Source: a virus
IMG/VR virus record: IMGVR_UViG_3300023174_000094
Location: 1-64,000 of that record
Strand: one strand, 5' to 3'
DNA length: 64,000 nt
Shown: positions 1 through 64,000 of the stretch, one piece after another
Numbering within the stretch: the stretch's first letter is position 1
How the letters are laid out: each line of letters begins with the position of its first letter
The notes under the pieces: model-generated
Seen by the model: the letters and a program-made list of their open reading frames with translations, nothing else
What the model was told of the DNA's origin: nothing
The model's database searches: none
Translations under genes and position numbers: made by a program

Positions 1-279
1 TGGAGAGGTTACATTTACCTTAGCCCGCAAAAGATTAATATTACCAAATCTATCTACCAGATTACCGACAAGCTTGCCAATTGCAGGTAGATGACTAGAG
101 GCAATATCTGATTCAGATTCATACAGGTGATGTGACATCTGCATTGGTGCATGAGTCCACATTTCACCCTCGTGATAGATATGGCTACGATAGAACCGAT
201 AAGAAACTTGAGGGTCGGTAAAGTATTCATACAGATACCCCTGTTCTTCTATGGGCACATAGTTATCAATAATCAACAT
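1..279 (-). CDS. Probable 2OG-Fe(II) oxygenase, N-terminal part (runs off window)
   Basis: Manual translation MLIIDNYVPIEEQGYLY...MSHHLY...LLRAKVNVTSP is open to base 1. It resembles the N-terminus of phage 2OG oxygenases and of ORF 24361-24924; catalytic residues lie outside the window. Confidence 0.55.
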   Translation of the reverse strand, partial: MLIIDNYVPIEEQGYLYEYFTDPQVSYRFYRSHIYHEGEMWTHAPMQMSHHLYESESDIASSHLPAIGKLVGNLVDRFGNINLLRAKVNVTSP

Positions 280-354
280 GGCTGGCGAGGTAGGGCTTGA
301 ACCTACGACCCAGGGATTAACAGTCCCTTGCTCTGCCAACTGAGCTACTCGCCA
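279..354 (-). tRNA. tRNA-Asn(GTT) with encoded CCA
   Basis: Reverse complement TGGCGAG-TAGCTCAGTTGGCAGAGC-AGGGACTGTTAATCCCT-GGGTC-GTAGGTTCAAGCCCTAC-CTCGCCA-G-CCA folds as a full cloverleaf with anticodon GTT. Confidence 0.96.
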
Positions 355-432
355 TTGTATTACTTAATTAATAGTATAGCAATTGTAATTGCATGAAGTG
401 TGAAATACACTGCATGAGTAATTTTATCTTGT

Positions 433-1194
433 TTAGACATTCTTAATCACCTCAAATCTAAATTCTATTTGCGGATGGGTATTGTGTTGAGCAATATTGT
501 TTTCACCGATAGTAGTGATGTTATAACCAAGAGATTCAACAAACTTAATAAGTTCTTTTCTCCTATCCTCATACCAGGGTTTATAAGTCCAGGCTTCAAA
601 GATAATAGGAGGAAAGTCATTGTCTTTAATTGTCTTTAACGCCCCCTTGAGAACTTCCATCTCAAGACCTTCAACATCAATTTTAATTAGCCTGACATTT
701 TTAAAAGATTGCTCATCAAGGATTTTAACTTCAATCTCTTCCATCAGTCCTTTAGTTGCGCATTCATAATTGTTCTCACGAGTTTGCTCATCAAGGCTGA
801 ATGCGCCAACATTAGTCTCAATTGCATAGTCTGGCATTATCGCCATAAATCTATCATTGCAATCTGATATACCGTAATTATGGCAAATGACATTCTGTAG
901 GGAATTGATCAAGACATTTGAACACAGCTGATAGAAAACAATTCTTTGCGGTTCAAAAGAATGAAAAGTTACATTAGGAAATTTCTGAGCTAGAGGAACA
1001 GAGTAACTTCCTAGATTGGCTCCAATATCTAATACAGAACCACCAAAGCTGTTTACAAGAAACCTTTCTGAGATAGTTTCCAGATGCCCTTCCCAGCCAT
1101 TACCATTTCTGATTCCATTTGAAACCACATCTGGTTTATCAAACAATAAAAACTGAGTTTCGTTTTTCTTTACAATCACGCAGTTTGGAATCAT
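433..1194 (-). CDS. FkbM family SAM methyltransferase
   Basis: VLDIGANLG, SFEP and LIKIDVEGLE motifs. Confidence 0.9.
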   Translation of the reverse strand: MIPNCVIVKKNETQFLLFDKPDVVSNGIRNGNGWEGHLETISERFLVNSFGGSVLDIGANLGSYSVPLAQKFPNVTFHSFEPQRIVFYQLCSNVLINSLQNVICHNYGISDCNDRFMAIMPDYAIETNVGAFSLDEQTRENNYECATKGLMEEIEVKILDEQSFKNVRLIKIDVEGLEMEVLKGALKTIKDNDFPPIIFEAWTYKPWYEDRRKELIKFVESLGYNITTIGENNIAQHNTHPQIEFRFEVIKNV

Positions 1195-1677
1195 TTACTT
1201 TTTTTTCCTTACTGCTTTTTTAGCAACTCTTGGCTTAGTTGTTTTTGCCCTTGGCATGTCGGGTGTAGGCATCCATTTACCAAGCGACTCAGATATTGCA
1301 TCAATGATTCTTTCAATTTCATAATCAACAACTGATATTGTTGCTTTATGAATAGCTTTACCTTTTTGATCATCTTCTTCTGGCTTAAGGATTTCATGAA
1401 CAACTTCTGATATATGACTCATGTGACAATGAAGAAGTTCATGAACCATCGTTGCACGAATATCTTCAGGCGTATCTTTACGAAAATCTTTATGTAAATA
1501 AATTGTTGCAAGATTCTGAGCATGTATAACTTCTGTTTCACCTAAAGCATCAACATTGCATGGCTTAGGACTCATGTGAATTGTCCAATGAGAAAGACCC
1601 ATCATGTTTTTAAGTTTATTTGCATATCTCTGAATCCAGGGATCAATTGGTTGTACGAGCGGAGTATTTTTACTCAT
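1195..1677 (-). CDS. HExxH zinc metallopeptidase-like protein
   Basis: TMVHELLHCH motif followed by downstream Glu residues; Lys-rich C-terminal tail. Confidence 0.6.
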   Translation of the reverse strand: MSKNTPLVQPIDPWIQRYANKLKNMMGLSHWTIHMSPKPCNVDALGETEVIHAQNLATIYLHKDFRKDTPEDIRATMVHELLHCHMSHISEVVHEILKPEEDDQKGKAIHKATISVVDYEIERIIDAISESLGKWMPTPDMPRAKTTKPRVAKKAVRKKK

Positions 1678-1955
1678 TAGTGTCCACCGTTAAAACCATT
1701 CATATTTTCCATAACAAGCATTCTCTCGGCTTCATCAGAAAAAAGACGAACTGCGTAAATACATGGGTCACTACCCTCTTCCCATTCTAAATCTTCATCA
1801 TGAGTTGTTGGAATGCCATCATGAGTTGAACATACTGGTCTGCTGATCCAACCGTTGTTTATCCCAGTATTAATCCATTGTTCAAAATTCACTTCCATTG
1901 TTCCAAGAAATGGATTAAAATTTTTTTCTGTGTCATTAAAATTATTTGTCATCAC
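1677..1955 (-). CDS. Hypothetical phage protein
   Basis: Overlapping operon junctions; C-x2-H-D...PC motif. Confidence 0.7.
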   Translation of the reverse strand: MMTNNFNDTEKNFNPFLGTMEVNFEQWINTGINNGWISRPVCSTHDGIPTTHDEDLEWEEGSDPCIYAVRLFSDEAERMLVMENMNGFNGGH

Positions 1956-2736
1956 TGTCCTCTTTGTATTTATTTATTACAGTATATCCAGTTTCTGGAC
2001 ATAAGCTGGTATCTGTAATATAATCTATTTCTTTTCTTACAACTACTCTTTTCAACCACCGATCTGATCCGTCATATCTTGCGCTAAATGATGTTCTACC
2101 ATGAACAGTTGTTGCGTTGTCAATTATAATTAGATCACCAGTGTTTAAAAAAACTGTTTGTTTATTTCTTTCAATAGATTTATTAAAAATATCCAAAGCC
2201 ATTTGCGCTTCTTCTGTTATTCCCTTCATAACGGTTCTATCATATTTCATTTTGTATTGACCATTTGAATCAGCAGTTAGAACTGGAAGTCTTACAAATG
2301 TATCTTCTTCCCCATTTAGTCTAAAGCTCTCATCAACAGATGTTTCAAACAAATCTTTCTTTAAAATATTAACAACCCCAATATGTATATCTTTCAATAC
2401 ATCAGATAAAAGAGCATATGTTGTTCCAGCATTTTCATCTCCACGCAAACACAGCAATAGCAGGTAGTCTGGGAGATGCGGATGAAAAGCAGCTTCTGTG
2501 TGAAGCTCTAGCGTAGCTTTTGATGATGATGATATTTGATCTTCTGCTGATTTTTTAATCGGAAAAATATTTTGAACAATTTTTCCATTTTGCTCCTGAA
2601 GGTACCCAACAGGATACCCGTATCTTTTTGCATAGGAAAGGATTACTTCGTCAGCTTCATCTGTGCTTGGAATTGTTGATAAGCTAAAAGGTGTTGATGG
2701 AATATCGCCAATATTTAAATCTTTAAATAAAATCAT
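1942..2736 (-). CDS. TauD/TfdA clavaminate-synthase/AsnO-like 2OG-Fe(II) dioxygenase
   Basis: LELHTEAAFHPHLPDYLLLLCLRGD (HxE), GDLIIIDN..TVHGR and DGSDRWLKR. Confidence 0.88.
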   Translation of the reverse strand: MILFKDLNIGDIPSTPFSLSTIPSTDEADEVILSYAKRYGYPVGYLQEQNGKIVQNIFPIKKSAEDQISSSSKATLELHTEAAFHPHLPDYLLLLCLRGDENAGTTYALLSDVLKDIHIGVVNILKKDLFETSVDESFRLNGEEDTFVRLPVLTADSNGQYKMKYDRTVMKGITEEAQMALDIFNKSIERNKQTVFLNTGDLIIIDNATTVHGRTSFSARYDGSDRWLKRVVVRKEIDYITDTSLCPETGYTVINKYKEDSDDK

Positions 2737-3374
2737 AAATCACCCATTGGTAACAAGAACTCTTCACGAATCCACATTATTGCAATCGCAGCGTAGCCGC
2801 CAATATCAAGCAATGTATCATAAATGCTTTCATTTGATACTGCATTAGTTACTCCTTTTGGTTTTGACAGAAGATTTTCTAATCTCGCAACCTTGTCGTG
2901 TAGTCTGATGGTAAGACCATTTAGCCCAAATCTTTCAATATTTTTTGGACCATAGTCTTTTTGTTTCTTAATCAAAGTAGATGTGAGCATTTCTTTATTC
3001 AACTCAATACCATTTACTTTGCAATAATGTAGAGCGACAGCACCAATCATTGACCATAGCCAACTATGGTACTGTCGGCAATACATTAACTTATCATCAT
3101 TCTCTCCTGGGTAATAATGTGGATCGCTCTCCCATGCCTTACTATCAATGCACCAGTCAATAATATTTTTGATATTACTGATGTGGTCATTTGATAGCTC
3201 AATGTTTAAGCCATCCCAATAAAAATTACTCATTCGTGATTTTTGAGAAGTACCGCACTCAAGGGTCATGCCAGTTATATCAAACCTATCTACGAACCAA
3301 AACAAATCCTTTACGGCTTCTTCCGCACAGTATTCCCATGACTTCATATTTCGCACAACCACTTGCTTCTCCAT
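2733..3374 (-). CDS. Nucleotide-modification-associated domain 1 (DUF1599/Nmad1) protein
   Basis: C-terminal KKQKDYG...IRLHDKVARLENL...ESIYDTLLDIGGYA signature. Confidence 0.75.
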   Translation of the reverse strand: MEKQVVVRNMKSWEYCAEEAVKDLFWFVDRFDITGMTLECGTSQKSRMSNFYWDGLNIELSNDHISNIKNIIDWCIDSKAWESDPHYYPGENDDKLMYCRQYHSWLWSMIGAVALHYCKVNGIELNKEMLTSTLIKKQKDYGPKNIERFGLNGLTIRLHDKVARLENLLSKPKGVTNAVSNESIYDTLLDIGGYAAIAIMWIREEFLLPMGDL

Positions 3375-3376
3375 AA

Positions 3377-3832
3377 TTAACTATTTGCTCTTTCTACTTT
3401 TGGATCTACAATTTCAAAATGTCCACGCTTTACTTTCTTAAAGTAACCACGATTAGCATTGTAAAAATTGTAGAATGTTGGCAATGAGATTTCTACATTA
3501 GTAGAAACTTCAATCGGTGTTACTACCTTTCCAACATTGCCTGTCAAAAAACTGACAATATTATCTTGCTTAGATTTTCTTCCAGCCATAATCTTCTCCC
3601 CCCTTTCTGTAAAATCAAAAAGGTCTGCATAGTAGCTATACACTTCCTCTGAAATGTTATAGTGCTTGATTGTCTTAGACGGAGCCCATCCTTTGTAGTG
3701 ACCATATATCACACTATAGGCTTCTCTATGACTATCAACAGGGACTTTGGAAATTAGATTGTCGCAAATATTGTCAAAATCTTTAGTTCCAACAAAATCA
3801 TTATCTTCTTCAATAAAGCTTTCATCTGACAT
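3377..3832 (-). CDS. Hypothetical protein, possible C-terminal winged HTH
   Basis: ORF preceded by TTGATT-17-TAATCT promoter; function not recognised. Confidence 0.6.
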   Translation of the reverse strand: MSDESFIEEDNDFVGTKDFDNICDNLISKVPVDSHREAYSVIYGHYKGWAPSKTIKHYNISEEVYSYYADLFDFTERGEKIMAGRKSKQDNIVSFLTGNVGKVVTPIEVSTNVEISLPTFYNFYNANRGYFKKVKRGHFEIVDPKVERANS

Positions 3833-3897
3833 CTTGTCTTCTTTCTCTTAGGTCAATGAGAGATTACCACTTATAAAAACGAAAATCAAGTCATAAA

Positions 3898-3968
3898 TAA
3901 AAAAATAGCGGGTATCTCCACCACCTATATAACCTTTCGGAAAAATATAAGCCTAGAAATACCCGCTA
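3898..3968 (-). terminator. Long hairpin with GAAA loop and U-tract
   Basis: TAGCGGGTAT (3906-3915) and ATACCCGCTA (3959-3968) arms, inner stems, U-run on the minus strand. Confidence 0.75.
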
Positions 3969-3971
3969 AGA

Positions 3972-4208
3972 CTATTTAGCTATAGCTTTTTTAACTGCTT
4001 TCTTAACTACTTCTGTAGCCGCTGTTACAGCATGTGACTCAATATGTCTATCAAGTTTAACTTCTACATTAGAAACATCTTTGTGCAGGTCAGTTAGCAA
4101 AGATGCAACTACTCCATGATCTTGTTTATTTTCTTTTCTTGTTTGCTGAATTAGTGCTGCTAGGATTCCTCCTACAGCAGCAATTGAGGCAACGATTATG
4201 GCTTCCAT
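3972..4208 (-). CDS. Small membrane-anchored coiled-coil protein
   Basis: Hydrophobic N-terminus, heptad middle, KKAVKK tail. Confidence 0.65.
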   Translation of the reverse strand: MEAIIVASIAAVGGILAALIQQTRKENKQDHGVVASLLTDLHKDVSNVEVKLDRHIESHAVTAATEVVKKAVKKAIAK

Positions 4209-4217
4209 CTGTTAAAA

Positions 4218-4601
4218 TTACTCTGCAAGCAAGAAGCTTGCAATGTCCTCAACTGCCATGTCAAACTTACCGAACTGACCTTCATGCTCGGAAAGAATTT
4301 CAATCAAATCGCTCTTCTTAACAGTTTTTGGATCAAGAGCAACTTCCTTTGTTGGCGAAGTCATTCCAGCACCAGATGTTGGAGCAGAAGCTGATCCGCC
4401 AGTCGGTACGCCAGAAACTTTCTTTTCTGGATCAAGAGGAACTTCATTAATCATTCCCTTGATCATATTAACTTGTGAATCGTGCCAAGCAGCAGCCTTG
4501 ATGTGATCTTGCATTTGTTCAGCAGCAGCTTTTGCTGATGTCTCATGCCAGGACTTCATTGCGTTGTGGTCAGAAACCATTTTCTTCATATTGTCTTTCA
4601 T
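4218..4601 (-). CDS. Hypothetical protein
   Basis: AAGGAG SD upstream; His/Met-rich helical N-terminus. Confidence 0.7.
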   Translation of the reverse strand: MKDNMKKMVSDHNAMKSWHETSAKAAAEQMQDHIKAAAWHDSQVNMIKGMINEVPLDPEKKVSGVPTGGSASAPTSGAGMTSPTKEVALDPKTVKKSDLIEILSEHEGQFGKFDMAVEDIASFLLAE

Positions 4602-4647
4602 AAAATCTCCTTATATCAAAGATATGCTTATAAGCATATCATATTTT

Positions 4648-6042
4648 TTATTTAAGCGGATCTCTATACTTAATCTTGCGAATAGAAACCATTGATTTGT
4701 CAATATTTGCATTCCCATCAGTTATAGGTCCACCAACAACCCAAGCATCACAGGTTCTTTGTCCTGCACACTTAAAGTCAAAAATTTCGCAATATCCGAG
4801 GTTTGCTATGTTGATTACAGCATAGGCGATATCTTCACCGCCAAGACCTTCAGCCATAGCCTCTTTCATATAAGATGTTTGAATAAAAGCCGCACAATTT
4901 TTGCATCGTGCAGTTTTTGCTTCTTCAACTGTGGTATGAAAAATATCTGCTTTTCTTTGCCAGAACTCTGTATTTTCAAGAGCTGGATTCATTGGTCCAT
5001 ATGCAGCTTTATCAATAGCTTCTTGTCTATAAGATATATTTACCTCAATGTCTTGTGTAGCTGCTGGATATCCATTAATCATTTCTTCTGATTTTCCCAT
5101 TTCGGAATCATCAGACATATCTTCATTATCTACTTGAACAACTCCATCTGATATAATTGCAAATCGGCACTTACCTTCGCTCTCAACTTGTTGAGCAATA
5201 ATTTTACAAACACCATTGCCATCATACAAAACGCAATTTGAACACTTAACACCAATATCTTTTACATCATTCTCTTCTGGTGAATCATAACCAGCCCAGA
5301 TACCAGTCTGGTCTTCATTGAACTTACCATACAGGTTAGCAAGCATGGTCAACATGTCGGCAAGAACAGCTTCTTCCTGCGCCAAATCCTCGGCTACCTT
5401 CTCTACTGAATCAATTGATTTTGAAACCGTTCTGTAACCACCACCACGCTTTTTATATTCACGGACAAGCCATGCATTTGCGTAGGCGGATGGATAAACA
5501 TCAAACTTCGCTTTAGCCTCAGCCTTGACTCGGGCATAAAGGGCTGGGTTTGTCGGAACATTGCGAGATGCTTTCTCAACCTGTGTTGAAACATTGATCG
5601 GCTTCTTATCTTCCCTGGTTTGGGATGATTCAGCTGTGCGCTTACGCCTAACGGCTGATGCGATTTGCTCAGGTGTCATTCTTGCAGCACGAGCGGCTGG
5701 AACACATTTTGGATACTTACCAGAACTTGCATCTGCTCTACCGCATGGCTCAAATCCACCACCAGCTTTTGGTCTTGAAAGATCAACCCATTTTTCTTTA
5801 AACCACTGGGTGAGACTTTTTTGAACCATGTATAGATCAATTACATCTTCTGATAATTGTAGGGCTAATTCTTCTGTTGTTTTTTCAAATTTAAATTCAC
5901 CCATAGCAGTTGCTTGAGCAAGAGCTTTTTTTCTTGCGTCAGTCATTGATTTCTTATTTCCCTGAGTGTATGTATAACAAGCTCCAGAATCACCCCATTT
6001 ATAACCTGGCTTACCATCTTTTGAGCAATTATTAATCGGCAT
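4648..6042 (-). CDS. Multi-domain Cys-rich protein (DUF5872-like modules plus two HiPIP-like CxxC modules)
   Basis: WFKEKWVD..PCGR..YPKCVP; PTNPALYARVK..YPSAYA..EYKKRGG; CSNC..C..C; CKNC..YC..C..CDAW. Confidence 0.7.
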   Translation of the reverse strand: MPINNCSKDGKPGYKWGDSGACYTYTQGNKKSMTDARKKALAQATAMGEFKFEKTTEELALQLSEDVIDLYMVQKSLTQWFKEKWVDLSRPKAGGGFEPCGRADASSGKYPKCVPAARAARMTPEQIASAVRRKRTAESSQTREDKKPINVSTQVEKASRNVPTNPALYARVKAEAKAKFDVYPSAYANAWLVREYKKRGGGYRTVSKSIDSVEKVAEDLAQEEAVLADMLTMLANLYGKFNEDQTGIWAGYDSPEENDVKDIGVKCSNCVLYDGNGVCKIIAQQVESEGKCRFAIISDGVVQVDNEDMSDDSEMGKSEEMINGYPAATQDIEVNISYRQEAIDKAAYGPMNPALENTEFWQRKADIFHTTVEEAKTARCKNCAAFIQTSYMKEAMAEGLGGEDIAYAVINIANLGYCEIFDFKCAGQRTCDAWVVGGPITDGNANIDKSMVSIRKIKYRDPLK

Positions 6043-6065
6043 AGTACCTATTAGTTTATCATGAA

Positions 6066-6353
6066 TTATTGATAAACGCTATATAAGTCATCACGACCCC
6101 ATCTTTGAACGGGTATCTTTACATCATGATAATAAGCATAAGCGTCTTCTGATGAATAGTATATTCTAGCATAGGCTTGTAGGGCACCTTCATCATAGAC
6201 TGGGCAATCAGGGTTTGGGTCTAAGTATAAAGCTTTGTAGTGATACTTATCTCCTTCCCAATGTATTGCATTAGCAACGGTTAGTTTCTTAAAGCAATAC
6301 GGACAAATTTTTTCAGGATAAGGAAAATCCTCAATCACTCTCCCCAAAATCAT
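6066..6353 (-). CDS. Hypothetical protein (CPYC motif)
   Basis: ORF in operon. Confidence 0.65.
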   Translation of the reverse strand: MILGRVIEDFPYPEKICPYCFKKLTVANAIHWEGDKYHYKALYLDPNPDCPVYDEGALQAYARIYYSSEDAYAYYHDVKIPVQRWGRDDLYSVYQ

Positions 6354-6618
6354 CTATTTCTTTCTCCTCTTCCTCTGCATTTCTAAATATCTTTTTTCTT
6401 AAAAGATAATCAATGATTTCATCAAGCCTTGCTTTTGCAATCTCAACTCCATCCATTAACGCATTTATTTCATCAATGTCCATTTTATAGTTATCGTCAG
6501 GTGAAATAATTAAAAATGCGGGAACAAACGAATTCTCAAACGGAACCGCTTTAATCATTACAGACAAACTTTCAATGTCTTGTAAATTAAGTTCGCTATC
6601 GTAGTTACTTATTCTCAT
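6331..6618 (-). CDS. Hypothetical protein
   Basis: ATG at 6618 chosen because it overlaps the end of the upstream gene. Confidence 0.6.
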   Translation of the reverse strand: MRISNYDSELNLQDIESLSVMIKAVPFENSFVPAFLIISPDDNYKMDIDEINALMDGVEIAKARLDEIIDYLLRKKIFRNAEEEEKEIDDFGESD

Positions 6619-6799
6619 ACTTACTTTCAGTAATGACTGCAATGAATAACGCAAAAACACTAAAAATCATCTGGAGAGAATATACAGCAAGTAATGGAGA
6701 AATCCAACCGATATCTATATTCGCACCAATCTCAATAGAATACTTAATGCCTAAAAGCGATAAAAAACTCCAGATAATATAAGCAATAAAATTTTTCAT
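6605..6799 (-). CDS. Small two-TM membrane protein, leaderless
   Basis: Two hydrophobic segments; TGG-TATCAT 6 nt before the ATG. Confidence 0.6.
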   Translation of the reverse strand: MKNFIAYIIWSFLSLLGIKYSIEIGANIDIGWISPLLAVYSLQMIFSVFALFIAVITESKYENK

Positions 6800-6858
6800 A
6801 TGTACATGATACCAGATTGCTTCGGAGAAAAAATTAATAAAAAAATATTTTTATCCCC

Positions 6859-6886
6859 TTGACAAGCTCTTAAAAAATGATATGCT
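6859..6886 (+). promoter_or_regulatory. Sigma70-type promoter firing into the repeat array
   Basis: TTGACA-16-TATGCT with extended TG. Confidence 0.6.
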
Positions 6887-6887
6887 T

Positions 6888-7003
6888 CGCATGCACAGCA
6901 TGCTTAGTATACTAGCATGCTTAGCATACCTAGTAAACTTAAGTAAACTATAAATACTCATGTATACTTAGTATATCTAGCATGCTAAGCATACTAGTAT
7001 ACA
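6888..7003. repeat. Palindromic ~9-bp tandem array / long inverted repeat at the strand switch (candidate origin)
   Basis: About 12 units of AGYAWRCT(T); 21-bp IR arms 6907-6927 and 6982-7002 with one mismatch. Confidence 0.75.
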
Positions 7004-7046
7004 CGGGACAACTATTGTTTTTATCAAAGAAGTGGTAGTATGTTGT

Positions 7047-7286
7047 ATGGAGATAATTGCGATTGTTGAGTCTGATGATTATGGACCTGCCGCAATTGTT
7101 GATCCAGCTGATATCACTATCTCTCGTTTTGATGATTTTTACATCGGTGCTGCCCGATGTGTATTTACGGGTATGCCTATCACCTATGAAATTTCTGAAG
7201 AAGTCGCCCTTAAGCTTATGAAAAAGGGTGTAAGATGTTTGAACCTTTCATCGGAAAAAGTAATTTTGGAGAACGAGGCAGAGTAG
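7047..7286 (+). CDS. Hypothetical protein
   Basis: ATG 7047 lies just after TGG-TAGTAT. Confidence 0.6.
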   Translation: MEIIAIVESDDYGPAAIVDPADITISRFDDFYIGAARCVFTGMPITYEISEEVALKLMKKGVRCLNLSSEKVILENEAE

Positions 7287-7292
7287 CAACAA

Positions 7293-8306
7293 ATGAAAAA
7301 AATTTCATGGTTTAGTTTGAACAATCAAGATGCCTCTGGCGACCTCTGGTATAGCCAGGGTTACTTCAACGCTGCCCTCTCAACAATCCGTAGCCTTCAG
7401 TCAAAACAAGTCGCTGTATTTTATAACCGAGAAGATATTGATTACCATGTCAACTTCTGTCCACCTCCGTACTATCAGTTTCCTTCAAAGTACAATATTG
7501 GCTACACACCCTGGGAGTCAACGAAAGTTCCTCACTCATGGATGGATGGAATGAGAAAATGTGATGAGGTTTGGGCTACATCTAATTTCATCAGAGATGT
7601 TTATATTGAGAATAATGTTAATGCAAATGTCTACACAATCCCTCATGGTGTATCTCCAGAGTTTGAGATATTTGAAAGAGAGCTGACTGGTCGTTTTAAT
7701 TTCCTTCATGTTGGCGGAGATTCAAAAAGAAAAAATGCACAAATGGTTGTTGATGCTTTTCTTGATCTGTATGAGGGTGATGATAACTTTAGACTTGTAT
7801 TGAAATATAACAAGTTCTGTTTTGCAGAATGCTACATTGATAATCAATTAGTTCCTGCATCTAGACATCCTCAGATTATTGCAATCCCAGAAACATTTAC
7901 AACTGATCAGATGGTTACTCTATACCACAAATGTCACTGCATGGTTTATCCAACAAGTGGTGAGGGGTTTGGTTTAATTCCTTTTGAATCAATGGCAACT
8001 GGAATGCCAACTATTGTAACCAACCTTACTGGTTGTGCTGACTTTGCGCAGTATGGAATACCTCTTGACGCTACTTACACTAAAGCTGATTGGCAAGATC
8101 ATTTATATGCAACTGATGCTGGAGACTGGGCTTCTCCAGATTTTGAACAACTTCTTGATTTAATGACTCATGTTGTTTCTGAATATGATGAGTTTAAAAA
8201 GTATGCCCTTAAGTCTGCAAGAATTATTCACTCGGAGTGGTCATGGGAATCAACTGCCGATAAAATTCTTGAGCGATTGAATTTTTATCAAAATTCTTTA
8301 TCGTAG
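7293..8306 (+). CDS. Glycosyltransferase family 4 (GT-B)
   Basis: GYTPWE, RKN and YPTSGEGFGLIPFESMATGMP motifs. Confidence 0.92.
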   Translation: MKKISWFSLNNQDASGDLWYSQGYFNAALSTIRSLQSKQVAVFYNREDIDYHVNFCPPPYYQFPSKYNIGYTPWESTKVPHSWMDGMRKCDEVWATSNFIRDVYIENNVNANVYTIPHGVSPEFEIFERELTGRFNFLHVGGDSKRKNAQMVVDAFLDLYEGDDNFRLVLKYNKFCFAECYIDNQLVPASRHPQIIAIPETFTTDQMVTLYHKCHCMVYPTSGEGFGLIPFESMATGMPTIVTNLTGCADFAQYGIPLDATYTKADWQDHLYATDAGDWASPDFEQLLDLMTHVVSEYDEFKKYALKSARIIHSEWSWESTADKILERLNFYQNSLS

Positions 8307-8322
8307 TCCTTAGTACTAATCT

Positions 8323-8351
8323 TTGACTCTGCTAGTCTTAGCATCTAAACT
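8323..8351 (+). promoter_or_regulatory. Promoter of RNR
   Basis: TTGACT-17-TAAACT, then GGAGG SD. Confidence 0.6.
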
Positions 8352-8380
8352 GGTCTCTCTATTATTTCGGAGGTAATTGA

Positions 8381-10309
8381 ATGTCACTATTAACAAAAGA
8401 ATTTATCGCAAAGTACGATACACAAACCCCGCCTTGGGGTTTTGGCGGTCTAGGGGAGATTGTATTCCTTAGGACATATAGCAGAAAGATTGAAGGCACT
8501 GATGCTACGGAGTCCTGGACACAAACTATTAAAAGAGTTATTGATGGCGCTGTAGAGATTGGCGTTCCATACACGCAAGAAGAAGCAGAGGCTTTGTTTG
8601 ACCACATGTTTAATTTGCGTTGCTCCGTTGCTGGAAGAGCTTTATGGCAATTAGGCACACCACTTGTTTCACAATTTTCTGGAACATCTCTTAATAATTG
8701 CTTTTACACAAACATTGAGAAGATTCAAGACTTTGAATTGCTTTTTGATTATCTAATGCTTGGCGGTGGAGTTGGATTCTCAGTTGAGCGTTCTAAGATT
8801 CACGATCTTCCGAAAGTGAAGAAAGTAAATTATATTACTGCAGAAAGATCAGCAGACGCTGATTTCATTGTTCCAGACTCACGACAGGGTTGGAGAGAAT
8901 TGCTTCACAAAGTTCTTGAGTCGTATTTCCACACTGGGAAGTCTTTTACATATTCAACAATTCTTATTCGTGAATATGGCGCTCCGCTAAAGACCTTTGG
9001 TGGAATTGCATCTGGTCCTGGCGCTCTTGTTGAGGGCTTAATTGATATTTGTAAAGTTCTTGATGCAAGAGTTGGAAAGAAAGTTCGCTCTGTTGATGTG
9101 TTGGATATTTGCAATATTATTGGTCGCATTGTAATCTCAGGCTCATCACGCCGTTCAGCACAGATTGCAATCGGTGATCCTGATGATGTGTTGTTCCTTC
9201 GTGCCAAAAACTGGGGTAGTGGTAATGTTCCAGCTTGGAGATCAAACAGTAACAATAGTATTTATGCAGACAGTTATGATGAAATTATTGCAGAATTCTG
9301 GAAAGGTTATGACGGAACTGGCGAGCCATATGGTTTGTTAAACAGAAAACTTGCAAGAACACATGGAAGACTCGGTGAGAAGTCACCAGACCCAAGTATT
9401 GAAGGTTTTAATCCTTGTGCAGAAATTGCACTTGCTGATGGTGAGTCATGCAATCTTGCAACAATTTTTTTGCCAAACATTGAATCGCTTGCGCAGATGA
9501 TGGAGGTTTCTAGACTTCTGTACATGTTGCAAAAGCAAGTTACTAGACTTTCATACCCTTATGAAAAAACAAATAGTATTGTTCACAAGAATGCTCGTCT
9601 TGGTCAATCAATTACTGGAGTGTTGCAATGCAGTGAAGTTCAAATTGGTTGGCTTTCAAAGACTTATGAGTACTTGAAGAATTTTGATAAGGCTTATAGC
9701 AAGGAGCGTGGATGGAATCCATCTGTTCGCTTAACCACAGTTCAGCCTTCAGGTACATTGTCATTGCTACCTGGAGTCACCCCTGGTATTCACCCAGCAT
9801 TTGCTAAGTATTACACAAGAAGAGTTCGCTTTAGCTCTGTAGATCCGCTAGTTGATGCTTGTAGAAAGCGTGGTTATAAAGTTGTTTGGGATATTGGCTT
9901 GGATGGTCGTGAAGATCACACCAGATATGTTGTTGAATTCCCATGCAAATCACCAGAGGGATCTATCCTTGCCTCAGAAATGACAGCTGTACAGCAACTT
10001 GAGGTGGTTCAGTCAATGCAGAAGGAGTGGGCGGATAATGCTGTCTCAGTAACTGTTTATTATCGTAAGGAAGAGCTTCCTGCGATTAAAGAATGGTTGA
10101 GTGAGAATTATGATAATGGTGTTAAGTCGGTATCTTTCCTTCTTCATGTTGATCACAACTTTCCTCTTCCTCCATATGAAGAAATTAGTGAAGATGAATA
10201 TAACAAATCTGTTGCAAAACTTGATTTTTCAACACCAATTCATCAAAATGCTACAGACTTAACCCTTGATATGGATAATTGTGCTACAGGTGCATGCCCA
10301 GTCAGATAA
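8381..10309 (+). CDS. nrdJ: Class II (B12-dependent, monomeric RTPR-type) ribonucleotide reductase
   Basis: RTYSR, SLNNC, NPCAEI, ESCNL, TTVQPSGT, C-terminal CATGACP; no small subunit adjacent. Confidence 0.92.
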   Translation: MSLLTKEFIAKYDTQTPPWGFGGLGEIVFLRTYSRKIEGTDATESWTQTIKRVIDGAVEIGVPYTQEEAEALFDHMFNLRCSVAGRALWQLGTPLVSQFSGTSLNNCFYTNIEKIQDFELLFDYLMLGGGVGFSVERSKIHDLPKVKKVNYITAERSADADFIVPDSRQGWRELLHKVLESYFHTGKSFTYSTILIREYGAPLKTFGGIASGPGALVEGLIDICKVLDARVGKKVRSVDVLDICNIIGRIVISGSSRRSAQIAIGDPDDVLFLRAKNWGSGNVPAWRSNSNNSIYADSYDEIIAEFWKGYDGTGEPYGLLNRKLARTHGRLGEKSPDPSIEGFNPCAEIALADGESCNLATIFLPNIESLAQMMEVSRLLYMLQKQVTRLSYPYEKTNSIVHKNARLGQSITGVLQCSEVQIGWLSKTYEYLKNFDKAYSKERGWNPSVRLTTVQPSGTLSLLPGVTPGIHPAFAKYYTRRVRFSSVDPLVDACRKRGYKVVWDIGLDGREDHTRYVVEFPCKSPEGSILASEMTAVQQLEVVQSMQKEWADNAVSVTVYYRKEELPAIKEWLSENYDNGVKSVSFLLHVDHNFPLPPYEEISEDEYNKSVAKLDFSTPIHQNATDLTLDMDNCATGACPVR

Positions 10310-10362
10310 AAATTGAACATCTCTGTACCATTTTTTACAATATTGATGATATAATTTAACTT

Positions 10363-10695
10363 ATGTCGTCAGATATGATTAAAAGTAAAAAACTTTGGGT
10401 TCCAGAAAGAAGATATGGAGTTTGTGTCTACTTTACAAAAGATGGCGAAGCTTTGTCCGATGGCGATGGAGTTCTTTCAGCAGAAGGTATTGTTGATGAC
10501 CCATCCATTGAAAGAAGAGTCCTTCAGGCTGGTAAGTACTGGTCAGGCGATGATGACGGATATATTAGATGGGTTGCTGGTGCTAGAAAAATTAGTGCAT
10601 CTGAAAGAGATGATCAAACAGAAAGATTAGCTGCAGGTTTTGTAGCTGACCCTTATGAAGACATGTTTGATGAGCACTTTGGAAATAGGGGTTAA
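10363..10695 (+). CDS. Hypothetical protein upstream of portal, leaderless
   Basis: TATAAT 7 nt before the ATG. Confidence 0.7.
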   Translation: MSSDMIKSKKLWVPERRYGVCVYFTKDGEALSDGDGVLSAEGIVDDPSIERRVLQAGKYWSGDDDGYIRWVAGARKISASERDDQTERLAAGFVADPYEDMFDEHFGNRG

Positions 10696-10696
10696 C

Positions 10697-12331
10697 ATGG
10701 AAAGAAAAATGGAAGTTGTTGAAGACTTTATTGTTGAAAATGAAATAGATGATATTTCATATATTGGCAATCTTGAAAAAGTAGAAGAGTATGATCCTTT
10801 TGATTCCGTAAAAATTTCTACGCTATCGCCAAAAATGAAAAGAAAAGCGCAAAGGCTTCAGAAGAAGCATGAAGGTGCTGATGGCACTCCATCTAAATAT
10901 ATTGATCCAGAAAGAGTTAGTGGTTATTCGCTTTATGACATTGTAAATCCACCTTATGACTTAGATACGCTTGCTGGTCTTTACGATCAAAGTTCAATTC
11001 ATTACGCTGCAATTAACGCTAGGGTTATGAACACTGTAGGTCTTGGTTATAGTTTTACTGAAACACTGAAGGCAAAAAGAAAGATTGAAAGAGCTCAAGA
11101 TGATCCAGCAAAGCTAGAGCGTGTAAGAAATTCAATGCAGGATCTTAAAGAAGGTCTTGACGAACTTTTTGAAAATTTAAATGTTGAAGAAACACTTATT
11201 GAAACACTAGTCCGTGTCTGGCAAGATGTTTTGACTGTGGGTAATGGATACCTGGAAATCGGTAGAAACAATTCGGGTCAGATTGGCTACATTGGTCATG
11301 TTCCAGCAACATTGGTTCGTGTAAGAAGAAAGCGTGATGGCTATGTGCAGATTGCAAAAAGCAATAAGATTCAAGCAGTCTTCTTTAGGCAGTTTCAAGA
11401 TAAAGAAACTCAAGATCCAATTAATAACGATCCAAAGCCGAACGAGTTAATTCACTTTAAAATTTATTCACCAAACAATACTTACTACGGTGTTCCTGCA
11501 GCCGTTTCTGCAGCGGCGGCAATTATCGGAGACAAGTTTGCAAAGGAATACAATATTGACTACTTTGAAAATAAAGCTATCCCTCGCTATGCAATTATTT
11601 TAAAGGGTGCAAAGCTGAGTAACAAGTCTAAAATGGAATTGATTAACTACTTTAGAAATGAAGTTAAAGGTCGTAATCATGGAACTTTGGTTATACCAAT
11701 TCCGTCAAGCATCGGTTCAGATGCAGATATTAAATTTGAAAAGCTTGAAGCTGGAGTGCAAGATGCTTCTTTTGATAAGTATCGTAAATCAAACAGAGAT
11801 GAAATTCTTGTAGCAAACAGAGTGCCAGCTCCAAAGGTTGGAGTTTATGATAACGCTAACCTGGCAGTGTCAAGAGATGCGGATAAGAGTTTTAAGATGC
11901 AAGTAATTGGACCAGATCAAGCTGTTATTGAAAAGAAGCTTAATAGATTGATTGCAGAGTTTACAGATATGGTTCAGATCAAACTAAACAAGATTGATCT
12001 TATTGATGAAGATATTCAATCAAGAATTAATGATAGATATCTTAGAACAGAAGTTATTACACCTAATGAGGTTAGATCACAAATTGGTCTTCCTGAAAGA
12101 ACAGAGGGTGATGATGTTCTTCCTTTCCCAACCAATGTTAAGAAAGAGCAAAACGAATCTGGAAATACTGGACCAGGTGCTCCAGTAGGAAATTCTAATA
12201 ATGACTCTGCTAATCCGCCAAAGTCACCAACTGGTGATGGCGCAACCAGTGATCCTAGAGCTGATGGCGCTCAAGCCGAGCGTGGTCAGAATCAAGACAA
12301 TGGTACTAATAATGATTCAGGAGGTAACTGA
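10697..12331 (+). CDS. Portal protein
   Basis: GNGYLEI.R, ELIHFK..P...YYGVP, YFENKAIP and ITPNEVR..IGL; position before the protease. Confidence 0.93.
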   Translation: MERKMEVVEDFIVENEIDDISYIGNLEKVEEYDPFDSVKISTLSPKMKRKAQRLQKKHEGADGTPSKYIDPERVSGYSLYDIVNPPYDLDTLAGLYDQSSIHYAAINARVMNTVGLGYSFTETLKAKRKIERAQDDPAKLERVRNSMQDLKEGLDELFENLNVEETLIETLVRVWQDVLTVGNGYLEIGRNNSGQIGYIGHVPATLVRVRRKRDGYVQIAKSNKIQAVFFRQFQDKETQDPINNDPKPNELIHFKIYSPNNTYYGVPAAVSAAAAIIGDKFAKEYNIDYFENKAIPRYAIILKGAKLSNKSKMELINYFRNEVKGRNHGTLVIPIPSSIGSDADIKFEKLEAGVQDASFDKYRKSNRDEILVANRVPAPKVGVYDNANLAVSRDADKSFKMQVIGPDQAVIEKKLNRLIAEFTDMVQIKLNKIDLIDEDIQSRINDRYLRTEVITPNEVRSQIGLPERTEGDDVLPFPTNVKKEQNESGNTGPGAPVGNSNNDSANPPKSPTGDGATSDPRADGAQAERGQNQDNGTNNDSGGN

Positions 12332-12591
12332 TGAGTGAAATGTCAATGGTATTTTCAATGCCAAATGTTACAAGTAGTAATGGTGTTGTGTCCATTGGGT
12401 CACATACATCTGAAATAGGGTTTATGAACCAATCTGCAGATTTTGCAGATATTAAATTAAATGGAAAATTTATTGTAAAAATTGGTCATGGACAAACGGA
12501 GGCGCATTTTTATAATGTGTTTGCAGGGGATTATACAACTTTTGAAATTCTTACCGCAAATACTGTAATATCAATGTATGCCCTTGGTTAA
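12331..12591 (+). CDS. Small beta-rich virion protein, paralog A
   Basis: Clear paralog of the next gene; GGAGG SD. Confidence 0.7.
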   Translation: MSEMSMVFSMPNVTSSNGVVSIGSHTSEIGFMNQSADFADIKLNGKFIVKIGHGQTEAHFYNVFAGDYTTFEILTANTVISMYALG

Positions 12592-12600
12592 GGAGGAAAA

Positions 12601-12867
12601 ATGGATTTTGGAAGTTTAGTATATTCAAACACTGGTATTACAAGCTCAAGTGGTGTCGTCAATATTGGAAGTCATACAAATGCTATTCATTTGTGTAATT
12701 TAAATTCAACAACATCTGCAAGCGTTAATCTTAATGGGAGATACACTGTTTTGTGCCCCCATACACCATCTCAGTCATCTGCTAGATATATTCAAATATT
12801 TGGCGATTACACAACTGTTGAAGTATTAACAGCAAATTGCACTATTGCTTTATTTGCTATTGGATAA
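12601..12867 (+). CDS. Small beta-rich virion protein, paralog B
   Basis: Shares GVV.IGSHT and GDYTT.E.LTAN with paralog A; AGGAGG SD. Confidence 0.7.
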   Translation: MDFGSLVYSNTGITSSSGVVNIGSHTNAIHLCNLNSTTSASVNLNGRYTVLCPHTPSQSSARYIQIFGDYTTVEVLTANCTIALFAIG

Positions 12868-12916
12868 TTTGCAATATTGTTAAAAACAATATATTATATA
12901 GAGTTACGAGGCTTAC

Positions 12917-15265
12917 ATGACTGATTTTAATATTTCATTCCCTATTGATATGATCAAAAAGGAACAACGAATTGTGAGTGGTATTGCTACCGCAGATAAT
13001 ATTGACAAATCTAACGATATTGTTGATTTTGAGGCTTCAAAAGAAGCTTTTGCTAATTGGGGTGGAAATATTCGTGAAATGCATGCGCCAATTGCTGTTG
13101 GCAAGGCTGTTAATTATGAGCCAGTAACAATTACTGACAAAGATGGAAACACATATAATGCTTTTAAGGTAGAGGCATATATCTCAAAAGGTGCCGAGGA
13201 TACTTGGCAAAAAGTCCTTGATGGCACTCTTCGTTCTTTTTCTATTGGCGGAAAAGTCATTAAAAAAGAAGAGATGGCTAATAAAATGTACAATGGAAGA
13301 CCGATTAATATTATTAAAAAATATGTTCTAGGCGAACTTAGCCTTGTAGATAACCCAGCAAATGCTTTAGCGGTTATTGACCTTGTAAAAATGAATAACG
13401 AGGGTGGTTTAAATTACGCTCTTGATTGCGATTTGGATTGTCAATTAGCAAAAGCAAAACAACCTTTGAAAGACCCTAAGGGTGGATTGACAGCTGCTGG
13501 AAGAAGACATTTTAAAGAAACAGAGGGTGCCAATCTAAAACCAGGCGTTAGAGGTGCAGCAGATACTCCAGAAAAAATGCGCCGCAAAGGTTCATTCTTG
13601 ACTAGATTTTTTACCAATCCATCTGGTCCAATGAAAAAGCCAAACGGTGAGCCAACAAGGCTTGCCCTCTCAGCAGCAGCTTGGGGTGAACCTATTCCTC
13701 AAAATGCTCAAGATGCGGCTGAATTAGCCGCTAAAGGAAGAAGATTGTTAGAGCGATATCAGAATACTAAAGAAAAATTTGATATTGAGAATGAATTTGA
13801 AAATATTACTCTTGAAGAGTCAATACTTAAAGGAATTGCGGATCAATTAGAGGATTGCGACTGTGGTTGTGGTTCTTGCGGTAATTTAGAAAAAGATGGT
13901 CTTGGTGCTGGCGGTGGGTCTCCAGCTGTTTCTGTAAGTACAGACAATTCTGAGTCAAAGTATCCATCACGAAACGGGATTAAAAGCCCAACAATTCCTG
14001 GATTCCCTTCTGGTTATCCAAAGTTTAGATCAAAAAGGAAAAAGAAGAAGGAGAAAAATATGAATAGTGAAGATCCTATCAGTAAAGAGGTGAGTGGTGT
14101 GAACAGTACCGTTGCATCACTTCAGGAGCTCCTTGCGAATATGACTGTATTTTATGCGTCAGCTCATAGAGCTCACTGGAATGTAGAAGGTGTTGACTTT
14201 GCTCAATATCATGAGCTTTTTGGAGAAATTTATGAAGATGCTTATGGTTCAATAGATCCAACAGCAGAGCTTGTAAGAAAGCTTGGCGCATTCCCTCCGA
14301 CACTCTCAGAATCTGAGGATATGGCTATGTTTGAGGATGATTCATCCACTACTAGCGCAAGAGATTTAGCTATGGATCTTTACATAAAAAATATGGGTCT
14401 CCTTGCAGTTCTTAAGTCTGTTTTTGATGTAGCAAATGCTGCAAATGAGCAAGGTGTTGCAAACTTTGTTGCGGAAAGAATTGATATGCATCAGAAATGG
14501 GACTGGCAGCTTTTGGCTACCCTTAGAGTTGATGGCGTTCAAATCCCTTCTTTAGTTGAAGATGACACTGAAGAAAACGACACTGAAGAACCAACCGCTA
14601 GAGACATCATGAATATGATTAATGATGTTTTTGGTAGTTCAACAAATAAGTCTTTTAATGCACAAACTGTTAAAGAATTTGATACAATTGATCAAGAAGA
14701 AAATAAAAATATGGAATCAATTATTAAGCAAGATATTGAATTGCAGGAAAACAATAATTATGATAAGATCTCTGACATGAATGAACAAGAAGCAAATAAG
14801 CTTAGTCTTTTGAAGAAGTTTGTTGGTTGGTTGTTCCAAGATGTCAAGGAAACAACTTCAACTTCCGTTGAAGTAAGTGGAAACACACAGGAGGAAGAAA
14901 TGGATATTAACATCCTTAAAGACGCTCTGAGTGCTGTTGTTGATGAAAAACTGGCTAGTTTTGCTACTTCAATCAAGGAAGAAGTTGAAGCCTCTGTTCA
15001 GGAAAAAATTGAAGCAGTTGCTAAGAGTTTTGAAGTTCAGAGTGCTGAACTGCAACAAAAGCTGGAAACAGCAGAGCTTGCTCTATCAGAGCAAACAGAA
15101 AAAGTTGAGGCATTTGCCGCAGCTGGCGCTGTAAAGAAAAGCGTAGATCCAGAAGACGCTGAAGAAGAGGAGGGTGAAGCACTTATTAAGTCAGCTCCAA
15201 CTTCTTTCTGGAAGAATACATATTTGCCACAGGAGTTAATTAACTCCCTAGGTTATAGGTCATAA
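12917..15265 (+). CDS. HK97-type prohead protease fused to DUF6321-like, Dps/ferritin-like and scaffold domains
   Basis: IREMH, SFSIGG, ELSLVDNPAN (protease); DPKGGLTAAGR..NLKPGV; AHWNVEG..YHELF..DPTAE (Dps); C-terminal coiled coil. Confidence 0.88.
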   Translation: MTDFNISFPIDMIKKEQRIVSGIATADNIDKSNDIVDFEASKEAFANWGGNIREMHAPIAVGKAVNYEPVTITDKDGNTYNAFKVEAYISKGAEDTWQKVLDGTLRSFSIGGKVIKKEEMANKMYNGRPINIIKKYVLGELSLVDNPANALAVIDLVKMNNEGGLNYALDCDLDCQLAKAKQPLKDPKGGLTAAGRRHFKETEGANLKPGVRGAADTPEKMRRKGSFLTRFFTNPSGPMKKPNGEPTRLALSAAAWGEPIPQNAQDAAELAAKGRRLLERYQNTKEKFDIENEFENITLEESILKGIADQLEDCDCGCGSCGNLEKDGLGAGGGSPAVSVSTDNSESKYPSRNGIKSPTIPGFPSGYPKFRSKRKKKKEKNMNSEDPISKEVSGVNSTVASLQELLANMTVFYASAHRAHWNVEGVDFAQYHELFGEIYEDAYGSIDPTAELVRKLGAFPPTLSESEDMAMFEDDSSTTSARDLAMDLYIKNMGLLAVLKSVFDVANAANEQGVANFVAERIDMHQKWDWQLLATLRVDGVQIPSLVEDDTEENDTEEPTARDIMNMINDVFGSSTNKSFNAQTVKEFDTIDQEENKNMESIIKQDIELQENNNYDKISDMNEQEANKLSLLKKFVGWLFQDVKETTSTSVEVSGNTQEEEMDINILKDALSAVVDEKLASFATSIKEEVEASVQEKIEAVAKSFEVQSAELQQKLETAELALSEQTEKVEAFAAAGAVKKSVDPEDAEEEEGEALIKSAPTSFWKNTYLPQELINSLGYRS
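14741..14779 (+). promoter_or_regulatory. Internal promoter with in-frame leaderless ATG (scaffold)
   Basis: TTGCAG(14741)-17-TAAGAT(14764) with TG extension, 7 nt to in-frame ATG 14777. Confidence 0.6.
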
Positions 15266-15285
15266 GGTAAGGAGGAATAACTACT

Positions 15286-16332
15286 ATGGCAACACAAGAA
15301 GAAATTTTGGCGAAAGCCAATGAAGTAACAACTACGGTTGTTTCAAATAGCAGCCCAGTAAGCGGTGGTGGTGGTCTTCTCTACCCAGAGCAGGCAAACC
15401 GTTTCTTGGACTTCATCGTGGATCAGTCGGTTCTCATGCAGAACGCAAGAGTGGTTCGTATGCGTACACCTCAGATGGACATTGATAAGGTGTCTGTTGG
15501 TACTCGTTTGCTTGCAAAAGCAACTGAAGCAACCGATGATGGTGCAAACGCAGCAGTAACATTCAGCAAGGTTTCGCTTTCAACTGTAAAGCTCCGTCTT
15601 GACTGGAACATTTCAACAGAATCGTTGGAAGACAACATTGAAGGTGCATCGTTGGAAGACCATATCGCACAGATCATGGCTCGCCAGACTGCAAACGACA
15701 TGGATGACCTCTTCATTAACGGTAACACATCGTCAAACAACGGTCTCTTGAAGGCTCTTGATGGCTTTAACAAGTTGGCAAGAACATCGGGTCGTGTTGT
15801 AGATTTCGCTGGAAACAATGTTTCTAGAGCAACTTATGACAAGATTCTCCGTAACTTGCCAAGCAAGTACTTGCAGCGCCGTAATGAACTGAGATTCTTC
15901 TCAGGTCCAGGTGTTGTTCAGGACTCAATCTACAGCTTGGGTAATCCAAACTCGGCAACTGACGCAACAGCAGGCGCACCTGCTCCAATGTCAACGGCTG
16001 GTGAAATGGCATTCTTGCAAGGTTCAATGAGAGCAAATGGTGGTCCAGGTGCAACTGGTCTTGCACCATTTGGTATTAACCTCATTGAAGTGCCTTTGAT
16101 GCCAGAAACGGCAGCTGGTGACTACTCAGGAACAGCTGGTTCGCATGGTTTCGTGGAACTTACATTCCCTAACAACCGTGTAATCGGTATCCACCGTGAC
16201 ATCACAGTGTACCGCCAGTTCAAGCCAAAGACTGACACAATTGAGTACACACAGTACATGAGAGTAGCAAACAACATTGAAAATGCTGATTCATATGTAA
16301 TCGGTAAGAATGTTAAGTTGCGCACACTCTAA
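15286..16332 (+). CDS. Major capsid protein (HK97 fold)
   Basis: GGLLYPEQANRF, ESLEDNIEG and DLFINGN; strong SD; high-expression codon bias; terminator follows. Confidence 0.93.
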   Translation: MATQEEILAKANEVTTTVVSNSSPVSGGGGLLYPEQANRFLDFIVDQSVLMQNARVVRMRTPQMDIDKVSVGTRLLAKATEATDDGANAAVTFSKVSLSTVKLRLDWNISTESLEDNIEGASLEDHIAQIMARQTANDMDDLFINGNTSSNNGLLKALDGFNKLARTSGRVVDFAGNNVSRATYDKILRNLPSKYLQRRNELRFFSGPGVVQDSIYSLGNPNSATDATAGAPAPMSTAGEMAFLQGSMRANGGPGATGLAPFGINLIEVPLMPETAAGDYSGTAGSHGFVELTFPNNRVIGIHRDITVYRQFKPKTDTIEYTQYMRVANNIENADSYVIGKNVKLRTL

Positions 16333-16353
16333 TTAAAAATTAGTAAAATGGTG

Positions 16354-16384
16354 AAAGGCGGGGCTATTTACGCCCCGCCTTTTA
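16354..16384 (+). terminator. Intrinsic terminator
   Basis: AAAGGCGGGGC / GCCCCGCCTTTT. Confidence 0.88.
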
Positions 16385-16431
16385 TCATATATAGATTGAT
16401 TTAAATAGATATAAGTGATAGTATTGATAAT

Positions 16432-16731
16432 ATGACTAAACAAGAAGTAAGCATCACTACAGAAAATATTAACAAACCAAATAAAGCACCTGTCAAAAAA
16501 GCTGCTCCTAAAAAAGAAGTGGAATTAAAAGATATTTCTCCAGAAGGAAAAATTATTATACTTTTTGAATCTGGTGCTGGATATACAACTAGCTCTGGTT
16601 TTGAGTTTTCTCAAACAAGAAAAATGGCTGAATTACCAGAGCAAGAAGCAAACCTGCTTCTTGCACTAGATAATTTCAGATTACCTAGTGATGAAGAAAA
16701 AGAATTGTACTATACTAATCAGGAGGATTAA
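16432..16731 (+). CDS. Hypothetical virion-associated protein, leaderless
   Basis: TTGATT-17-TAGTAT-7-ATG. Confidence 0.7.
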   Translation: MTKQEVSITTENINKPNKAPVKKAAPKKEVELKDISPEGKIIILFESGAGYTTSSGFEFSQTRKMAELPEQEANLLLALDNFRLPSDEEKELYYTNQED

Positions 16732-16733
16732 TA

Positions 16734-17117
16734 ATGGCAGGCAATCTTACAAACTATCTTGAGAACAAGCTGATTGATCACTTTCTTGGGACTACCACTT
16801 ACACGAAGCCAGCGGCTGTCTATGTAGGGTTGTTTACAGTATCTCCAGGTGAAGCTGGTGGTGGAACAGAAGTTACTGGCGGATCATATGCTCGCAAAGT
16901 TGCAACATTCACTGCCGCCTCAAGCGGAGCAACATCAAATGATGCCAATATTGATTTTACAGGAATGCCAGCTGCTACTACTGTAGCAATCGGTATCTTT
17001 GATGCTATAACTAGTGGTAATATGTTGCTGTACGGAACTCTTACTACAAATAAAACAACTGATGCTGGGGATACTCTAAGAATTGCAACAGGCGATCTTG
17101 ATATCAGCATTGACTAG
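16734..17117 (+). CDS. Virion structural protein (fibre base/collar type)
   Basis: YLENKLIDH..YVGLFT..GGTEVTGGSYAR..GNMLLYG family pattern. Confidence 0.75.
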   Translation: MAGNLTNYLENKLIDHFLGTTTYTKPAAVYVGLFTVSPGEAGGGTEVTGGSYARKVATFTAASSGATSNDANIDFTGMPAATTVAIGIFDAITSGNMLLYGTLTTNKTTDAGDTLRIATGDLDISID

Positions 17118-17126
17118 GGGATTACT

Positions 17127-17471
17127 ATGTTGAGAAGAGAATTTAGCGGTGCTGTTCTTAGAACTACTATAACGAGTAGCCTTTCTAACTCCGCTACTTC
17201 TTTTAATGTTGTTGATGGATCAACATATCCGACTGGTGAAAATCATCCTTTTGTTATCGTTATTGATCGTGGTTACATCTCTGAAGAAAAAATTTTAATT
17301 TCTTCAAGATCCTCAAATACTTTTACTGTAAATCAAAGAGGATATGACGGAACAACCGCTGTTGCTCATGATTCTGGTTCGTTTATTGATCATGTTTTAG
17401 ATGCATCTGTTATTCAAGATATGAATACAACAACTTATGATAATGAAGTTTTAATGTGGATGGGGGTATAA
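17127..17471 (+). CDS. Virion structural protein
   Basis: EEKILI..RGYDGT.A.AH motif, also present twice in the 49722 protein. Confidence 0.7.
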   Translation: MLRREFSGAVLRTTITSSLSNSATSFNVVDGSTYPTGENHPFVIVIDRGYISEEKILISSRSSNTFTVNQRGYDGTTAVAHDSGSFIDHVLDASVIQDMNTTTYDNEVLMWMGV

Positions 17472-17472
17472 G

Positions 17473-17805
17473 ATGGCAAATTTAACGCCAAAAAGTTTCT
17501 ATATAGGGAGCGGAACTGCTTCTAATGTATATACAACTGCAAACACGGTTGGCAATTATTCAATTATTAAAAATATTAATCTTTGTAATTCTACTTCTTC
17601 AACTGCAGTATGCAGTATACATATTCTTGTAGGAGCGGCTACACCAGCAGCAAATAACAAAGTTGTGAGCAATATTAGTGTGCTCGGAAACAATGTTGTA
17701 TTTTATAACACAGCCTTAGTCGTACCTGCTAATAGTAAAATCTATGTAGATCAAGTAACAGCTAACGCTGTGACATTTACAATTAGCGGTGTAGAATATG
17801 CCTGA
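17473..17805 (+). CDS. Virion structural protein
   Basis: Beta-rich; INLCN and ISGVE motifs. Confidence 0.7.
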   Translation: MANLTPKSFYIGSGTASNVYTTANTVGNYSIIKNINLCNSTSSTAVCSIHILVGAATPAANNKVVSNISVLGNNVVFYNTALVVPANSKIYVDQVTANAVTFTISGVEYA

Positions 17806-18658
17806 TCTCAGTAAATCTCTGGTTGTTGATACAACTGTTGATCTAACTAGCACCCAGACGCTTTCTAATAAAACTCTTACGACCCCAATTATTAATGGAC
17901 CAACTATCACAGATACTGGTCAAACCCCAGTCATTCACGGAGTATATCTTCCAGCACCTCATGTAATTTATTTTGAGGGAGCAACAGCTGACGATTATGA
18001 AACAATTCTAACAGTTGTAGACCCAACTGCAGATCGCACTATTAGTCTTCCTAACGCAAGCGGTACACTCACCCTGGCAAACTCGGATGTGACATTTGCT
18101 AATCTAACAGTGTCTGGTGATTTGATTGTTAGCGGTAACACGACAACTCTTAATACCGCTAATCTTAATGTTGAAGATAATTTCATCCTTCTTAATTCTG
18201 GCGAGACTAGTTCTCCAACATTAAATTCTGGTCTTGAAATTGAACGAGGAACATCAACCAATGTCTTTATTCGCTGGAATGAGACCACCGATAAATGGCA
18301 ATTTACTAATGACGGAACTAATTTTACAGACCTGGGTGCTGGCGGAGCAAGAGTTTCAGATACAGCACCGACATCTCCTGAGCCTGGATCATTATGGTAT
18401 GACTCTTCAACTGGTGGTACTTATGTTTACTATGATTCATACTGGGTGGAAGTTGGTGCATTAGCGATAAATACTCTTTTATCAATTATTGATGCAAAAG
18501 GAGATTTACTAGTTGGTAGTGCTGATAATACTGTGGTAAGATTGGGTGTAGGAAGCGATAATCAGTTTTTAGTAGCTAACTCATCTGCTACAAATGGTCT
18601 TTCTTGGTCTTCCGTTGAAAATGATCAAATTGTTTTAGTTGGAAGAGTTTTTAGTTAA
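17798..18658 (+). CDS. Fibre-like virion protein
   Basis: Modules shared with the 29470 and 31430 proteins. Confidence 0.75.
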   Translation: MPDLSKSLVVDTTVDLTSTQTLSNKTLTTPIINGPTITDTGQTPVIHGVYLPAPHVIYFEGATADDYETILTVVDPTADRTISLPNASGTLTLANSDVTFANLTVSGDLIVSGNTTTLNTANLNVEDNFILLNSGETSSPTLNSGLEIERGTSTNVFIRWNETTDKWQFTNDGTNFTDLGAGGARVSDTAPTSPEPGSLWYDSSTGGTYVYYDSYWVEVGALAINTLLSIIDAKGDLLVGSADNTVVRLGVGSDNQFLVANSSATNGLSWSSVENDQIVLVGRVFS

Positions 18659-18666
18659 GGAGAGTT

Positions 18667-19035
18667 ATGGCAACATTCAGCAAAATATCACTACAGCCAG
18701 CAGGTACAACGGGAACTGGTCTTGGAATTCCTGTAACGGCAACATCAAGTCCTGGAACTGCTGTTCACACTGCTTCATCAACACCAAGCACCATTGATGA
18801 GGTATGGCTATATGCTGTTAATTATGATACAGCAGATCGTAAATTAACAATTCAATTTGGCGGTACAACTGCTGGTGATAATGACATTGAATACACTGTT
18901 AAAGCGGAAAATGGTTTATATCTTATCGTACCAGGTCTTCTTTTACAAGGAAATGCATCGGCTAAAGTTATTAGAGCATGGGCTGCAACTGGAACTTCAA
19001 TTGTTATTTATGGTTATGTTAATAGAATTGCATAA
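18667..19035 (+). CDS. Virion structural protein
   Basis: DEVWLYAVN..GYVNRI; AAGGAG SD. Confidence 0.7.
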   Translation: MATFSKISLQPAGTTGTGLGIPVTATSSPGTAVHTASSTPSTIDEVWLYAVNYDTADRKLTIQFGGTTAGDNDIEYTVKAENGLYLIVPGLLLQGNASAKVIRAWAATGTSIVIYGYVNRIA

Positions 19036-19040
19036 TTCCT

Positions 19041-20771
19041 ATGGTAGCTTTTAATAAGAAAACAGAAGGTGGAAAGCAAGTCTCTACCCATTTAAGCCCT
19101 CGTGGAAATCGTACTAGCTCGGGGCAAGTGCATTCTGTATGGGTAGGAGTAAGCGCACCTCAAAATGCTGCAACTTCTCTATCAGCAACACCTGTTAACA
19201 CTTCTGTTTCAATCTCTTTTACTGCACCGACTGATAACGGCGGTATGGATATCACCAACTACCAATATGCTATTTCAACCAATGGTGGTTCTAGTTATAG
19301 CGCATATGCTGCGCTGTCACCAGCGGATGCTATTTCTCCAATTACGGTAACTGGTTTAACACAAAATACTGCTTATTTAATTAAATTAAAAGCTGTAAAT
19401 GATATTGGTGTTAGTGATGTAGAATCATCTGCTGTTTCATTCACAACTGAAGGAGTTCCTACATCTGCGCCAAGCGGTCTTTCAGCAATCCAAACAGATA
19501 CATCTGTTGCAATATCATTTACCGCAGCAGCAAGCAGTACAAGTCTAACAAATTACGAGTACTCCTTTAATAATTCAACATGGACCGCATTATCACCTGC
19601 TGACGCTGTTAGCCCAGTAACTATTTCTGGCTTGTCTCAGAATACTGCGTATAATATATATCTTCGTGGAGTGAACTCGTATGGTTCAGGTCCTGGCTCA
19701 ACAGCAGTTAGTTTTACAACATTTGGACCACCAACAGGTACAACAACAATTTCTTCTGTATCATCAATTGGTACAACAACAGCAACCGTAAACTTTTCTA
19801 CAACTGCTGGTGGTAGCGCCATAACTGGTTATGATTATTACCTTACATCTTGGCTTGATGCTGGTGTTTCATCAAGTCCAAAAAACTTAACTGGATTAAC
19901 TTCAAATACTGGTTATACGGTATACATGCGACCAAAGAATGCTTATGGTGTTGGTCCACAGTCTGCTGGATATCCATTTACAACACTTGCTCAGTTTGCA
20001 GTTGACTTCCTTGTTGTTGCTGGCGGTGGTTCAGGTGGTTCTGCAAGAGGTGGCGGAGGTGGTGCTGGAGGTTATAGAACATCTGCAGGAACATCTGGAG
20101 GAAACTCTGGTGCTGAATCAGCAATAACCGTCACAAGTGGTGGTAATACTTATGGCGTAACTGTTGGCGGTGGTGGAAACCAAGGAAATGGTGGAAACTC
20201 CGCATTCCATACAATCACCTCTACAGGTGGTGGTCGTGGTGGTAATGGAAATGCTACAGGCAGTATTGGTGGTTCAGGCGGTGGTGGTGGTGGTACTTCT
20301 GGAGCTGGTGGTGCAGGAACAGGAAATCAAGGAACTAATGGTCGTAATGCTGTTGGTGGTGTGCAAAGTGGTGGAGGCGGTGGTGCAAGCGTTGGTGGTG
20401 GAACAAATAAAGATGGTGGTGCTGGACTAGCGAGCAGTATTACTGGGTCATCTGTTAACTACGCAGGTGGTGGAGGCGGTGGTTCTAGTAGCGGCTATTT
20501 GCCAGGAAATAATAACGGGACATATGGTGGTGGTGACGGAGGTGGTGGATCAGACCAAGGAATTGCTGGAACTAACGGAAAGGGTGGAGGCGGTGGTGGA
20601 GCAGGAAATTCAAGTGGTGGTGTCGGCGCAACTGGTGGTTCTGGTGTTGTAATTATCAGATATGCAGCAACACAACCAACTGCATCATCTACAACTGGAT
20701 CTCCAACATTCAGTAATGATGGAACATACAAGCGTTATACATGGACTGGTTCAGGGAGTATTACTTGGTAA
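19041..20771 (+). CDS. 3x FN3 plus glycine-rich adhesin-like protein A
   Basis: Three FN3 repeats (LSQNTAY..LRGVN.YG), then LVVAGGG...GGSGVVIIRY. Confidence 0.85.
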   Translation: MVAFNKKTEGGKQVSTHLSPRGNRTSSGQVHSVWVGVSAPQNAATSLSATPVNTSVSISFTAPTDNGGMDITNYQYAISTNGGSSYSAYAALSPADAISPITVTGLTQNTAYLIKLKAVNDIGVSDVESSAVSFTTEGVPTSAPSGLSAIQTDTSVAISFTAAASSTSLTNYEYSFNNSTWTALSPADAVSPVTISGLSQNTAYNIYLRGVNSYGSGPGSTAVSFTTFGPPTGTTTISSVSSIGTTTATVNFSTTAGGSAITGYDYYLTSWLDAGVSSSPKNLTGLTSNTGYTVYMRPKNAYGVGPQSAGYPFTTLAQFAVDFLVVAGGGSGGSARGGGGGAGGYRTSAGTSGGNSGAESAITVTSGGNTYGVTVGGGGNQGNGGNSAFHTITSTGGGRGGNGNATGSIGGSGGGGGGTSGAGGAGTGNQGTNGRNAVGGVQSGGGGGASVGGGTNKDGGAGLASSITGSSVNYAGGGGGGSSSGYLPGNNNGTYGGGDGGGGSDQGIAGTNGKGGGGGGAGNSSGGVGATGGSGVVIIRYAATQPTASSTTGSPTFSNDGTYKRYTWTGSGSITW

Positions 20772-21118
20772 TGGCACATTTTGCAAAACTTAACGAAAAT
20801 AATATTGTAGAAACAGTGATTGTTGTAGCAAATGAAGAACTTTTAATTAATGGGGTTGAGTCGGAAGAAAAAGGAATCCAATTCTGTGTATCATTATTTG
20901 GTGGGAAGTGGATTCAAACTTCTTATAACAATAACTTTAGAAAAAACTATGCATCAATAGGTGGTTACTATGATCCAGATAAAGATGAGTTTGTTTTAGC
21001 AAAACCTTATGATTCATGGATTCTTAATTCAAACAATGACTGGGAGCCTCCATTCCCAAAACCAACCACAGATGGTGATTGGGAATGGGATGAAACAGAG
21101 AAGATATGGAAGCGCTAA
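20771..21118 (+). CDS. Small partner of Gly-rich protein A
   Basis: MAHFAKL..WIQTSYN..FRKNYA..W..P.P.P; TAATG coupling. Confidence 0.8.
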   Translation: MAHFAKLNENNIVETVIVVANEELLINGVESEEKGIQFCVSLFGGKWIQTSYNNNFRKNYASIGGYYDPDKDEFVLAKPYDSWILNSNNDWEPPFPKPTTDGDWEWDETEKIWKR

Positions 21119-21591
21119 GATTCGGTGCATTCCCTCGTTCAGGATCGCATTTCTTTACAAATATCACAAAATGCAAATGGCTTGGTCACACAATTCATTC
21201 TCTTGAAAAAGAACAAAATGTTGTTGTATCAATTCGTAACCCATTGGAGTGCGTACCCAGCTGGGTAGTCTTTACAAAAGATTCCCGCCCAGACAGGACA
21301 GAAAAAATTCTTGAATGGTATTGCGCCTACTATGAATCGTGTAAAAAATTTAATGTTTTTATAATCTCATTTGAGCAATTAGTAAAAGAACCTATGTTTT
21401 GTATCAACCATGTTTGCAATTTTTATGGGTTAGGGCAGGTAGAAAACATAGAATTTGATTTATCAACCGATTTTCATATCCCAACAAAAGACAAGAGTGA
21501 TTATGAAGTAATTATTAATGAAATGATCAAATCCCCTAGTTACTCTAAGGCTATGGAGTTATTTGATGAATTAGCAGTGCCTATTGTTTAA
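21106..21591 (+). CDS. Sulfotransferase-like (P-loop) protein
   Basis: FPRSGSHF (5'PSB-like), IRNP..C..S (3'PB-like) and ISFEQL. Confidence 0.65.
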   Translation: MEALRFGAFPRSGSHFFTNITKCKWLGHTIHSLEKEQNVVVSIRNPLECVPSWVVFTKDSRPDRTEKILEWYCAYYESCKKFNVFIISFEQLVKEPMFCINHVCNFYGLGQVENIEFDLSTDFHIPTKDKSDYEVIINEMIKSPSYSKAMELFDELAVPIV

Positions 21592-21619
21592 TACGCAAAT
21601 TTAAGATATACTAGAAAAT

Positions 21620-22324
21620 ATGGCAATTGACTTTCCCAACTCACCTGCAACCAATGATATTTTTACATCAGATGCAAGAAGCTGGATATGGACAGGTTCT
21701 AAATGGCAAGCTTATGTGCAGGCTATTTCCAATAACTCAGTTTCTTCCGAAATGATTATTGATGGAACTATTGTTAATAATGATATAGCAAACACTACTA
21801 TCACCAATGCTAAGCTTGTTAATACATCTGTAACAATTGGTTCAACAGCAATTTCACTGGGGTCAAGTAATACTACAATCGCTGGTCTTACAAGTGTCAC
21901 ATCTGCTAATGCTAATGTTTCAACCAAGCTTGCTGTCACAAGCGTTAGTGAGCCAGCACTTGTTTCTGCTACTGCAGCAACTGGAACTATTACAATTGAT
22001 TACTTATCAAATCCGACTGTGCTTTACACATCAAACTCAACCGCAAACTGGACTTTGAATGTTCGTGGTAATAGTTCTACTACGATGAATAATAGTATCT
22101 CAACTGGAGATGTTGCTACTGTTGTATTTCTTGCAACAAATGGTGCTACTCCGTATTATGCAAATGCAATTCAAATTGATAGCACCGTAGTAAGTCCTAA
22201 ATGGCAGAATGCTATCGCCCCAACCTCTGGTAATGCTTCATCTATTGATGCATATACATTAAGTATTTTTAAAACAGCAGCAAATACTTATACTGTATTT
22301 GCCAGCCAATCAAGATTTGGTTAG
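21620..22324 (+). CDS. Fibre protein with MAIDFP N-terminal module, leaderless
   Basis: TATACT-7-ATG; C-terminal PKW..P..IDAY beta domain. Confidence 0.75.
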   Translation: MAIDFPNSPATNDIFTSDARSWIWTGSKWQAYVQAISNNSVSSEMIIDGTIVNNDIANTTITNAKLVNTSVTIGSTAISLGSSNTTIAGLTSVTSANANVSTKLAVTSVSEPALVSATAATGTITIDYLSNPTVLYTSNSTANWTLNVRGNSSTTMNNSISTGDVATVVFLATNGATPYYANAIQIDSTVVSPKWQNAIAPTSGNASSIDAYTLSIFKTAANTYTVFASQSRFG

Positions 22325-22332
22325 GAGTTCTT

Positions 22333-24051
22333 ATGCCATTTTTTGCTAAATTTGGTGGAGGTAATTCAAATAAGTTTGGATTTACAAGAGGAGCTAGTGC
22401 ACCTCTAACAGCACCAACATCTCTAAGCGCAACTCCTGTAAATACTTCTGTTTCAATTTCGTTCACAGATCCAACAAATACTGGTGGTATACCAATCACC
22501 AACTACGAATACTCATTTAATAACTCAACATGGACTGCTCTTTCACCAGCAGATGCAACAAGCCCTGTAACTGTTCCTGGTCTGACTCAGAATACTGGAT
22601 ATACTGTTTATTTGAGAGCGGTAAATGCTATTGGTTCTGGTCCCGCCTCTTCGGGTGTTTCATTCACGACACAAGGAATACCAACATCTGCACCAAGCGG
22701 TCTTTCAGCAATCCAAACAGACACATCTGTTTCTATCTCCTTTACTGCCGCAGCAAGCAGCACAAGTTTGACGAACTACGAGTATTCGTTTAACAACTCT
22801 TCATGGACAGCACTATCCCCTGCTGATGCGGTTAGTCCTGTGACTATATCTGGACTATCACAAAACACTGCTTATACTGTATACCTTCGTGGAGTTAACT
22901 CATATGGATCTGGTCCTGGTTCAACTGGCGTTGGGTTTACTACATTTGGACCACCAACAGGCACTACAACAATTTCTTCAGTGAGCGTTGGTACAACAAC
23001 AGCAACTGTAAACTTTTCTACGGGTGCTGGCGGTAGCGCCATAACAGGCTACGACTATTACCTCCATCCAGTGCTTGGTTGGACCAATGCAGGCATATCA
23101 TCAAGTCCTCTAGGTTTATCTGGACTCACAGCAAATACTGGATATGTCGTATATTTACGAGCAAAAAATGCTTATGGCATTGGTCCACAATCTGCTGGGT
23201 TTTCATTTACTACAAACCCAATATTTATGTCTGCAAGCGGTGGATCTACGCAAGATGTAACAGTTGGTGGGCAAACATATAGAGTTCACACATTCACCTC
23301 TAGTGGAACATTTACAGTATCAACCGTTGGTTCATTTGGCACCGTTGAATACCTTGTTGTTGGCGGTGGAGGTGGTGGTGGAACGAATCCTGGAGGCGGT
23401 GGTGGAGCTGGTGGTTTTAGAACTAATGTCGCAGGAAATACTTCAGGAAATAGTAGCGGTACAGAAGGAGCAATGTCTGTTTCTGCAACTTCTTATGGCG
23501 TAACTGTTGGCGGTGGTGGTAGTAGAGGAAACACTTATCCAGGCACTAATATTTATGCAACAAATGGTGGTAATTCATCATTTAACGGTGTCACTTCTTT
23601 AGGCGGTGGTAAAGGAGGTTTTTACTGGCTTGATGGAGCTGGTGGTTCTGGCGGTGCTGGTGGAGGTAGTGCAGGTGGTGGTGCTGGAGCTGGAACAGCT
23701 GGTCAAGGTGGTAATGGTGGTGCAAACAGTGGTTATCTCTGTGGAGGTGGTGGAGCGGCTTCTGGTAGTGCTGGTGCTGGGAATGGGGCAAGCGGACTCT
23801 CAAGCACCATTTATGGTTCAGCAGGAACAATAACGATTTGCGGTGGTGGTGGTGGAGGGAACTATTACGCTACTCCAGGAACTGGTGGTTCAGGCGGTGG
23901 TGGAAACGGTGACGGATACTCAAACAGGGCTGGTGATGGTTCACAATACGGCGCAGGTGGTGGAGGAGGATTTGTTAATGCTGGATATAATGATAGAGGC
24001 GGTGGCTCTGGAGCAGCTGGTGTTGTTATGATAAGGTACAGGATTGCATAA
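22333..24051 (+). CDS. 3x FN3 plus glycine-rich adhesin-like protein B
   Basis: Paralog of 19041; YRVHTFTSSG and EYLVVGGGG. Confidence 0.85.
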   Translation: MPFFAKFGGGNSNKFGFTRGASAPLTAPTSLSATPVNTSVSISFTDPTNTGGIPITNYEYSFNNSTWTALSPADATSPVTVPGLTQNTGYTVYLRAVNAIGSGPASSGVSFTTQGIPTSAPSGLSAIQTDTSVSISFTAAASSTSLTNYEYSFNNSSWTALSPADAVSPVTISGLSQNTAYTVYLRGVNSYGSGPGSTGVGFTTFGPPTGTTTISSVSVGTTTATVNFSTGAGGSAITGYDYYLHPVLGWTNAGISSSPLGLSGLTANTGYVVYLRAKNAYGIGPQSAGFSFTTNPIFMSASGGSTQDVTVGGQTYRVHTFTSSGTFTVSTVGSFGTVEYLVVGGGGGGGTNPGGGGGAGGFRTNVAGNTSGNSSGTEGAMSVSATSYGVTVGGGGSRGNTYPGTNIYATNGGNSSFNGVTSLGGGKGGFYWLDGAGGSGGAGGGSAGGGAGAGTAGQGGNGGANSGYLCGGGGAASGSAGAGNGASGLSSTIYGSAGTITICGGGGGGNYYATPGTGGSGGGGNGDGYSNRAGDGSQYGAGGGGGFVNAGYNDRGGGSGAAGVVMIRYRIA

Positions 24052-24380
24052 TGAAATTTTTAAATAAAATAGATGAAGAAAATAATTGTATTGATTGCAT
24101 CATTGTCAATGATGATGATGTAGATACACCAGAAAAGCTCTCACAATTTATTGAGCTACTTCAGCTAGATGGTGATTGGATTCTTGATGATGAAAACTAT
24201 AATGGTGGTTATTACAATGCATCTATGGGTAAATTTATTTTACCTAAACCATATTCTTCATTTATTCTTAATGAAGATGATGGGAAATGGTATGCTCCAG
24301 TTCCGCACCCTCAGATTGAAGGTGTAAGTCATGCCTGGGATGAATCAAGACTGGAGTGGATTGTTGTTGCAGAAATTTAA
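24051..24380 (+). CDS. Small partner of Gly-rich protein B
   Basis: PKPY.S.IL..W.AP.P.P..WDE, like the 20771 protein. Confidence 0.75.
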   Translation: MKFLNKIDEENNCIDCIIVNDDDVDTPEKLSQFIELLQLDGDWILDDENYNGGYYNASMGKFILPKPYSSFILNEDDGKWYAPVPHPQIEGVSHAWDESRLEWIVVAEI

Positions 24381-24924
24381 TTTACATAGAGATGTTTTGG
24401 GTAAAACCCAATTCAGTATTCTAAAAGATGTAATATCTAGCGGGGAATTCCCGTGGTTTTTTCAGAGAGATACAACATACGGAACTGGCTTCAGCACCGA
24501 TTCCTCATATCATGGCTTCAGGCATTGTTTAATCAAAAATAATCAAAAGAACTCTGACTCTACAGAGTTATTTGTTCCAGTAGCATGGAGGGTGTGCGAT
24601 TTATTAAATGCGGAGATAGATACAATTTATTCTATGCATGTAAACTTAATTGAGAATTACAATAAAGTCTCTCCTCAGAGACCTCATACTGACAGAAGAT
24701 TAGACGAGCCAAATATTGATAAAATGTTTACTGCCATATTATACTTTGATCAGGCTGATGGAGATACTGTATTTTTTGATGATGATAAAGAAACGATAAT
24801 TTATCAACAGACTCCTATTGAAAATGCAATGATTATCTTTCCCGTAAAAACATGGCATTCTGGTACAAACCCTATTGTTTCTCCATATAGAAGAGTATTA
24901 AATATAAACATAACTATAAAATAA
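24361..24924 (+). CDS. 2OG-Fe(II) oxygenase
   Basis: FPWF, PHTD, AILY...DGDTVFF, WHSG..P...RRVLN; TTG start after GGAG is inferred. Confidence 0.85.
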   Translation: MLLQKFNLHRDVLGKTQFSILKDVISSGEFPWFFQRDTTYGTGFSTDSSYHGFRHCLIKNNQKNSDSTELFVPVAWRVCDLLNAEIDTIYSMHVNLIENYNKVSPQRPHTDRRLDEPNIDKMFTAILYFDQADGDTVFFDDDKETIIYQQTPIENAMIIFPVKTWHSGTNPIVSPYRRVLNINITIK

Positions 24925-24961
24925 TTTGTTAAATTTATAATTTATAGCTTATAATCTTTAT

Positions 24962-27721
24962 GTGAAGATTAACTTTCGTAAAGGTTCTTGGGCAATACTC
25001 CCTGCTTTAATTATATCTCTTGTATCTACATTTGTATCATCATCATACGCAGCTGCAACTTCTGTTTCTATTCCAAATGCGGGATTTGAAGACAATACCT
25101 TTACTGGCTGGTCAAGAGGATCACAGACAGGATCTCTTGGGGCATCAATTAATGGAAATGGTACTGGAGTAACCATATTCAATGGCTCTAGATTGTTTAG
25201 TCATGGTGCGCATTCAGCGATGGGTAGTCCAACACTTTCAAATGGAACAGAAAACCCATATTATGCACCTGCAGTAACAGCTGGAAATTGGAACTTCTCT
25301 CCGAAAGGTGGAACCTATGCTGTTGCTCTGCAACCAAAAAGTCAACAAACATTCAGTCAAGCAACTGCTGCGCTTGGTCTTTCTGGAACACAGGCATCAG
25401 CAATAATCGCACTTCTTTCAAGTCAAGCTTCTGCTTCTGGATTTGGCGGAGGAAATCCAACTGATGCTGCGTGGATTACTCGTGAGGTTGATCTTACTGC
25501 AGGAATAACTTATACAATGTCATGGAACTATATTGCAACTGATTATATTCCATATAATGACGGTTCTATAACATCACTAGTCGCTGTAAGTACAGCATCC
25601 ACTCCAGTCATAACTGTAAATAATTTTGTACAACCTTATGCCCTTCTTGGTTTTACTAATCCAGGAACTGGTGATTACTCAACAAACTCATACGGCTCAA
25701 CTGGCTGGCAAACTTCAACATATCAAGTCTCTGTTTCTGGAACTTATAAACTTGGTTTTGCTGTATTTAACCTAGATGATACAGCACTTTCACCAGTCTT
25801 GCTCGTTGATAACGAAACAGGTACAACTCAGACCTGCACTCAATCTGGAACATGCACAGCATTTGGTGGAGTTGAGGCTAATAATGAAACAGCCCCTACA
25901 GTTCCACAAACTACTACAATTCCACCTACAACCACTACAACTACAACAGTTCCATCTACTACAACGACTACCACTATTCCGCCTACAACTACGATAGCAC
26001 CAAATACCACCACAACAATGCCAGCTACAACTACTACAACAATACCAAGCGCAACTACTACTGTTGCGCCATATTTTAATTCAATTCAAAATTTAACAGC
26101 GACAGCAAATGAAAATGGGAGTGTAACTCTAGATTGGGATGCACCTAGCGCAAGCAACACACAGCCACACATGTATAACATTCTTTTTTATGATTTGAAT
26201 AATGGCGTTGAATCTGGTGGCTGGGGTGTCTGGACATATGCTACAAATACTACTTACACAATTAACACATCTACACAAACTGGTTACGGTTCTGTAAGAT
26301 TTAAAATTCAAGCAGGCACTGCCCCATGTGTGGGGGAGGGAAATGGGAATTGTCTATATGGTCCTCAAGAAGTTATTGACATAACAACATCTGAGCCAAC
26401 TACATCTACCACCACAACTAGTACAACCACCACGACCACCACGACCACCACCACTACTACAGTTCCAGACACTACAACGACCACAGTTCTTATAAATACA
26501 ACAGAGCCCCCAGATACTCAACCAGAGGTTATAGATCCACCAGAAACGCTCCCAGAGCCCCCTGCGGAGGTATTTCCACAGCCCAGCCCAGATATAATTC
26601 CAGATCCAGAGCCAATTGTTGAGGAAATACCTGCTGATACCACAAGCTCAATTCCTGAAGAAGTTGTTCCTGACACCAGTGTGCCAGTGGATACGACTAC
26701 CACTGAGCCAGAAATTGTGACTACAATTCCAGAAGAAGTGACTACAACTACAGAGCCAGTTGATACTACACCTGAAGAAGTGACTCCAGAAGAGGTAGCG
26801 GCGATTGTAGAAGAAATTACAAACGCTTCTGCTGAAGAAATTGTTTCTGTACTATCTGAATTAAGTACTGAAGAGGTCACGGCTGTAATTGAAAATATCT
26901 CAGCTGAGCAACTCACTGAAGTTCTTAACAACCTACCTGCGGAAGAAGTTATAAATCTAATTGAATCAATTGATTCTCCAGACGCTCTTGAAAACATTGT
27001 AGATGCAATTAGTGGAGAAACCATTAGTCCAGACACTGCAATTGCGGTTATTGCAAATGGTAATTTTAATGAAATACCGATTGATAAAATAACAGAAGTA
27101 TTTGCTGCGATTGAACCAAATCAATTTACAGAAGAACAGAAGTCAGAACTTGCTGCCGTACTTACAGAAGCCCCAACTGAGGTTAAGGAAGCGTTTGAAG
27201 AAGAAATTGACATCTATGGCGATGGGTTTGATGATTATACCCCAACAGGTTCTTCAATTGATGTTGGTACTCGTAAAACAGTTCTTGCTGCAGCAACAGC
27301 TATGGCAACAGTAGCTGCGGTTGGTACAGCAACATCTGGTGGAACTACTGGAGGCTCAGCTGGAGGTTCTGGTGGATCTGGAGGCTCTGGTGGTACAGAA
27401 GGTCGTTCCAAGAGAGAAGAAGAATCGGAAGATGGTTTTTCTGGAGAAATTGCTGGTCCAGGCGAAGATGACAATGAGGATTTTGCAAAAAATAGTATAT
27501 ACAAGTATTATACAAGGGAGGGTAAAGAAATGAAAAAGTTTAATTGGTTTGGTTTTAGCAAAAAAGTTTGGGACATCACTGCTGGATTGGGATTCACCCT
27601 CGCAGGAAGCCTTGTTGTTTATGTAACTCTTTCTGGAGTAACGCAGAAAATTGCTGGAATTGCAACGCTTACAGCTATTCTTGTACATTATGTACATGAA
27701 ATTCTAAAGAATGACAAATAA
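24962..27721 (+). CDS. Large exported/membrane protein (signal peptide, beta domain, Thr-rich stalks, FN3, acidic repeats, C-terminal TMs)
   Basis: Sequence composition; leaderless GTG after TATAAT. Confidence 0.75.
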   Translation: MKINFRKGSWAILPALIISLVSTFVSSSYAAATSVSIPNAGFEDNTFTGWSRGSQTGSLGASINGNGTGVTIFNGSRLFSHGAHSAMGSPTLSNGTENPYYAPAVTAGNWNFSPKGGTYAVALQPKSQQTFSQATAALGLSGTQASAIIALLSSQASASGFGGGNPTDAAWITREVDLTAGITYTMSWNYIATDYIPYNDGSITSLVAVSTASTPVITVNNFVQPYALLGFTNPGTGDYSTNSYGSTGWQTSTYQVSVSGTYKLGFAVFNLDDTALSPVLLVDNETGTTQTCTQSGTCTAFGGVEANNETAPTVPQTTTIPPTTTTTTTVPSTTTTTTIPPTTTIAPNTTTTMPATTTTTIPSATTTVAPYFNSIQNLTATANENGSVTLDWDAPSASNTQPHMYNILFYDLNNGVESGGWGVWTYATNTTYTINTSTQTGYGSVRFKIQAGTAPCVGEGNGNCLYGPQEVIDITTSEPTTSTTTTSTTTTTTTTTTTTTVPDTTTTTVLINTTEPPDTQPEVIDPPETLPEPPAEVFPQPSPDIIPDPEPIVEEIPADTTSSIPEEVVPDTSVPVDTTTTEPEIVTTIPEEVTTTTEPVDTTPEEVTPEEVAAIVEEITNASAEEIVSVLSELSTEEVTAVIENISAEQLTEVLNNLPAEEVINLIESIDSPDALENIVDAISGETISPDTAIAVIANGNFNEIPIDKITEVFAAIEPNQFTEEQKSELAAVLTEAPTEVKEAFEEEIDIYGDGFDDYTPTGSSIDVGTRKTVLAAATAMATVAAVGTATSGGTTGGSAGGSGGSGGSGGTEGRSKREEESEDGFSGEIAGPGEDDNEDFAKNSIYKYYTREGKEMKKFNWFGFSKKVWDITAGLGFTLAGSLVVYVTLSGVTQKIAGIATLTAILVHYVHEILKNDK

Positions 27722-27774
27722 ATAACTCTTAGATATACTATTATCAACGCCCGTTGGGGCAAGGAGGTGGTCTT

Positions 27775-27972
27775 TTGTCTACTTTGTTGAATGAGTCAAA
27801 TAAGAAAATGGTTTCGTCTTGGGCGAGATCGTTTATTGGAGCTGCGCTTGCTGTCTACATGACAGGCAATCACGATCCTAAAGCAATTGCTACAGCAGGT
27901 GTTGCTGCTCTTGCACCAGTAATTATGCGTTGGTTGAATCCAAACGATAGCGCATTTGGTCGTACCAAGTAA
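27775..27972 (+). CDS. Holin-like membrane protein
   Basis: Two hydrophobic helices, RWLNPND.AFG; AAGGAGGTGG SD before TTG 27775. Confidence 0.65.
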   Translation: MSTLLNESNKKMVSSWARSFIGAALAVYMTGNHDPKAIATAGVAALAPVIMRWLNPNDSAFGRTK

Positions 27973-27997
27973 TACTAAATTAAGTTTAGAGGTTTAA

Positions 27998-28255
27998 ATG
28001 GCACAAGTTAAGAATATTCTTTTGAGGATATTGGCTACATTTGCTGCATCGGGTTTAAGTGTAATCGGTGCTGGAGCTATAGCTAATGTACCTTTATGGA
28101 AAGCCTGCTTTATGGCAGGTATAGCTGGCGTTGCCGTGGTTGTGGAAGGACTCTCACGAGCATTCCTGGATGATGGTAAACTTAGTCTAGATGAAATTAA
28201 TGCGGTGTTTTCTAAAGTTGATAAAAAGAAACCCGCAGAAGGAGAAACTAAATAA
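27998..28255 (+). CDS. Holin-like membrane protein
   Basis: Two TMs, charged tail (DDGKL..DEIN); adjacent to the endolysin. Confidence 0.65.
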   Translation: MAQVKNILLRILATFAASGLSVIGAGAIANVPLWKACFMAGIAGVAVVVEGLSRAFLDDGKLSLDEINAVFSKVDKKKPAEGETK

Positions 28256-28800
28256 TGAATAAAGTAGCATGGGATTATATTGTTCCAGTTAAACTTCCAG
28301 CCGACCTTAAAGGTGTAGAGCCTGGAAAGCTTCCAGCAAATCTTTTGAAGGCGGCAGCTGGCGGTGGAAAGCTTCATCATCGTGCATGTGATGCTTGGAA
28401 TGCAATGGTTGAGGCAGCCGCTGCTGAAGGAGTTGTTTTAAAACCGACTTCCAGCGGGGACACATATAGAGAATACGAGTTGCAAAAAAAAGGATTTCTA
28501 CAAAGATACAGTCTTCAAGATACGGGAACGGGTAAGACAAAAACTTTTGAAGGCAAGACTTGGTATTTGAAGAAGGGCATGGCGACATTGGCTACACCTG
28601 GTAAGTCACAGCATAACCTCGGTTTGGCTGTTGATATTCATAGTGCTGCAGAACCAAAACGACTTAATTGGTTAATCGCTAATGTTAAAAAGTTTGGATT
28701 CAGTTGGGAAGTAGTGCCTGAAGAGCCTTGGCATTTGCGTTATGTTTGTGGTGATGCTGTTCCTGAAGCAGTTAGTGCATGGGTTGCATCTAAAAAGTAA
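28255..28800 (+). CDS. Endolysin, peptidase M15B (VanY-like)
   Basis: YR...Q, PGKSQHNLGLAVD and EPWH.RY. Confidence 0.88.
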   Translation: MNKVAWDYIVPVKLPADLKGVEPGKLPANLLKAAAGGGKLHHRACDAWNAMVEAAAAEGVVLKPTSSGDTYREYELQKKGFLQRYSLQDTGTGKTKTFEGKTWYLKKGMATLATPGKSQHNLGLAVDIHSAAEPKRLNWLIANVKKFGFSWEVVPEEPWHLRYVCGDAVPEAVSAWVASKK

Positions 28801-28845
28801 ATTGCTGATATAACTAAAATTTGATAATATCTTATAGGAGATATT

Positions 28846-29184
28846 ATGGCTGCAAATAGGAATATTGATATTTATAAAGGTGATACTTATGTGCATGAGC
28901 TGCGTTTAAAAAATAGTTCTAATACTGCTATAAATATAAACTCTAGAACATACACTGGTCAAATTAGAAAAAAAAGAAATTCTGAAATTGTTTTAGCTCA
29001 ATTCACGACACAAATAACTGACGCTGCAAACGGTGTGGTTATTTTTTCTCTAACCCCAGTGCAAACATCTACCTTATCTGCGGGTATCTATGTTTATGAT
29101 TTTCAAGAGATAAATGCCTCAGTTGTAACAACATTGGTAACAGGTAATGTAACTGTTACTGGAGATGTTACTCGTGCCAGCTGA
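28846..29184 (+). CDS. BppU/LtfC-like fibre adaptor
   Basis: IDIYKGDT..GQIR..LTP.QT..L..G.YVYD. Confidence 0.7.
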   Translation: MAANRNIDIYKGDTYVHELRLKNSSNTAININSRTYTGQIRKKRNSEIVLAQFTTQITDAANGVVIFSLTPVQTSTLSAGIYVYDFQEINASVVTTLVTGNVTVTGDVTRAS

Positions 29185-29470
29185 GTCTACAACCGTAAGA
29201 GTCACCACTGGTGATATCACTGCGTTAACGATTTCTAATGCATCTTCTAATTTAGTAGTTGCATCTGATATTACTTCTGTGACTGTACAACAATCTGCAA
29301 CTTCAGTTTTAAATGCAGTCCCAGCAACAATTGCAATGCCAAATGCTTTTGCAACATCAGCGCCAAGCGATGTTGCAAGATCATCAAGCGTAGGGGTGAG
29401 TTCGTTAGCGGCTAGAGCAGATCATGTTCATAGCGCAGCTAATTTATTAATGGATGGAGGAAATTACTAA
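29174..29470 (+). CDS. Short fibre-associated protein
   Basis: ARADHVH and C-terminal DGG.Y; GTG start after GGAG. Confidence 0.65.
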   Translation: MPAESTTVRVTTGDITALTISNASSNLVVASDITSVTVQQSATSVLNAVPATIAMPNAFATSAPSDVARSSSVGVSSLAARADHVHSAANLLMDGGNY

Positions 29471-31416
29471 TGGCGAATACGCTGAGAATTAAGAGAAGGG
29501 CGACTGGCAATGCTGGCGCACCTACAAGTTTGGAGAATGCAGAATTAGCATTTAACGAAGTAGATAATATTCTTTACTACGGTAAAGGAACTGGTGGAGC
29601 AGGCGGTACCGCTACCACTATTGAAGTAATTGGCGGTTATGGCGCTTTCTTGACGCTTACGAGCGATCAAACTGTTAGCGGTAATAAAACATTTAGTGGA
29701 AACACAATTGTTGCAACCCCAACCGCAAATGGTCATGCAGCTACCAAGCTCTATGTTGATAGCGCAATATCCAATGTAGCAACAGCGTTTACTGTTTCTG
29801 GAGACAGCGGTGTAAACCAAACTATTACATCTGGCGCAGATACATTAAATATTGCTGGCGGTGTTGGTCTTACATCGGTAGGAAGCAATACCGATACATT
29901 AACAATTAATCTTGACAACACAGCCGTTATCGCTGGCACATATGGCAACACATCTGCTGTTGGTGTGTTCACAGTTGACGCTCAAGGTCGTTTGACAGGA
30001 GCAACTAGCAATACAATTTCTATCTTGTCTTCACAAGTTAGTGATTTTACAGCAAATACAAGAGCATCAATCAGTGTTTCTGGAGATCTCGCCTATAATA
30101 CTACAACTGGCGTAATCAGCTTTACCAACGATGCTGGTGATATTGAATCAGTAACCGCTGGAACTGGATTATCTGGTGGTGGAACATCTGGTGCTGTTAC
30201 TTTGAATCTTGCCAATACCACTGTTACAGCCGCTACATATGGTAACGCATCTTCTGTAGGAGCATTTACTGTTGATGCACAGGGTCGTTTGACCAACGCA
30301 GTATCTACATCAATTTCAATCGCATCTAGCGCAGTTACTGACTTTACTGAAGCAGCACAAGATGCTGTAGGGAATGCAGTTGGCACAGGTCTTACCTATA
30401 CTGACTCAACAGGTGCAATTTCAGTAACAGCAAATACTTACGATGCATATGGTTCAGCCTCAACAGTTGCAGGGAATCTGACAACTCATACAGGAGCAAC
30501 AGAAGCTCATGGTGCAACAGGTGCAGTAGTTGGAACTACAAATGTTCAGACACTTACAAACAAGACTCTTACTACGCCAACCATCAATGGTCCAACCATT
30601 ACGGCAGTTGGTCAAACACCAGTTATTCATGGTATTTTGCTTCCAGCAACGCATAACATCATTTTTGAGGGAACGACAGATGATGCTTTTGAAACAACGC
30701 TGTATGTTGTAGACCCAACAGCCGACAGAACCGTAAGTCTTCCAGACGCAACTGGTACTGTAGCGCTTACTAATAATAAGCTTTCGGATTTTGCAGCTAC
30801 TTCATCATCAGAACTTGCTGGAATTATTTCAGATGAAACTGGCACTGGTGCTCTAGTATTTGCTAATACACCAACACTCATAACACCAAACATTGGTGCT
30901 GCTACTGGTACATCACTTGTTCTTTCAGGTGACTTAACAGTTAACGGTACAACAACGACTATTAACTCAACAGAAATCACAATTGATGACAAGAATCTTA
31001 CTCTCGGTTCAGTCGCAAGCCCAACAGATGCTGGCGCAGATGGCGGCGGTATCACTCTTAAGGGCGCAACAGATAAGACACTTAACTGGGTTGATGCTAC
31101 AGACGCTTGGACATCTTCTGAGCATTTCAATATTCTTGCTGGTAAGTCATTCTACATTGGGGGCTTGGCGGCACTTTCAAATACAACCTTGGGTTCAAGT
31201 ATTGTTACATCAAGCCTTACATCAGTAGGAACAATTGCTACTGGTACCTGGCAGGGAACTGCTGTTGGTATCGCTTATGGCGGTACTGGTTCAACAACTG
31301 CTGGTGATGCAAGAACTGCATTAGGTCTTGCAATTGGTTCAAATGTTCAAGCCTATAGTGCTCAGCTCACAGCTCTTGCTGCGAACACTGCTATAATTGA
31401 TGGTGGTACTTTTTAA
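29470..31416 (+). CDS. Tail fibre protein
   Basis: N-terminal IKR..AP..L..AELA module, TVDAQGRLT repeats, ends IDGGTF. Confidence 0.85.
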   Translation: MANTLRIKRRATGNAGAPTSLENAELAFNEVDNILYYGKGTGGAGGTATTIEVIGGYGAFLTLTSDQTVSGNKTFSGNTIVATPTANGHAATKLYVDSAISNVATAFTVSGDSGVNQTITSGADTLNIAGGVGLTSVGSNTDTLTINLDNTAVIAGTYGNTSAVGVFTVDAQGRLTGATSNTISILSSQVSDFTANTRASISVSGDLAYNTTTGVISFTNDAGDIESVTAGTGLSGGGTSGAVTLNLANTTVTAATYGNASSVGAFTVDAQGRLTNAVSTSISIASSAVTDFTEAAQDAVGNAVGTGLTYTDSTGAISVTANTYDAYGSASTVAGNLTTHTGATEAHGATGAVVGTTNVQTLTNKTLTTPTINGPTITAVGQTPVIHGILLPATHNIIFEGTTDDAFETTLYVVDPTADRTVSLPDATGTVALTNNKLSDFAATSSSELAGIISDETGTGALVFANTPTLITPNIGAATGTSLVLSGDLTVNGTTTTINSTEITIDDKNLTLGSVASPTDAGADGGGITLKGATDKTLNWVDATDAWTSSEHFNILAGKSFYIGGLAALSNTTLGSSIVTSSLTSVGTIATGTWQGTAVGIAYGGTGSTTAGDARTALGLAIGSNVQAYSAQLTALAANTAIIDGGTF

Positions 31417-31429
31417 CTAAGAGGCTTAA

Positions 31430-33985
31430 ATGGCTAATGTAATTAGAATTAAAAATTCAGGAACGGCAAATAGCGCCCCTACCTCACTTGAGCTAGGGGA
31501 GCTTGCTATTAACTATAATGACGGAAAGATTTTTTATAAAAACTCAAGCAATGCAATTGTTCAGTTTGGCAGTTCAGGTGGTTCTGGAGGTGTAACGGTA
31601 TCAGACACACCTCCATCATCTCCATCCGCTGGTGATTTATGGTATGAATCAGATACTGGTAAAAGCTTTGTTTACTACGATTCATTCTGGGTAGAAATTG
31701 GTGCTGGTTCAGGAGTTGGTTTAGACTCTATTGTGCTAGGAACTGATACAACAGGGAATTATGTTGCTTCATTAGTTGCTGGAACAGGGGTTACGCTTTC
31801 AAATAATTCTGGGGAATCATCAACTCCTACAATCGCTGTTGATACATCGGCAATACAGGTTCGTGTTGCAAATGTTTCAGACACAGAAATTGGATATCTT
31901 GATGGCGTTACTTCTGCCATCCAAACGCAAATTAATACTAAGGCAAACTCTAATAGCTCACCTGTCATCACTCTTTCGGGTGATTTAAGTGGTTCTGCAA
32001 CTTTAACAAATCTTGGTAACGCAACAATTAATGCAACAATTGTAGCAAACTCGGTTGCTCTTGGAAGCGATACTGCTGGTGATTATGTACAGTCACTTGT
32101 TGCTGGAACGGGGATTACCCTTTCTAATAATTCTGGTGAAGGAACAACTCCAACAGTTGCTGTAAACACTTCAACAATAGCAACTCTAGCCTCCCCTGTA
32201 TTTACAGGAAATGTGACAGTAAGTAATAATTTAATTGTTAGTGGAAATCTCACAGTCAATGGATCAACTACAACAGTAAATACTGAAACAGTAACAATTG
32301 ATGACAACATCATTGTTTTAAATAATAACGCAACAGGTTCACCAACAGAAAATGCTGGTGTTGAAATTGAGCGTGGTACATCAACAAATGTACAACTTCG
32401 TTGGAATGAGACAACAGATAAATGGCAATTTACTAATGACGGAACTAACTTCACCGACCTTGGTGCTGGAGGTGCAACAATTTCAGAAACTGCACCGTCT
32501 GCTCCAGAGGCTGGTGCGCTGTGGTTTAATTCTAATTCAGCACAGACTTTTGTTTATTATGATTCATCATGGATTGAAATTGGTGCAACAGCAATGGGCG
32601 CTACGGTCTCCACTACTGCGCCTAACTCACCTATCGGCGGTCAGATTTGGTTTAACTCCGATAGTGGTGGTACTTATGTTTATTATGGCTCTGCCTGGGT
32701 AGAAGTTGGTGCTGCTCCAGTAAATGTCATGCTTCAGGCAATTGATGCCAAAGGTGATTTACTTATTGGAACCGCAGATAACACTGTTGGGAAAGTAAGT
32801 GTTGGAAGTAACAGTCAGTTGCTACGAGCAAATAGCTCAACAGCAACGGGGGTTGAATGGTTTACCCCTACTTACGCTCCAGCCGCATCTCCAACATTCA
32901 CAGGAACAGTCGTTCTCCCATCAGATACATCAATCGGGAATGTCAGTTCTACAGAGATTGGATATGTAGACGGAGTAACTTCAGCTATACAAACACAATT
33001 AGACTCTAAACTTGCAGCAGCTACAGCTGTTACATCTAATCGCAATGCAATTATCAATGGTGCCATGAATGTTTGGCAACGAGGAACAAGTACATCACTT
33101 GCTTTGGGTGGTGGTAGTTATGTTGGTCCTGACCGTTGGTGGTGGTATAACAACGGTTTCACTTCAACTATAAGTCGTCAGTCTTGTGGTTCTACTTTGC
33201 CGCAATTTCAATATTGCGCCCGTATTCAGCGCACCTCTGGTCAGACTGGCACAGCGGCTATGGTTTTATTTTCTCCACAGGAAACCGTTAACTCACTTAG
33301 ATTTGCTGGTAAAAACGCTACCCTGTCCTTTTATGCTCGTGCCAGTTCTGGTATCTCTAGCGCAACCGCTTTGAGCATGAATGTTTACACTGGAACTGGT
33401 GTGGACCAAAATAACTTTACCAATGGTTTTACTGGACTCGTAAATACTGGTGGTATTGCTGCAACACTTACTACATCATGGCAAAGATTTAACACAACTG
33501 TGTCAATAGGTTCAACAGCAACACAAATTGGTTTACAAATTGCTTTTTCACCAACTGGTACTGCTGGTGCATCTGATTATTTTGAAATTACTGGTATTCA
33601 ACTTGAAGAAGGTTCAGTGGCAACACCATTTGAGTTTGAAGACTACGGAACCACGCTTGCTAAATGCCAGCGGTACTACCAAACTGGAGCACAATTTACG
33701 GCATATACGGCTTCATCAACGACTTGTACTGTCTGGGGGCATTTGTTGTCTGAGATGCGAGTAACTCCTACTGTTTCTGTAACTGGTCCATTAAACCTTC
33801 AAGGAGATGGTGCAATTAACGCAACACAATCAAGTGGTTCTGTTGGCGCATTCAACTTTTCAAGCCCAGTTTCTGTGTATTTAACTGCTGTTGGAAACTT
33901 TACTGGATTAACTACAGGTAGGACAATCACTATTTCGGTTCCAGCAAACAATGGAAATTACTTTACTTTTAGTTCGGAGTTGTGA
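31430..33985 (+). CDS. Tail fibre protein with C-terminal carbohydrate-binding-like head
   Basis: RNAIING..VWQRG...QLEEGSVATPFE...CQRYY architecture. Confidence 0.85.
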   Translation: MANVIRIKNSGTANSAPTSLELGELAINYNDGKIFYKNSSNAIVQFGSSGGSGGVTVSDTPPSSPSAGDLWYESDTGKSFVYYDSFWVEIGAGSGVGLDSIVLGTDTTGNYVASLVAGTGVTLSNNSGESSTPTIAVDTSAIQVRVANVSDTEIGYLDGVTSAIQTQINTKANSNSSPVITLSGDLSGSATLTNLGNATINATIVANSVALGSDTAGDYVQSLVAGTGITLSNNSGEGTTPTVAVNTSTIATLASPVFTGNVTVSNNLIVSGNLTVNGSTTTVNTETVTIDDNIIVLNNNATGSPTENAGVEIERGTSTNVQLRWNETTDKWQFTNDGTNFTDLGAGGATISETAPSAPEAGALWFNSNSAQTFVYYDSSWIEIGATAMGATVSTTAPNSPIGGQIWFNSDSGGTYVYYGSAWVEVGAAPVNVMLQAIDAKGDLLIGTADNTVGKVSVGSNSQLLRANSSTATGVEWFTPTYAPAASPTFTGTVVLPSDTSIGNVSSTEIGYVDGVTSAIQTQLDSKLAAATAVTSNRNAIINGAMNVWQRGTSTSLALGGGSYVGPDRWWWYNNGFTSTISRQSCGSTLPQFQYCARIQRTSGQTGTAAMVLFSPQETVNSLRFAGKNATLSFYARASSGISSATALSMNVYTGTGVDQNNFTNGFTGLVNTGGIAATLTTSWQRFNTTVSIGSTATQIGLQIAFSPTGTAGASDYFEITGIQLEEGSVATPFEFEDYGTTLAKCQRYYQTGAQFTAYTASSTTCTVWGHLLSEMRVTPTVSVTGPLNLQGDGAINATQSSGSVGAFNFSSPVSVYLTAVGNFTGLTTGRTITISVPANNGNYFTFSSEL

Positions 33986-34146
33986 TGTATTGGACTGTAC
34001 ATTTTGAAGGAAAACTTAATTGCGTAAAACCAAATGAAAGTGTTTCTATTCCTGCCGACCCTGCTAACTCTGACTACCAGAGATATTTAGCATGGGTTGC
34101 TGAAGGCAACATTGCGGAAGAATGGAATCCAGAGGAGAATATCTAA
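33985..34146 (+). CDS. Fibre assembly chaperone (53 aa, not in ORF track)
   Basis: MYWTVHF...IPADPANSDYQRYLAWVAEGN; TGATG coupling. Confidence 0.8.
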   Translation: MYWTVHFEGKLNCVKPNESVSIPADPANSDYQRYLAWVAEGNIAEEWNPEENI

Positions 34147-34147
34147 T

Positions 34148-35029
34148 ATGCCGCTTACATTTCCTTCATCCCCATCTAATGGTCAAACCTATGTTGTTGG
34201 CTCCCGCACATGGACATGGAACGGGTCTATTTGGGAGATTAATGGAACCGCTGCTGGTGTTGCTTCTGTTGGAGAAACTGAGCTCACTGCAAATGCTGTA
34301 ACAACAGCAAAAATTGCTGATGGCGCAATTACCACAGCTAAGATTGCTTCTGGTGCTGTTATTGCTGATGACCTTGCTTCTGATGCTGTAACAACGGCAA
34401 AAATTGCCAACAGTGCAGTAACTATAGCAAAGATTGAATCTAACCCAACTTTTACTGGAACGGTAACTCTTCCTGCAAACACTTCAATTGGTAATGTTTC
34501 CAGTACCGAAATCAGTTATGTAGATGGTGTAACATCTGCAATTCAGACTCAATTAAATACTAAAGCACCGACAGCATCACCAACTTTTACAGGAACTGTT
34601 GCACTCCCTACAACTACTGCTTCTGGTGTTTTGACTGCTACTGCTCAACCAAGATTTCTTGCAACAAGAAGCGGGAACTTGTCTTTTACTGGTGGAAATG
34701 TTCTTGTTTACAATGCAACTTCGTATAACATTGGCTCATATTACAGTACTTCTACTGGATTATTCACTACACCTATCTCTGGTAACTATATATTTTCTGC
34801 AAGCGTCTATCAAAGTGGTGGAGTTTACCAACTATGGTTCATCATAAACGGCAACAGAGAAAGAACTTTTGCTTTTACTGGTTCAGCAGACAACATTTTG
34901 ACTGGAAGCAATGTTGTTTACCTAACAACAGGCGACACTGTAGGCATAACTTCTTGGTCAAATGCTGAAGCAAGAACATTGTATCAAGATGGCAATCATA
35001 CATTTTTTAGAGGAGCGTTGATTTCATAA
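34148..35029 (+). CDS. Fibre protein with C1q-like head
   Basis: MPLTFP module, VTTAKIA repeats, QPRF..YN..Y..STGLFT.P..G.Y.F...F.G.L. Confidence 0.8.
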   Translation: MPLTFPSSPSNGQTYVVGSRTWTWNGSIWEINGTAAGVASVGETELTANAVTTAKIADGAITTAKIASGAVIADDLASDAVTTAKIANSAVTIAKIESNPTFTGTVTLPANTSIGNVSSTEISYVDGVTSAIQTQLNTKAPTASPTFTGTVALPTTTASGVLTATAQPRFLATRSGNLSFTGGNVLVYNATSYNIGSYYSTSTGLFTTPISGNYIFSASVYQSGGVYQLWFIINGNRERTFAFTGSADNILTGSNVVYLTTGDTVGITSWSNAEARTLYQDGNHTFFRGALIS

Positions 35030-36447
35030 TGGCAATTGACTTTCCTAATTCCCCTTCTAACGGAGCAACCTATTCTGCTGGTGGTAAAAACTGGCAATAT
35101 AACGGAACAGCCTGGGTTCTTCAAGGTATTGTTCCATCCATCCCAGATGCTTCTATTGTAGCTACACAGATTGCTTCTAATGCTATTACAACCGCAAAGA
35201 TTCTTAATGGTGCAGTAACTATAGCAAAGATTGAATCTAACCCAACCTTTACGGGTACCGTTACACTTCCTGCAAATACTTCTATTGGCAATGTCTCTTC
35301 TACCGAAATTAGTTATGTAGATGGAGTTACCTCTGCTATTCAAACACAGATAGACACAAAGTCTCCAACAGCTTCTCCAACATTTACGGGAACAGTTGTT
35401 TTACCTGCTAACACTTCTATTGGTAATGTTAGCTCAACAGAGATTGGTTATGTTGATGGTGTAACATCTGCTATCCAAACACAATTGGATTCAAAACTGA
35501 CAGCAACTACGGCTACTACATCAAGTAGAAACCTTCTTATTAACGGCGACTTCAAGGTGTGGCAACGAGGTAATGCTCGCACCTATATGAACGCTGGTTC
35601 ATATCTTGCCGACCGTTGGTGCACTCATCTATACCAAAATGCAGGACATGAGCGTGTTACTGGTCGTTCTACTCAATATGCGATTCGTGTCACCAGCAGC
35701 AGTGTTGCCGAAAATAGTGGTGGAACTCGTATGTGGCTTACTCAAAAAGTTGAGTCTTTGAACTCATATCGTTTGCGAAGCCAGCAAGTTACTTTGTCTT
35801 TTTGGGTGCGTTTTTCTGCGGCTACCTGTTCTTCATCTACGGCAACTGCATACGGAAACTGGACTGCTGGTATCGGGTATTTTAATACAACAACCGATTC
35901 TGCTACTGCCACGACAGACGCACAGTCATTTTCTACACTGGTATTGACTAACGGGTCTTTGCCTACCACTTGGACAAAATATTCAGTTACTGGGACATGC
36001 CCTTCTGATTTGAACAACATTCACGCAACATTTGGTTTTGGTGGTTTGGGCAACACTGCATCTAACTCTGGTGTTTGGTATGAAGTTGCAGAAGTTCAGT
36101 TGGAGGCTGGTGCTGTTGCTACACCATTTGAGTTTGAAGATGCCCAAGTAACACTCGCAAAATGCCAAAGGTACTACGAGTCTGTCAGTTGGGGTAACTA
36201 CTATGCGTCTGCACTTGCTGGAACAGACATCTATCTGCCACTCTCTTACAGGGTTACGAAAAGAGTCGCACCAACCGTGACCCTGCCGTCATCAACTAAC
36301 GCAATCAGAAACACATCAAACGCCAACGCCACACCAATATATGCTTGGACAACAAACAGCACAACAGATATGTTCAACATTTATGCTGGAAGCAACAGCA
36401 TTTGGGCTATCAACGCAGCAACAGCAACAGCATCGGCGGAACTCTAA
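35029..36447 (+). CDS. Tail fibre protein, paralog of the 31430 C-terminal part
   Basis: MAIDFP module; RNLLING.F.VWQRG...QLEAG..ATPFE..CQRYY. Confidence 0.85.
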   Translation: MAIDFPNSPSNGATYSAGGKNWQYNGTAWVLQGIVPSIPDASIVATQIASNAITTAKILNGAVTIAKIESNPTFTGTVTLPANTSIGNVSSTEISYVDGVTSAIQTQIDTKSPTASPTFTGTVVLPANTSIGNVSSTEIGYVDGVTSAIQTQLDSKLTATTATTSSRNLLINGDFKVWQRGNARTYMNAGSYLADRWCTHLYQNAGHERVTGRSTQYAIRVTSSSVAENSGGTRMWLTQKVESLNSYRLRSQQVTLSFWVRFSAATCSSSTATAYGNWTAGIGYFNTTTDSATATTDAQSFSTLVLTNGSLPTTWTKYSVTGTCPSDLNNIHATFGFGGLGNTASNSGVWYEVAEVQLEAGAVATPFEFEDAQVTLAKCQRYYESVSWGNYYASALAGTDIYLPLSYRVTKRVAPTVTLPSSTNAIRNTSNANATPIYAWTTNSTTDMFNIYAGSNSIWAINAATATASAEL

Positions 36448-36620
36448 TGTACAAAATCATGCGTTCACGCTCCAATGAAATCATGACTATCAATGTTGAG
36501 CAAGCGGATGGGTCTGTAATGTGCATCCCAACCGACCCTGCCAACTCTGACTACCAGCAATACCTAGCATGGGTTGCTGAAGGCAACACCGCAGAAGAAT
36601 GGAGTCCTAATGGCAATTGA
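36447..36620 (+). CDS. Fibre assembly chaperone
   Basis: IPTDPANSDYQQYLAWVAEGN; TAATG coupling. Confidence 0.8.
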   Translation: MYKIMRSRSNEIMTINVEQADGSVMCIPTDPANSDYQQYLAWVAEGNTAEEWSPNGN

Positions 36621-38433
36621 TTTTCCTAACTCACCGTCTAATGGTGAGATTTATACTGTCGGATCTAGAAAGTGGAGGTATGACGGACAGAAGTGGATTG
36701 TCCTTGCTACCAGTGAAGGTGATGCAAGCATAAGTGTTTCTTTAACAGCACCGCTATCCCCAGCAGTTGGTGATTTCTGGTTTGAATCAGACACTGGTAA
36801 AACATTTGTTTATTACGATAGCTACTGGGTAGAGATGTCCAGTGTTGATGGTTTGCAAGGAGCTGATGGATCAACAGGTCCAGAAGGCGGAAGTATAACC
36901 TTAACAACAAAAGGAGACATCTTAACAAAGAACTCTTCTAATCTTGCAAGACTTGCTGCTGGATCAAACGGACAAGTTTTGTCTGCAAATTCATCTTCCG
37001 AAGTCGGGCTGGAATGGGTAACTCCAACAGTATATGCAACAGTTGCTAATTTAAGCACATTATCAAATACCGTAACAAGTCTCTCTAGCAATGCAAACAC
37101 TCTTTCAAACACTGTTACAACACTATCTGGCAATGTAAGCACTCTTTCAAATACCGTTTCTTTAAAAGCCAATATTGCTTCTCCAGATTTTACTGGAATA
37201 CCAACAGCGCCTACTGCTAATAGCACAACAAATACAACACAAATTGCAACTACTGCTTATGTAAAAGCTGTTGTTGGTGATTTGATAAATTCCGCACCAG
37301 CGGCATTAGATACTCTTGGTGAGATTGCAACATCTCTGGCAAATAATGCATCTTTGTCATCAACACTTACAACCTCAATTGCTACAAGGGCACCATTGGC
37401 AAGCCCAACTTTTACAGGAACAGTAACAATTCCTGCTGGTGCATCCATCTCTGGATTTGCAACACTTGCAAGCCCTACCTTCACAGGTAATGTTTCGGGT
37501 ATTACAAAAACAATGGTCGGTCTTGGAAATGTTGATAATACCACAGACCTTGAAAAGCCAGTCTCAAACGCTACACAAACCGCTTTAAACTTAAAAGCTA
37601 ATCTATCTAATCCAACATTTACTGGAACAGTTTCTGGAATAACTAAATCAATGGTTGGCTTGGGTTCTGTGGACAATACAGCGGATACGGCTAAACCTGT
37701 TTCTACAGCACAACAAACTGCTCTTGACCTAAAGGCAAACTTAGCGTCACCAACTTTTACTGGAAACATAACAGAAGATTTTACTCACGGAATCGTACAC
37801 AGACTGAGACTGCAGGCTGGTGCAAATGGTTTAGGTACTGGTGAAGTAAGTTTTCACTCTTGGATTAGTGAACCAGCCGCAACTTGGACTGGGTGTGGTA
37901 TAGCAAGAAATAGAATAAATACAAGTGGTTCTTTTCCACGACCTAATACTGGTATTACTGCTCAAATGATTCGTTTTGATGAAGGCGGAAACATCATTTT
38001 CTATATGATGAATTCTTCTGGAGGAGAAAACACAATCAGTTTTGATACTGGTGGTCAAGCATATAAGCCTGGCGGTGGATCATGGGCTGCACCATCAGAT
38101 ATCCGCCTCAAAGATAATGTGCGGGACTATGAAAAAGGTACTGCCGAACTGATGCAAGTTCGTGTTCGTGAGTGGGAACACAACGGCAAAGGTGGGATAC
38201 AAGAAGGTTTTAAAGGTCTTGGTGTTATTGCTGATGAGATTGAGTTAGTGCTTCCAGATACGGTTCACACCTATGAGGGCAAACTCAATCCCGAAGATGA
38301 AGAAACTACAGACATTAAATCTGTCAATGCAACAGAAATTACTTGGTTGATGGTAAAGACTATTCAGGAACAACAGGCGGTTATTGAGCAGTTGAAAACT
38401 AGAATTGAAGCACTAGAAAGCGCAGTTGAGTAA
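36610..38433 (+). CDS. Tail fibre with intramolecular chaperone (peptidase S74)
   Basis: MAIDFP module, VGLG.VDNT repeats, SDIRLKDNV..GVIADE..QEQQ..I..LK.RI..LE. Confidence 0.88.
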   Translation: MAIDFPNSPSNGEIYTVGSRKWRYDGQKWIVLATSEGDASISVSLTAPLSPAVGDFWFESDTGKTFVYYDSYWVEMSSVDGLQGADGSTGPEGGSITLTTKGDILTKNSSNLARLAAGSNGQVLSANSSSEVGLEWVTPTVYATVANLSTLSNTVTSLSSNANTLSNTVTTLSGNVSTLSNTVSLKANIASPDFTGIPTAPTANSTTNTTQIATTAYVKAVVGDLINSAPAALDTLGEIATSLANNASLSSTLTTSIATRAPLASPTFTGTVTIPAGASISGFATLASPTFTGNVSGITKTMVGLGNVDNTTDLEKPVSNATQTALNLKANLSNPTFTGTVSGITKSMVGLGSVDNTADTAKPVSTAQQTALDLKANLASPTFTGNITEDFTHGIVHRLRLQAGANGLGTGEVSFHSWISEPAATWTGCGIARNRINTSGSFPRPNTGITAQMIRFDEGGNIIFYMMNSSGGENTISFDTGGQAYKPGGGSWAAPSDIRLKDNVRDYEKGTAELMQVRVREWEHNGKGGIQEGFKGLGVIADEIELVLPDTVHTYEGKLNPEDEETTDIKSVNATEITWLMVKTIQEQQAVIEQLKTRIEALESAVE

Positions 38434-38522
38434 TACCAGTATCCTTTTATTTAGTGAATAAAGGCAAAATAAACATGAAAATTCGTAAAAAAGTTTTTTA
38501 TAATCTATAATGGATACTAACT

Positions 38523-38684
38523 ATGGCTGCTATTGATTTCCCTTCCAATCCCAATATTAACGACACTCACTCTGTCAATGGTAAAATCTGGTCTTGGGAT
38601 GGGGAAAAGTGGATTAAAGACACACAAGAGGTTTCTAATAAAATTAATTATATGGAAGTGTCATTAGTGATGCAGACTTTTTAA
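38523..38684 (+). CDS. 53-aa stand-alone AIDFP module (not in ORF track)
   Basis: MAAIDFPSNPNINDTHSVNGKIWSWDGEKW...QTF. Confidence 0.75.
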   Translation: MAAIDFPSNPNINDTHSVNGKIWSWDGEKWIKDTQEVSNKINYMEVSLVMQTF

Positions 38685-38719
38685 AGGCTGAAAAACAGTA
38701 TTACTGTTATAATTGAATT

Positions 38720-39646
38720 ATGGATGATGTAAAGATTGAAACAAGCAAGACACTTACCTTAACATTGCCGAGCGATCCTGCCTCAAATGTTGTATCGGTA
38801 AGTCTATATCATGAGTTTGGGAATCTTGTTTCTGGTCCAACAAATGCAACAAGATCAAGTGCTGGAGTTTATACCATCACCTACGGTCAACAGGCATCTG
38901 GTATCTATATTCTAAATGCTGCGGGGAGATACCGAGCTGACTTTACTTATACAGTGAGTGCTGTTTCGTACACTCAGTCTCAGTACTTTAATGTTTATAC
39001 CCCTTATATCACAGCAGCTAGCTTCTTTGAAGATCACCCAGAACTTGAAGATGAATGGTTTGATAAATTTGATAAGATTGAAAAGAAGATAAGAAATATT
39101 ATCAACACATTCTGTGGTCAATCATTTGATTACTACCCGAACAAGACGATAGAGATTTCTGGTTCTGGAAGAAATTTATTGCATCTTCCATTTCCAATAA
39201 CAACTCTTAGAACAATTATTGCTGATGTCGGAACGAGTGATGAAACCACCATTCACAACTACCAGGATTCAACTGTAAACAATGTGGAAAAGGCTAAAGA
39301 GCCTCATAGCTTTGGAGCAACATACTATATTAAGTTTAAGAGATCAACCCTTGATAGCCCAAATGTTCTTATGCTTGTAAATAAGTTTTATAAGACTAGC
39401 GCTTATACAATTAGTGGTGATTATGGATGGCAGTTTGTTCCAAACAATATTGAGCAAGCTGCTGATCTTTTAATTGCTGATCATATGAATGATGATAATC
39501 AATACAGGTCGCATGGAATCAAGAGAGCCGATATGGATGCTATTGACTTGCACTTCTCTGATAAGTTCTATGAATCTACTGGGAATATTGATGCCGATGT
39601 TCTACTCATGGACTATACATTGTTTGTGATGGATTATGTGGTATAA
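38720..39646 (+). CDS. Head-tail adaptor, leaderless
   Basis: IINTFCGQSF and G.YGW..VP..IEQAA..L; TATAAT-6-ATG. Confidence 0.8.
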   Translation: MDDVKIETSKTLTLTLPSDPASNVVSVSLYHEFGNLVSGPTNATRSSAGVYTITYGQQASGIYILNAAGRYRADFTYTVSAVSYTQSQYFNVYTPYITAASFFEDHPELEDEWFDKFDKIEKKIRNIINTFCGQSFDYYPNKTIEISGSGRNLLHLPFPITTLRTIIADVGTSDETTIHNYQDSTVNNVEKAKEPHSFGATYYIKFKRSTLDSPNVLMLVNKFYKTSAYTISGDYGWQFVPNNIEQAADLLIADHMNDDNQYRSHGIKRADMDAIDLHFSDKFYESTGNIDADVLLMDYTLFVMDYVV

Positions 39647-39649
39647 CAG

Positions 39650-40024
39650 ATGGCTGAGAAAACCTATCTTAGATTTCCTCATAAAATAGGGATATACACT
39701 AAGTCTGTAGAAATAAATAGCGCTGGTCAAAGAGTTACAACATTCGTGTATAACTCTGATATTAAAGCCATGTTTCAATCTGTCTCCAGCGAAAGAAGAA
39801 TTGCACCGTATAACGCAAACATTGATGAATTTCAGTTTTATATTTCTCACACAAATTCTCTACTTGCCGACTATGGAAATAGAATTCAGAATGTTAGAGA
39901 TAGATACTCAAATGTTATAGAGACTGGACCTTTTGAAATTATTAACATTGAAAAGAAAATGGGCTTTAATGGAAAGTTAAATCACATTCTACTCACAGCA
40001 AGAAAGGTGGTTGAAGGTGCTTAG
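39650..40024 (+). CDS. Head closure/stopper
   Basis: Size and synteny. Confidence 0.65.
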   Translation: MAEKTYLRFPHKIGIYTKSVEINSAGQRVTTFVYNSDIKAMFQSVSSERRIAPYNANIDEFQFYISHTNSLLADYGNRIQNVRDRYSNVIETGPFEIINIEKKMGFNGKLNHILLTARKVVEGA

Positions 40025-40571
40025 GATGACTGTAAACAAATCTGCTTCAATACAGACAGAGGCTGCTGCACTATTCTTTGACACATTTCCAAATAGAATT
40101 CAAGCTGCTCAGGCAAGCGCTATGACAGCAGTTGCCCAAGAGGCTCCAGGAGTTCTTATGAAGTTTGGTAGAGCCGCTAAGTACTTTCAGTTTGCTGTTC
40201 AAAGAACTGGGGCATCTGGAATTAAATTAACAATGTCTCCTGCAACTGGCGGTAAAGTTGCTTCTAGAAGTGATGGCTATAATGCGGCTATTGGCGCAGC
40301 TATTCTTCTTAGTGGTAGAAGAGGCGGTACCGTTATTAAACCAAAAGGTAAGCAAGCCCTTTCCTTCCGAGAAGGAACTTCTACTCATGGTGGAGATGGG
40401 GTTTATGGTGCTTCAAGGGTTTCTCCAATTAGATCAAAAAGACAAGAGATTTCAAGAGAGATGAGAGATATGGTTACAAGACAAATTAATGCTCATTTAA
40501 AGTATGTTGGTTTTGGGTCAAGAGGGTCAACACCAACTGGTCCAGATTTTTTAACAGCTGAGGAGTTCTAA
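40017..40571 (+). CDS. Neck/tail completion protein
   Basis: Basic; synteny; start uncertain (40017 or 40026). Confidence 0.6.
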   Translation: MLRMTVNKSASIQTEAAALFFDTFPNRIQAAQASAMTAVAQEAPGVLMKFGRAAKYFQFAVQRTGASGIKLTMSPATGGKVASRSDGYNAAIGAAILLSGRRGGTVIKPKGKQALSFREGTSTHGGDGVYGASRVSPIRSKRQEISREMRDMVTRQINAHLKYVGFGSRGSTPTGPDFLTAEEF

Positions 40572-40573
40572 AA

Positions 40574-40993
40574 ATGCCTATTAGCGTCTATGACATAAAT
40601 ACATACTTAACAAGCGACTCAACGCTTGCTAACACCGCTGGTAAGGTTATGAGCTTCTTTCCCGTGGTTGGGTATGGGGATGAAACAGCCCCATTTGTAA
40701 TTTACTTCTACAGCCCTTCAATTCCATCTGTTGAGGCTTATTGGCAAAGAAGGGATACTATTCGTTATTCAATTTATGATACTGATGTGGATAGATTGTT
40801 TTCAATTGGTGAAAGAATGATTTATCTACTTGGTCGTGGAGATCAGATCCAGAAGACTGGTGGTCCTGTTCCAAACAATGTGAGAGTTTTGTCAACTCAA
40901 CTTGTAACTGCATCATCTATGGAACCCATTGAAAAGCTGGGTTGGTATCAAATGGATCTAGATTTTAGTATATTATCTGTGGATTATAGTTAA
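40574..40993 (+). CDS. Tail terminator
   Basis: APFVIY motif, size, position before the tail tube. Confidence 0.7.
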   Translation: MPISVYDINTYLTSDSTLANTAGKVMSFFPVVGYGDETAPFVIYFYSPSIPSVEAYWQRRDTIRYSIYDTDVDRLFSIGERMIYLLGRGDQIQKTGGPVPNNVRVLSTQLVTASSMEPIEKLGWYQMDLDFSILSVDYS

Positions 40994-41025
40994 TAGAATT
41001 ATCATTTGTGGTATCATAAATATAT

Positions 41026-41220
41026 ATGAAGTATAATGTAATTACATACATCGGTAAAACCCCTGGCTTTACCGCAAGATTAGGTTCTTATAGTTATGAG
41101 TTTGAATGGCAGAAAGGTCTCGGGATCGGAAGCCGTTCAAATGAAGTAAAAATTGATCACGCCATTAAGTTCGCAAGATGGCGGGATAAAAGGGGCAAGA
41201 AAATATTTGTCCTTGAGTAA
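41026..41220 (+). CDS. Small hypothetical protein
   Basis: TGTGGTATCAT promoter just upstream. Confidence 0.6.
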   Translation: MKYNVITYIGKTPGFTARLGSYSYEFEWQKGLGIGSRSNEVKIDHAIKFARWRDKRGKKIFVLE

Positions 41221-41235
41221 ATAGGAGGAAATATT

Positions 41236-41814
41236 ATGGCAGTTACAACTGCAAATATTGTCGTAGGTGAAGCAGCTGTTAAAGTCGGTGCTTCAAACAT
41301 TACTATGACGAATAGTGATTTTGATGCATTGAGTGACATTGGCGCAACCCAAGGTGGTGTTGAAATTTCATGGGAACCAGATATGGTTGACATTGAGATT
41401 GACCAGTACGGTGACGCAGCTAAGGTTATTCAATCAAAGGTTAAAGTTATGTTGAAGACAACATTGGCTGAAGCAACGCTGAACAACTTGGCAATTGCTT
41501 GGAGCTATGACAGAGCAGACAATGGTGCTGATATCAAAGTGAATAACGATGGTGCCAACACTAAGACTTTCATGTTCGGTTCACAGAGCGTGTACCCATA
41601 CGAGTATGCATTGCAGATCGTTGGAAACGCACCAGGTTCAACCGCATCGGTTACGAAGACTCGTAAATTTAACACTAAGCGAGCAGTTTCGTTTGAATCG
41701 TCAATGATTTCAATGAAGAGAGCAGAGGCAACGATGTTCGCTGTTTCATTCCGTATTCTCCCTAACCCAGTAGATACGGGTTATGAGTACGGCAAGATTA
41801 TTGATCAATCGTAA
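41236..41814 (+). CDS. Major tail (tube) protein
   Basis: NIVVG.A, IGATQGGVE..P..IEIDQ, TTLAEATL.NL; AGGAGG SD. Confidence 0.88.
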   Translation: MAVTTANIVVGEAAVKVGASNITMTNSDFDALSDIGATQGGVEISWEPDMVDIEIDQYGDAAKVIQSKVKVMLKTTLAEATLNNLAIAWSYDRADNGADIKVNNDGANTKTFMFGSQSVYPYEYALQIVGNAPGSTASVTKTRKFNTKRAVSFESSMISMKRAEATMFAVSFRILPNPVDTGYEYGKIIDQS

Positions 41815-41845
41815 TATAAAAATATAGTTGTACCAAACTTAGGCG

Positions 41846-41890
41846 AACCCCTTGATGACTGTGGTATCATAGTTAATCAAGGGGTTTTCC
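41846..41890 (+). terminator. Hairpin terminator with an embedded extended -10
   Basis: AACCCCTTGAT / ATCAAGGGGTT arms around TGTGGTATCAT. Confidence 0.7.
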
Positions 41891-41918
41891 CTATTTTAAA
41901 TTACAAGGATGGTATTAA

Positions 41919-42233
41919 GTGAACGCAAAAAATATTGATCTTTTCAAGGGTACAGAAATTGTATTCGCTGATGGAAAGACAAGAGTTGTTAAGCCTCTTA
42001 CAATTCGTCACTTGCGAGAGTTCATGAAGGTTGCTAACGAAATGAAGGCAACTGATGAATCTGGAATGACGGATGAAGATATTGACAGAATGGTGCAAGC
42101 AGCATCGGTAGCTCTTAGAAAAGCTGACCCAGAGCTTGCTAGCAATCTCTCTGCATTAGAAGACGCTCTTGACCTCCGTTGCTTCGGTGAAATTATGGCT
42201 GCAGCAATGGGTACAGACCCAAACCTAGCGTAG
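41919..42233 (+). CDS. Tail assembly chaperone (G)
   Basis: Located between the tail tube and tape measure genes. Confidence 0.85.
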   Translation: MNAKNIDLFKGTEIVFADGKTRVVKPLTIRHLREFMKVANEMKATDESGMTDEDIDRMVQAASVALRKADPELASNLSALEDALDLRCFGEIMAAAMGTDPNLA

Positions 42234-42556
42234 GGGATGGGGGCGATGAGCCCTTCGTTTGGGATGAAATCCCCTTATTAAAGTATGAAGCAGAAATATT
42301 AACTCAAGTTGGTGCTTGGAAAAGTCTAGAAGAGTTAGAAGACTCTTTAATCCTTCATGAGATGTTTTTACTTTATCGTGCATGCGCATATCACTTCTCA
42401 AAAGATGTGAAAGGTAGTGCGGTTGCATTTGGAGGAGAGGTTGACTGGGATGACGATTGGTATGACCCAGCACCTTCTGTTAAAGCACAGGATGTTATCA
42501 GAGCCTGGGATATTCCTCAGATGGCAATTGGTCTTGGCTATGAGTCAAGCGTTTAA
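42218..42556 (+). CDS. Tail assembly chaperone -1 frameshift extension (GT)
   Basis: Slippery C CCA AAC at 42218-42224; the -1 frame is open to 42556 (..VGAWKSLEELEDSL..). Confidence 0.85.
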   Translation, partial: PKPSVGDGGDEPFVWDEIPLLKYEAEILTQVGAWKSLEELEDSLILHEMFLLYRACAYHFSKDVKGSAVAFGGEVDWDDDWYDPAPSVKAQDVIRAWDIPQMAIGLGYESSV

Positions 42557-42604
42557 TTTATTGCTTTTTTCTTCATATAATGTGATAATTATATTGGTAC
42601 AACT

Positions 42605-45600
42605 ATGGCTGATATAGATCTAATTATTGCGGTACATACCGATGGCATTAAGCAGGTAACTGATCTTAGTGCTTCTTTACGCAATCTTGCGGCTAATGTT
42701 TCTGGTATTACTGTGCCAATGTCTAAGCTTGATTCGCACACAAGAGCTCTGAATAAGGCTCTTGGTATGGGCACTAGGGGTGCTAAAGAACACGCTACAT
42801 CCTTTAAGGGTTTAATACAAAACCAAAAGACCTTAAGCATTGAAACTAAAAACCTGACCAAAGATATAAAGGCAATGAACGCCATTATCAAGGCTGGTCA
42901 TACAACTGATATCATAAACCCTGCTACCGTAGCAAACCTTAAGACACTACAGACGACATTGAAAAATATGCGTTTGAGAGCTTTTAGCTCTGATATGCAA
43001 AGTATCGGGTTGAATTTAAAGAAGCTTGGCAAAGACGCTCAGTTCGTTGGTAGAAGCTTGATGATTAACCTCACAGCGCCATTTACCTTAATGGCTCGCT
43101 ATGGGCTTAAGGCTCTAACAGATATTGATAAAGAAGCGGTTCGTTTAACAAAAGTTATGGATGGCGTTGCTATGTCTATTGAACAAGCAATGGCTAAAAC
43201 TGGTCAAGACGCATCTTCTCCACTAGTTCAGAAATTAGTTAAAAACTATCAAGAGTTGAATGATGCTTTAACTGCTACAAGTGCTAAGTATGGCATTGCT
43301 AAGTCGCTAACTATTGGGCTTGCAGCCGACTTTGCTGAACTGGGTATCGGCGCTAAAGAAAGCGTTGCTGCCATTACAGAGTTAACAGCGGCTACTGAAA
43401 AACTTGGTGGTATGGATATATCACAATCTCAAGACCTGATTCAGGCAATGTACTTCCAGTCAATCAGGGCTTTTGACCAAGCTGGTAGGTCATTTGTTAG
43501 CGCTGCAGCAAAAGAAAAAGCAGCTATTGAATCAAGCACTGCTCAATTGCAAATGTTTAACGCAATTGAAAACACTACAGCGCTAACAATGCGTGACCTG
43601 GGTGATGCATTCCCAGAAGTTGCGTCAATGGCAACAACATTTGGTTTGTCAATGACAGAGGCTGCTGCGATGTTAGCGCCAATGAAAGCTGCTGGTCTTG
43701 AGGTTGGCGCTTCAGCTAACGCTATTAAAGTCTCTTTGCAGAGAATAGTTGCTCCGACAAAAGCTAATGCTGAAATGCTCGCTTCTCTTTCTGAGTCTTA
43801 CAAGAATACTACTCAGGGATCGCAGGCGTTTAATAATGCGACAAGATCTGGTCTTACTGGTTTGCTGGGAATTGTTGAATCATTCACTGCTGTAAAAGAT
43901 TCTTCTGCTGGAATGGAAGGTGCAATGCAGATGATGGCAAAAATCTTTGGTGTCCGTCAAGGACCAAGAATGATGATTGCTATCCAGCAGCTTGCTCAAT
44001 TCAATGATGAACTAAGAAAAGCAGATCCTCTAGGTCAAAGCGTAGCCAAGACTCTCGTTAATCTTGCTAACGGAGCAAGTAATAGTTCCAAGCTTGCTAT
44101 TAAAAATTTTACTGATATTGGAGTTATTGCGAGAGTAGCAACAGCACAAGTTGGTCAACAAGTTGAAAACTTTGGTGTTGTTACTGTAAAAGATATTAAA
44201 GATGCTAACGCTGCTAGAAAAGCGGTTGCTGATGAGATTTTAAGAGCGAACAGAGAAGGTCGTGACATCATGTCTGAGATCAATACTGAGGCTGGTCGTT
44301 CAATGATTGTTGAACTTGCTGGTTCTGCGAGCGCATCTGTTTTGGCGCAAAGAGAATTGGATGCTTCATTAAAGTCTCTTGATGTTACTATTTCAAAAAT
44401 TAAAAATAATTTTAAAATATTTGCCGCTGACTTGCTCAATAGCACAAGACCTGCAATTGAAAAGATTGCAGAGGTGACAGGTAAGTTGATTGATAAATGG
44501 AATAGCTTGTCAGCCACAACAAAGAAAACTGTAGGCGTTCTTGTTATGTCAATCATGGGAGCGCTCGCAGCGATTGGTCCATTGATTCTTGCTTTTGGTA
44601 CATTGAGTTCTGTAACTGGCATTGCTATGCGAGGAATATTTAAGTTTATACCAAGTCTAAAAAATGCTGAAGGTGGTTTCATTGGACTAGCAGACGCTAT
44701 TGGTAAGTCTGGAAATAAACTTGATGCACTATATAACTCTTTTACTGAAGGGAAGGGGCTCCTTGTACGAAGCACTTCTGGAATAGCCGCTGCTGCTGGC
44801 TTGCCGATGGGACCAGGTGCTACTGCAGCCGCAGCAGCCGCAGGGACTACTCCGCCATCACGCCCATTTAAATTTGCAAGAGTCAAGGGTGTTATTACTC
44901 AAGTCGGTGGTGTTGGTATTCCTGCTCCTGGTGGTGTTGGACCAGCTATGCCAGGAAGCACAAGAGGTCTCACAGCCGCTAGAAGAGCTTATGCATTAGA
45001 AGAGATGGCTTTAACAGATAGGGCTGGAATTACCACAACGAGAACAGGAAGATTTCAGCAATCACCAACTCTCGGCATCAGAGACAGATTTAGACAATTA
45101 CGCACTGGAGCAGCGCCTGGAAGATCATTTATTCCTACATCAGTTGTTAATGATGCAATGGAAAGAAGGCTATCTGCATTTGACAGAGCTGGCATTACAC
45201 GAGGAGCGGGTAGTGGTCAGTTGTTCAATGCAAGAGGTCGTGCATTAAGTGAAGATCGTGCTCTTAGAATAGCAAGAGGTGGTGTTGGTGGTCGTATTTC
45301 CAGTGTTCTCCAAAGAGGTAAAGAGGCACGAGATGCTATGGCTGGAGCAACGCCTGGTAGTGTTGGTAGAGGAGTGTTGGCTGGTCAAAGAAGATTGATG
45401 ACTCAACCTTTTACATCAGCAAAAGGATTGGCAACTGCTGGGATTGGAAAAGTAAAAGATCTTGATGTATACAAAAATGCATTGACAAGAGTTGCTGAGG
45501 CACAAAAGCAATTGCGCATTGACCAGGCAGCTTTTGGTAAAGGTGCAGTCTCAACCTTCAGTCAGGCAAAAACTTCATTGATGGCTTTTATGAATACTCA

Positions 45601-48241
45601 GAAGCTAGCAACGGTTGTAGCTAAATTATTTAGGGTAGCGATGGTAAGTAGTGGAATCGGTATTGTTCTTCTTGCAATTGGTGTAGCAATTTATGCTGTG
45701 ATGAAAAACTTTGATAAGTTTAAGGCAGTTGCTAGTAGCGGAATAGAAAAGGTAAAAGTAGCTTTTAAGATTCTAAAAGGCGCAGCTATGGAGATAATTA
45801 GACCATTCGTTGACCTGTTTGCAATATTTGGTAAAGGTGGAGAAAGTGGAGCTGGCGCTGCTGAAGGAATTGGTGCTGCATTTAATAAAATAGCTAGTGT
45901 TATTGAGTTCCTTGCAAAGATGGTTCATCGCTTCGTAACTCAATTTATACAACCATATCTCTATATGATTATCAATATCGTAATGGCTGTTGTTGAAGCA
46001 TTCAAGGGTAATTGGAGCAAGGCGTTTGATTATGTAAAAGCTGCATTTGGATTCTTTATTGAGCTTCTTGTTAATGGCATTGCTCTTGGAATAAAAATAA
46101 TTCTAAAATCAGTCGGATTGTTGGCAAAGGGAATGATCAGTCTATTTGGTATGGCAATTAAGGTATGGATTGAAATTGCATTTGCTGGCGTTACATTAAT
46201 TATGAAAGCCATATCTTTTATTCCAGGAATTGGAAGCAAAATAAATAATGCATACAGAGGTGTAATTAATGGAATAAAGGGAACGGTTGACGCTGTAACT
46301 GGAGCTGTTAATGGTGGTATTGATGCAACAATAAATGGAATGTCAGGGCTGGTTGACGCTGGTGCTAAAGCCGTTAAGGGCTCACTAAAGGGCTTGAAGG
46401 GCTCTGGTGTTAAGCAGTCAACTGGAAAGATGTTTGATGGATCAAAGAAAGTTGCTAAGACCAAGGGTGATGAAGTTGGTAAAGTCTATAATGAAGCAAT
46501 CACCAACACTGTTGGAGATGGCTTACCTGAATCGGTAAAGAACGCTACTGGAAAAGCGTTTAATGATTCAGTAAAAGATCTTGCCCAGAAACTTCAAGAT
46601 TATGTTAAGGGTGAAATGTCTAATGCCCTTAGCAAACTGCAAAAAGATCTTGAAGCTTCATTGAAGAAGCAAAAAGATGCCGCTCTTGCAGTTTATGATT
46701 CACAAATTGATACTCTTGACAAGCTAGCTAAAGCAGAAGAGTCTCTTACAAAGACAAAAGAGTATGAAGCGACTAGAAGACAGGCTATTGAAGAAAGAGC
46801 ACTCCAGTCTCAGAATTATATTAGAAATCGTGCTCTTGCGATTTATGAGGGAAGAATTGATGATGCAAGAATGCTTGATCTTCAGGATCGCAAAGATGCA
46901 GCAGATAGTGCAAAGTCAATTGGTGAAATTGATTCCTCAAGAAAGAAAGAGCTTGCTGCAGAAAACCTTGATGCATTAAAGAGTGCAATCACAACTGCAA
47001 GAGAAGAGGCAGATAAATTCTTTGACACCACTGCTGAAAAATTTGGCAACGCTGCTTCTGAAATTCTTAAGTTCCCTCCAGTAACAAAGCAAGATTATAT
47101 TGACCAGATGACATCACTTACCGAGTTGGCTAAAAAAACAGCTAACGATAGTGGAACTGAATTTTCAAAAATGTTTGATGACTTTGCATCAACAATAAGT
47201 AGCAAGATGCCAAATGATGTTGTTGGTGCATTTACAACAAATCTTGATGATTTGGTCAAAGTTGCTGTTGATAAATATGGTCTTGGAAAAGGAACTGCTG
47301 ACAGCAGTACTGTGATTGGTTCAACGATTGGAATGCTCATGGATATGGGCGGAGCTATGGGTGATAATAAGCAATTCGTTGTTGACACTTTTGGAGAAAT
47401 AACAACTGGTATTAAAGATAACGCATCTGATGGTTTTAAAGAAATCACAACGCTTATCTACAGTGGATTCGTAGCAGACTTTAATAAAGCAGTAACTGAT
47501 GCTGATCCAACGACTGTTTATCAGAAGGCGATCAAAGATGGCAATAAGGCAATCTTGGATGACTTTAGAAATACTGTTGGCGGTGTTGGTTCTGAAGTTG
47601 AGAATATGAAGGACTTGCTTGATCCTTTAGTTAAGAAGTGGGCATTGCTTGAAGCTCAAGCAAAAGCCGCTGGTGATGCTCAAGCAGCAGCTGCTTCTGG
47701 TGGAGGCGGTGAAACACCTGGCTCAGCAACATTTACTGGGGGTACATACGGTGGAATAAATATGGGCTCAAGAAGTTCTGCCTATTGGAATTCTGTTAAT
47801 ACCGCACTAGGGATAATTCCATCAAGAAGTTCAGTCCTTTCCCCAACAATAGGTCCAAAATGGATGGGTGGAGGTATTCCTAAGTTTGCTACTGGTGGTT
47901 ATTTGAACAAAGCAATGTCACAATCAATACCAGCGCTACTTCATGGTGGTGAATATATTATGAGCGCAAAAGCTGTGCAGAGTATTGGAGCCGCAACTCT
48001 GCAGAACCTTAACAATATGAGATTTAATGCGCCAAGGAATTCAGCACCAAATGGTGGACAAAATGTAACTATGTCAACACAGAATACAAATATTTATGTT
48101 GATAACTTTATTGGTGAAGAAGAATGGTTTAACTCAATGATGAAGGAGTACAATGTTAATGTATTGCCAAAGAATCAAAAAGCGGCTGGTGTACAACCTA
48201 GAGTTGTAAGGTCGTATAACGGAATCAACCAGGGTCTGTAA
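42605..48241 (+). CDS. Tape measure protein
   Basis: 1878 aa, helical and Ala-rich, hydrophobic segments, C-terminal FATGG..ALLHGGEY. Confidence 0.93.
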   Translation: MADIDLIIAVHTDGIKQVTDLSASLRNLAANVSGITVPMSKLDSHTRALNKALGMGTRGAKEHATSFKGLIQNQKTLSIETKNLTKDIKAMNAIIKAGHTTDIINPATVANLKTLQTTLKNMRLRAFSSDMQSIGLNLKKLGKDAQFVGRSLMINLTAPFTLMARYGLKALTDIDKEAVRLTKVMDGVAMSIEQAMAKTGQDASSPLVQKLVKNYQELNDALTATSAKYGIAKSLTIGLAADFAELGIGAKESVAAITELTAATEKLGGMDISQSQDLIQAMYFQSIRAFDQAGRSFVSAAAKEKAAIESSTAQLQMFNAIENTTALTMRDLGDAFPEVASMATTFGLSMTEAAAMLAPMKAAGLEVGASANAIKVSLQRIVAPTKANAEMLASLSESYKNTTQGSQAFNNATRSGLTGLLGIVESFTAVKDSSAGMEGAMQMMAKIFGVRQGPRMMIAIQQLAQFNDELRKADPLGQSVAKTLVNLANGASNSSKLAIKNFTDIGVIARVATAQVGQQVENFGVVTVKDIKDANAARKAVADEILRANREGRDIMSEINTEAGRSMIVELAGSASASVLAQRELDASLKSLDVTISKIKNNFKIFAADLLNSTRPAIEKIAEVTGKLIDKWNSLSATTKKTVGVLVMSIMGALAAIGPLILAFGTLSSVTGIAMRGIFKFIPSLKNAEGGFIGLADAIGKSGNKLDALYNSFTEGKGLLVRSTSGIAAAAGLPMGPGATAAAAAAGTTPPSRPFKFARVKGVITQVGGVGIPAPGGVGPAMPGSTRGLTAARRAYALEEMALTDRAGITTTRTGRFQQSPTLGIRDRFRQLRTGAAPGRSFIPTSVVNDAMERRLSAFDRAGITRGAGSGQLFNARGRALSEDRALRIARGGVGGRISSVLQRGKEARDAMAGATPGSVGRGVLAGQRRLMTQPFTSAKGLATAGIGKVKDLDVYKNALTRVAEAQKQLRIDQAAFGKGAVSTFSQAKTSLMAFMNTQKLATVVAKLFRVAMVSSGIGIVLLAIGVAIYAVMKNFDKFKAVASSGIEKVKVAFKILKGAAMEIIRPFVDLFAIFGKGGESGAGAAEGIGAAFNKIASVIEFLAKMVHRFVTQFIQPYLYMIINIVMAVVEAFKGNWSKAFDYVKAAFGFFIELLVNGIALGIKIILKSVGLLAKGMISLFGMAIKVWIEIAFAGVTLIMKAISFIPGIGSKINNAYRGVINGIKGTVDAVTGAVNGGIDATINGMSGLVDAGAKAVKGSLKGLKGSGVKQSTGKMFDGSKKVAKTKGDEVGKVYNEAITNTVGDGLPESVKNATGKAFNDSVKDLAQKLQDYVKGEMSNALSKLQKDLEASLKKQKDAALAVYDSQIDTLDKLAKAEESLTKTKEYEATRRQAIEERALQSQNYIRNRALAIYEGRIDDARMLDLQDRKDAADSAKSIGEIDSSRKKELAAENLDALKSAITTAREEADKFFDTTAEKFGNAASEILKFPPVTKQDYIDQMTSLTELAKKTANDSGTEFSKMFDDFASTISSKMPNDVVGAFTTNLDDLVKVAVDKYGLGKGTADSSTVIGSTIGMLMDMGGAMGDNKQFVVDTFGEITTGIKDNASDGFKEITTLIYSGFVADFNKAVTDADPTTVYQKAIKDGNKAILDDFRNTVGGVGSEVENMKDLLDPLVKKWALLEAQAKAAGDAQAAAASGGGGETPGSATFTGGTYGGINMGSRSSAYWNSVNTALGIIPSRSSVLSPTIGPKWMGGGIPKFATGGYLNKAMSQSIPALLHGGEYIMSAKAVQSIGAATLQNLNNMRFNAPRNSAPNGGQNVTMSTQNTNIYVDNFIGEEEWFNSMMKEYNVNVLPKNQKAAGVQPRVVRSYNGINQGL

Positions 48242-48660
48242 TGCCTGCTATCCAAAATCAATTACCAACTTTAGTCAATGTAATAAAACTCAATGGCACT
48301 GAAATAACCGAGCATGGCAGAACACTATCAACATCGGTTGATAGCAATTCATCTGATGTAATGATGAATAATGGAAACAAAAAAAGATATATTAAGTCAG
48401 CAAAGAATACATATAGCCTTAGCTATTATTATCTCCCAAGCAATACTGATAAAACCATTGATGGTCGGGTTGGCAGAGATTATTTAATCTCTCTAATGTC
48501 GTACAGGGGTAAAATAACTCTATCAATTGACATTGATCCAAATGAACCACCATTCACAACATATGTCTACGCAGACTCATACTCAGAAGAGCTGGTAAGA
48601 AGAGATATTAAAACAGACTGTTCATATTACAATGTGCAAGTCTCGTTCAGAGAGGCTTAA
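48241..48660 (+). CDS. Distal-tail-like protein
   Basis: Follows the tape measure; paralog of the C-terminus of the next gene. Confidence 0.7.
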   Translation: MPAIQNQLPTLVNVIKLNGTEITEHGRTLSTSVDSNSSDVMMNNGNKKRYIKSAKNTYSLSYYYLPSNTDKTIDGRVGRDYLISLMSYRGKITLSIDIDPNEPPFTTYVYADSYSEELVRRDIKTDCSYYNVQVSFREA

Positions 48661-49722
48661 ATGTCTGATAATAGCCTATATTCATTCTCAGACCCATTTA
48701 GCCGTGGTATAGATTTTTACCAAGCTGATGAAGCTGATGTCTTTATTGAGATTCAAGTCAGTTCGGGTCTAACTGTTTCGCTCATCAATATTATTAATAT
48801 TGCCTCAGACATATCTGCGTCAGCTTCGCTAGACACATCTTTTACAAAGATAGCCTATGCAGCGGCGGATCTGTCTGTAGATGGCGCAACCGTAATTGTT
48901 GCAACAGAAAGGCAAGATGGTTCAGTAAGCATTTCTGGCGATATATCTGTTAGTACAAATATTACAAAAATTGCATATTCTGATTCTTCAATTTCTGCAA
49001 ATTCAGACATCTCTGTTAACAGCATAGGGTTGCGTATATCTCAGATTTCCATTGAAGCCAATTCTAATGTGGTATCTTCAATTCTTAAATTTGCTCATTT
49101 AAACACAGCGCTTTCATCAAATACAGATGTTTCAGCGTCTGGAACATCAATTAAGTTTGCATCAGCAAACCTTTCTGGGTCTGTAAATCTAAGCACTATC
49201 GGAAGAATTTCTCTTGCAACAATCAAAATTGTTCTCTTACAAAATACAAATGTTAGTGCTAAGTTTGTTAAGTTTAGCTCGGTAACTGGTGTTGATTCAA
49301 GCTCAATAAGAACATTATTGATACTTGATGGAAAGCCATTGACAAACCAAAACAGAACTTTGAATGTATCCTCAATGCCTGTGTTTATTGAAAATAGAAA
49401 TTGGGCTGGTGATAGTTCAAGATATTATAAAAATCAATCATCTGCGGATAAAAAGTCATTCAGTATAAACTGGAGATTTATTCCTAACTTTAGAGAATTC
49501 ACTGTTGATGAAAGACACTCAAGGGACTACCTTAGAAAAATATCATTAGACCCAGATGTTCACCAATTAAAAGTTATTAATCAAGATTCTGATGGGGCTA
49601 CTCCATATACAGAAACTGTTTATAATGTCTTTATTAAAGACTTTTCTGAAAATTTAATTAGAAGAGATATGGTTGATAATGTATACTATTTTGATTGCTC
49701 TATTTCGTTAGAGGAGGTGTAG
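48661..49722 (+). CDS. Minor tail protein (Ser/Ile repeats plus Dit-like domain)
   Basis: Repeats, then LDGKPLT..R...FSENLIRRD...SLEEV. Confidence 0.7.
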   Translation: MSDNSLYSFSDPFSRGIDFYQADEADVFIEIQVSSGLTVSLINIINIASDISASASLDTSFTKIAYAAADLSVDGATVIVATERQDGSVSISGDISVSTNITKIAYSDSSISANSDISVNSIGLRISQISIEANSNVVSSILKFAHLNTALSSNTDVSASGTSIKFASANLSGSVNLSTIGRISLATIKIVLLQNTNVSAKFVKFSSVTGVDSSSIRTLLILDGKPLTNQNRTLNVSSMPVFIENRNWAGDSSRYYKNQSSADKKSFSINWRFIPNFREFTVDERHSRDYLRKISLDPDVHQLKVINQDSDGATPYTETVYNVFIKDFSENLIRRDMVDNVYYFDCSISLEEV

Positions 49723-52700
49723 TGTTAACAACTGATATTTACGGAAAGACTTTATCTAGCTCTTTTGAGACAGCATCCACCTCAGTAGCCCAAAGAGTAA
49801 AGCCAAAAATTGTTATTCAATGGTTAGACAGTAGACATATTGATAATTTGGTTGTCACTACAAATGATAGCCATGCAAATTCGGCATATCCTAGTATCGG
49901 TTTTTATTTTGATAAAACTCAAGCTTTTAATGGCGTGGAGAGGCAATCTTTTACATGGGCTGTGGCTGGTGCAAAAGACGAGAACGGCAAAGTTATTACA
50001 GCAGATGGAACCTACCATGCAATGCCTTCCTTGACGGGCAGTGATTTAAGCAATACCCAACTGGGCAGCTCTCTTGAATTTGGGTGGTGGTCAAATAGCA
50101 TTAGTAATTCAAACACTCATTCTACATACAGTGGATATGGCTTCTCAACAAATCCGTATATCCAGGCTGTTTTTGATGAGAGGAAAGTTAATCGTATCCG
50201 CATTGTGACATCTGAGTTTTTTGGCGGTATTTCAAACTATCTAGTTGAGGCTTACAACGCTGCTTCAGCATTAATTCTTTCGGAAGAGGGGCAGATAAAA
50301 GACGGTTCATATTATCAAGATCACATTATATCAACACAAACATCACAAAATGTTGCAAGAATAAGAGTAACTGTTCGCACAACAAAGAACCCTCAAGATA
50401 GGGCAAGAATTCAAGAAGTAATTCCCATCTATGAAACAGATATTACAGACTATGTAATTGATTATGAATTCTCCAGAACAAGAGATGTTCATCAAAGCAG
50501 CTTGCCAATTGGTGGATCTGAAACCGCTAAAGCATCTATCAATCTAGATAATACAGAAAAGAATTTTAGCATTTTTAATAATGCTTCATTGTTTGGTAAG
50601 TATATGAAAAAAGATTTAAAAGTAAATATTGCTACAGGTTGGAGAATTAAGAAAAATTTAGAAGATTTAAATGCAGAGTACTACTCATCCACCATTGCTT
50701 CAAACATCACATCTTCATCAACGACTATCTCTGTGGTAGACGCTACTGGATTTCCATCTGGCGGTGCTGGTAATCATTTTACCCTGATAATTGGTAAGGG
50801 AACTCAGAATGAAGAAATAATTCTCTGTTCTCAGTCAAGTGATGATAGAACAGTTGTTGTTGAGGAGAGGGGTTACGCTGGGTCTATTGCAAGAAGTCAT
50901 GCGTCTGGTACATCCATAACATTTGATTTATTTGAATATGTGTCTGCTGGAACATACTATGTTGATGAGTGGTCCTCTTCTTCATCTTCAATGTCCGTAT
51001 CAGTATCGCTTAATGACTGGTCAAAATATTTAACTGAAAGAACAATTAATACAGGCTTCTTTATGCAAAATGCATATGTTGGAGATGCTGTAAAAAATCT
51101 ATTGATGAGAGCAAACTTTCCAAGTGCCGATGTTAAGAAGCTAGGTAAATATAGTTCTGGTTCTAGGGATCGTGGAGCAATTGCCAATTATTCTTTTAAC
51201 GAAGAAGCAATTGACCGAAGCGGCAATGCTATTATTCCTGGAAGTGGTTTGAGAGCAAGGTTCTGGGGAATGCCTTCTGGTGGTGAGCCTAATGTAAAAG
51301 ATATATTGGCAGATGCGCTAGACAAGCAATTGTCACCACTTGACTTAGCCCTTGGGTTAAAATCATTTGTAAGTCCGAGCTATGTTGCTCTGTCAAAAGA
51401 TATCTCAGCCAATGTGACATCGGCAATTGAAATTACCAATTTCTCTTTTACTGGAACAAATGGCATAACATATAGTCAATACTTTAACGGCGTATTTGAC
51501 GGGTACTACATCCCCAGAACATCTGGTGAGCAGAGACTTGTTGTTTATATTAGATATGGTGGTGTAAGAGTTTATCTGGATGATACTCTGATACTTAATC
51601 AATGGAGAATGAACACAACAACTGGCGGGGCGCTGACCAGGTTCCAATCAGACCTTCTTAACTTAACAGCTGGTTCTCCAAGAAAAATAAGAATTGAATT
51701 CTTTCATGCATTTGATGATAATAACGGATCAAGCTTTTCAATCAAACTCTACAAAGCTGTTGGTATATCTGCTGATGCGCTGATCAGCGCTGGTGAGTTT
51801 TGCACAGTTGTGGCAACTGACTCTATTGGGTCAAGGAATGCCGCATTTACCTCAGATCCAAATAGAAATGTTAACAGGAATAATGGTATCTATATAGCCT
51901 CACCATCTCTATCTCAAGCAACTGGGTTAACATCGGAGCCAGATAATAAGTCTGTGCTTCTTGCATCTAATTCTTATATTAGAATACCTTATCACTCTTC
52001 GCTGGATGTGACTAATTCAAACTCATACCTCTATACTGGCGACTGGTCTTTTGAGTTGTTCACTAAGTTTAATAACGGATCGTTTGCCTCGGATGGGGAG
52101 TATATAAGTAACTGGTCCAATTCAAATCCAAATACTGGTTTTGAATTTTTTAATAATAGCTCATCTCATGGTTTTAAAATAAAAACACTGTCCAATGCAA
52201 CAGTTGTTACAGAAACAGTATCTTCAAACACTGCTCTGTCTAATTCTTCTTTCCATCATATTACTGTCACATATTCAGACAATACTCTTAAATACTATGT
52301 TAACGGTCAAATTGCAGATAGCGAGATTGTAGAAGGAACACCTATTGCATGGACAAGTAGAGATATTACAATTGGTGGTCGTGGTGCTTCTTATACTTCT
52401 GGGACTGGGGAATCAGCCCCGTCTGCATTTAGAGCGTTTACTATTGATGAATTCGCACTATATAATGTCGCTCTATCTGATCAAGATGTTGCGGAGAGAT
52501 ATAGTGAATCAAGTATACAGCCTTTGACAATGTTTCCATTTCTTTATGGTAATGATGAAACAATCAGGTCAATTCTTGACGGTATAACATTTGCTGATCT
52601 TGGTCGTGTATACATAGATGAACAAAACAAAGCAAGATACGAGCATTTCTATCGTTTTTTTGAATCATCAATTCCACAACATGCCAATGTGCAATACACC

Positions 52701-53645
52701 ATTAGCGACTCCTCTAGTATTATTGATGCTGACTACACTGTTGCGCTACAGTGTAATAAAGTGGTTATACCGATTGCAGGGCTTGCATCAGCCGCTGCTG
52801 GAACACAATCTCTATGGAGAGCACCAGACCCTACAACCTTAAGCTCTGTTGCGCTTACTGCAAATATAAACTCAAGTGTTAATACTATTTATGTATCAAC
52901 AACTGAGGATCCACCATTTCCAACTTCTGGTTATCTAAAAATTGAGAATGAAATTGTAAAATATAATTCAAAGACGAGAAATTCTTTTAACAATGTTGAG
53001 AGAGGTCAGTTTCAGACTACCGCCGCTTCTCATGCAAGTGGTGTTAAGGCAAGAGAGGCTAAGTATTACAACCTTAAGTATGACAAAGCACCAGCTTTTA
53101 ATATTAGATCACCTTTCATAACTGGAATTCTATTTGAAGATCCAGATGAAATTGAGATTGTTAAGTTTTTGCCTGGTCCTTATGGAGCTGAGTTAATAAT
53201 TTCAACATCAAATAGTGTCGGGAGTGGAACAATTGTATTTGCTGAGGGAACCAACCCTCTTACAGACAAAGTTGCATTTACATCAATTGCTGGTGTTCCA
53301 GTCATTATCACTGAGCAGAATACTCAGGTTACTCAGCAATCAGCATTGAACACTGATTCAATCAAAAAGTATGGACTAAAGGATGTTATTATTGAAAGCC
53401 CATTTATTAGCGATGCAGTGCATGCTCAGAAGCTAGCTGATTTTATAATCTCTAAAACACAAGACTCTGTTCCAATTCTTAATATTAATGCTACAGCTAT
53501 TCCAAAGATTCAACTTGGTGATAGAATAAGAATATCAACAATGAGCTCTTTTGATATAATTAATGCTGACTACTGGGTGATATCTCAATCACTAAATGTT
53601 GGAGACACTCTGCAGCATCAGTTAACTCTTAGGAAGGTGGTTTAA
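49722..53645 (+). CDS. Large minor tail/hub protein with PA14-like and LamG domains
   Basis: GGVRVYLDD.LI..QW..IRIEF (PA14); FHHITVTY..YYVNG..IDEFALYN.AL (LamG). Confidence 0.82.
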   Translation: MLTTDIYGKTLSSSFETASTSVAQRVKPKIVIQWLDSRHIDNLVVTTNDSHANSAYPSIGFYFDKTQAFNGVERQSFTWAVAGAKDENGKVITADGTYHAMPSLTGSDLSNTQLGSSLEFGWWSNSISNSNTHSTYSGYGFSTNPYIQAVFDERKVNRIRIVTSEFFGGISNYLVEAYNAASALILSEEGQIKDGSYYQDHIISTQTSQNVARIRVTVRTTKNPQDRARIQEVIPIYETDITDYVIDYEFSRTRDVHQSSLPIGGSETAKASINLDNTEKNFSIFNNASLFGKYMKKDLKVNIATGWRIKKNLEDLNAEYYSSTIASNITSSSTTISVVDATGFPSGGAGNHFTLIIGKGTQNEEIILCSQSSDDRTVVVEERGYAGSIARSHASGTSITFDLFEYVSAGTYYVDEWSSSSSSMSVSVSLNDWSKYLTERTINTGFFMQNAYVGDAVKNLLMRANFPSADVKKLGKYSSGSRDRGAIANYSFNEEAIDRSGNAIIPGSGLRARFWGMPSGGEPNVKDILADALDKQLSPLDLALGLKSFVSPSYVALSKDISANVTSAIEITNFSFTGTNGITYSQYFNGVFDGYYIPRTSGEQRLVVYIRYGGVRVYLDDTLILNQWRMNTTTGGALTRFQSDLLNLTAGSPRKIRIEFFHAFDDNNGSSFSIKLYKAVGISADALISAGEFCTVVATDSIGSRNAAFTSDPNRNVNRNNGIYIASPSLSQATGLTSEPDNKSVLLASNSYIRIPYHSSLDVTNSNSYLYTGDWSFELFTKFNNGSFASDGEYISNWSNSNPNTGFEFFNNSSSHGFKIKTLSNATVVTETVSSNTALSNSSFHHITVTYSDNTLKYYVNGQIADSEIVEGTPIAWTSRDITIGGRGASYTSGTGESAPSAFRAFTIDEFALYNVALSDQDVAERYSESSIQPLTMFPFLYGNDETIRSILDGITFADLGRVYIDEQNKARYEHFYRFFESSIPQHANVQYTISDSSSIIDADYTVALQCNKVVIPIAGLASAAAGTQSLWRAPDPTTLSSVALTANINSSVNTIYVSTTEDPPFPTSGYLKIENEIVKYNSKTRNSFNNVERGQFQTTAASHASGVKAREAKYYNLKYDKAPAFNIRSPFITGILFEDPDEIEIVKFLPGPYGAELIISTSNSVGSGTIVFAEGTNPLTDKVAFTSIAGVPVIITEQNTQVTQQSALNTDSIKKYGLKDVIIESPFISDAVHAQKLADFIISKTQDSVPILNINATAIPKIQLGDRIRISTMSSFDIINADYWVISQSLNVGDTLQHQLTLRKVV

Positions 53646-54928
53646 TGGCAACAAGCAATTCTATATCTGAAAATGCAATTTCTTTCTATGCCTCTGGTGG
53701 TCACTCTCATGATGGCTCTACCTCTTCCTTAATCAAGACAGACTCATATTCCATTTATGACTTTAATCCAAGTTTCGTTGGAGATAATCCAGAGAGAAGG
53801 CGGGCTCAGGTTAATAACTATAATTCCTTTAGGCAATTAGTTGTTAATACAATTAATTCTACTGTTCTTGAGCCAGCAGGTATTGTACTGCAAGATAATA
53901 TTATTAACAGCAGAAATATAATTTCTGGCTCAATCACGGCAGTAGAAATTGCATCAAACACAATCACTGCAGATAATATTGCGGCAAATACGATTACTTC
54001 AAATAACATTGCAGCAAATACAATTACCGCAAATAATATTGCTACAGGAGCGATCACCGCAGATGAATTATCAGCAAGTCTTGTTCTTGTTAATAATGTA
54101 ATTAGAAGCAATAATTTTAACGGAACTATTGCCGCAAATAATGTAATTACATCTCAAGGAACATCTGGATGGGCTATAACAAGTTCTGGAGATGCTGTAT
54201 TCTCTAATACAGCCATTAGAGGAACAATAACCGCTGGTGCTTTATATATTAATGCAAATAATTATTGGAATGCAAATGGTACAGTAGTCATGGGTAATGC
54301 AGCTGCTAGCAGTGGTTTTTATTTTAACCCATCTACGGGATTAGCGGTGACAGGGCAGATAACGGCTACTAGTGGAGCAATAGCTTCTTTTGATATTGTT
54401 GGCGCTAATTTATACACTGGAAATTCTTTTCTTGGATACATAAATTTAGGTCCAACAACTACGGCTCATGGCGGTGTTCCTGCAGGTGAGATTGTGGTTG
54501 CAACTAGAGACCCTGCTGATAACCATGTAGTCTCTTCATCACTAAAAGGGCAAGAGCTTAGAATTGAAGATGCTGACAATGCAGCCTACACAACAGTGGT
54601 TAATAAATATGGTTTTTACACTAATGGTGTTGTGTCATCTGATTCCGTTGAAACGGATGCTGTTATATATCCATACGGCGCAAATCAAATAGCTTTTAGA
54701 TGGTCAGGAAGTGCGCTATATGCGGTGATTGATGGAGCTACGGAATACCTGTTGAGCACTGGAGGATCAGCCCCAGCAGTTACGGCAGTTAGCCCTTCAG
54801 TTACTCCTGAAGTTAGTCCTTCTGTTTCACCAGGCGGTGGTTGCCCAACTTGCCCTACGCATACAGAGCCATGCTGCCCACCAGCAGTCTGTGGTTATGA
54901 TGAAAAGCTTGGAAATTATTGCTTGTAA
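53645..54928 (+). CDS. Tail tip/central fibre with Pro/Cys-rich C-terminus
   Basis: IAANTITA 10-aa repeats; SPSV repeats; 6 Cys at the end. Confidence 0.75.
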   Translation: MATSNSISENAISFYASGGHSHDGSTSSLIKTDSYSIYDFNPSFVGDNPERRRAQVNNYNSFRQLVVNTINSTVLEPAGIVLQDNIINSRNIISGSITAVEIASNTITADNIAANTITSNNIAANTITANNIATGAITADELSASLVLVNNVIRSNNFNGTIAANNVITSQGTSGWAITSSGDAVFSNTAIRGTITAGALYINANNYWNANGTVVMGNAAASSGFYFNPSTGLAVTGQITATSGAIASFDIVGANLYTGNSFLGYINLGPTTTAHGGVPAGEIVVATRDPADNHVVSSSLKGQELRIEDADNAAYTTVVNKYGFYTNGVVSSDSVETDAVIYPYGANQIAFRWSGSALYAVIDGATEYLLSTGGSAPAVTAVSPSVTPEVSPSVSPGGGCPTCPTHTEPCCPPAVCGYDEKLGNYCL

Positions 54929-54992
54929 TTTTTTGATAAAAATAGTTATTTGCTATGATATACTGAAATAATATTGAGAACGGAGATTTGAA

Positions 54993-55517
54993 ATGAGTAG
55001 TGCAGAGCAAAATAGCGTTTGGGAGCCAAAGGTTCCAACAGAGCCAGATAATAATTTCAATGACTGGTTAAATTGGGAGAATAGATTTGGTGAGTATGGA
55101 GAGCCAGGATATGAAAGGCTAACACTCCCAGCAAAAGTTCCAAAAGTCTTTGGTAGTGATTCACCTGTTGATCTTATTTTTACGCTTCTCCGAGATGATG
55201 ATGGTTTGCTTATTGGTGTTCATGCATCATATTTTGATACTGATGGAATCCGACATCCATTTTTAATGACAGTGCATCCTGACCACAGAAGAAAGGGAAT
55301 CGCAACACAGATTGCTCTCTATCTAGAGGAAGAATTTGTTGCAAATGAAGCTCATAAGTATGGAATGTCACCTGCTGAATTTGCTGCAATGCCAAGATCT
55401 GAAATGGCAGCGCTAGTCGTGCCAGATATTTATAAAGATGTGACAGTGAATAATGCTGGCGCTGGTTTTCTTAACAAGATTGTTGACCAGTTTTACAATG
55501 TTGAAAGAGAATTTTAA
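54993..55517 (+). CDS. GNAT acetyltransferase
   Basis: VHPDHRRKGIAT (motif A) and N.AG..F. Confidence 0.78.
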   Translation: MSSAEQNSVWEPKVPTEPDNNFNDWLNWENRFGEYGEPGYERLTLPAKVPKVFGSDSPVDLIFTLLRDDDGLLIGVHASYFDTDGIRHPFLMTVHPDHRRKGIATQIALYLEEEFVANEAHKYGMSPAEFAAMPRSEMAALVVPDIYKDVTVNNAGAGFLNKIVDQFYNVEREF

Positions 55518-55519
55518 TT

Positions 55520-55747
55520 ATGACACCGTATCAAGAATGGAAGAAAAGTCTAGGTGAAACTCGCCCTTGGGATGTTCTTAATCCAAATACGGAGAAAGCA
55601 TCTGAAGAAGAAGCAGAGAGGCGAATGTCTATATGCGAGCAGTGCCCAAGCCTGCTTAAAATTACTAATCAATGTAAAGAATGTGGTTGTGTTATGAAGT
55701 TAAAAACTAAGTTAATGAAAGCGACATGTCCACTTGATAAGTGGTAA
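55520..55747 (+). CDS. DUF6171-like small Cys-rich protein
   Basis: R..IC..C...QC.ECGC.M..K......CP..KW. Confidence 0.75.
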   Translation: MTPYQEWKKSLGETRPWDVLNPNTEKASEEEAERRMSICEQCPSLLKITNQCKECGCVMKLKTKLMKATCPLDKW

Positions 55748-55748
55748 T

Positions 55749-56348
55749 ATGCCAAAAAAATTAGCACCTGGTATTTATGTTTATAATTCTGATCAGATTT
55801 CTGGCTATCTTGATGCTATAAAAAACAGTATAACTTTATTTTTTAATGACGGAAAACTTGTATCCCTAGATTCAGAAAATGGGCAGTATAACAGTGTTGT
55901 TGATACAGATATAAGAAAAGTAGGTGTTTTTTCTTTTTCACAATCCTATTCATGTCATGAAGATGACCCTGTTAATATTTTTAAAAGACAAATTGAAAAA
56001 ATAGGAGATGAAGTTATTAACTCCTATAGGGGAATTCATAATATGGGTGATTTATTAAAAAATCACGAGTGGCAGATCATAAAGTACGATATTGGTAGTT
56101 TTTTTAAAAATCACATTGACGATTGCGCCGCCTACAGCAGAACTGTTTCTATTCTTATGTATTTTAATGACGATTATGATGGCGGGGAAATTGAATTTCC
56201 AGAGTTTGATATTTTCTATAAGCCTCAATTGGGCGATGTTCTGGTATTCCCTTCAAGCTTTATATATAACCATAGCGTGAAGGAAGTAACCAGTGGAGTG
56301 CGATATGCAGCCGTTAACTGGTTTTCTTATGCAAAACTCAATAAATGA
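55749..56348 (+). CDS. Prolyl-4-hydroxylase-like 2OG-Fe(II) oxygenase
   Basis: HID, YFNDDYDGGE, FPS..Y.HSV..V.SG.RY. Confidence 0.9.
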   Translation: MPKKLAPGIYVYNSDQISGYLDAIKNSITLFFNDGKLVSLDSENGQYNSVVDTDIRKVGVFSFSQSYSCHEDDPVNIFKRQIEKIGDEVINSYRGIHNMGDLLKNHEWQIIKYDIGSFFKNHIDDCAAYSRTVSILMYFNDDYDGGEIEFPEFDIFYKPQLGDVLVFPSSFIYNHSVKEVTSGVRYAAVNWFSYAKLNK

Positions 56349-56362
56349 TGTATAATAGATAA

Positions 56363-57034
56363 ATGGCTTACGAAAACTACTCATTTGTATCTTGGACAGA
56401 TGGAACCCCAATAACTGGAGACCGACTTGCTCAAATGTCCACAAATATAGATCAGGTTAAAGACGCTACTGATGACAAACCGTTTGGTCTTTTAAAGTTT
56501 AAAACTGTTACATCAAGTCCTGGATCTTGGTCAGATTTTACTGATCATGAAATTATCAAGCTCGCCGATGAATCTGGGACTGGTGGTGCTGATAACAGAG
56601 TGACTGTGGGATCTAGTCGTTTTTATAGAGTAACAATTAATTTTACTGGTTTTGTTGTTGATGCAAGAGGTGCTGAGGATTCAACATATAATTTAAAAAT
56701 ATGCACAGGGACTTTTGGAGGGGCAAACACAACCCTTCAGCAATACAGGTTCACTGCTCATCCATTTACATACATTGATGTATCAACCCTTGGTAACTCT
56801 GCAACAATTGCAAATCATTCATTAAAGAACAATGCTTATGATACGAGATTTGGTGCAGGTACTCATTCAATCATCCTCCAGAGCAATTCTGCTGGATTTA
56901 CAAATCAATCTTACTTTGTCAGCGTAAAGAGAGATCAAGGGGCAAGTGCATCTAACGCCCCAGCTTACTCCATTCCAGCATCCGTTGGTGGTGAATTGCA
57001 AATGTACATTGAAGATGTCGGTGGAACAGCCTAA
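56363..57034 (+). CDS. Probable virion protein, leaderless
   Basis: W..GTPIT..RL..M N-terminus; TATAAT-6-ATG. Confidence 0.65.
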   Translation: MAYENYSFVSWTDGTPITGDRLAQMSTNIDQVKDATDDKPFGLLKFKTVTSSPGSWSDFTDHEIIKLADESGTGGADNRVTVGSSRFYRVTINFTGFVVDARGAEDSTYNLKICTGTFGGANTTLQQYRFTAHPFTYIDVSTLGNSATIANHSLKNNAYDTRFGAGTHSIILQSNSAGFTNQSYFVSVKRDQGASASNAPAYSIPASVGGELQMYIEDVGGTA

Positions 57035-57470
57035 TCCTATTAGAGGTGGTTTGGCATCTAGGCGAGATGATATAGACTGGTCTGCAAAATTTGCTAATGG
57101 CGAGGAAAGCCCTAATTTTAGCGGTGGTAAATATATAGATGATAAGGGATATGTTCGTGTATTAAATCCAGATCATCCTAAAAATATTCGTGGATATGTT
57201 TATGAACATAGGCTTGTGATTGAGCAGTATTTAAATAGATACCTTCAACCTTGGGAAACTGTTCATCACATTAATGAAATTAAAATAGATAATAGGCTTT
57301 CTAATTTATTTTTATGCACACCTCAAGAGCATAGCGCTCTTCATAAAGAGGGTGTTAGGATGAAGGATGAGCAGAAGCAAAAGATGAGAAAAACTGCTCA
57401 AGAAACAAAACCTCATACAAAAAAGAAAAATGCCTCTAATAAGATTGCAATCAAAAAAAGACTCCCATAG
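57015..57470 (+). CDS. HNH endonuclease (free-standing homing type)
   Basis: YEHRLV.E..L.R.L...E.VHHIN..K.DNR..NL. Confidence 0.88.
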   Translation: MSVEQPNPIRGGLASRRDDIDWSAKFANGEESPNFSGGKYIDDKGYVRVLNPDHPKNIRGYVYEHRLVIEQYLNRYLQPWETVHHINEIKIDNRLSNLFLCTPQEHSALHKEGVRMKDEQKQKMRKTAQETKPHTKKKNASNKIAIKKRLP

Positions 57471-57523
57471 ACAATTTCATTGACTATACTGTGGTATGCT
57501 AGACGGAAACCAAAGGAGTCCTA

Positions 57524-58690
57524 ATGAAAGTTTGTGCAACAGAAGGTTGTAATATAGAGTTTGAACCAAAAACGGCTAATGCTAAATATGGTGATAAATC
57601 ATGTAGAAAGACCATAGATATTAATGGTCTATGTAGATATAGAAAAGAAAACGGTCTATTTGAGATAGGAGAAAATCCATTGACTGGAACAGTGCCAGAA
57701 ACAGAAAGCGAATTGCGTCTTTCTTATAATAAGTTATTGCAGGAATATAATAAGGCAAAAGAAAAGAATGTTGATCTAGCAGACGCTGTATATCGTGCGG
57801 TGCGAGAAGATATTGAGTCGGTTAAGTATGTACCAGTACCAAAGCCAAAGTTTGGGAAAGCTACTAAAGGTGAGGAAGTCGCTGTTGCTGTTATTGCAGA
57901 CTGGCAGTTGGCAAAAATCACTCCAGACTACAACTCGCAGGTTTGTGAGGAAAGAATCTATAAGTATGCAGAAAAGATTATTCAACTTACTGAGATTCAA
58001 AGACAAGATCACCCAGTAAAAGAATTGCATATTTGGGCTCTTGGAGACATTATTGAGGGAGAGCTTATTTTCCCAGGTCAATCATTCTTGGTTGATGGTG
58101 GTCTGTACAGACAGATTACTGTTGACGGTCCAAGAATTATGAAGAACTTTATCAACATGATGCTTGAAAATTTTGAGAAGATTGTTTTTGTCGGTGTTAT
58201 TGGAAATCATGGTTCAATTGGTGGTAGGGCTAGAAAAGATCATGACCCTGAGACCAATGGTGACAGAATGCTTTATCGCATTACTCAGCTCATGTTTGAG
58301 AATGAAAAAAGAATTGAATTCAGAATCCCTGATGGTCGTGGTGAAAGACACTGGTATGCGGTTGATAAGATTGGCAATTACAAGAGTCTATTGTGTCATG
58401 GTGATCAGTTCGGTAGTCTTTCAACATTCTACGGCTTTCAGAAGAAGGCTTATGGTTGGAAGATCGGGGCTATAGAAGATGATTTTGATGATGTCTATCT
58501 AGGACACTTCCATACTCCTACAAAGATGACATTCAATACTGTTCAGATGAGAATCTCAGGAAGCCCTGAATCAACAAACACTTATGCTGTAGAGAGACTA
58601 GCTGCTGTAGGCAGACCATCACAGCCCCTTATGTTTGTGCATCCTGAAAAGGGTATTGTTACTGCTGAATACAATTGCTGGCTGGATTAA
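57524..58690 (+). CDS. Metallophosphoesterase/nuclease (calcineurin-like)
   Basis: DWQ, LGDIIEG, GNHG, HGD and GHFH. Confidence 0.85.
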   Translation: MKVCATEGCNIEFEPKTANAKYGDKSCRKTIDINGLCRYRKENGLFEIGENPLTGTVPETESELRLSYNKLLQEYNKAKEKNVDLADAVYRAVREDIESVKYVPVPKPKFGKATKGEEVAVAVIADWQLAKITPDYNSQVCEERIYKYAEKIIQLTEIQRQDHPVKELHIWALGDIIEGELIFPGQSFLVDGGLYRQITVDGPRIMKNFINMMLENFEKIVFVGVIGNHGSIGGRARKDHDPETNGDRMLYRITQLMFENEKRIEFRIPDGRGERHWYAVDKIGNYKSLLCHGDQFGSLSTFYGFQKKAYGWKIGAIEDDFDDVYLGHFHTPTKMTFNTVQMRISGSPESTNTYAVERLAAVGRPSQPLMFVHPEKGIVTAEYNCWLD

Positions 58691-58691
58691 T

Positions 58692-58910
58692 ATGGTTAAA
58701 GCAACTGGTCTATATTGTCAACCTTGTGGTTCAAGGCTGTTTGTTGGTCAACAATATTATGCATTTCAAAAAAATTATATTGATGTAACCTGTACCAAGT
58801 GTGCTCATTCAATTGATGTAGAGGTAAGAAAGCTTAACAAAATTCTAGATTATCTTGGCTTTAAAACGATCAAGGAGCGACATGATCTCAGCGAAACCAA
58901 CAACAAATAA
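58692..58910 (+). CDS. Small Zn-finger protein
   Basis: CQPC...CTKC. Confidence 0.65.
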   Translation: MVKATGLYCQPCGSRLFVGQQYYAFQKNYIDVTCTKCAHSIDVEVRKLNKILDYLGFKTIKERHDLSETNNK

Positions 58911-59316
58911 ATTTTATAAATATGCAGGTAATATTGTCAAGATCAAGAAAATCTCAAGAAACAAGAATAAGATTTATTTAGAAAACCTTATTGATAAGGA
59001 AACAATCGTTATTCCGTATGAGCAATCTGAAATTCTGATTACAAGGCTATACACTGTCGGTGAGGTAGCAAAAATTGTTGAGAGAAGACCAGATACTTTG
59101 AGGAAGTATGAAAGAAGAAATCTTATTCCTTCTGCAGAAAAATTTGGTGAAAAGTACATAGGTTATTCAAATTGGCGCTATTATGATCAAAGTGCAGTTT
59201 ATGAAATGGTTGAGTTCTTTAACCAAAGAGTTCAAGGTCGCCCTGTTACTAAAAAAGGTAATACGGTAGAAAATAAAATACACACATTAGAGCAAAAAGT
59301 AAAACTTCATAAGTGA
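58882..59316 (+). CDS. MerR-like HTH DNA-binding protein
   Basis: YTVGEVAKIV.R.PDTLRKYE...LIP....WRYY. Confidence 0.85.
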   Translation: MISAKPTTNKFYKYAGNIVKIKKISRNKNKIYLENLIDKETIVIPYEQSEILITRLYTVGEVAKIVERRPDTLRKYERRNLIPSAEKFGEKYIGYSNWRYYDQSAVYEMVEFFNQRVQGRPVTKKGNTVENKIHTLEQKVKLHK

Positions 59317-59323
59317 GGATGAT

Positions 59324-59533
59324 ATGAGTGAAAATATTAAAGGTACAGAAATTTGGGCATCGCTTGGAATTACCAAGAATCTTGGCAATTATGAGTCGCT
59401 AAGGCTTGATGCTGGTGCAAGGACTCAGGCTAAAGATCCTGATGATCCTGAAGCCTGGGCAAAGGTTTGGGAATCAATTGATGCTCAAATTGAAGCCAAG
59501 CTTCAAGAGCTAGATAATGAAAGCCCAAAGTGA
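59324..59533 (+). CDS. Hypothetical protein
   Basis: LG.TKNLGNYESLRLD motif; SD present. Confidence 0.7.
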   Translation: MSENIKGTEIWASLGITKNLGNYESLRLDAGARTQAKDPDDPEAWAKVWESIDAQIEAKLQELDNESPK

Positions 59534-59816
59534 TTGGCTAAACGAAGCTGTCTGTGCAAATGATGAACGACCAACAGCTTGGCTATCGTATGACATTAGC
59601 GATATACAATACGCCAAGCTTGGTTGTTCTAAATGCACTGTGAGAAAGCAATGCATTCTTAATGCATTTCGTAATGACCCATATGTAGGTGTAAACGCAG
59701 GGATATCCGAGTATGACTTTTTAATGCTTACTTGGAAGGAGGCTACAAAAGTAAATGGAAGTAACTGGAGCAGAGCTGATAAAGTTCTTCAAGGAATCGT
59801 GCGACAAGTCAAATAA
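59517..59816 (+). CDS. whiB: WhiB family transcription factor
   Basis: W...A.C...AK..C..C.V...C...A......GV.AG; four Cys. Confidence 0.82.
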   Translation: MKAQSDWLNEAVCANDERPTAWLSYDISDIQYAKLGCSKCTVRKQCILNAFRNDPYVGVNAGISEYDFLMLTWKEATKVNGSNWSRADKVLQGIVRQVK

Positions 59817-60060
59817 ATTATTTATTCCAGACTCTCCTCGCCAAGAGCAAGTAGCTGACGCTCTTGCTGGATTCTATAAGAAAGATGATTTATTCGGTGC
59901 AGTATCGGTTTATGTAAAAGCAAAGACTGGACCATTTTTAATATTTGATTTCGCTGTGGAATCTAAATCATTTGTTGATAAGGTAAAGTTTGATAAAAAA
60001 GCCGAGAACAGTTTTAAAAATATTGTAGAAGAAACAAGGAAGAGAATGGTCTCTGAATGA
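59755..60060 (+). CDS. Hypothetical protein upstream of helicase
   Basis: ORF with ATGA coupling to DnaB. Confidence 0.65.
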   Translation: MEVTGAELIKFFKESCDKSNKLFIPDSPRQEQVADALAGFYKKDDLFGAVSVYVKAKTGPFLIFDFAVESKSFVDKVKFDKKAENSFKNIVEETRKRMVSE

Positions 60061-61274
60061 ATTATGAAACAAGGTTGTTGAATGCAATTGTTGATAGCAA
60101 TGGTTATGTTGAAGCTGTCAATCAAGGTGTGGAAAATGTATTTGTAGAAAACAAAGACATTTGGAATTTTATTGTTGGGCATTATGACGAACATAAGAAA
60201 GTTCCGTCAAAAGAGACTGTTAAGCATCACTACCCCGACTTTGATTTTGTTCTGACTCCAGAGCCAATTAAGTATTACATTGATGAAGCAAAGCGTGAAT
60301 CGCTCTCTTATCAAACGAGAACGATTGTTGCCAGAGCGCATGCAATTCTAGGCGAGCTTGGTCCTAAAGATTCTCTTTCATATCTTATGGAAGAAACATC
60401 TCGTCTTTATAAATTCTCAAGCAGTCTGAAAGATACAGACCTCGCTGGTGAATGGAGAGATCGTGCATCAAATCTTAAAGAACGATCCACTAGAGATAAC
60501 AATGAACTTCAAGGTCTACCTAGCGGAATCAATGTTATTGACAAGACATTTGGCGGTTGGCAACCTGGCGACTTTATTGTTCTTCTTGGATGGACAGGAG
60601 TCGGTAAATCATTTATTGCAAGATTGTTTGCAGTAAATGCTTGGAAGGCTGGATACAGACCTCTAATCATTTCTCTTGAGATGAATAAGATGCAAGAGGG
60701 GCAGAGACTTGATACTTTGCTTAACAATGGTGAGGGTAACTTTACCAACACCGATCTTGTAAGAGCAAACCCTCTTGTTGTTGATAAGTATGAGAAGTGG
60801 GCGGAAGCTACATTTGAAGGCAAGCATGCAATCCATCTCGTAACATCAGAGGGTCTTGAGACAGCAGATCAAAACATGGTTCAGGCAAAGATTGACCAAT
60901 ACCATCCTGACTTGGTAATTCTTGATTATCACGGTTTGTTTGATGATGCCAGCGGTGCAAAGACCGAGACTGAGAAAGCAAAGAACCTATCTAAAGCTTT
61001 TAAGCGCATGGCGGTTAAGAATAATGTGCCGATCATAGATGTTGCTGCAGTAACAATGTCTGAGGGGCACTCAGAGAGACCACCAGAGCTAGAAGAAGTA
61101 GCGTGGAGTAAGCAGTTGGCTTATGACGCTGACTTAGTTCTTGCAATCCATAGAGAACCATCCTCGGATGTTTTCCAGGTTGTTTCAAGAAAGGTTAGAC
61201 GAGCCCATCACTTTGGTTTCTATCTTAGATGGAATCTAGAAACTGGTAAGTGGGCAGAGGAGTGGGATATCTAA
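60057..61274 (+). CDS. dnaB: DnaB-like replicative helicase
   Basis: GWTGVGKS, ISLEM, VILDY and YDADLV. Confidence 0.92.
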   Translation: MNYETRLLNAIVDSNGYVEAVNQGVENVFVENKDIWNFIVGHYDEHKKVPSKETVKHHYPDFDFVLTPEPIKYYIDEAKRESLSYQTRTIVARAHAILGELGPKDSLSYLMEETSRLYKFSSSLKDTDLAGEWRDRASNLKERSTRDNNELQGLPSGINVIDKTFGGWQPGDFIVLLGWTGVGKSFIARLFAVNAWKAGYRPLIISLEMNKMQEGQRLDTLLNNGEGNFTNTDLVRANPLVVDKYEKWAEATFEGKHAIHLVTSEGLETADQNMVQAKIDQYHPDLVILDYHGLFDDASGAKTETEKAKNLSKAFKRMAVKNNVPIIDVAAVTMSEGHSERPPELEEVAWSKQLAYDADLVLAIHREPSSDVFQVVSRKVRRAHHFGFYLRWNLETGKWAEEWDI

Positions 61275-61456
61275 TGGATAGTCCTGCATTAACTGGAACT
61301 GCAAAAGATATAGAAACTATTGCGAAGCTTAGACCCTGGATGGAAGATGAGGCAAGGTTAAAGTATGGCTACACAGGGAAGACCAAGTTATTCACGGACT
61401 ACGACAAGCAGTCTGACACATTCTCGTTTTCAATTGTTTTCCAAGATGAATTTTGA
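61274..61456 (+). CDS. Small hypothetical protein
   Basis: TAATG coupling. Confidence 0.55.
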   Translation: MDSPALTGTAKDIETIAKLRPWMEDEARLKYGYTGKTKLFTDYDKQSDTFSFSIVFQDEF

Positions 61457-62345
61457 AAATGAAGTAAAGGATTTATTCAATAAGTTTGGTATCCATACTC
61501 ATGGTGAGTCTGGCAATGAGTTAACCATTTATTGCCCATTCCATAAGAATAAAAACACGCCTTCTTTTTATATCAACAAGAAAACTGGGTTATGGCAATG
61601 CTTTAATCCATCGTGCGGTAAGAAAGGTAACTTCAGACAGCTCTTTCGTCAAGTTACTGGTAAGCCCTACGGTAGAGATACTGCACTTGACCCAGTAGCA
61701 TTAAAGAATCAATTAGAGCAAGCTTTAAAGCCAGTCATAACTCCAGAAGAGATTACTATTGATGGTTTAATGATTGATTACGATTCTGATTTGGCTAAGG
61801 AAAAGCTTATGCCATTTCTTGAGCGTGGTTTGTCTATGGATACATTAAGGCATTTTGAAGTTGGTTTCTCTGAGGCTAAGAATAGAATTGTTATTCCAGT
61901 AAGAAATGCTCAATACAAAGTGATTGGTCTTATTGGAAGAGCAATAAGTTCAGAGCAGGAACCTCGTTATCTTTATAACTCGGGTTTTAAACGAGCTACA
62001 ATATTATTCAATATTCAGAATGCAAAAAACTACAGTGAAGTTATTATTGTAGAGGGAAGTGTTGATGCGATGAAGGTGCATGAGGCAGGATTCCCTAATG
62101 TCGTAGCAACTCTTGGAGCGCAAGTTTCACCACAACAAGTAACAATGTTGAAGAAATATTTTGACAGAATTGTTATATTTTCTGACAATGATGACGCTGG
62201 TAAAGCAATGAGGGATGCTATACTGGATACCTGCTGTGGTAAAGAGATTTGGATTGCCGATATTGCCGATGGATTGAAAGATCCAGGGGAGATGGATGCA
62301 AACCAAATTAATAACAGTATAATTAACAAACACATAACAATATAG
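61446..62345 (+). CDS. dnaG: DNA primase (CHC2 Zn finger plus TOPRIM)
   Basis: CPFH..TPSF..WQCF..C; VEG..D; DNDDAG. Confidence 0.92.
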   Translation: MNFENEVKDLFNKFGIHTHGESGNELTIYCPFHKNKNTPSFYINKKTGLWQCFNPSCGKKGNFRQLFRQVTGKPYGRDTALDPVALKNQLEQALKPVITPEEITIDGLMIDYDSDLAKEKLMPFLERGLSMDTLRHFEVGFSEAKNRIVIPVRNAQYKVIGLIGRAISSEQEPRYLYNSGFKRATILFNIQNAKNYSEVIIVEGSVDAMKVHEAGFPNVVATLGAQVSPQQVTMLKKYFDRIVIFSDNDDAGKAMRDAILDTCCGKEIWIADIADGLKDPGEMDANQINNSIINKHITI

Positions 62346-62353
62346 GAGACAAT

Positions 62354-63001
62354 ATGTCATTTCAATCACTTAAAACCCTAAAAGACCTTGAGAGTGCAGT
62401 AGCACCAACTCAAGGCGCTAAATCAGGAGTAAAGAAATACTTTACTCTTCAGTCAGGCGATTCGTTCAGGATTCGCTTTCGTCAAGAGCTCACAGAGGAT
62501 GCTTCAAACTTCACAGAAGAAGTCGGAACTGGTATTACAGTTCCAGTTGTAACTTCACCAATCAACTGGAAGTGGAGAGTTGCATCTACCGCTTCATTTG
62601 AGAAGTACAACTATCGTTGCTGGGCTAGTGAACAGTCAGTAAAGGATAAGGCATGGAGAGCCAAGCCTCACTTGCTTATCAATATCGCAGTTGAAATTGA
62701 GCCAGGAGTATGGGAACCTCGTATCCTTGACACCACTTTTAATCAACGCCATGTTGGTCTTACACTGATTGAATACGCTAAGGAATTCGGTACCATTATG
62801 GACCGAGAGTATAAGTATTCCCGAACTGGTTCATCAGCATCGGATACAAACTACAGCCTTATTCCGCTGAGCGTATCAGAAGTGCCAAAGGGCGTTGCAG
62901 ACATGCCAATGCATGAATTGGAAAATGTCTACATGACACTTCCATATGAGAAGCAACAAATCTTCTTGACAACTGGTGAGTTGGGCAAGGATACTTGGTA
63001 A
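62354..63001 (+). CDS. Single-stranded DNA-binding protein (gp32-like)
   Basis: L..GDS..IRF, YK.SR.G....T.Y.L.P; synteny; AGGAG SD. Confidence 0.7.
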   Translation: MSFQSLKTLKDLESAVAPTQGAKSGVKKYFTLQSGDSFRIRFRQELTEDASNFTEEVGTGITVPVVTSPINWKWRVASTASFEKYNYRCWASEQSVKDKAWRAKPHLLINIAVEIEPGVWEPRILDTTFNQRHVGLTLIEYAKEFGTIMDREYKYSRTGSSASDTNYSLIPLSVSEVPKGVADMPMHELENVYMTLPYEKQQIFLTTGELGKDTW

Positions 63002-63013
63002 AAATTGTAAATT

Positions 63014-63038
63014 GGGGAGGGGGAAACCCCTCCCCTTT
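63014..63038 (+). terminator. Intrinsic terminator
   Basis: GGGGAGGGG-GAAA-CCCCTCCCC-TTT. Confidence 0.85.
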
Positions 63039-63052
63039 GACAAAGGATTTTT

Positions 63053-63580
63053 GTGAAGCGTAAAACTATCGCTCTTGACCTTGATGGCGTAATTGCCGAC
63101 ATTGATACTGCAATTACAGATTATTTGTGGTACACATTTGGTGTAGACAATGAAGACTATAGTAGCTGGTTAATTAGCGATACAAAAGATGAAAACGCTC
63201 TAAAGTTATTTTCAGATAAACTATTCTGGAAAAATATGAAACCATTTGAAGACGCATGGTATCAAGTTAATAAATGGTTTTCCGATGATGTTGATATTCA
63301 CATTGTAACTGCAAGGCGGTCAGAAGCTTCAGTAAGCATGACAGAGCCCTGGCTTGATGGATGGGGTATTAATACATTAATACCTACATTTGCCAAAATA
63401 AACGAGAAGCATGAAGTTATATCTAAGATAGATCCCATCTTTGCTGTTGAAGATAACCCTTACGAAGTTATCTCGCTAAGAGATCATGGGATTAACTGTT
63501 ACCTCAGAAAAGCATGGTACAATAAGCCATTCTGGAATGAAGTACCTTGTATTGAAACACTCTACGATTTGGAGATTTAA
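63053..63580 (+). CDS. HAD 5'(3')-deoxyribonucleotidase-like
   Basis: DLDGVIAD, IVTAR, K and VEDNP. Confidence 0.85.
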   Translation: MKRKTIALDLDGVIADIDTAITDYLWYTFGVDNEDYSSWLISDTKDENALKLFSDKLFWKNMKPFEDAWYQVNKWFSDDVDIHIVTARRSEASVSMTEPWLDGWGINTLIPTFAKINEKHEVISKIDPIFAVEDNPYEVISLRDHGINCYLRKAWYNKPFWNEVPCIETLYDLEI

Positions 63581-64000
63581 GTGACAGATTTTGTTCACCT
63601 GCACTGCCATAGCGAGCACTCGCTACTGGATGGAATGTCAACGCCCGAAGAGATTGCACAGATTTCAAGCTCAAATGGTCAGTTTGCTGCTGCCATTACT
63701 GATCATGGGACAATGGGTGGTGTTCTAAGATTCCAGGATGCATGTAGAAAAAATAATGTAAGACCATTGTTTGGTGTTGAATCGTATTTTGTACCATCAG
63801 TTAAAAGTGATAGTGATGATAAGAGCGAAAGATTTCACTTGATTCTTCTTGCCAAGAACAATCAAGGACTCAATAAGTTATTCAAAATGTCTCAAATTGG
63901 ATGGCAGGATAACTTCTATTACAAGCCAAGAATTGACTTTGAACTTCTTGAGGACTTGGTTGATGATGATGTAATTGCATTGTCGGGCTGCAGAGGAAGC
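63581..64000 (+). CDS. dnaE: DNA polymerase III alpha subunit, N-terminal PHP domain (partial)
   Basis: GTG start; FVHLHCHSEHSLLDG, AITDHG, GVE and HLILLAKN. Confidence 0.93.
   Translation, partial: MTDFVHLHCHSEHSLLDGMSTPEEIAQISSSNGQFAAAITDHGTMGGVLRFQDACRKNNVRPLFGVESYFVPSVKSDSDDKSERFHLILLAKNNQGLNKLFKMSQIGWQDNFYYKPRIDFELLEDLVDDDVIALSGCRGS

What the first reader, a model, noticed from the sequence alone, without database searches (positions are those of the whole stretch)
12917..15265. Prohead protease-scaffold polyprotein carrying a Dps (mini-ferritin) domain
Seen: one ORF encodes an HK97 protease (~12917-13390), a DUF6321-like module (~13455-13770), a CDCGCGSC motif, a basic KFRSKRKKKKEK stretch, a Dps domain (~14110-14530) and a scaffold coiled coil. 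The Dps ferroxidase ligands look intact (AHWNV, YHELF, DPTAE). Established: Dps binds DNA through Lys-rich tails, sequesters Fe and limits Fenton damage; protease/scaffold proteins are built into the procapsid; encapsulins are HK97-fold shells that load ferritin-like cargo. Inference: the phage uses its scaffold to load Dps into the head, protecting packaged DNA from oxidative damage or delivering an iron sink at infection. An AAGGAG-6-ATG at 14060 may also yield a Dps-scaffold form without the protease.
Basis: partly seen in the sequence, partly recalled or inferred. Interest (0 to 1): 0.88.

Follow-up and report, generated by a model that had tools for sequence, protein, structure and literature searches.

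The report
Phage scaffold carrying Dps mini-ferritin
An uncultured 107-kb lake phage, probably of actinobacteria, has an intact iron-oxidising Dps "mini-ferritin" built into the protein that carries its capsid protease and scaffold, so the enzyme is very probably loaded into each new head as optional cargo, much as encapsulins load ferritin; nobody has measured this.

Summary
ORF 12917-15265 (782 aa) lies between the portal and major capsid genes. It reads: prohead protease, DUF6321, Cys motif, Lys-rich linker, Dps, acidic region, long helix, conserved C-tail. The Dps call rests on Pfam, PDB sequence matches and a confident model (TM 0.91 to B. brevis Dps). It keeps His420, His432, Asp447 and Glu451 and is under purifying selection (dN/dS 0.01-0.14).

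The fusion is not an artefact: 45 of 120 close homologs carry it. Relatives 96% identical in the flanks lack it, with the indel starting right after the internal Met.

AAGGAG-6-ATG at 14060 is conserved. Relatives with no Met there encode the same Lys-Glu run as AAA-GAA. This points to a nested Dps-scaffold product of 45 kDa, as in lambda C/Nu3.

The same Dps type sits in head modules of two other phage lineages. It is also embedded in many head-protease or MuF polyproteins in metagenomes.

Loading into the procapsid is well supported by inference. Retention in virions, iron chemistry and DNA protection are untested. The Lys-rich run is not a Dps-specific tail, and the Dps domain is very acidic.

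I found no published description. This scan has already noted similar fusions on other genomes.

The parts
10655..12331 (+). Portal protein gene (context: start of the head module)
   Evidence: phrog_12 portal protein, 1.5e-55
12917..15265 (+). Whole polyprotein ORF: 782 aa, 86 kDa, pI 4.7
   Evidence: full-length homologs at 57-81% identity
12917..13411 (+). Prohead serine protease domain (aa 1-165). His56 and Ser109 are invariant in the family.
   Evidence: phrog_9427 4e-50; Pfam S78 just below cut-off; 50% identity to Streptomyces phage LilMartin gp46; invariant columns
13469..13684 (+). DUF6321 module (aa 185-256): basic, almost invariant across the family, poorly modelled
   Evidence: Pfam 2e-28; near-invariant columns; pLDDT 33-52
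13853..14059 (+). Disordered linker (aa 313-381) holding CDCGCGSC (13856-13879) and the Lys-rich run (14021-14056)
   Evidence: pLDDT 25-31 over most of it; motif positions
14048..14062 (+). Internal ribosome-binding site AAGGAG, 6-nt spacer, in-frame ATG (Met382): predicted start of a nested Dps-scaffold product
   Evidence: AAG-GAG occurs wherever an ATG follows (7 distinct variants). AAA-GAA occurs in 15/15 variants with no ATG.
14105..14536 (+). Dps mini-ferritin domain (aa 397-540). Ligands His420 (14174), His432, Asp447, Glu451.
14537..14905 (+). Acidic, mostly disordered middle region (aa 541-663, net -20) with short helices
14906..15121 (+). Single 72-residue helix (aa 664-735): the scaffold core
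   Evidence: weak alignment to the C-terminal half of LilMartin gp46
15122..15262 (+). C-terminal tail with the invariant KKSVDPED motif and an invariant last ~24 residues: candidate capsid-binding end
   Evidence: invariant columns K740-E746 and K758-S782; unique in the genome
15286..16332 (+). Major capsid protein gene (context)
   Evidence: phrog_1623 6e-80; 52% identity to Streptomyces phage major capsid proteins
13705..14674 (+). Approximate limits of the variable cassette region (aa ~263-586) that is replaced in relatives
   Evidence: a relative's contig replaces 13705-14674 with 623 other bases; architecture table

Best explanation
The ORF is the phage's combined head-maturation protease and scaffolding protein. 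Between the two it has a region of interchangeable cassettes, and in this phage the slot next to the scaffold holds an intact Dps ferroxidase.

Proposed mechanism:
(1) The gene gives two products, as in lambda C/Nu3. One is the full 86-kDa protease-DUF6321-linker-Dps-scaffold. The other, from the strong internal AAGGAG-ATG at 14060, is a more abundant 45-kDa Dps-scaffold.
(2) Both share the long C-terminal helix and conserved tail. These co-assemble with the major capsid protein around the portal, which places Dps inside the procapsid.
(3) The protease then cuts the disordered linkers. Small acidic pieces leave. The folded Dps, possibly assembled as 12-mers, is too large and too stable to leave, and stays with the DNA.
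(4) There it oxidises and stores Fe(II) using H2O2 or O2, limiting Fenton damage to the packaged genome in sunlit, oxygenated lake water. It may also enter the host with the DNA.

Shown: the gene, the domains, ligand conservation, purifying selection, the optional-cassette behaviour, the conserved internal start signal, and recurrence in head modules. Inferred: the two products, encapsidation, cleavage, retention and chemistry.
For: Gene order portal - polyprotein - capsid protein matches Streptomyces phage LilMartin, whose 423-aa 'capsid maturation protease' aligns at both ends and has no cargo.

Dps identity. His/His/Asp/Glu are kept in 45/45 family members and are invariant in 84 diverse long representatives. 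dN/dS is 0.009-0.14, similar to the protease.

Optional cassette: 45 of 120 homologs carry Dps. L069 (695 aa) and L077 (535 aa) are 96% identical in the flanks, and the indel starts right after the internal Met.

Internal start: AAGGAG-6-ATG is invariant in divergent lineages while the codons between vary. In L002 it sits right before the Dps. Relatives with no Met encode Lys-Glu as AAA-GAA in 15/15 variants. The gene's own start has only GAGG. A 399-aa Dps-scaffold representative starts at the equivalent Met.

Independent lineages: ~174-kb phages have portal - 170 aa - 912 aa - Dps+tail - 510 aa - capsid protein, and a ~126-kb lineage has portal followed by Dps with a 220-aa tail.

Metagenome-wide: 97 of the 150 best representatives are over 300 aa. 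Of 84 scanned, 24 hit Peptidase_S78, 27 hit head-maturation-protease phrog_80, and 2 hit Phage_Mu_F.

[quoted passage not shown] 'Protease with nested scaffold gene' is described for phage 0305phi8-36 (PMC2147016).
Against: There are no protein-level data for this phage or any relative.

Scaffolds are normally expelled or degraded, so Dps might be lost at maturation.

The Dps domain and the whole nested product are very acidic (net -14 and -48). That favours expulsion by incoming DNA and argues against DNA binding.

The fifth ferroxidase-site residue is Gly436 here.

Close relatives do well without Dps, so any benefit is conditional.

The count of AAGGAG-N5-9-ATG in the window is not enriched over chance by itself (6 against 3.3 expected).

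One Dps-bearing variant (L075) and the P0086 type lack the internal start signal.

Standalone homologs in other phages lie outside head modules.
Confidence: 0.6

Rival explanations
1. Dps serves assembly, not chemistry. Its dimer or 12-mer interfaces bundle scaffold arms into a hub that nucleates or sizes the procapsid. The domain is then degraded or expelled, so the mature virion holds none.
For: Dps sits at the N-terminus of the predicted scaffold product. The termini of Dps lie on the outside of the 12-mer (established knowledge of Dps structures), so 12 outward scaffold arms are geometrically possible. The acidic charge resembles that of expelled scaffolds.
Against: A purely structural hub would not need all four metal ligands to be invariant across 84 diverse clusters. 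Relatives 96% identical in the flanks assemble with no Dps. The same Dps is also fused to MuF-type minor head proteins and occurs as free small genes.
Confidence: 0.15
2. The fusion is only a way to make much Dps late in infection. The domain works in the cytoplasm of the infected cell, like free phage Dps genes: it lowers free iron and peroxide while DNA is replicated and packaged, and it is not functionally encapsidated.
For: Free Dps genes of the same subfamily lie in non-structural neighbourhoods next to a metallophosphoesterase. Published readings of phage Dps are of this kind (PMC8008677, PMC6669764). The probable host group carries Fe-S WhiB regulators, and the phage encodes two.
Against: Tethering to a scaffold tail would drag the domain into procapsids. 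Fusion to head carriers arose repeatedly (protease-scaffold, scaffold-like tails in two other lineages, MuF). That is hard to explain if location in the head were irrelevant.
Confidence: 0.15
3. The fusion is an assembly or gene-calling artefact, or a decaying insertion.
For: The window comes from a metagenome assembly. The only run that spans the whole ORF in one contig is probably the source sample.
Against: Dozens of independent contigs from many samples hold the same in-frame fusion at 57-81% identity. dN/dS is far below 1. An independent run holds identical pieces of the Dps segment.
Confidence: 0.01

Closest known systems
Nested or fused protease-scaffold genes: lambda C/Nu3 (from my own knowledge), Bacillus phage 0305phi8-36 'protease with nested scaffold gene' (PMC2147016), Streptomyces phage LilMartin gp46 (423 aa)
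   Same: N-terminal prohead protease and C-terminal scaffold in one frame, between the portal and capsid genes. An in-frame internal start gives free scaffold. LilMartin gp46 is a true homolog: 50% identity in the protease and a weak match in the scaffold, including the KKS.D motif.
   Different: Those genes have no enzyme between protease and scaffold. Here 100-560 aa of interchangeable cassettes, including a complete Dps, are inserted, and the nested product would begin with Dps.
Cellular Dps mini-ferritins (B. brevis Dps 1n1q, B. subtilis MrgA 2chp, V. cholerae 3iq1, P. aeruginosa 8ff9)
   Same: Four-helix bundle with a short BC helix. His-x11-His and Asp-x3-Glu ligands. 24-32% identity, TM 0.85-0.92.
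   Different: It is embedded in a viral structural polyprotein. The second-shell acidic residue is Gly, Ala or Glu. It has a distinct C-terminal signature (ERIDMHQKWDWQL). It is very acidic, and the nested form has no basic tail.
Encapsulins with ferritin-like cargo (EncFtn/Flp, IMEF; Flp fused to the shell protein in Pyrococcus furiosus)
   Same: An HK97-fold shell encloses a ferritin-superfamily iron enzyme, which is brought in by a terminal extension that binds the shell interior.
   Different: This is a complete tailed phage (portal, tape measure, 107-kb genome), not a compartment. The cargo is Dps-type rather than Flp or IMEF. The tether is a full scaffold cut by a protease, not a short loading peptide.
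T4 internal proteins IPI-III/Alt with capsid targeting sequence; ejection proteins of SPN3US/phiKZ-like phages (PMC5694885, PMC7411985)
   Same: Non-structural proteins are built into the prohead core, trimmed by the prohead protease, kept with the DNA and ejected.
   Different: Targeting there uses a short N-terminal peptide on separate proteins. Here it would be covalent fusion to the scaffold, and no iron enzyme is known among those cargos.
Free phage Dps genes (Gratiaviridae and other gut phages, PMC8008677; Lactobacillus myophages, PMC6669764) and the ferritin-like protein found in phage G particles (bioRxiv 10.1101/2024.12.16.628780)
   Same: A phage-encoded Dps-family protein. The phage G case gives proteomic precedent for such a protein in a virion.
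   Different: Those are separate genes read as helping the infected cell. None is described as part of a protease-scaffold gene.

Membership tests
Dps (mini-ferritin) family | Four-helix bundle with a short BC helix | tested here: met
   The model has helices at 16-41, 47-74, 82-88, 100-127 and 131-157 of the segment, pLDDT 88.5. Foldseek TM 0.85-0.92 to Dps structures.
Dps (mini-ferritin) family | Inter-subunit ferroxidase ligands His, His, Asp, Glu | tested here: met
   His420, His432, Asp447 and Glu451 align with His31, His43, Asp58 and Glu62 of 1n1q. They are kept in 45/45 relatives and invariant in 84 representatives.
Dps (mini-ferritin) family | Second-shell acidic residue four positions after the second His (Glu47 of 1n1q) | tested here: not met
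   It is Gly436 here. In the family it is Gly 27, Glu 9, Ala 9. It is not a direct ligand of the high-affinity site (my own knowledge), so this weakens membership but does not exclude it.
Dps (mini-ferritin) family | Dodecamer with 23 symmetry and an iron core; ferroxidase activity | not testable with these tools
   This needs SEC-MALS or cryo-EM and iron-oxidation assays.
HK97-type prohead serine protease (Peptidase S78) | Sequence match and conserved catalytic His and Ser | tested here: met
   phrog_9427 4e-50. Pfam S78 scores 19.1 bits against a cut-off of 21. His56 and Ser109 are invariant. Their catalytic role is inferred.
Nested protease/scaffold gene (lambda C/Nu3 type) | In-frame internal start with its own ribosome-binding site, upstream of the scaffold part | tested here: met
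   AAGGAG-6-ATG at 14048-14062, conserved and linked to synonymous codon choice.
Nested protease/scaffold gene (lambda C/Nu3 type) | Two proteins are actually made, sharing a C-terminus that binds the capsid protein | not testable with these tools
   This needs protein gels, N-terminal mapping and pull-downs. Only a conserved helix and tail are seen.
Encapsulin cargo system | The HK97-fold shell forms a DNA-free compartment without portal, terminase or tail | tested here: not met
   Portal, tape measure and a complete 106.6-kb genome are present. It works like an encapsulin system but is not a member.
T4-type internal proteins | Short N-terminal capsid targeting sequence on a separate protein | tested here: not met
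   Dps here is covalently fused upstream of the scaffold. No separate gene was found.

The most novel reading that the evidence does not exclude
Mature heads of these lake phages retain tens of Dps 12-mers, which mineralise iron next to the DNA. A true tailed phage would then double as an encapsulin-like iron compartment. The Dps-scaffold chimera would be a living example of the proposed scaffold-to-cargo transition between HK97 capsids and encapsulins. It would also be a route by which viruses carry iron and a peroxide sink from cell to cell.
Probability: 0.3. Interest if true: 0.85.

Novelty: new variant of a known kind. Interest (0 to 1): 0.7.

Why it matters
Loading proteins into phage heads is known for T4 internal proteins and giant-phage ejection proteins, and engineers copy it with P22 scaffold fusions. 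A natural, widespread cassette system in which the scaffold gene itself carries swappable enzymes has not been described, as far as I could find, and Dps appears to be a frequent one.

It gives a testable link between phage procapsids and encapsulins that load ferritin-like cargo. That link bears on a 2026 proposal that the two interconvert through procapsid-like states (PMC13669383).

It also suggests that virions in sunlit, peroxide-rich lake water may carry their own iron and peroxide defence, which would affect virus decay rates and iron budgets.

Natural pairs of phages 96% identical in the flanking protein sequence, with and without Dps, make the question unusually tractable.

Tried and rejected

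A viral-contig scan with the 399-aa Dps-scaffold representative P0125 found nothing. It is therefore unknown whether that protein is a separate gene or a call on a truncated contig.

An iterative profile seeded on this protease did not reach the other S78 proteases (3 hits only). I have per-family counts but no exact union.

The count of AAGGAG-N5-9-ATG in the window is not significant on its own: 6 against 3.3 expected, and 13 of 100 shuffles reach 6.

Read laying: independent runs hold identical pieces but none bridges the junctions. Runs with small word shares were not used as evidence of habitat.

A search for other ORFs sharing the C-terminal tail, as a shared loading peptide, found none.

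The atlas look-up of DUF6321 gave only viral hypothetical clusters at score 0.82, which is below the level that means anything.

I considered the Lys-rich run as a Dps DNA-binding tail and rejected it as Dps-specific, because Dps-less relatives keep it.

I looked at hydrophobic-x-Lys cleavage sites only by eye. A conserved Lys near aa 577 and the invariant KKS and IKS near the C-terminus are candidates, but I ran no test.
Full report
**What is there.** The window is the first 64 kb of a complete 106,648-bp virus record. The run that holds the whole stretch is a lake water metagenome, probably the source sample, and an independent freshwater run holds identical pieces. ORF 12917-15265 (+) encodes 782 aa. 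It lies between the portal gene (10655-12331, phrog_12) and the major capsid gene (15286-16332, phrog_1623), with a tape measure gene further on.

Domain searches give a head maturation protease at aa 4-162 (phrog_9427, 4e-50) and DUF6321 at aa 185-256 (2e-28). They give Pfam Ferritin at aa 400-537, above its gathering score, and phrog_3636 'DNA binding protein' at aa 395-536.

**Is the middle domain really Dps?** Yes.
- The segment matches solved Dps proteins by sequence; the best is Bacillus brevis Dps 1n1q at 1.9e-15.
- A model built on 33 sequences has pLDDT 88.5 and the Dps topology of four long helices plus a short BC helix.
- It superposes on Dps 12-mer subunits at target-normalised TM 0.85-0.92 and rmsd 1.2-1.4 A over 140 columns.
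- His420, His432, Asp447 and Glu451 align with the ferroxidase ligands of 1n1q. The second-shell acidic position is Gly436.
- All 45 Dps-bearing relatives keep the four ligands. In an alignment of 84 diverse long proteins with this Dps type, these four are among the only eight invariant columns.
- Pairwise dN/dS for the module is 0.009-0.14, like the protease domain.

**Is the fusion real?** Yes. Full-length homologs at 57-81% identity come from many independent contigs of about 104-110 kb. Only the probable source run spans the ORF in one contig, so read laying adds little. However, a relative's contig replaces 13705-14674 with 623 other bases, which maps the variable region.

**A cassette slot.** Among 120 close homologs the ends are constant: protease at the N-terminus, and the acidic middle, long helix and tail at the C-terminus. 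The interior varies:
- DUF6321 is in all but one.
- A Cys-rich linker and a small CWGY motif occur in many.
- An acidic filler occurs in 24.
- DUF5872 occurs in three.
- Dps occurs in 45.

L069 (695 aa, with Dps) and L077 (535 aa, without) are 96% identical in the shared parts. The roughly 160-aa indel starts directly after a conserved internal Met. Synonymous divergence of Dps is decoupled from that of its flanks, as expected for shuffled modules.

The nearest isolates are ~130-kb Streptomyces siphophages (Stanwilliamsviridae), with the capsid protein 52% and the protease 50% identical. Their 423-aa 'capsid maturation protease' lies in the same place and has no cargo. The genome also encodes two WhiB proteins, so an actinobacterial host is likely.

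**A nested Dps-scaffold product.**
- AAGGAG, six bases and ATG 14060 lie at the end of the Lys-rich run. The ORF's own start has only GAGG.
- The same AAGGAG-6-ATG is invariant in divergent lineages with or without Dps, while the two codons between vary.
- In L002 it sits right before the Dps, although the Lys-rich run is elsewhere.
- As a control, relatives whose Lys-Lys-Glu run is not followed by Met encode it AAA-GAA in 15 of 15 distinct variants. All 7 variants followed by ATG use AAG-GAG.
- This is a signature of selection on a ribosome-binding site. It points to a lambda C/Nu3-like arrangement, a gene organisation also described for phage 0305phi8-36 (PMC2147016).
- The predicted product is 401 aa, 44.7 kDa, pI 4.2, and begins with Dps.
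- Exceptions exist: L075 and the P0086 type lack the signal.
- The window-wide count of the pattern is not significant alone.

**Shape of the protein.** The full-length model shows:
- a folded protease (aa 18-155);
- a poorly modelled DUF6321;
- a disordered linker (aa 311-395);
- a confident Dps (aa 397-538);
- a mostly disordered acidic stretch;
- one 72-residue helix (aa 664-735);
- a short C-terminal helix in an invariant tail.

The Dps domain is strongly acidic (net -14), and so is everything downstream. The Lys-rich run occurs in Dps-less relatives too, so it is not a Dps tail. In the sister clade the residues after the internal Met are Lys-rich (MKNKIKK...), so a basic tail may exist there.

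**Independent support that this Dps type belongs to heads.**
- In ~145-176-kb phages a 270-283-aa gene (Dps, acidic linker, conserved tail) lies between the portal and capsid genes, after a 912-aa multi-module protein.
- In a ~126-kb lineage with another portal family, the gene after the portal is Dps plus a 220-aa tail.
- In a search of 1.84 billion cluster representatives, 97 of the 150 best hits are over 300 aa with Dps embedded.
- Of 84 of these that I scanned, 24 match Peptidase_S78, 4 the XkdF-type protease, 1 Mu-like_Pro and 2 Phage_Mu_F. 27 match head-maturation-protease phrog_80. Others match families annotated as major head protein, portal protein, minor head protein or virion structural protein.
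- Free small versions also exist in non-structural neighbourhoods.

**Mechanism and its limits.** The best reading is that Dps is carried into the procapsid by the scaffold, freed by the protease, and kept with the DNA as an iron and peroxide sink. I rate encapsidation as likely (about 0.8), retention in the mature head as about even, and DNA protection as the leading but unproven purpose.

The rivals are a purely architectural hub, a cytoplasmic late function, and an artefact. The first is weakened by ligand invariance and dispensability. The second is weakened by repeated fusion to head carriers. The third is contradicted.

**Prior knowledge.** Free phage Dps genes are published (PMC8008677, PMC6669764). 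A ferritin-like protein was detected in phage G particles (bioRxiv 10.1101/2024.12.16.628780). The 2026 paper on HK97 viruses and encapsulins never mentions Dps, and none of the passages returned describes a scaffold-borne ferritin-like cargo (PMC13669383). Searches for DUF6321 and for protease/ferritin combinations found no description of this fusion.

This scan has already noted and followed up similar Dps fusions on other genomes, with concordant readings. I treated those as leads. The 174-kb lineage and the metagenome-wide spread were found again here independently.

What this window adds is the natural presence/absence pairs, the exact cassette limits, the codon-level evidence for the nested start at the Dps boundary, and the link to cargo-free Streptomyces phage homologs.

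Noticed in passing
window 4648-6042 (- strand): A 464-aa multi-module protein. Its DUF5872 module is 80% identical (E 2e-70) to the module that relatives (P0111) carry inside their protease-scaffold polyprotein. A Cys module is 45% identical (E 1e-22) to one in the 912-aa head-module protein of the ~174-kb lineage. So modules move between carrier proteins, and this protein may also be head cargo.
   Followed up: partly
window 59535-59714 (+), and genome 85185-85373 outside the window: Two WhiB-family genes, both above the Pfam cut-off. This is a hallmark of actinobacterial phages and fits the kinship to Streptomyces phages.
   Followed up: partly
window 12331-12591 and 12601-12867 (+): Two small paralogous ORFs (86 and 88 aa) between the portal and the polyprotein, with no PHROG match. 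The same slot holds a 'membrane protein' in Streptomyces phage LilMartin.
   Followed up: no
window 13469-13684 (DUF6321 module): This basic segment (the aa 166-262 stretch has pI 9.8) is nearly invariant across the whole family, more so than the protease, yet it is modelled with low confidence and no paper mentions it. Its role is unexplained.
   Followed up: partly
L061-L068 (viral contigs): Free 150-170-aa Dps genes of the same subfamily share a conserved N-terminal motif, WNGF(R/K)V, ahead of the Dps fold, and lie near a metallophosphoesterase. The motif could be a targeting or cleavage signal.
   Followed up: no
P0121, P0172 and other representatives: One 777-aa protein has two Dps domains in tandem. 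Others join Dps with Zeta toxin, HAD phosphatase, RelA_SpoT, 2'-5' RNA ligase or Tudor-like domains in one frame. This suggests a broad repertoire of head-polyprotein cargo.
   Followed up: partly
L146:11100-17000: Downstream of the Dps-plus-tail gene, this ~126-kb contig has very few ORFs of 80 aa or more under table 11. That could mean another genetic code, many small genes or non-coding DNA.
   Followed up: no
CWGY-type relatives, e.g. L008:6140-6166: In Dps-less CWGY-type relatives an AAGGAG lies 12 nt before the conserved Met at the start of the acidic middle region. The nested start may have moved there.
   Followed up: partly
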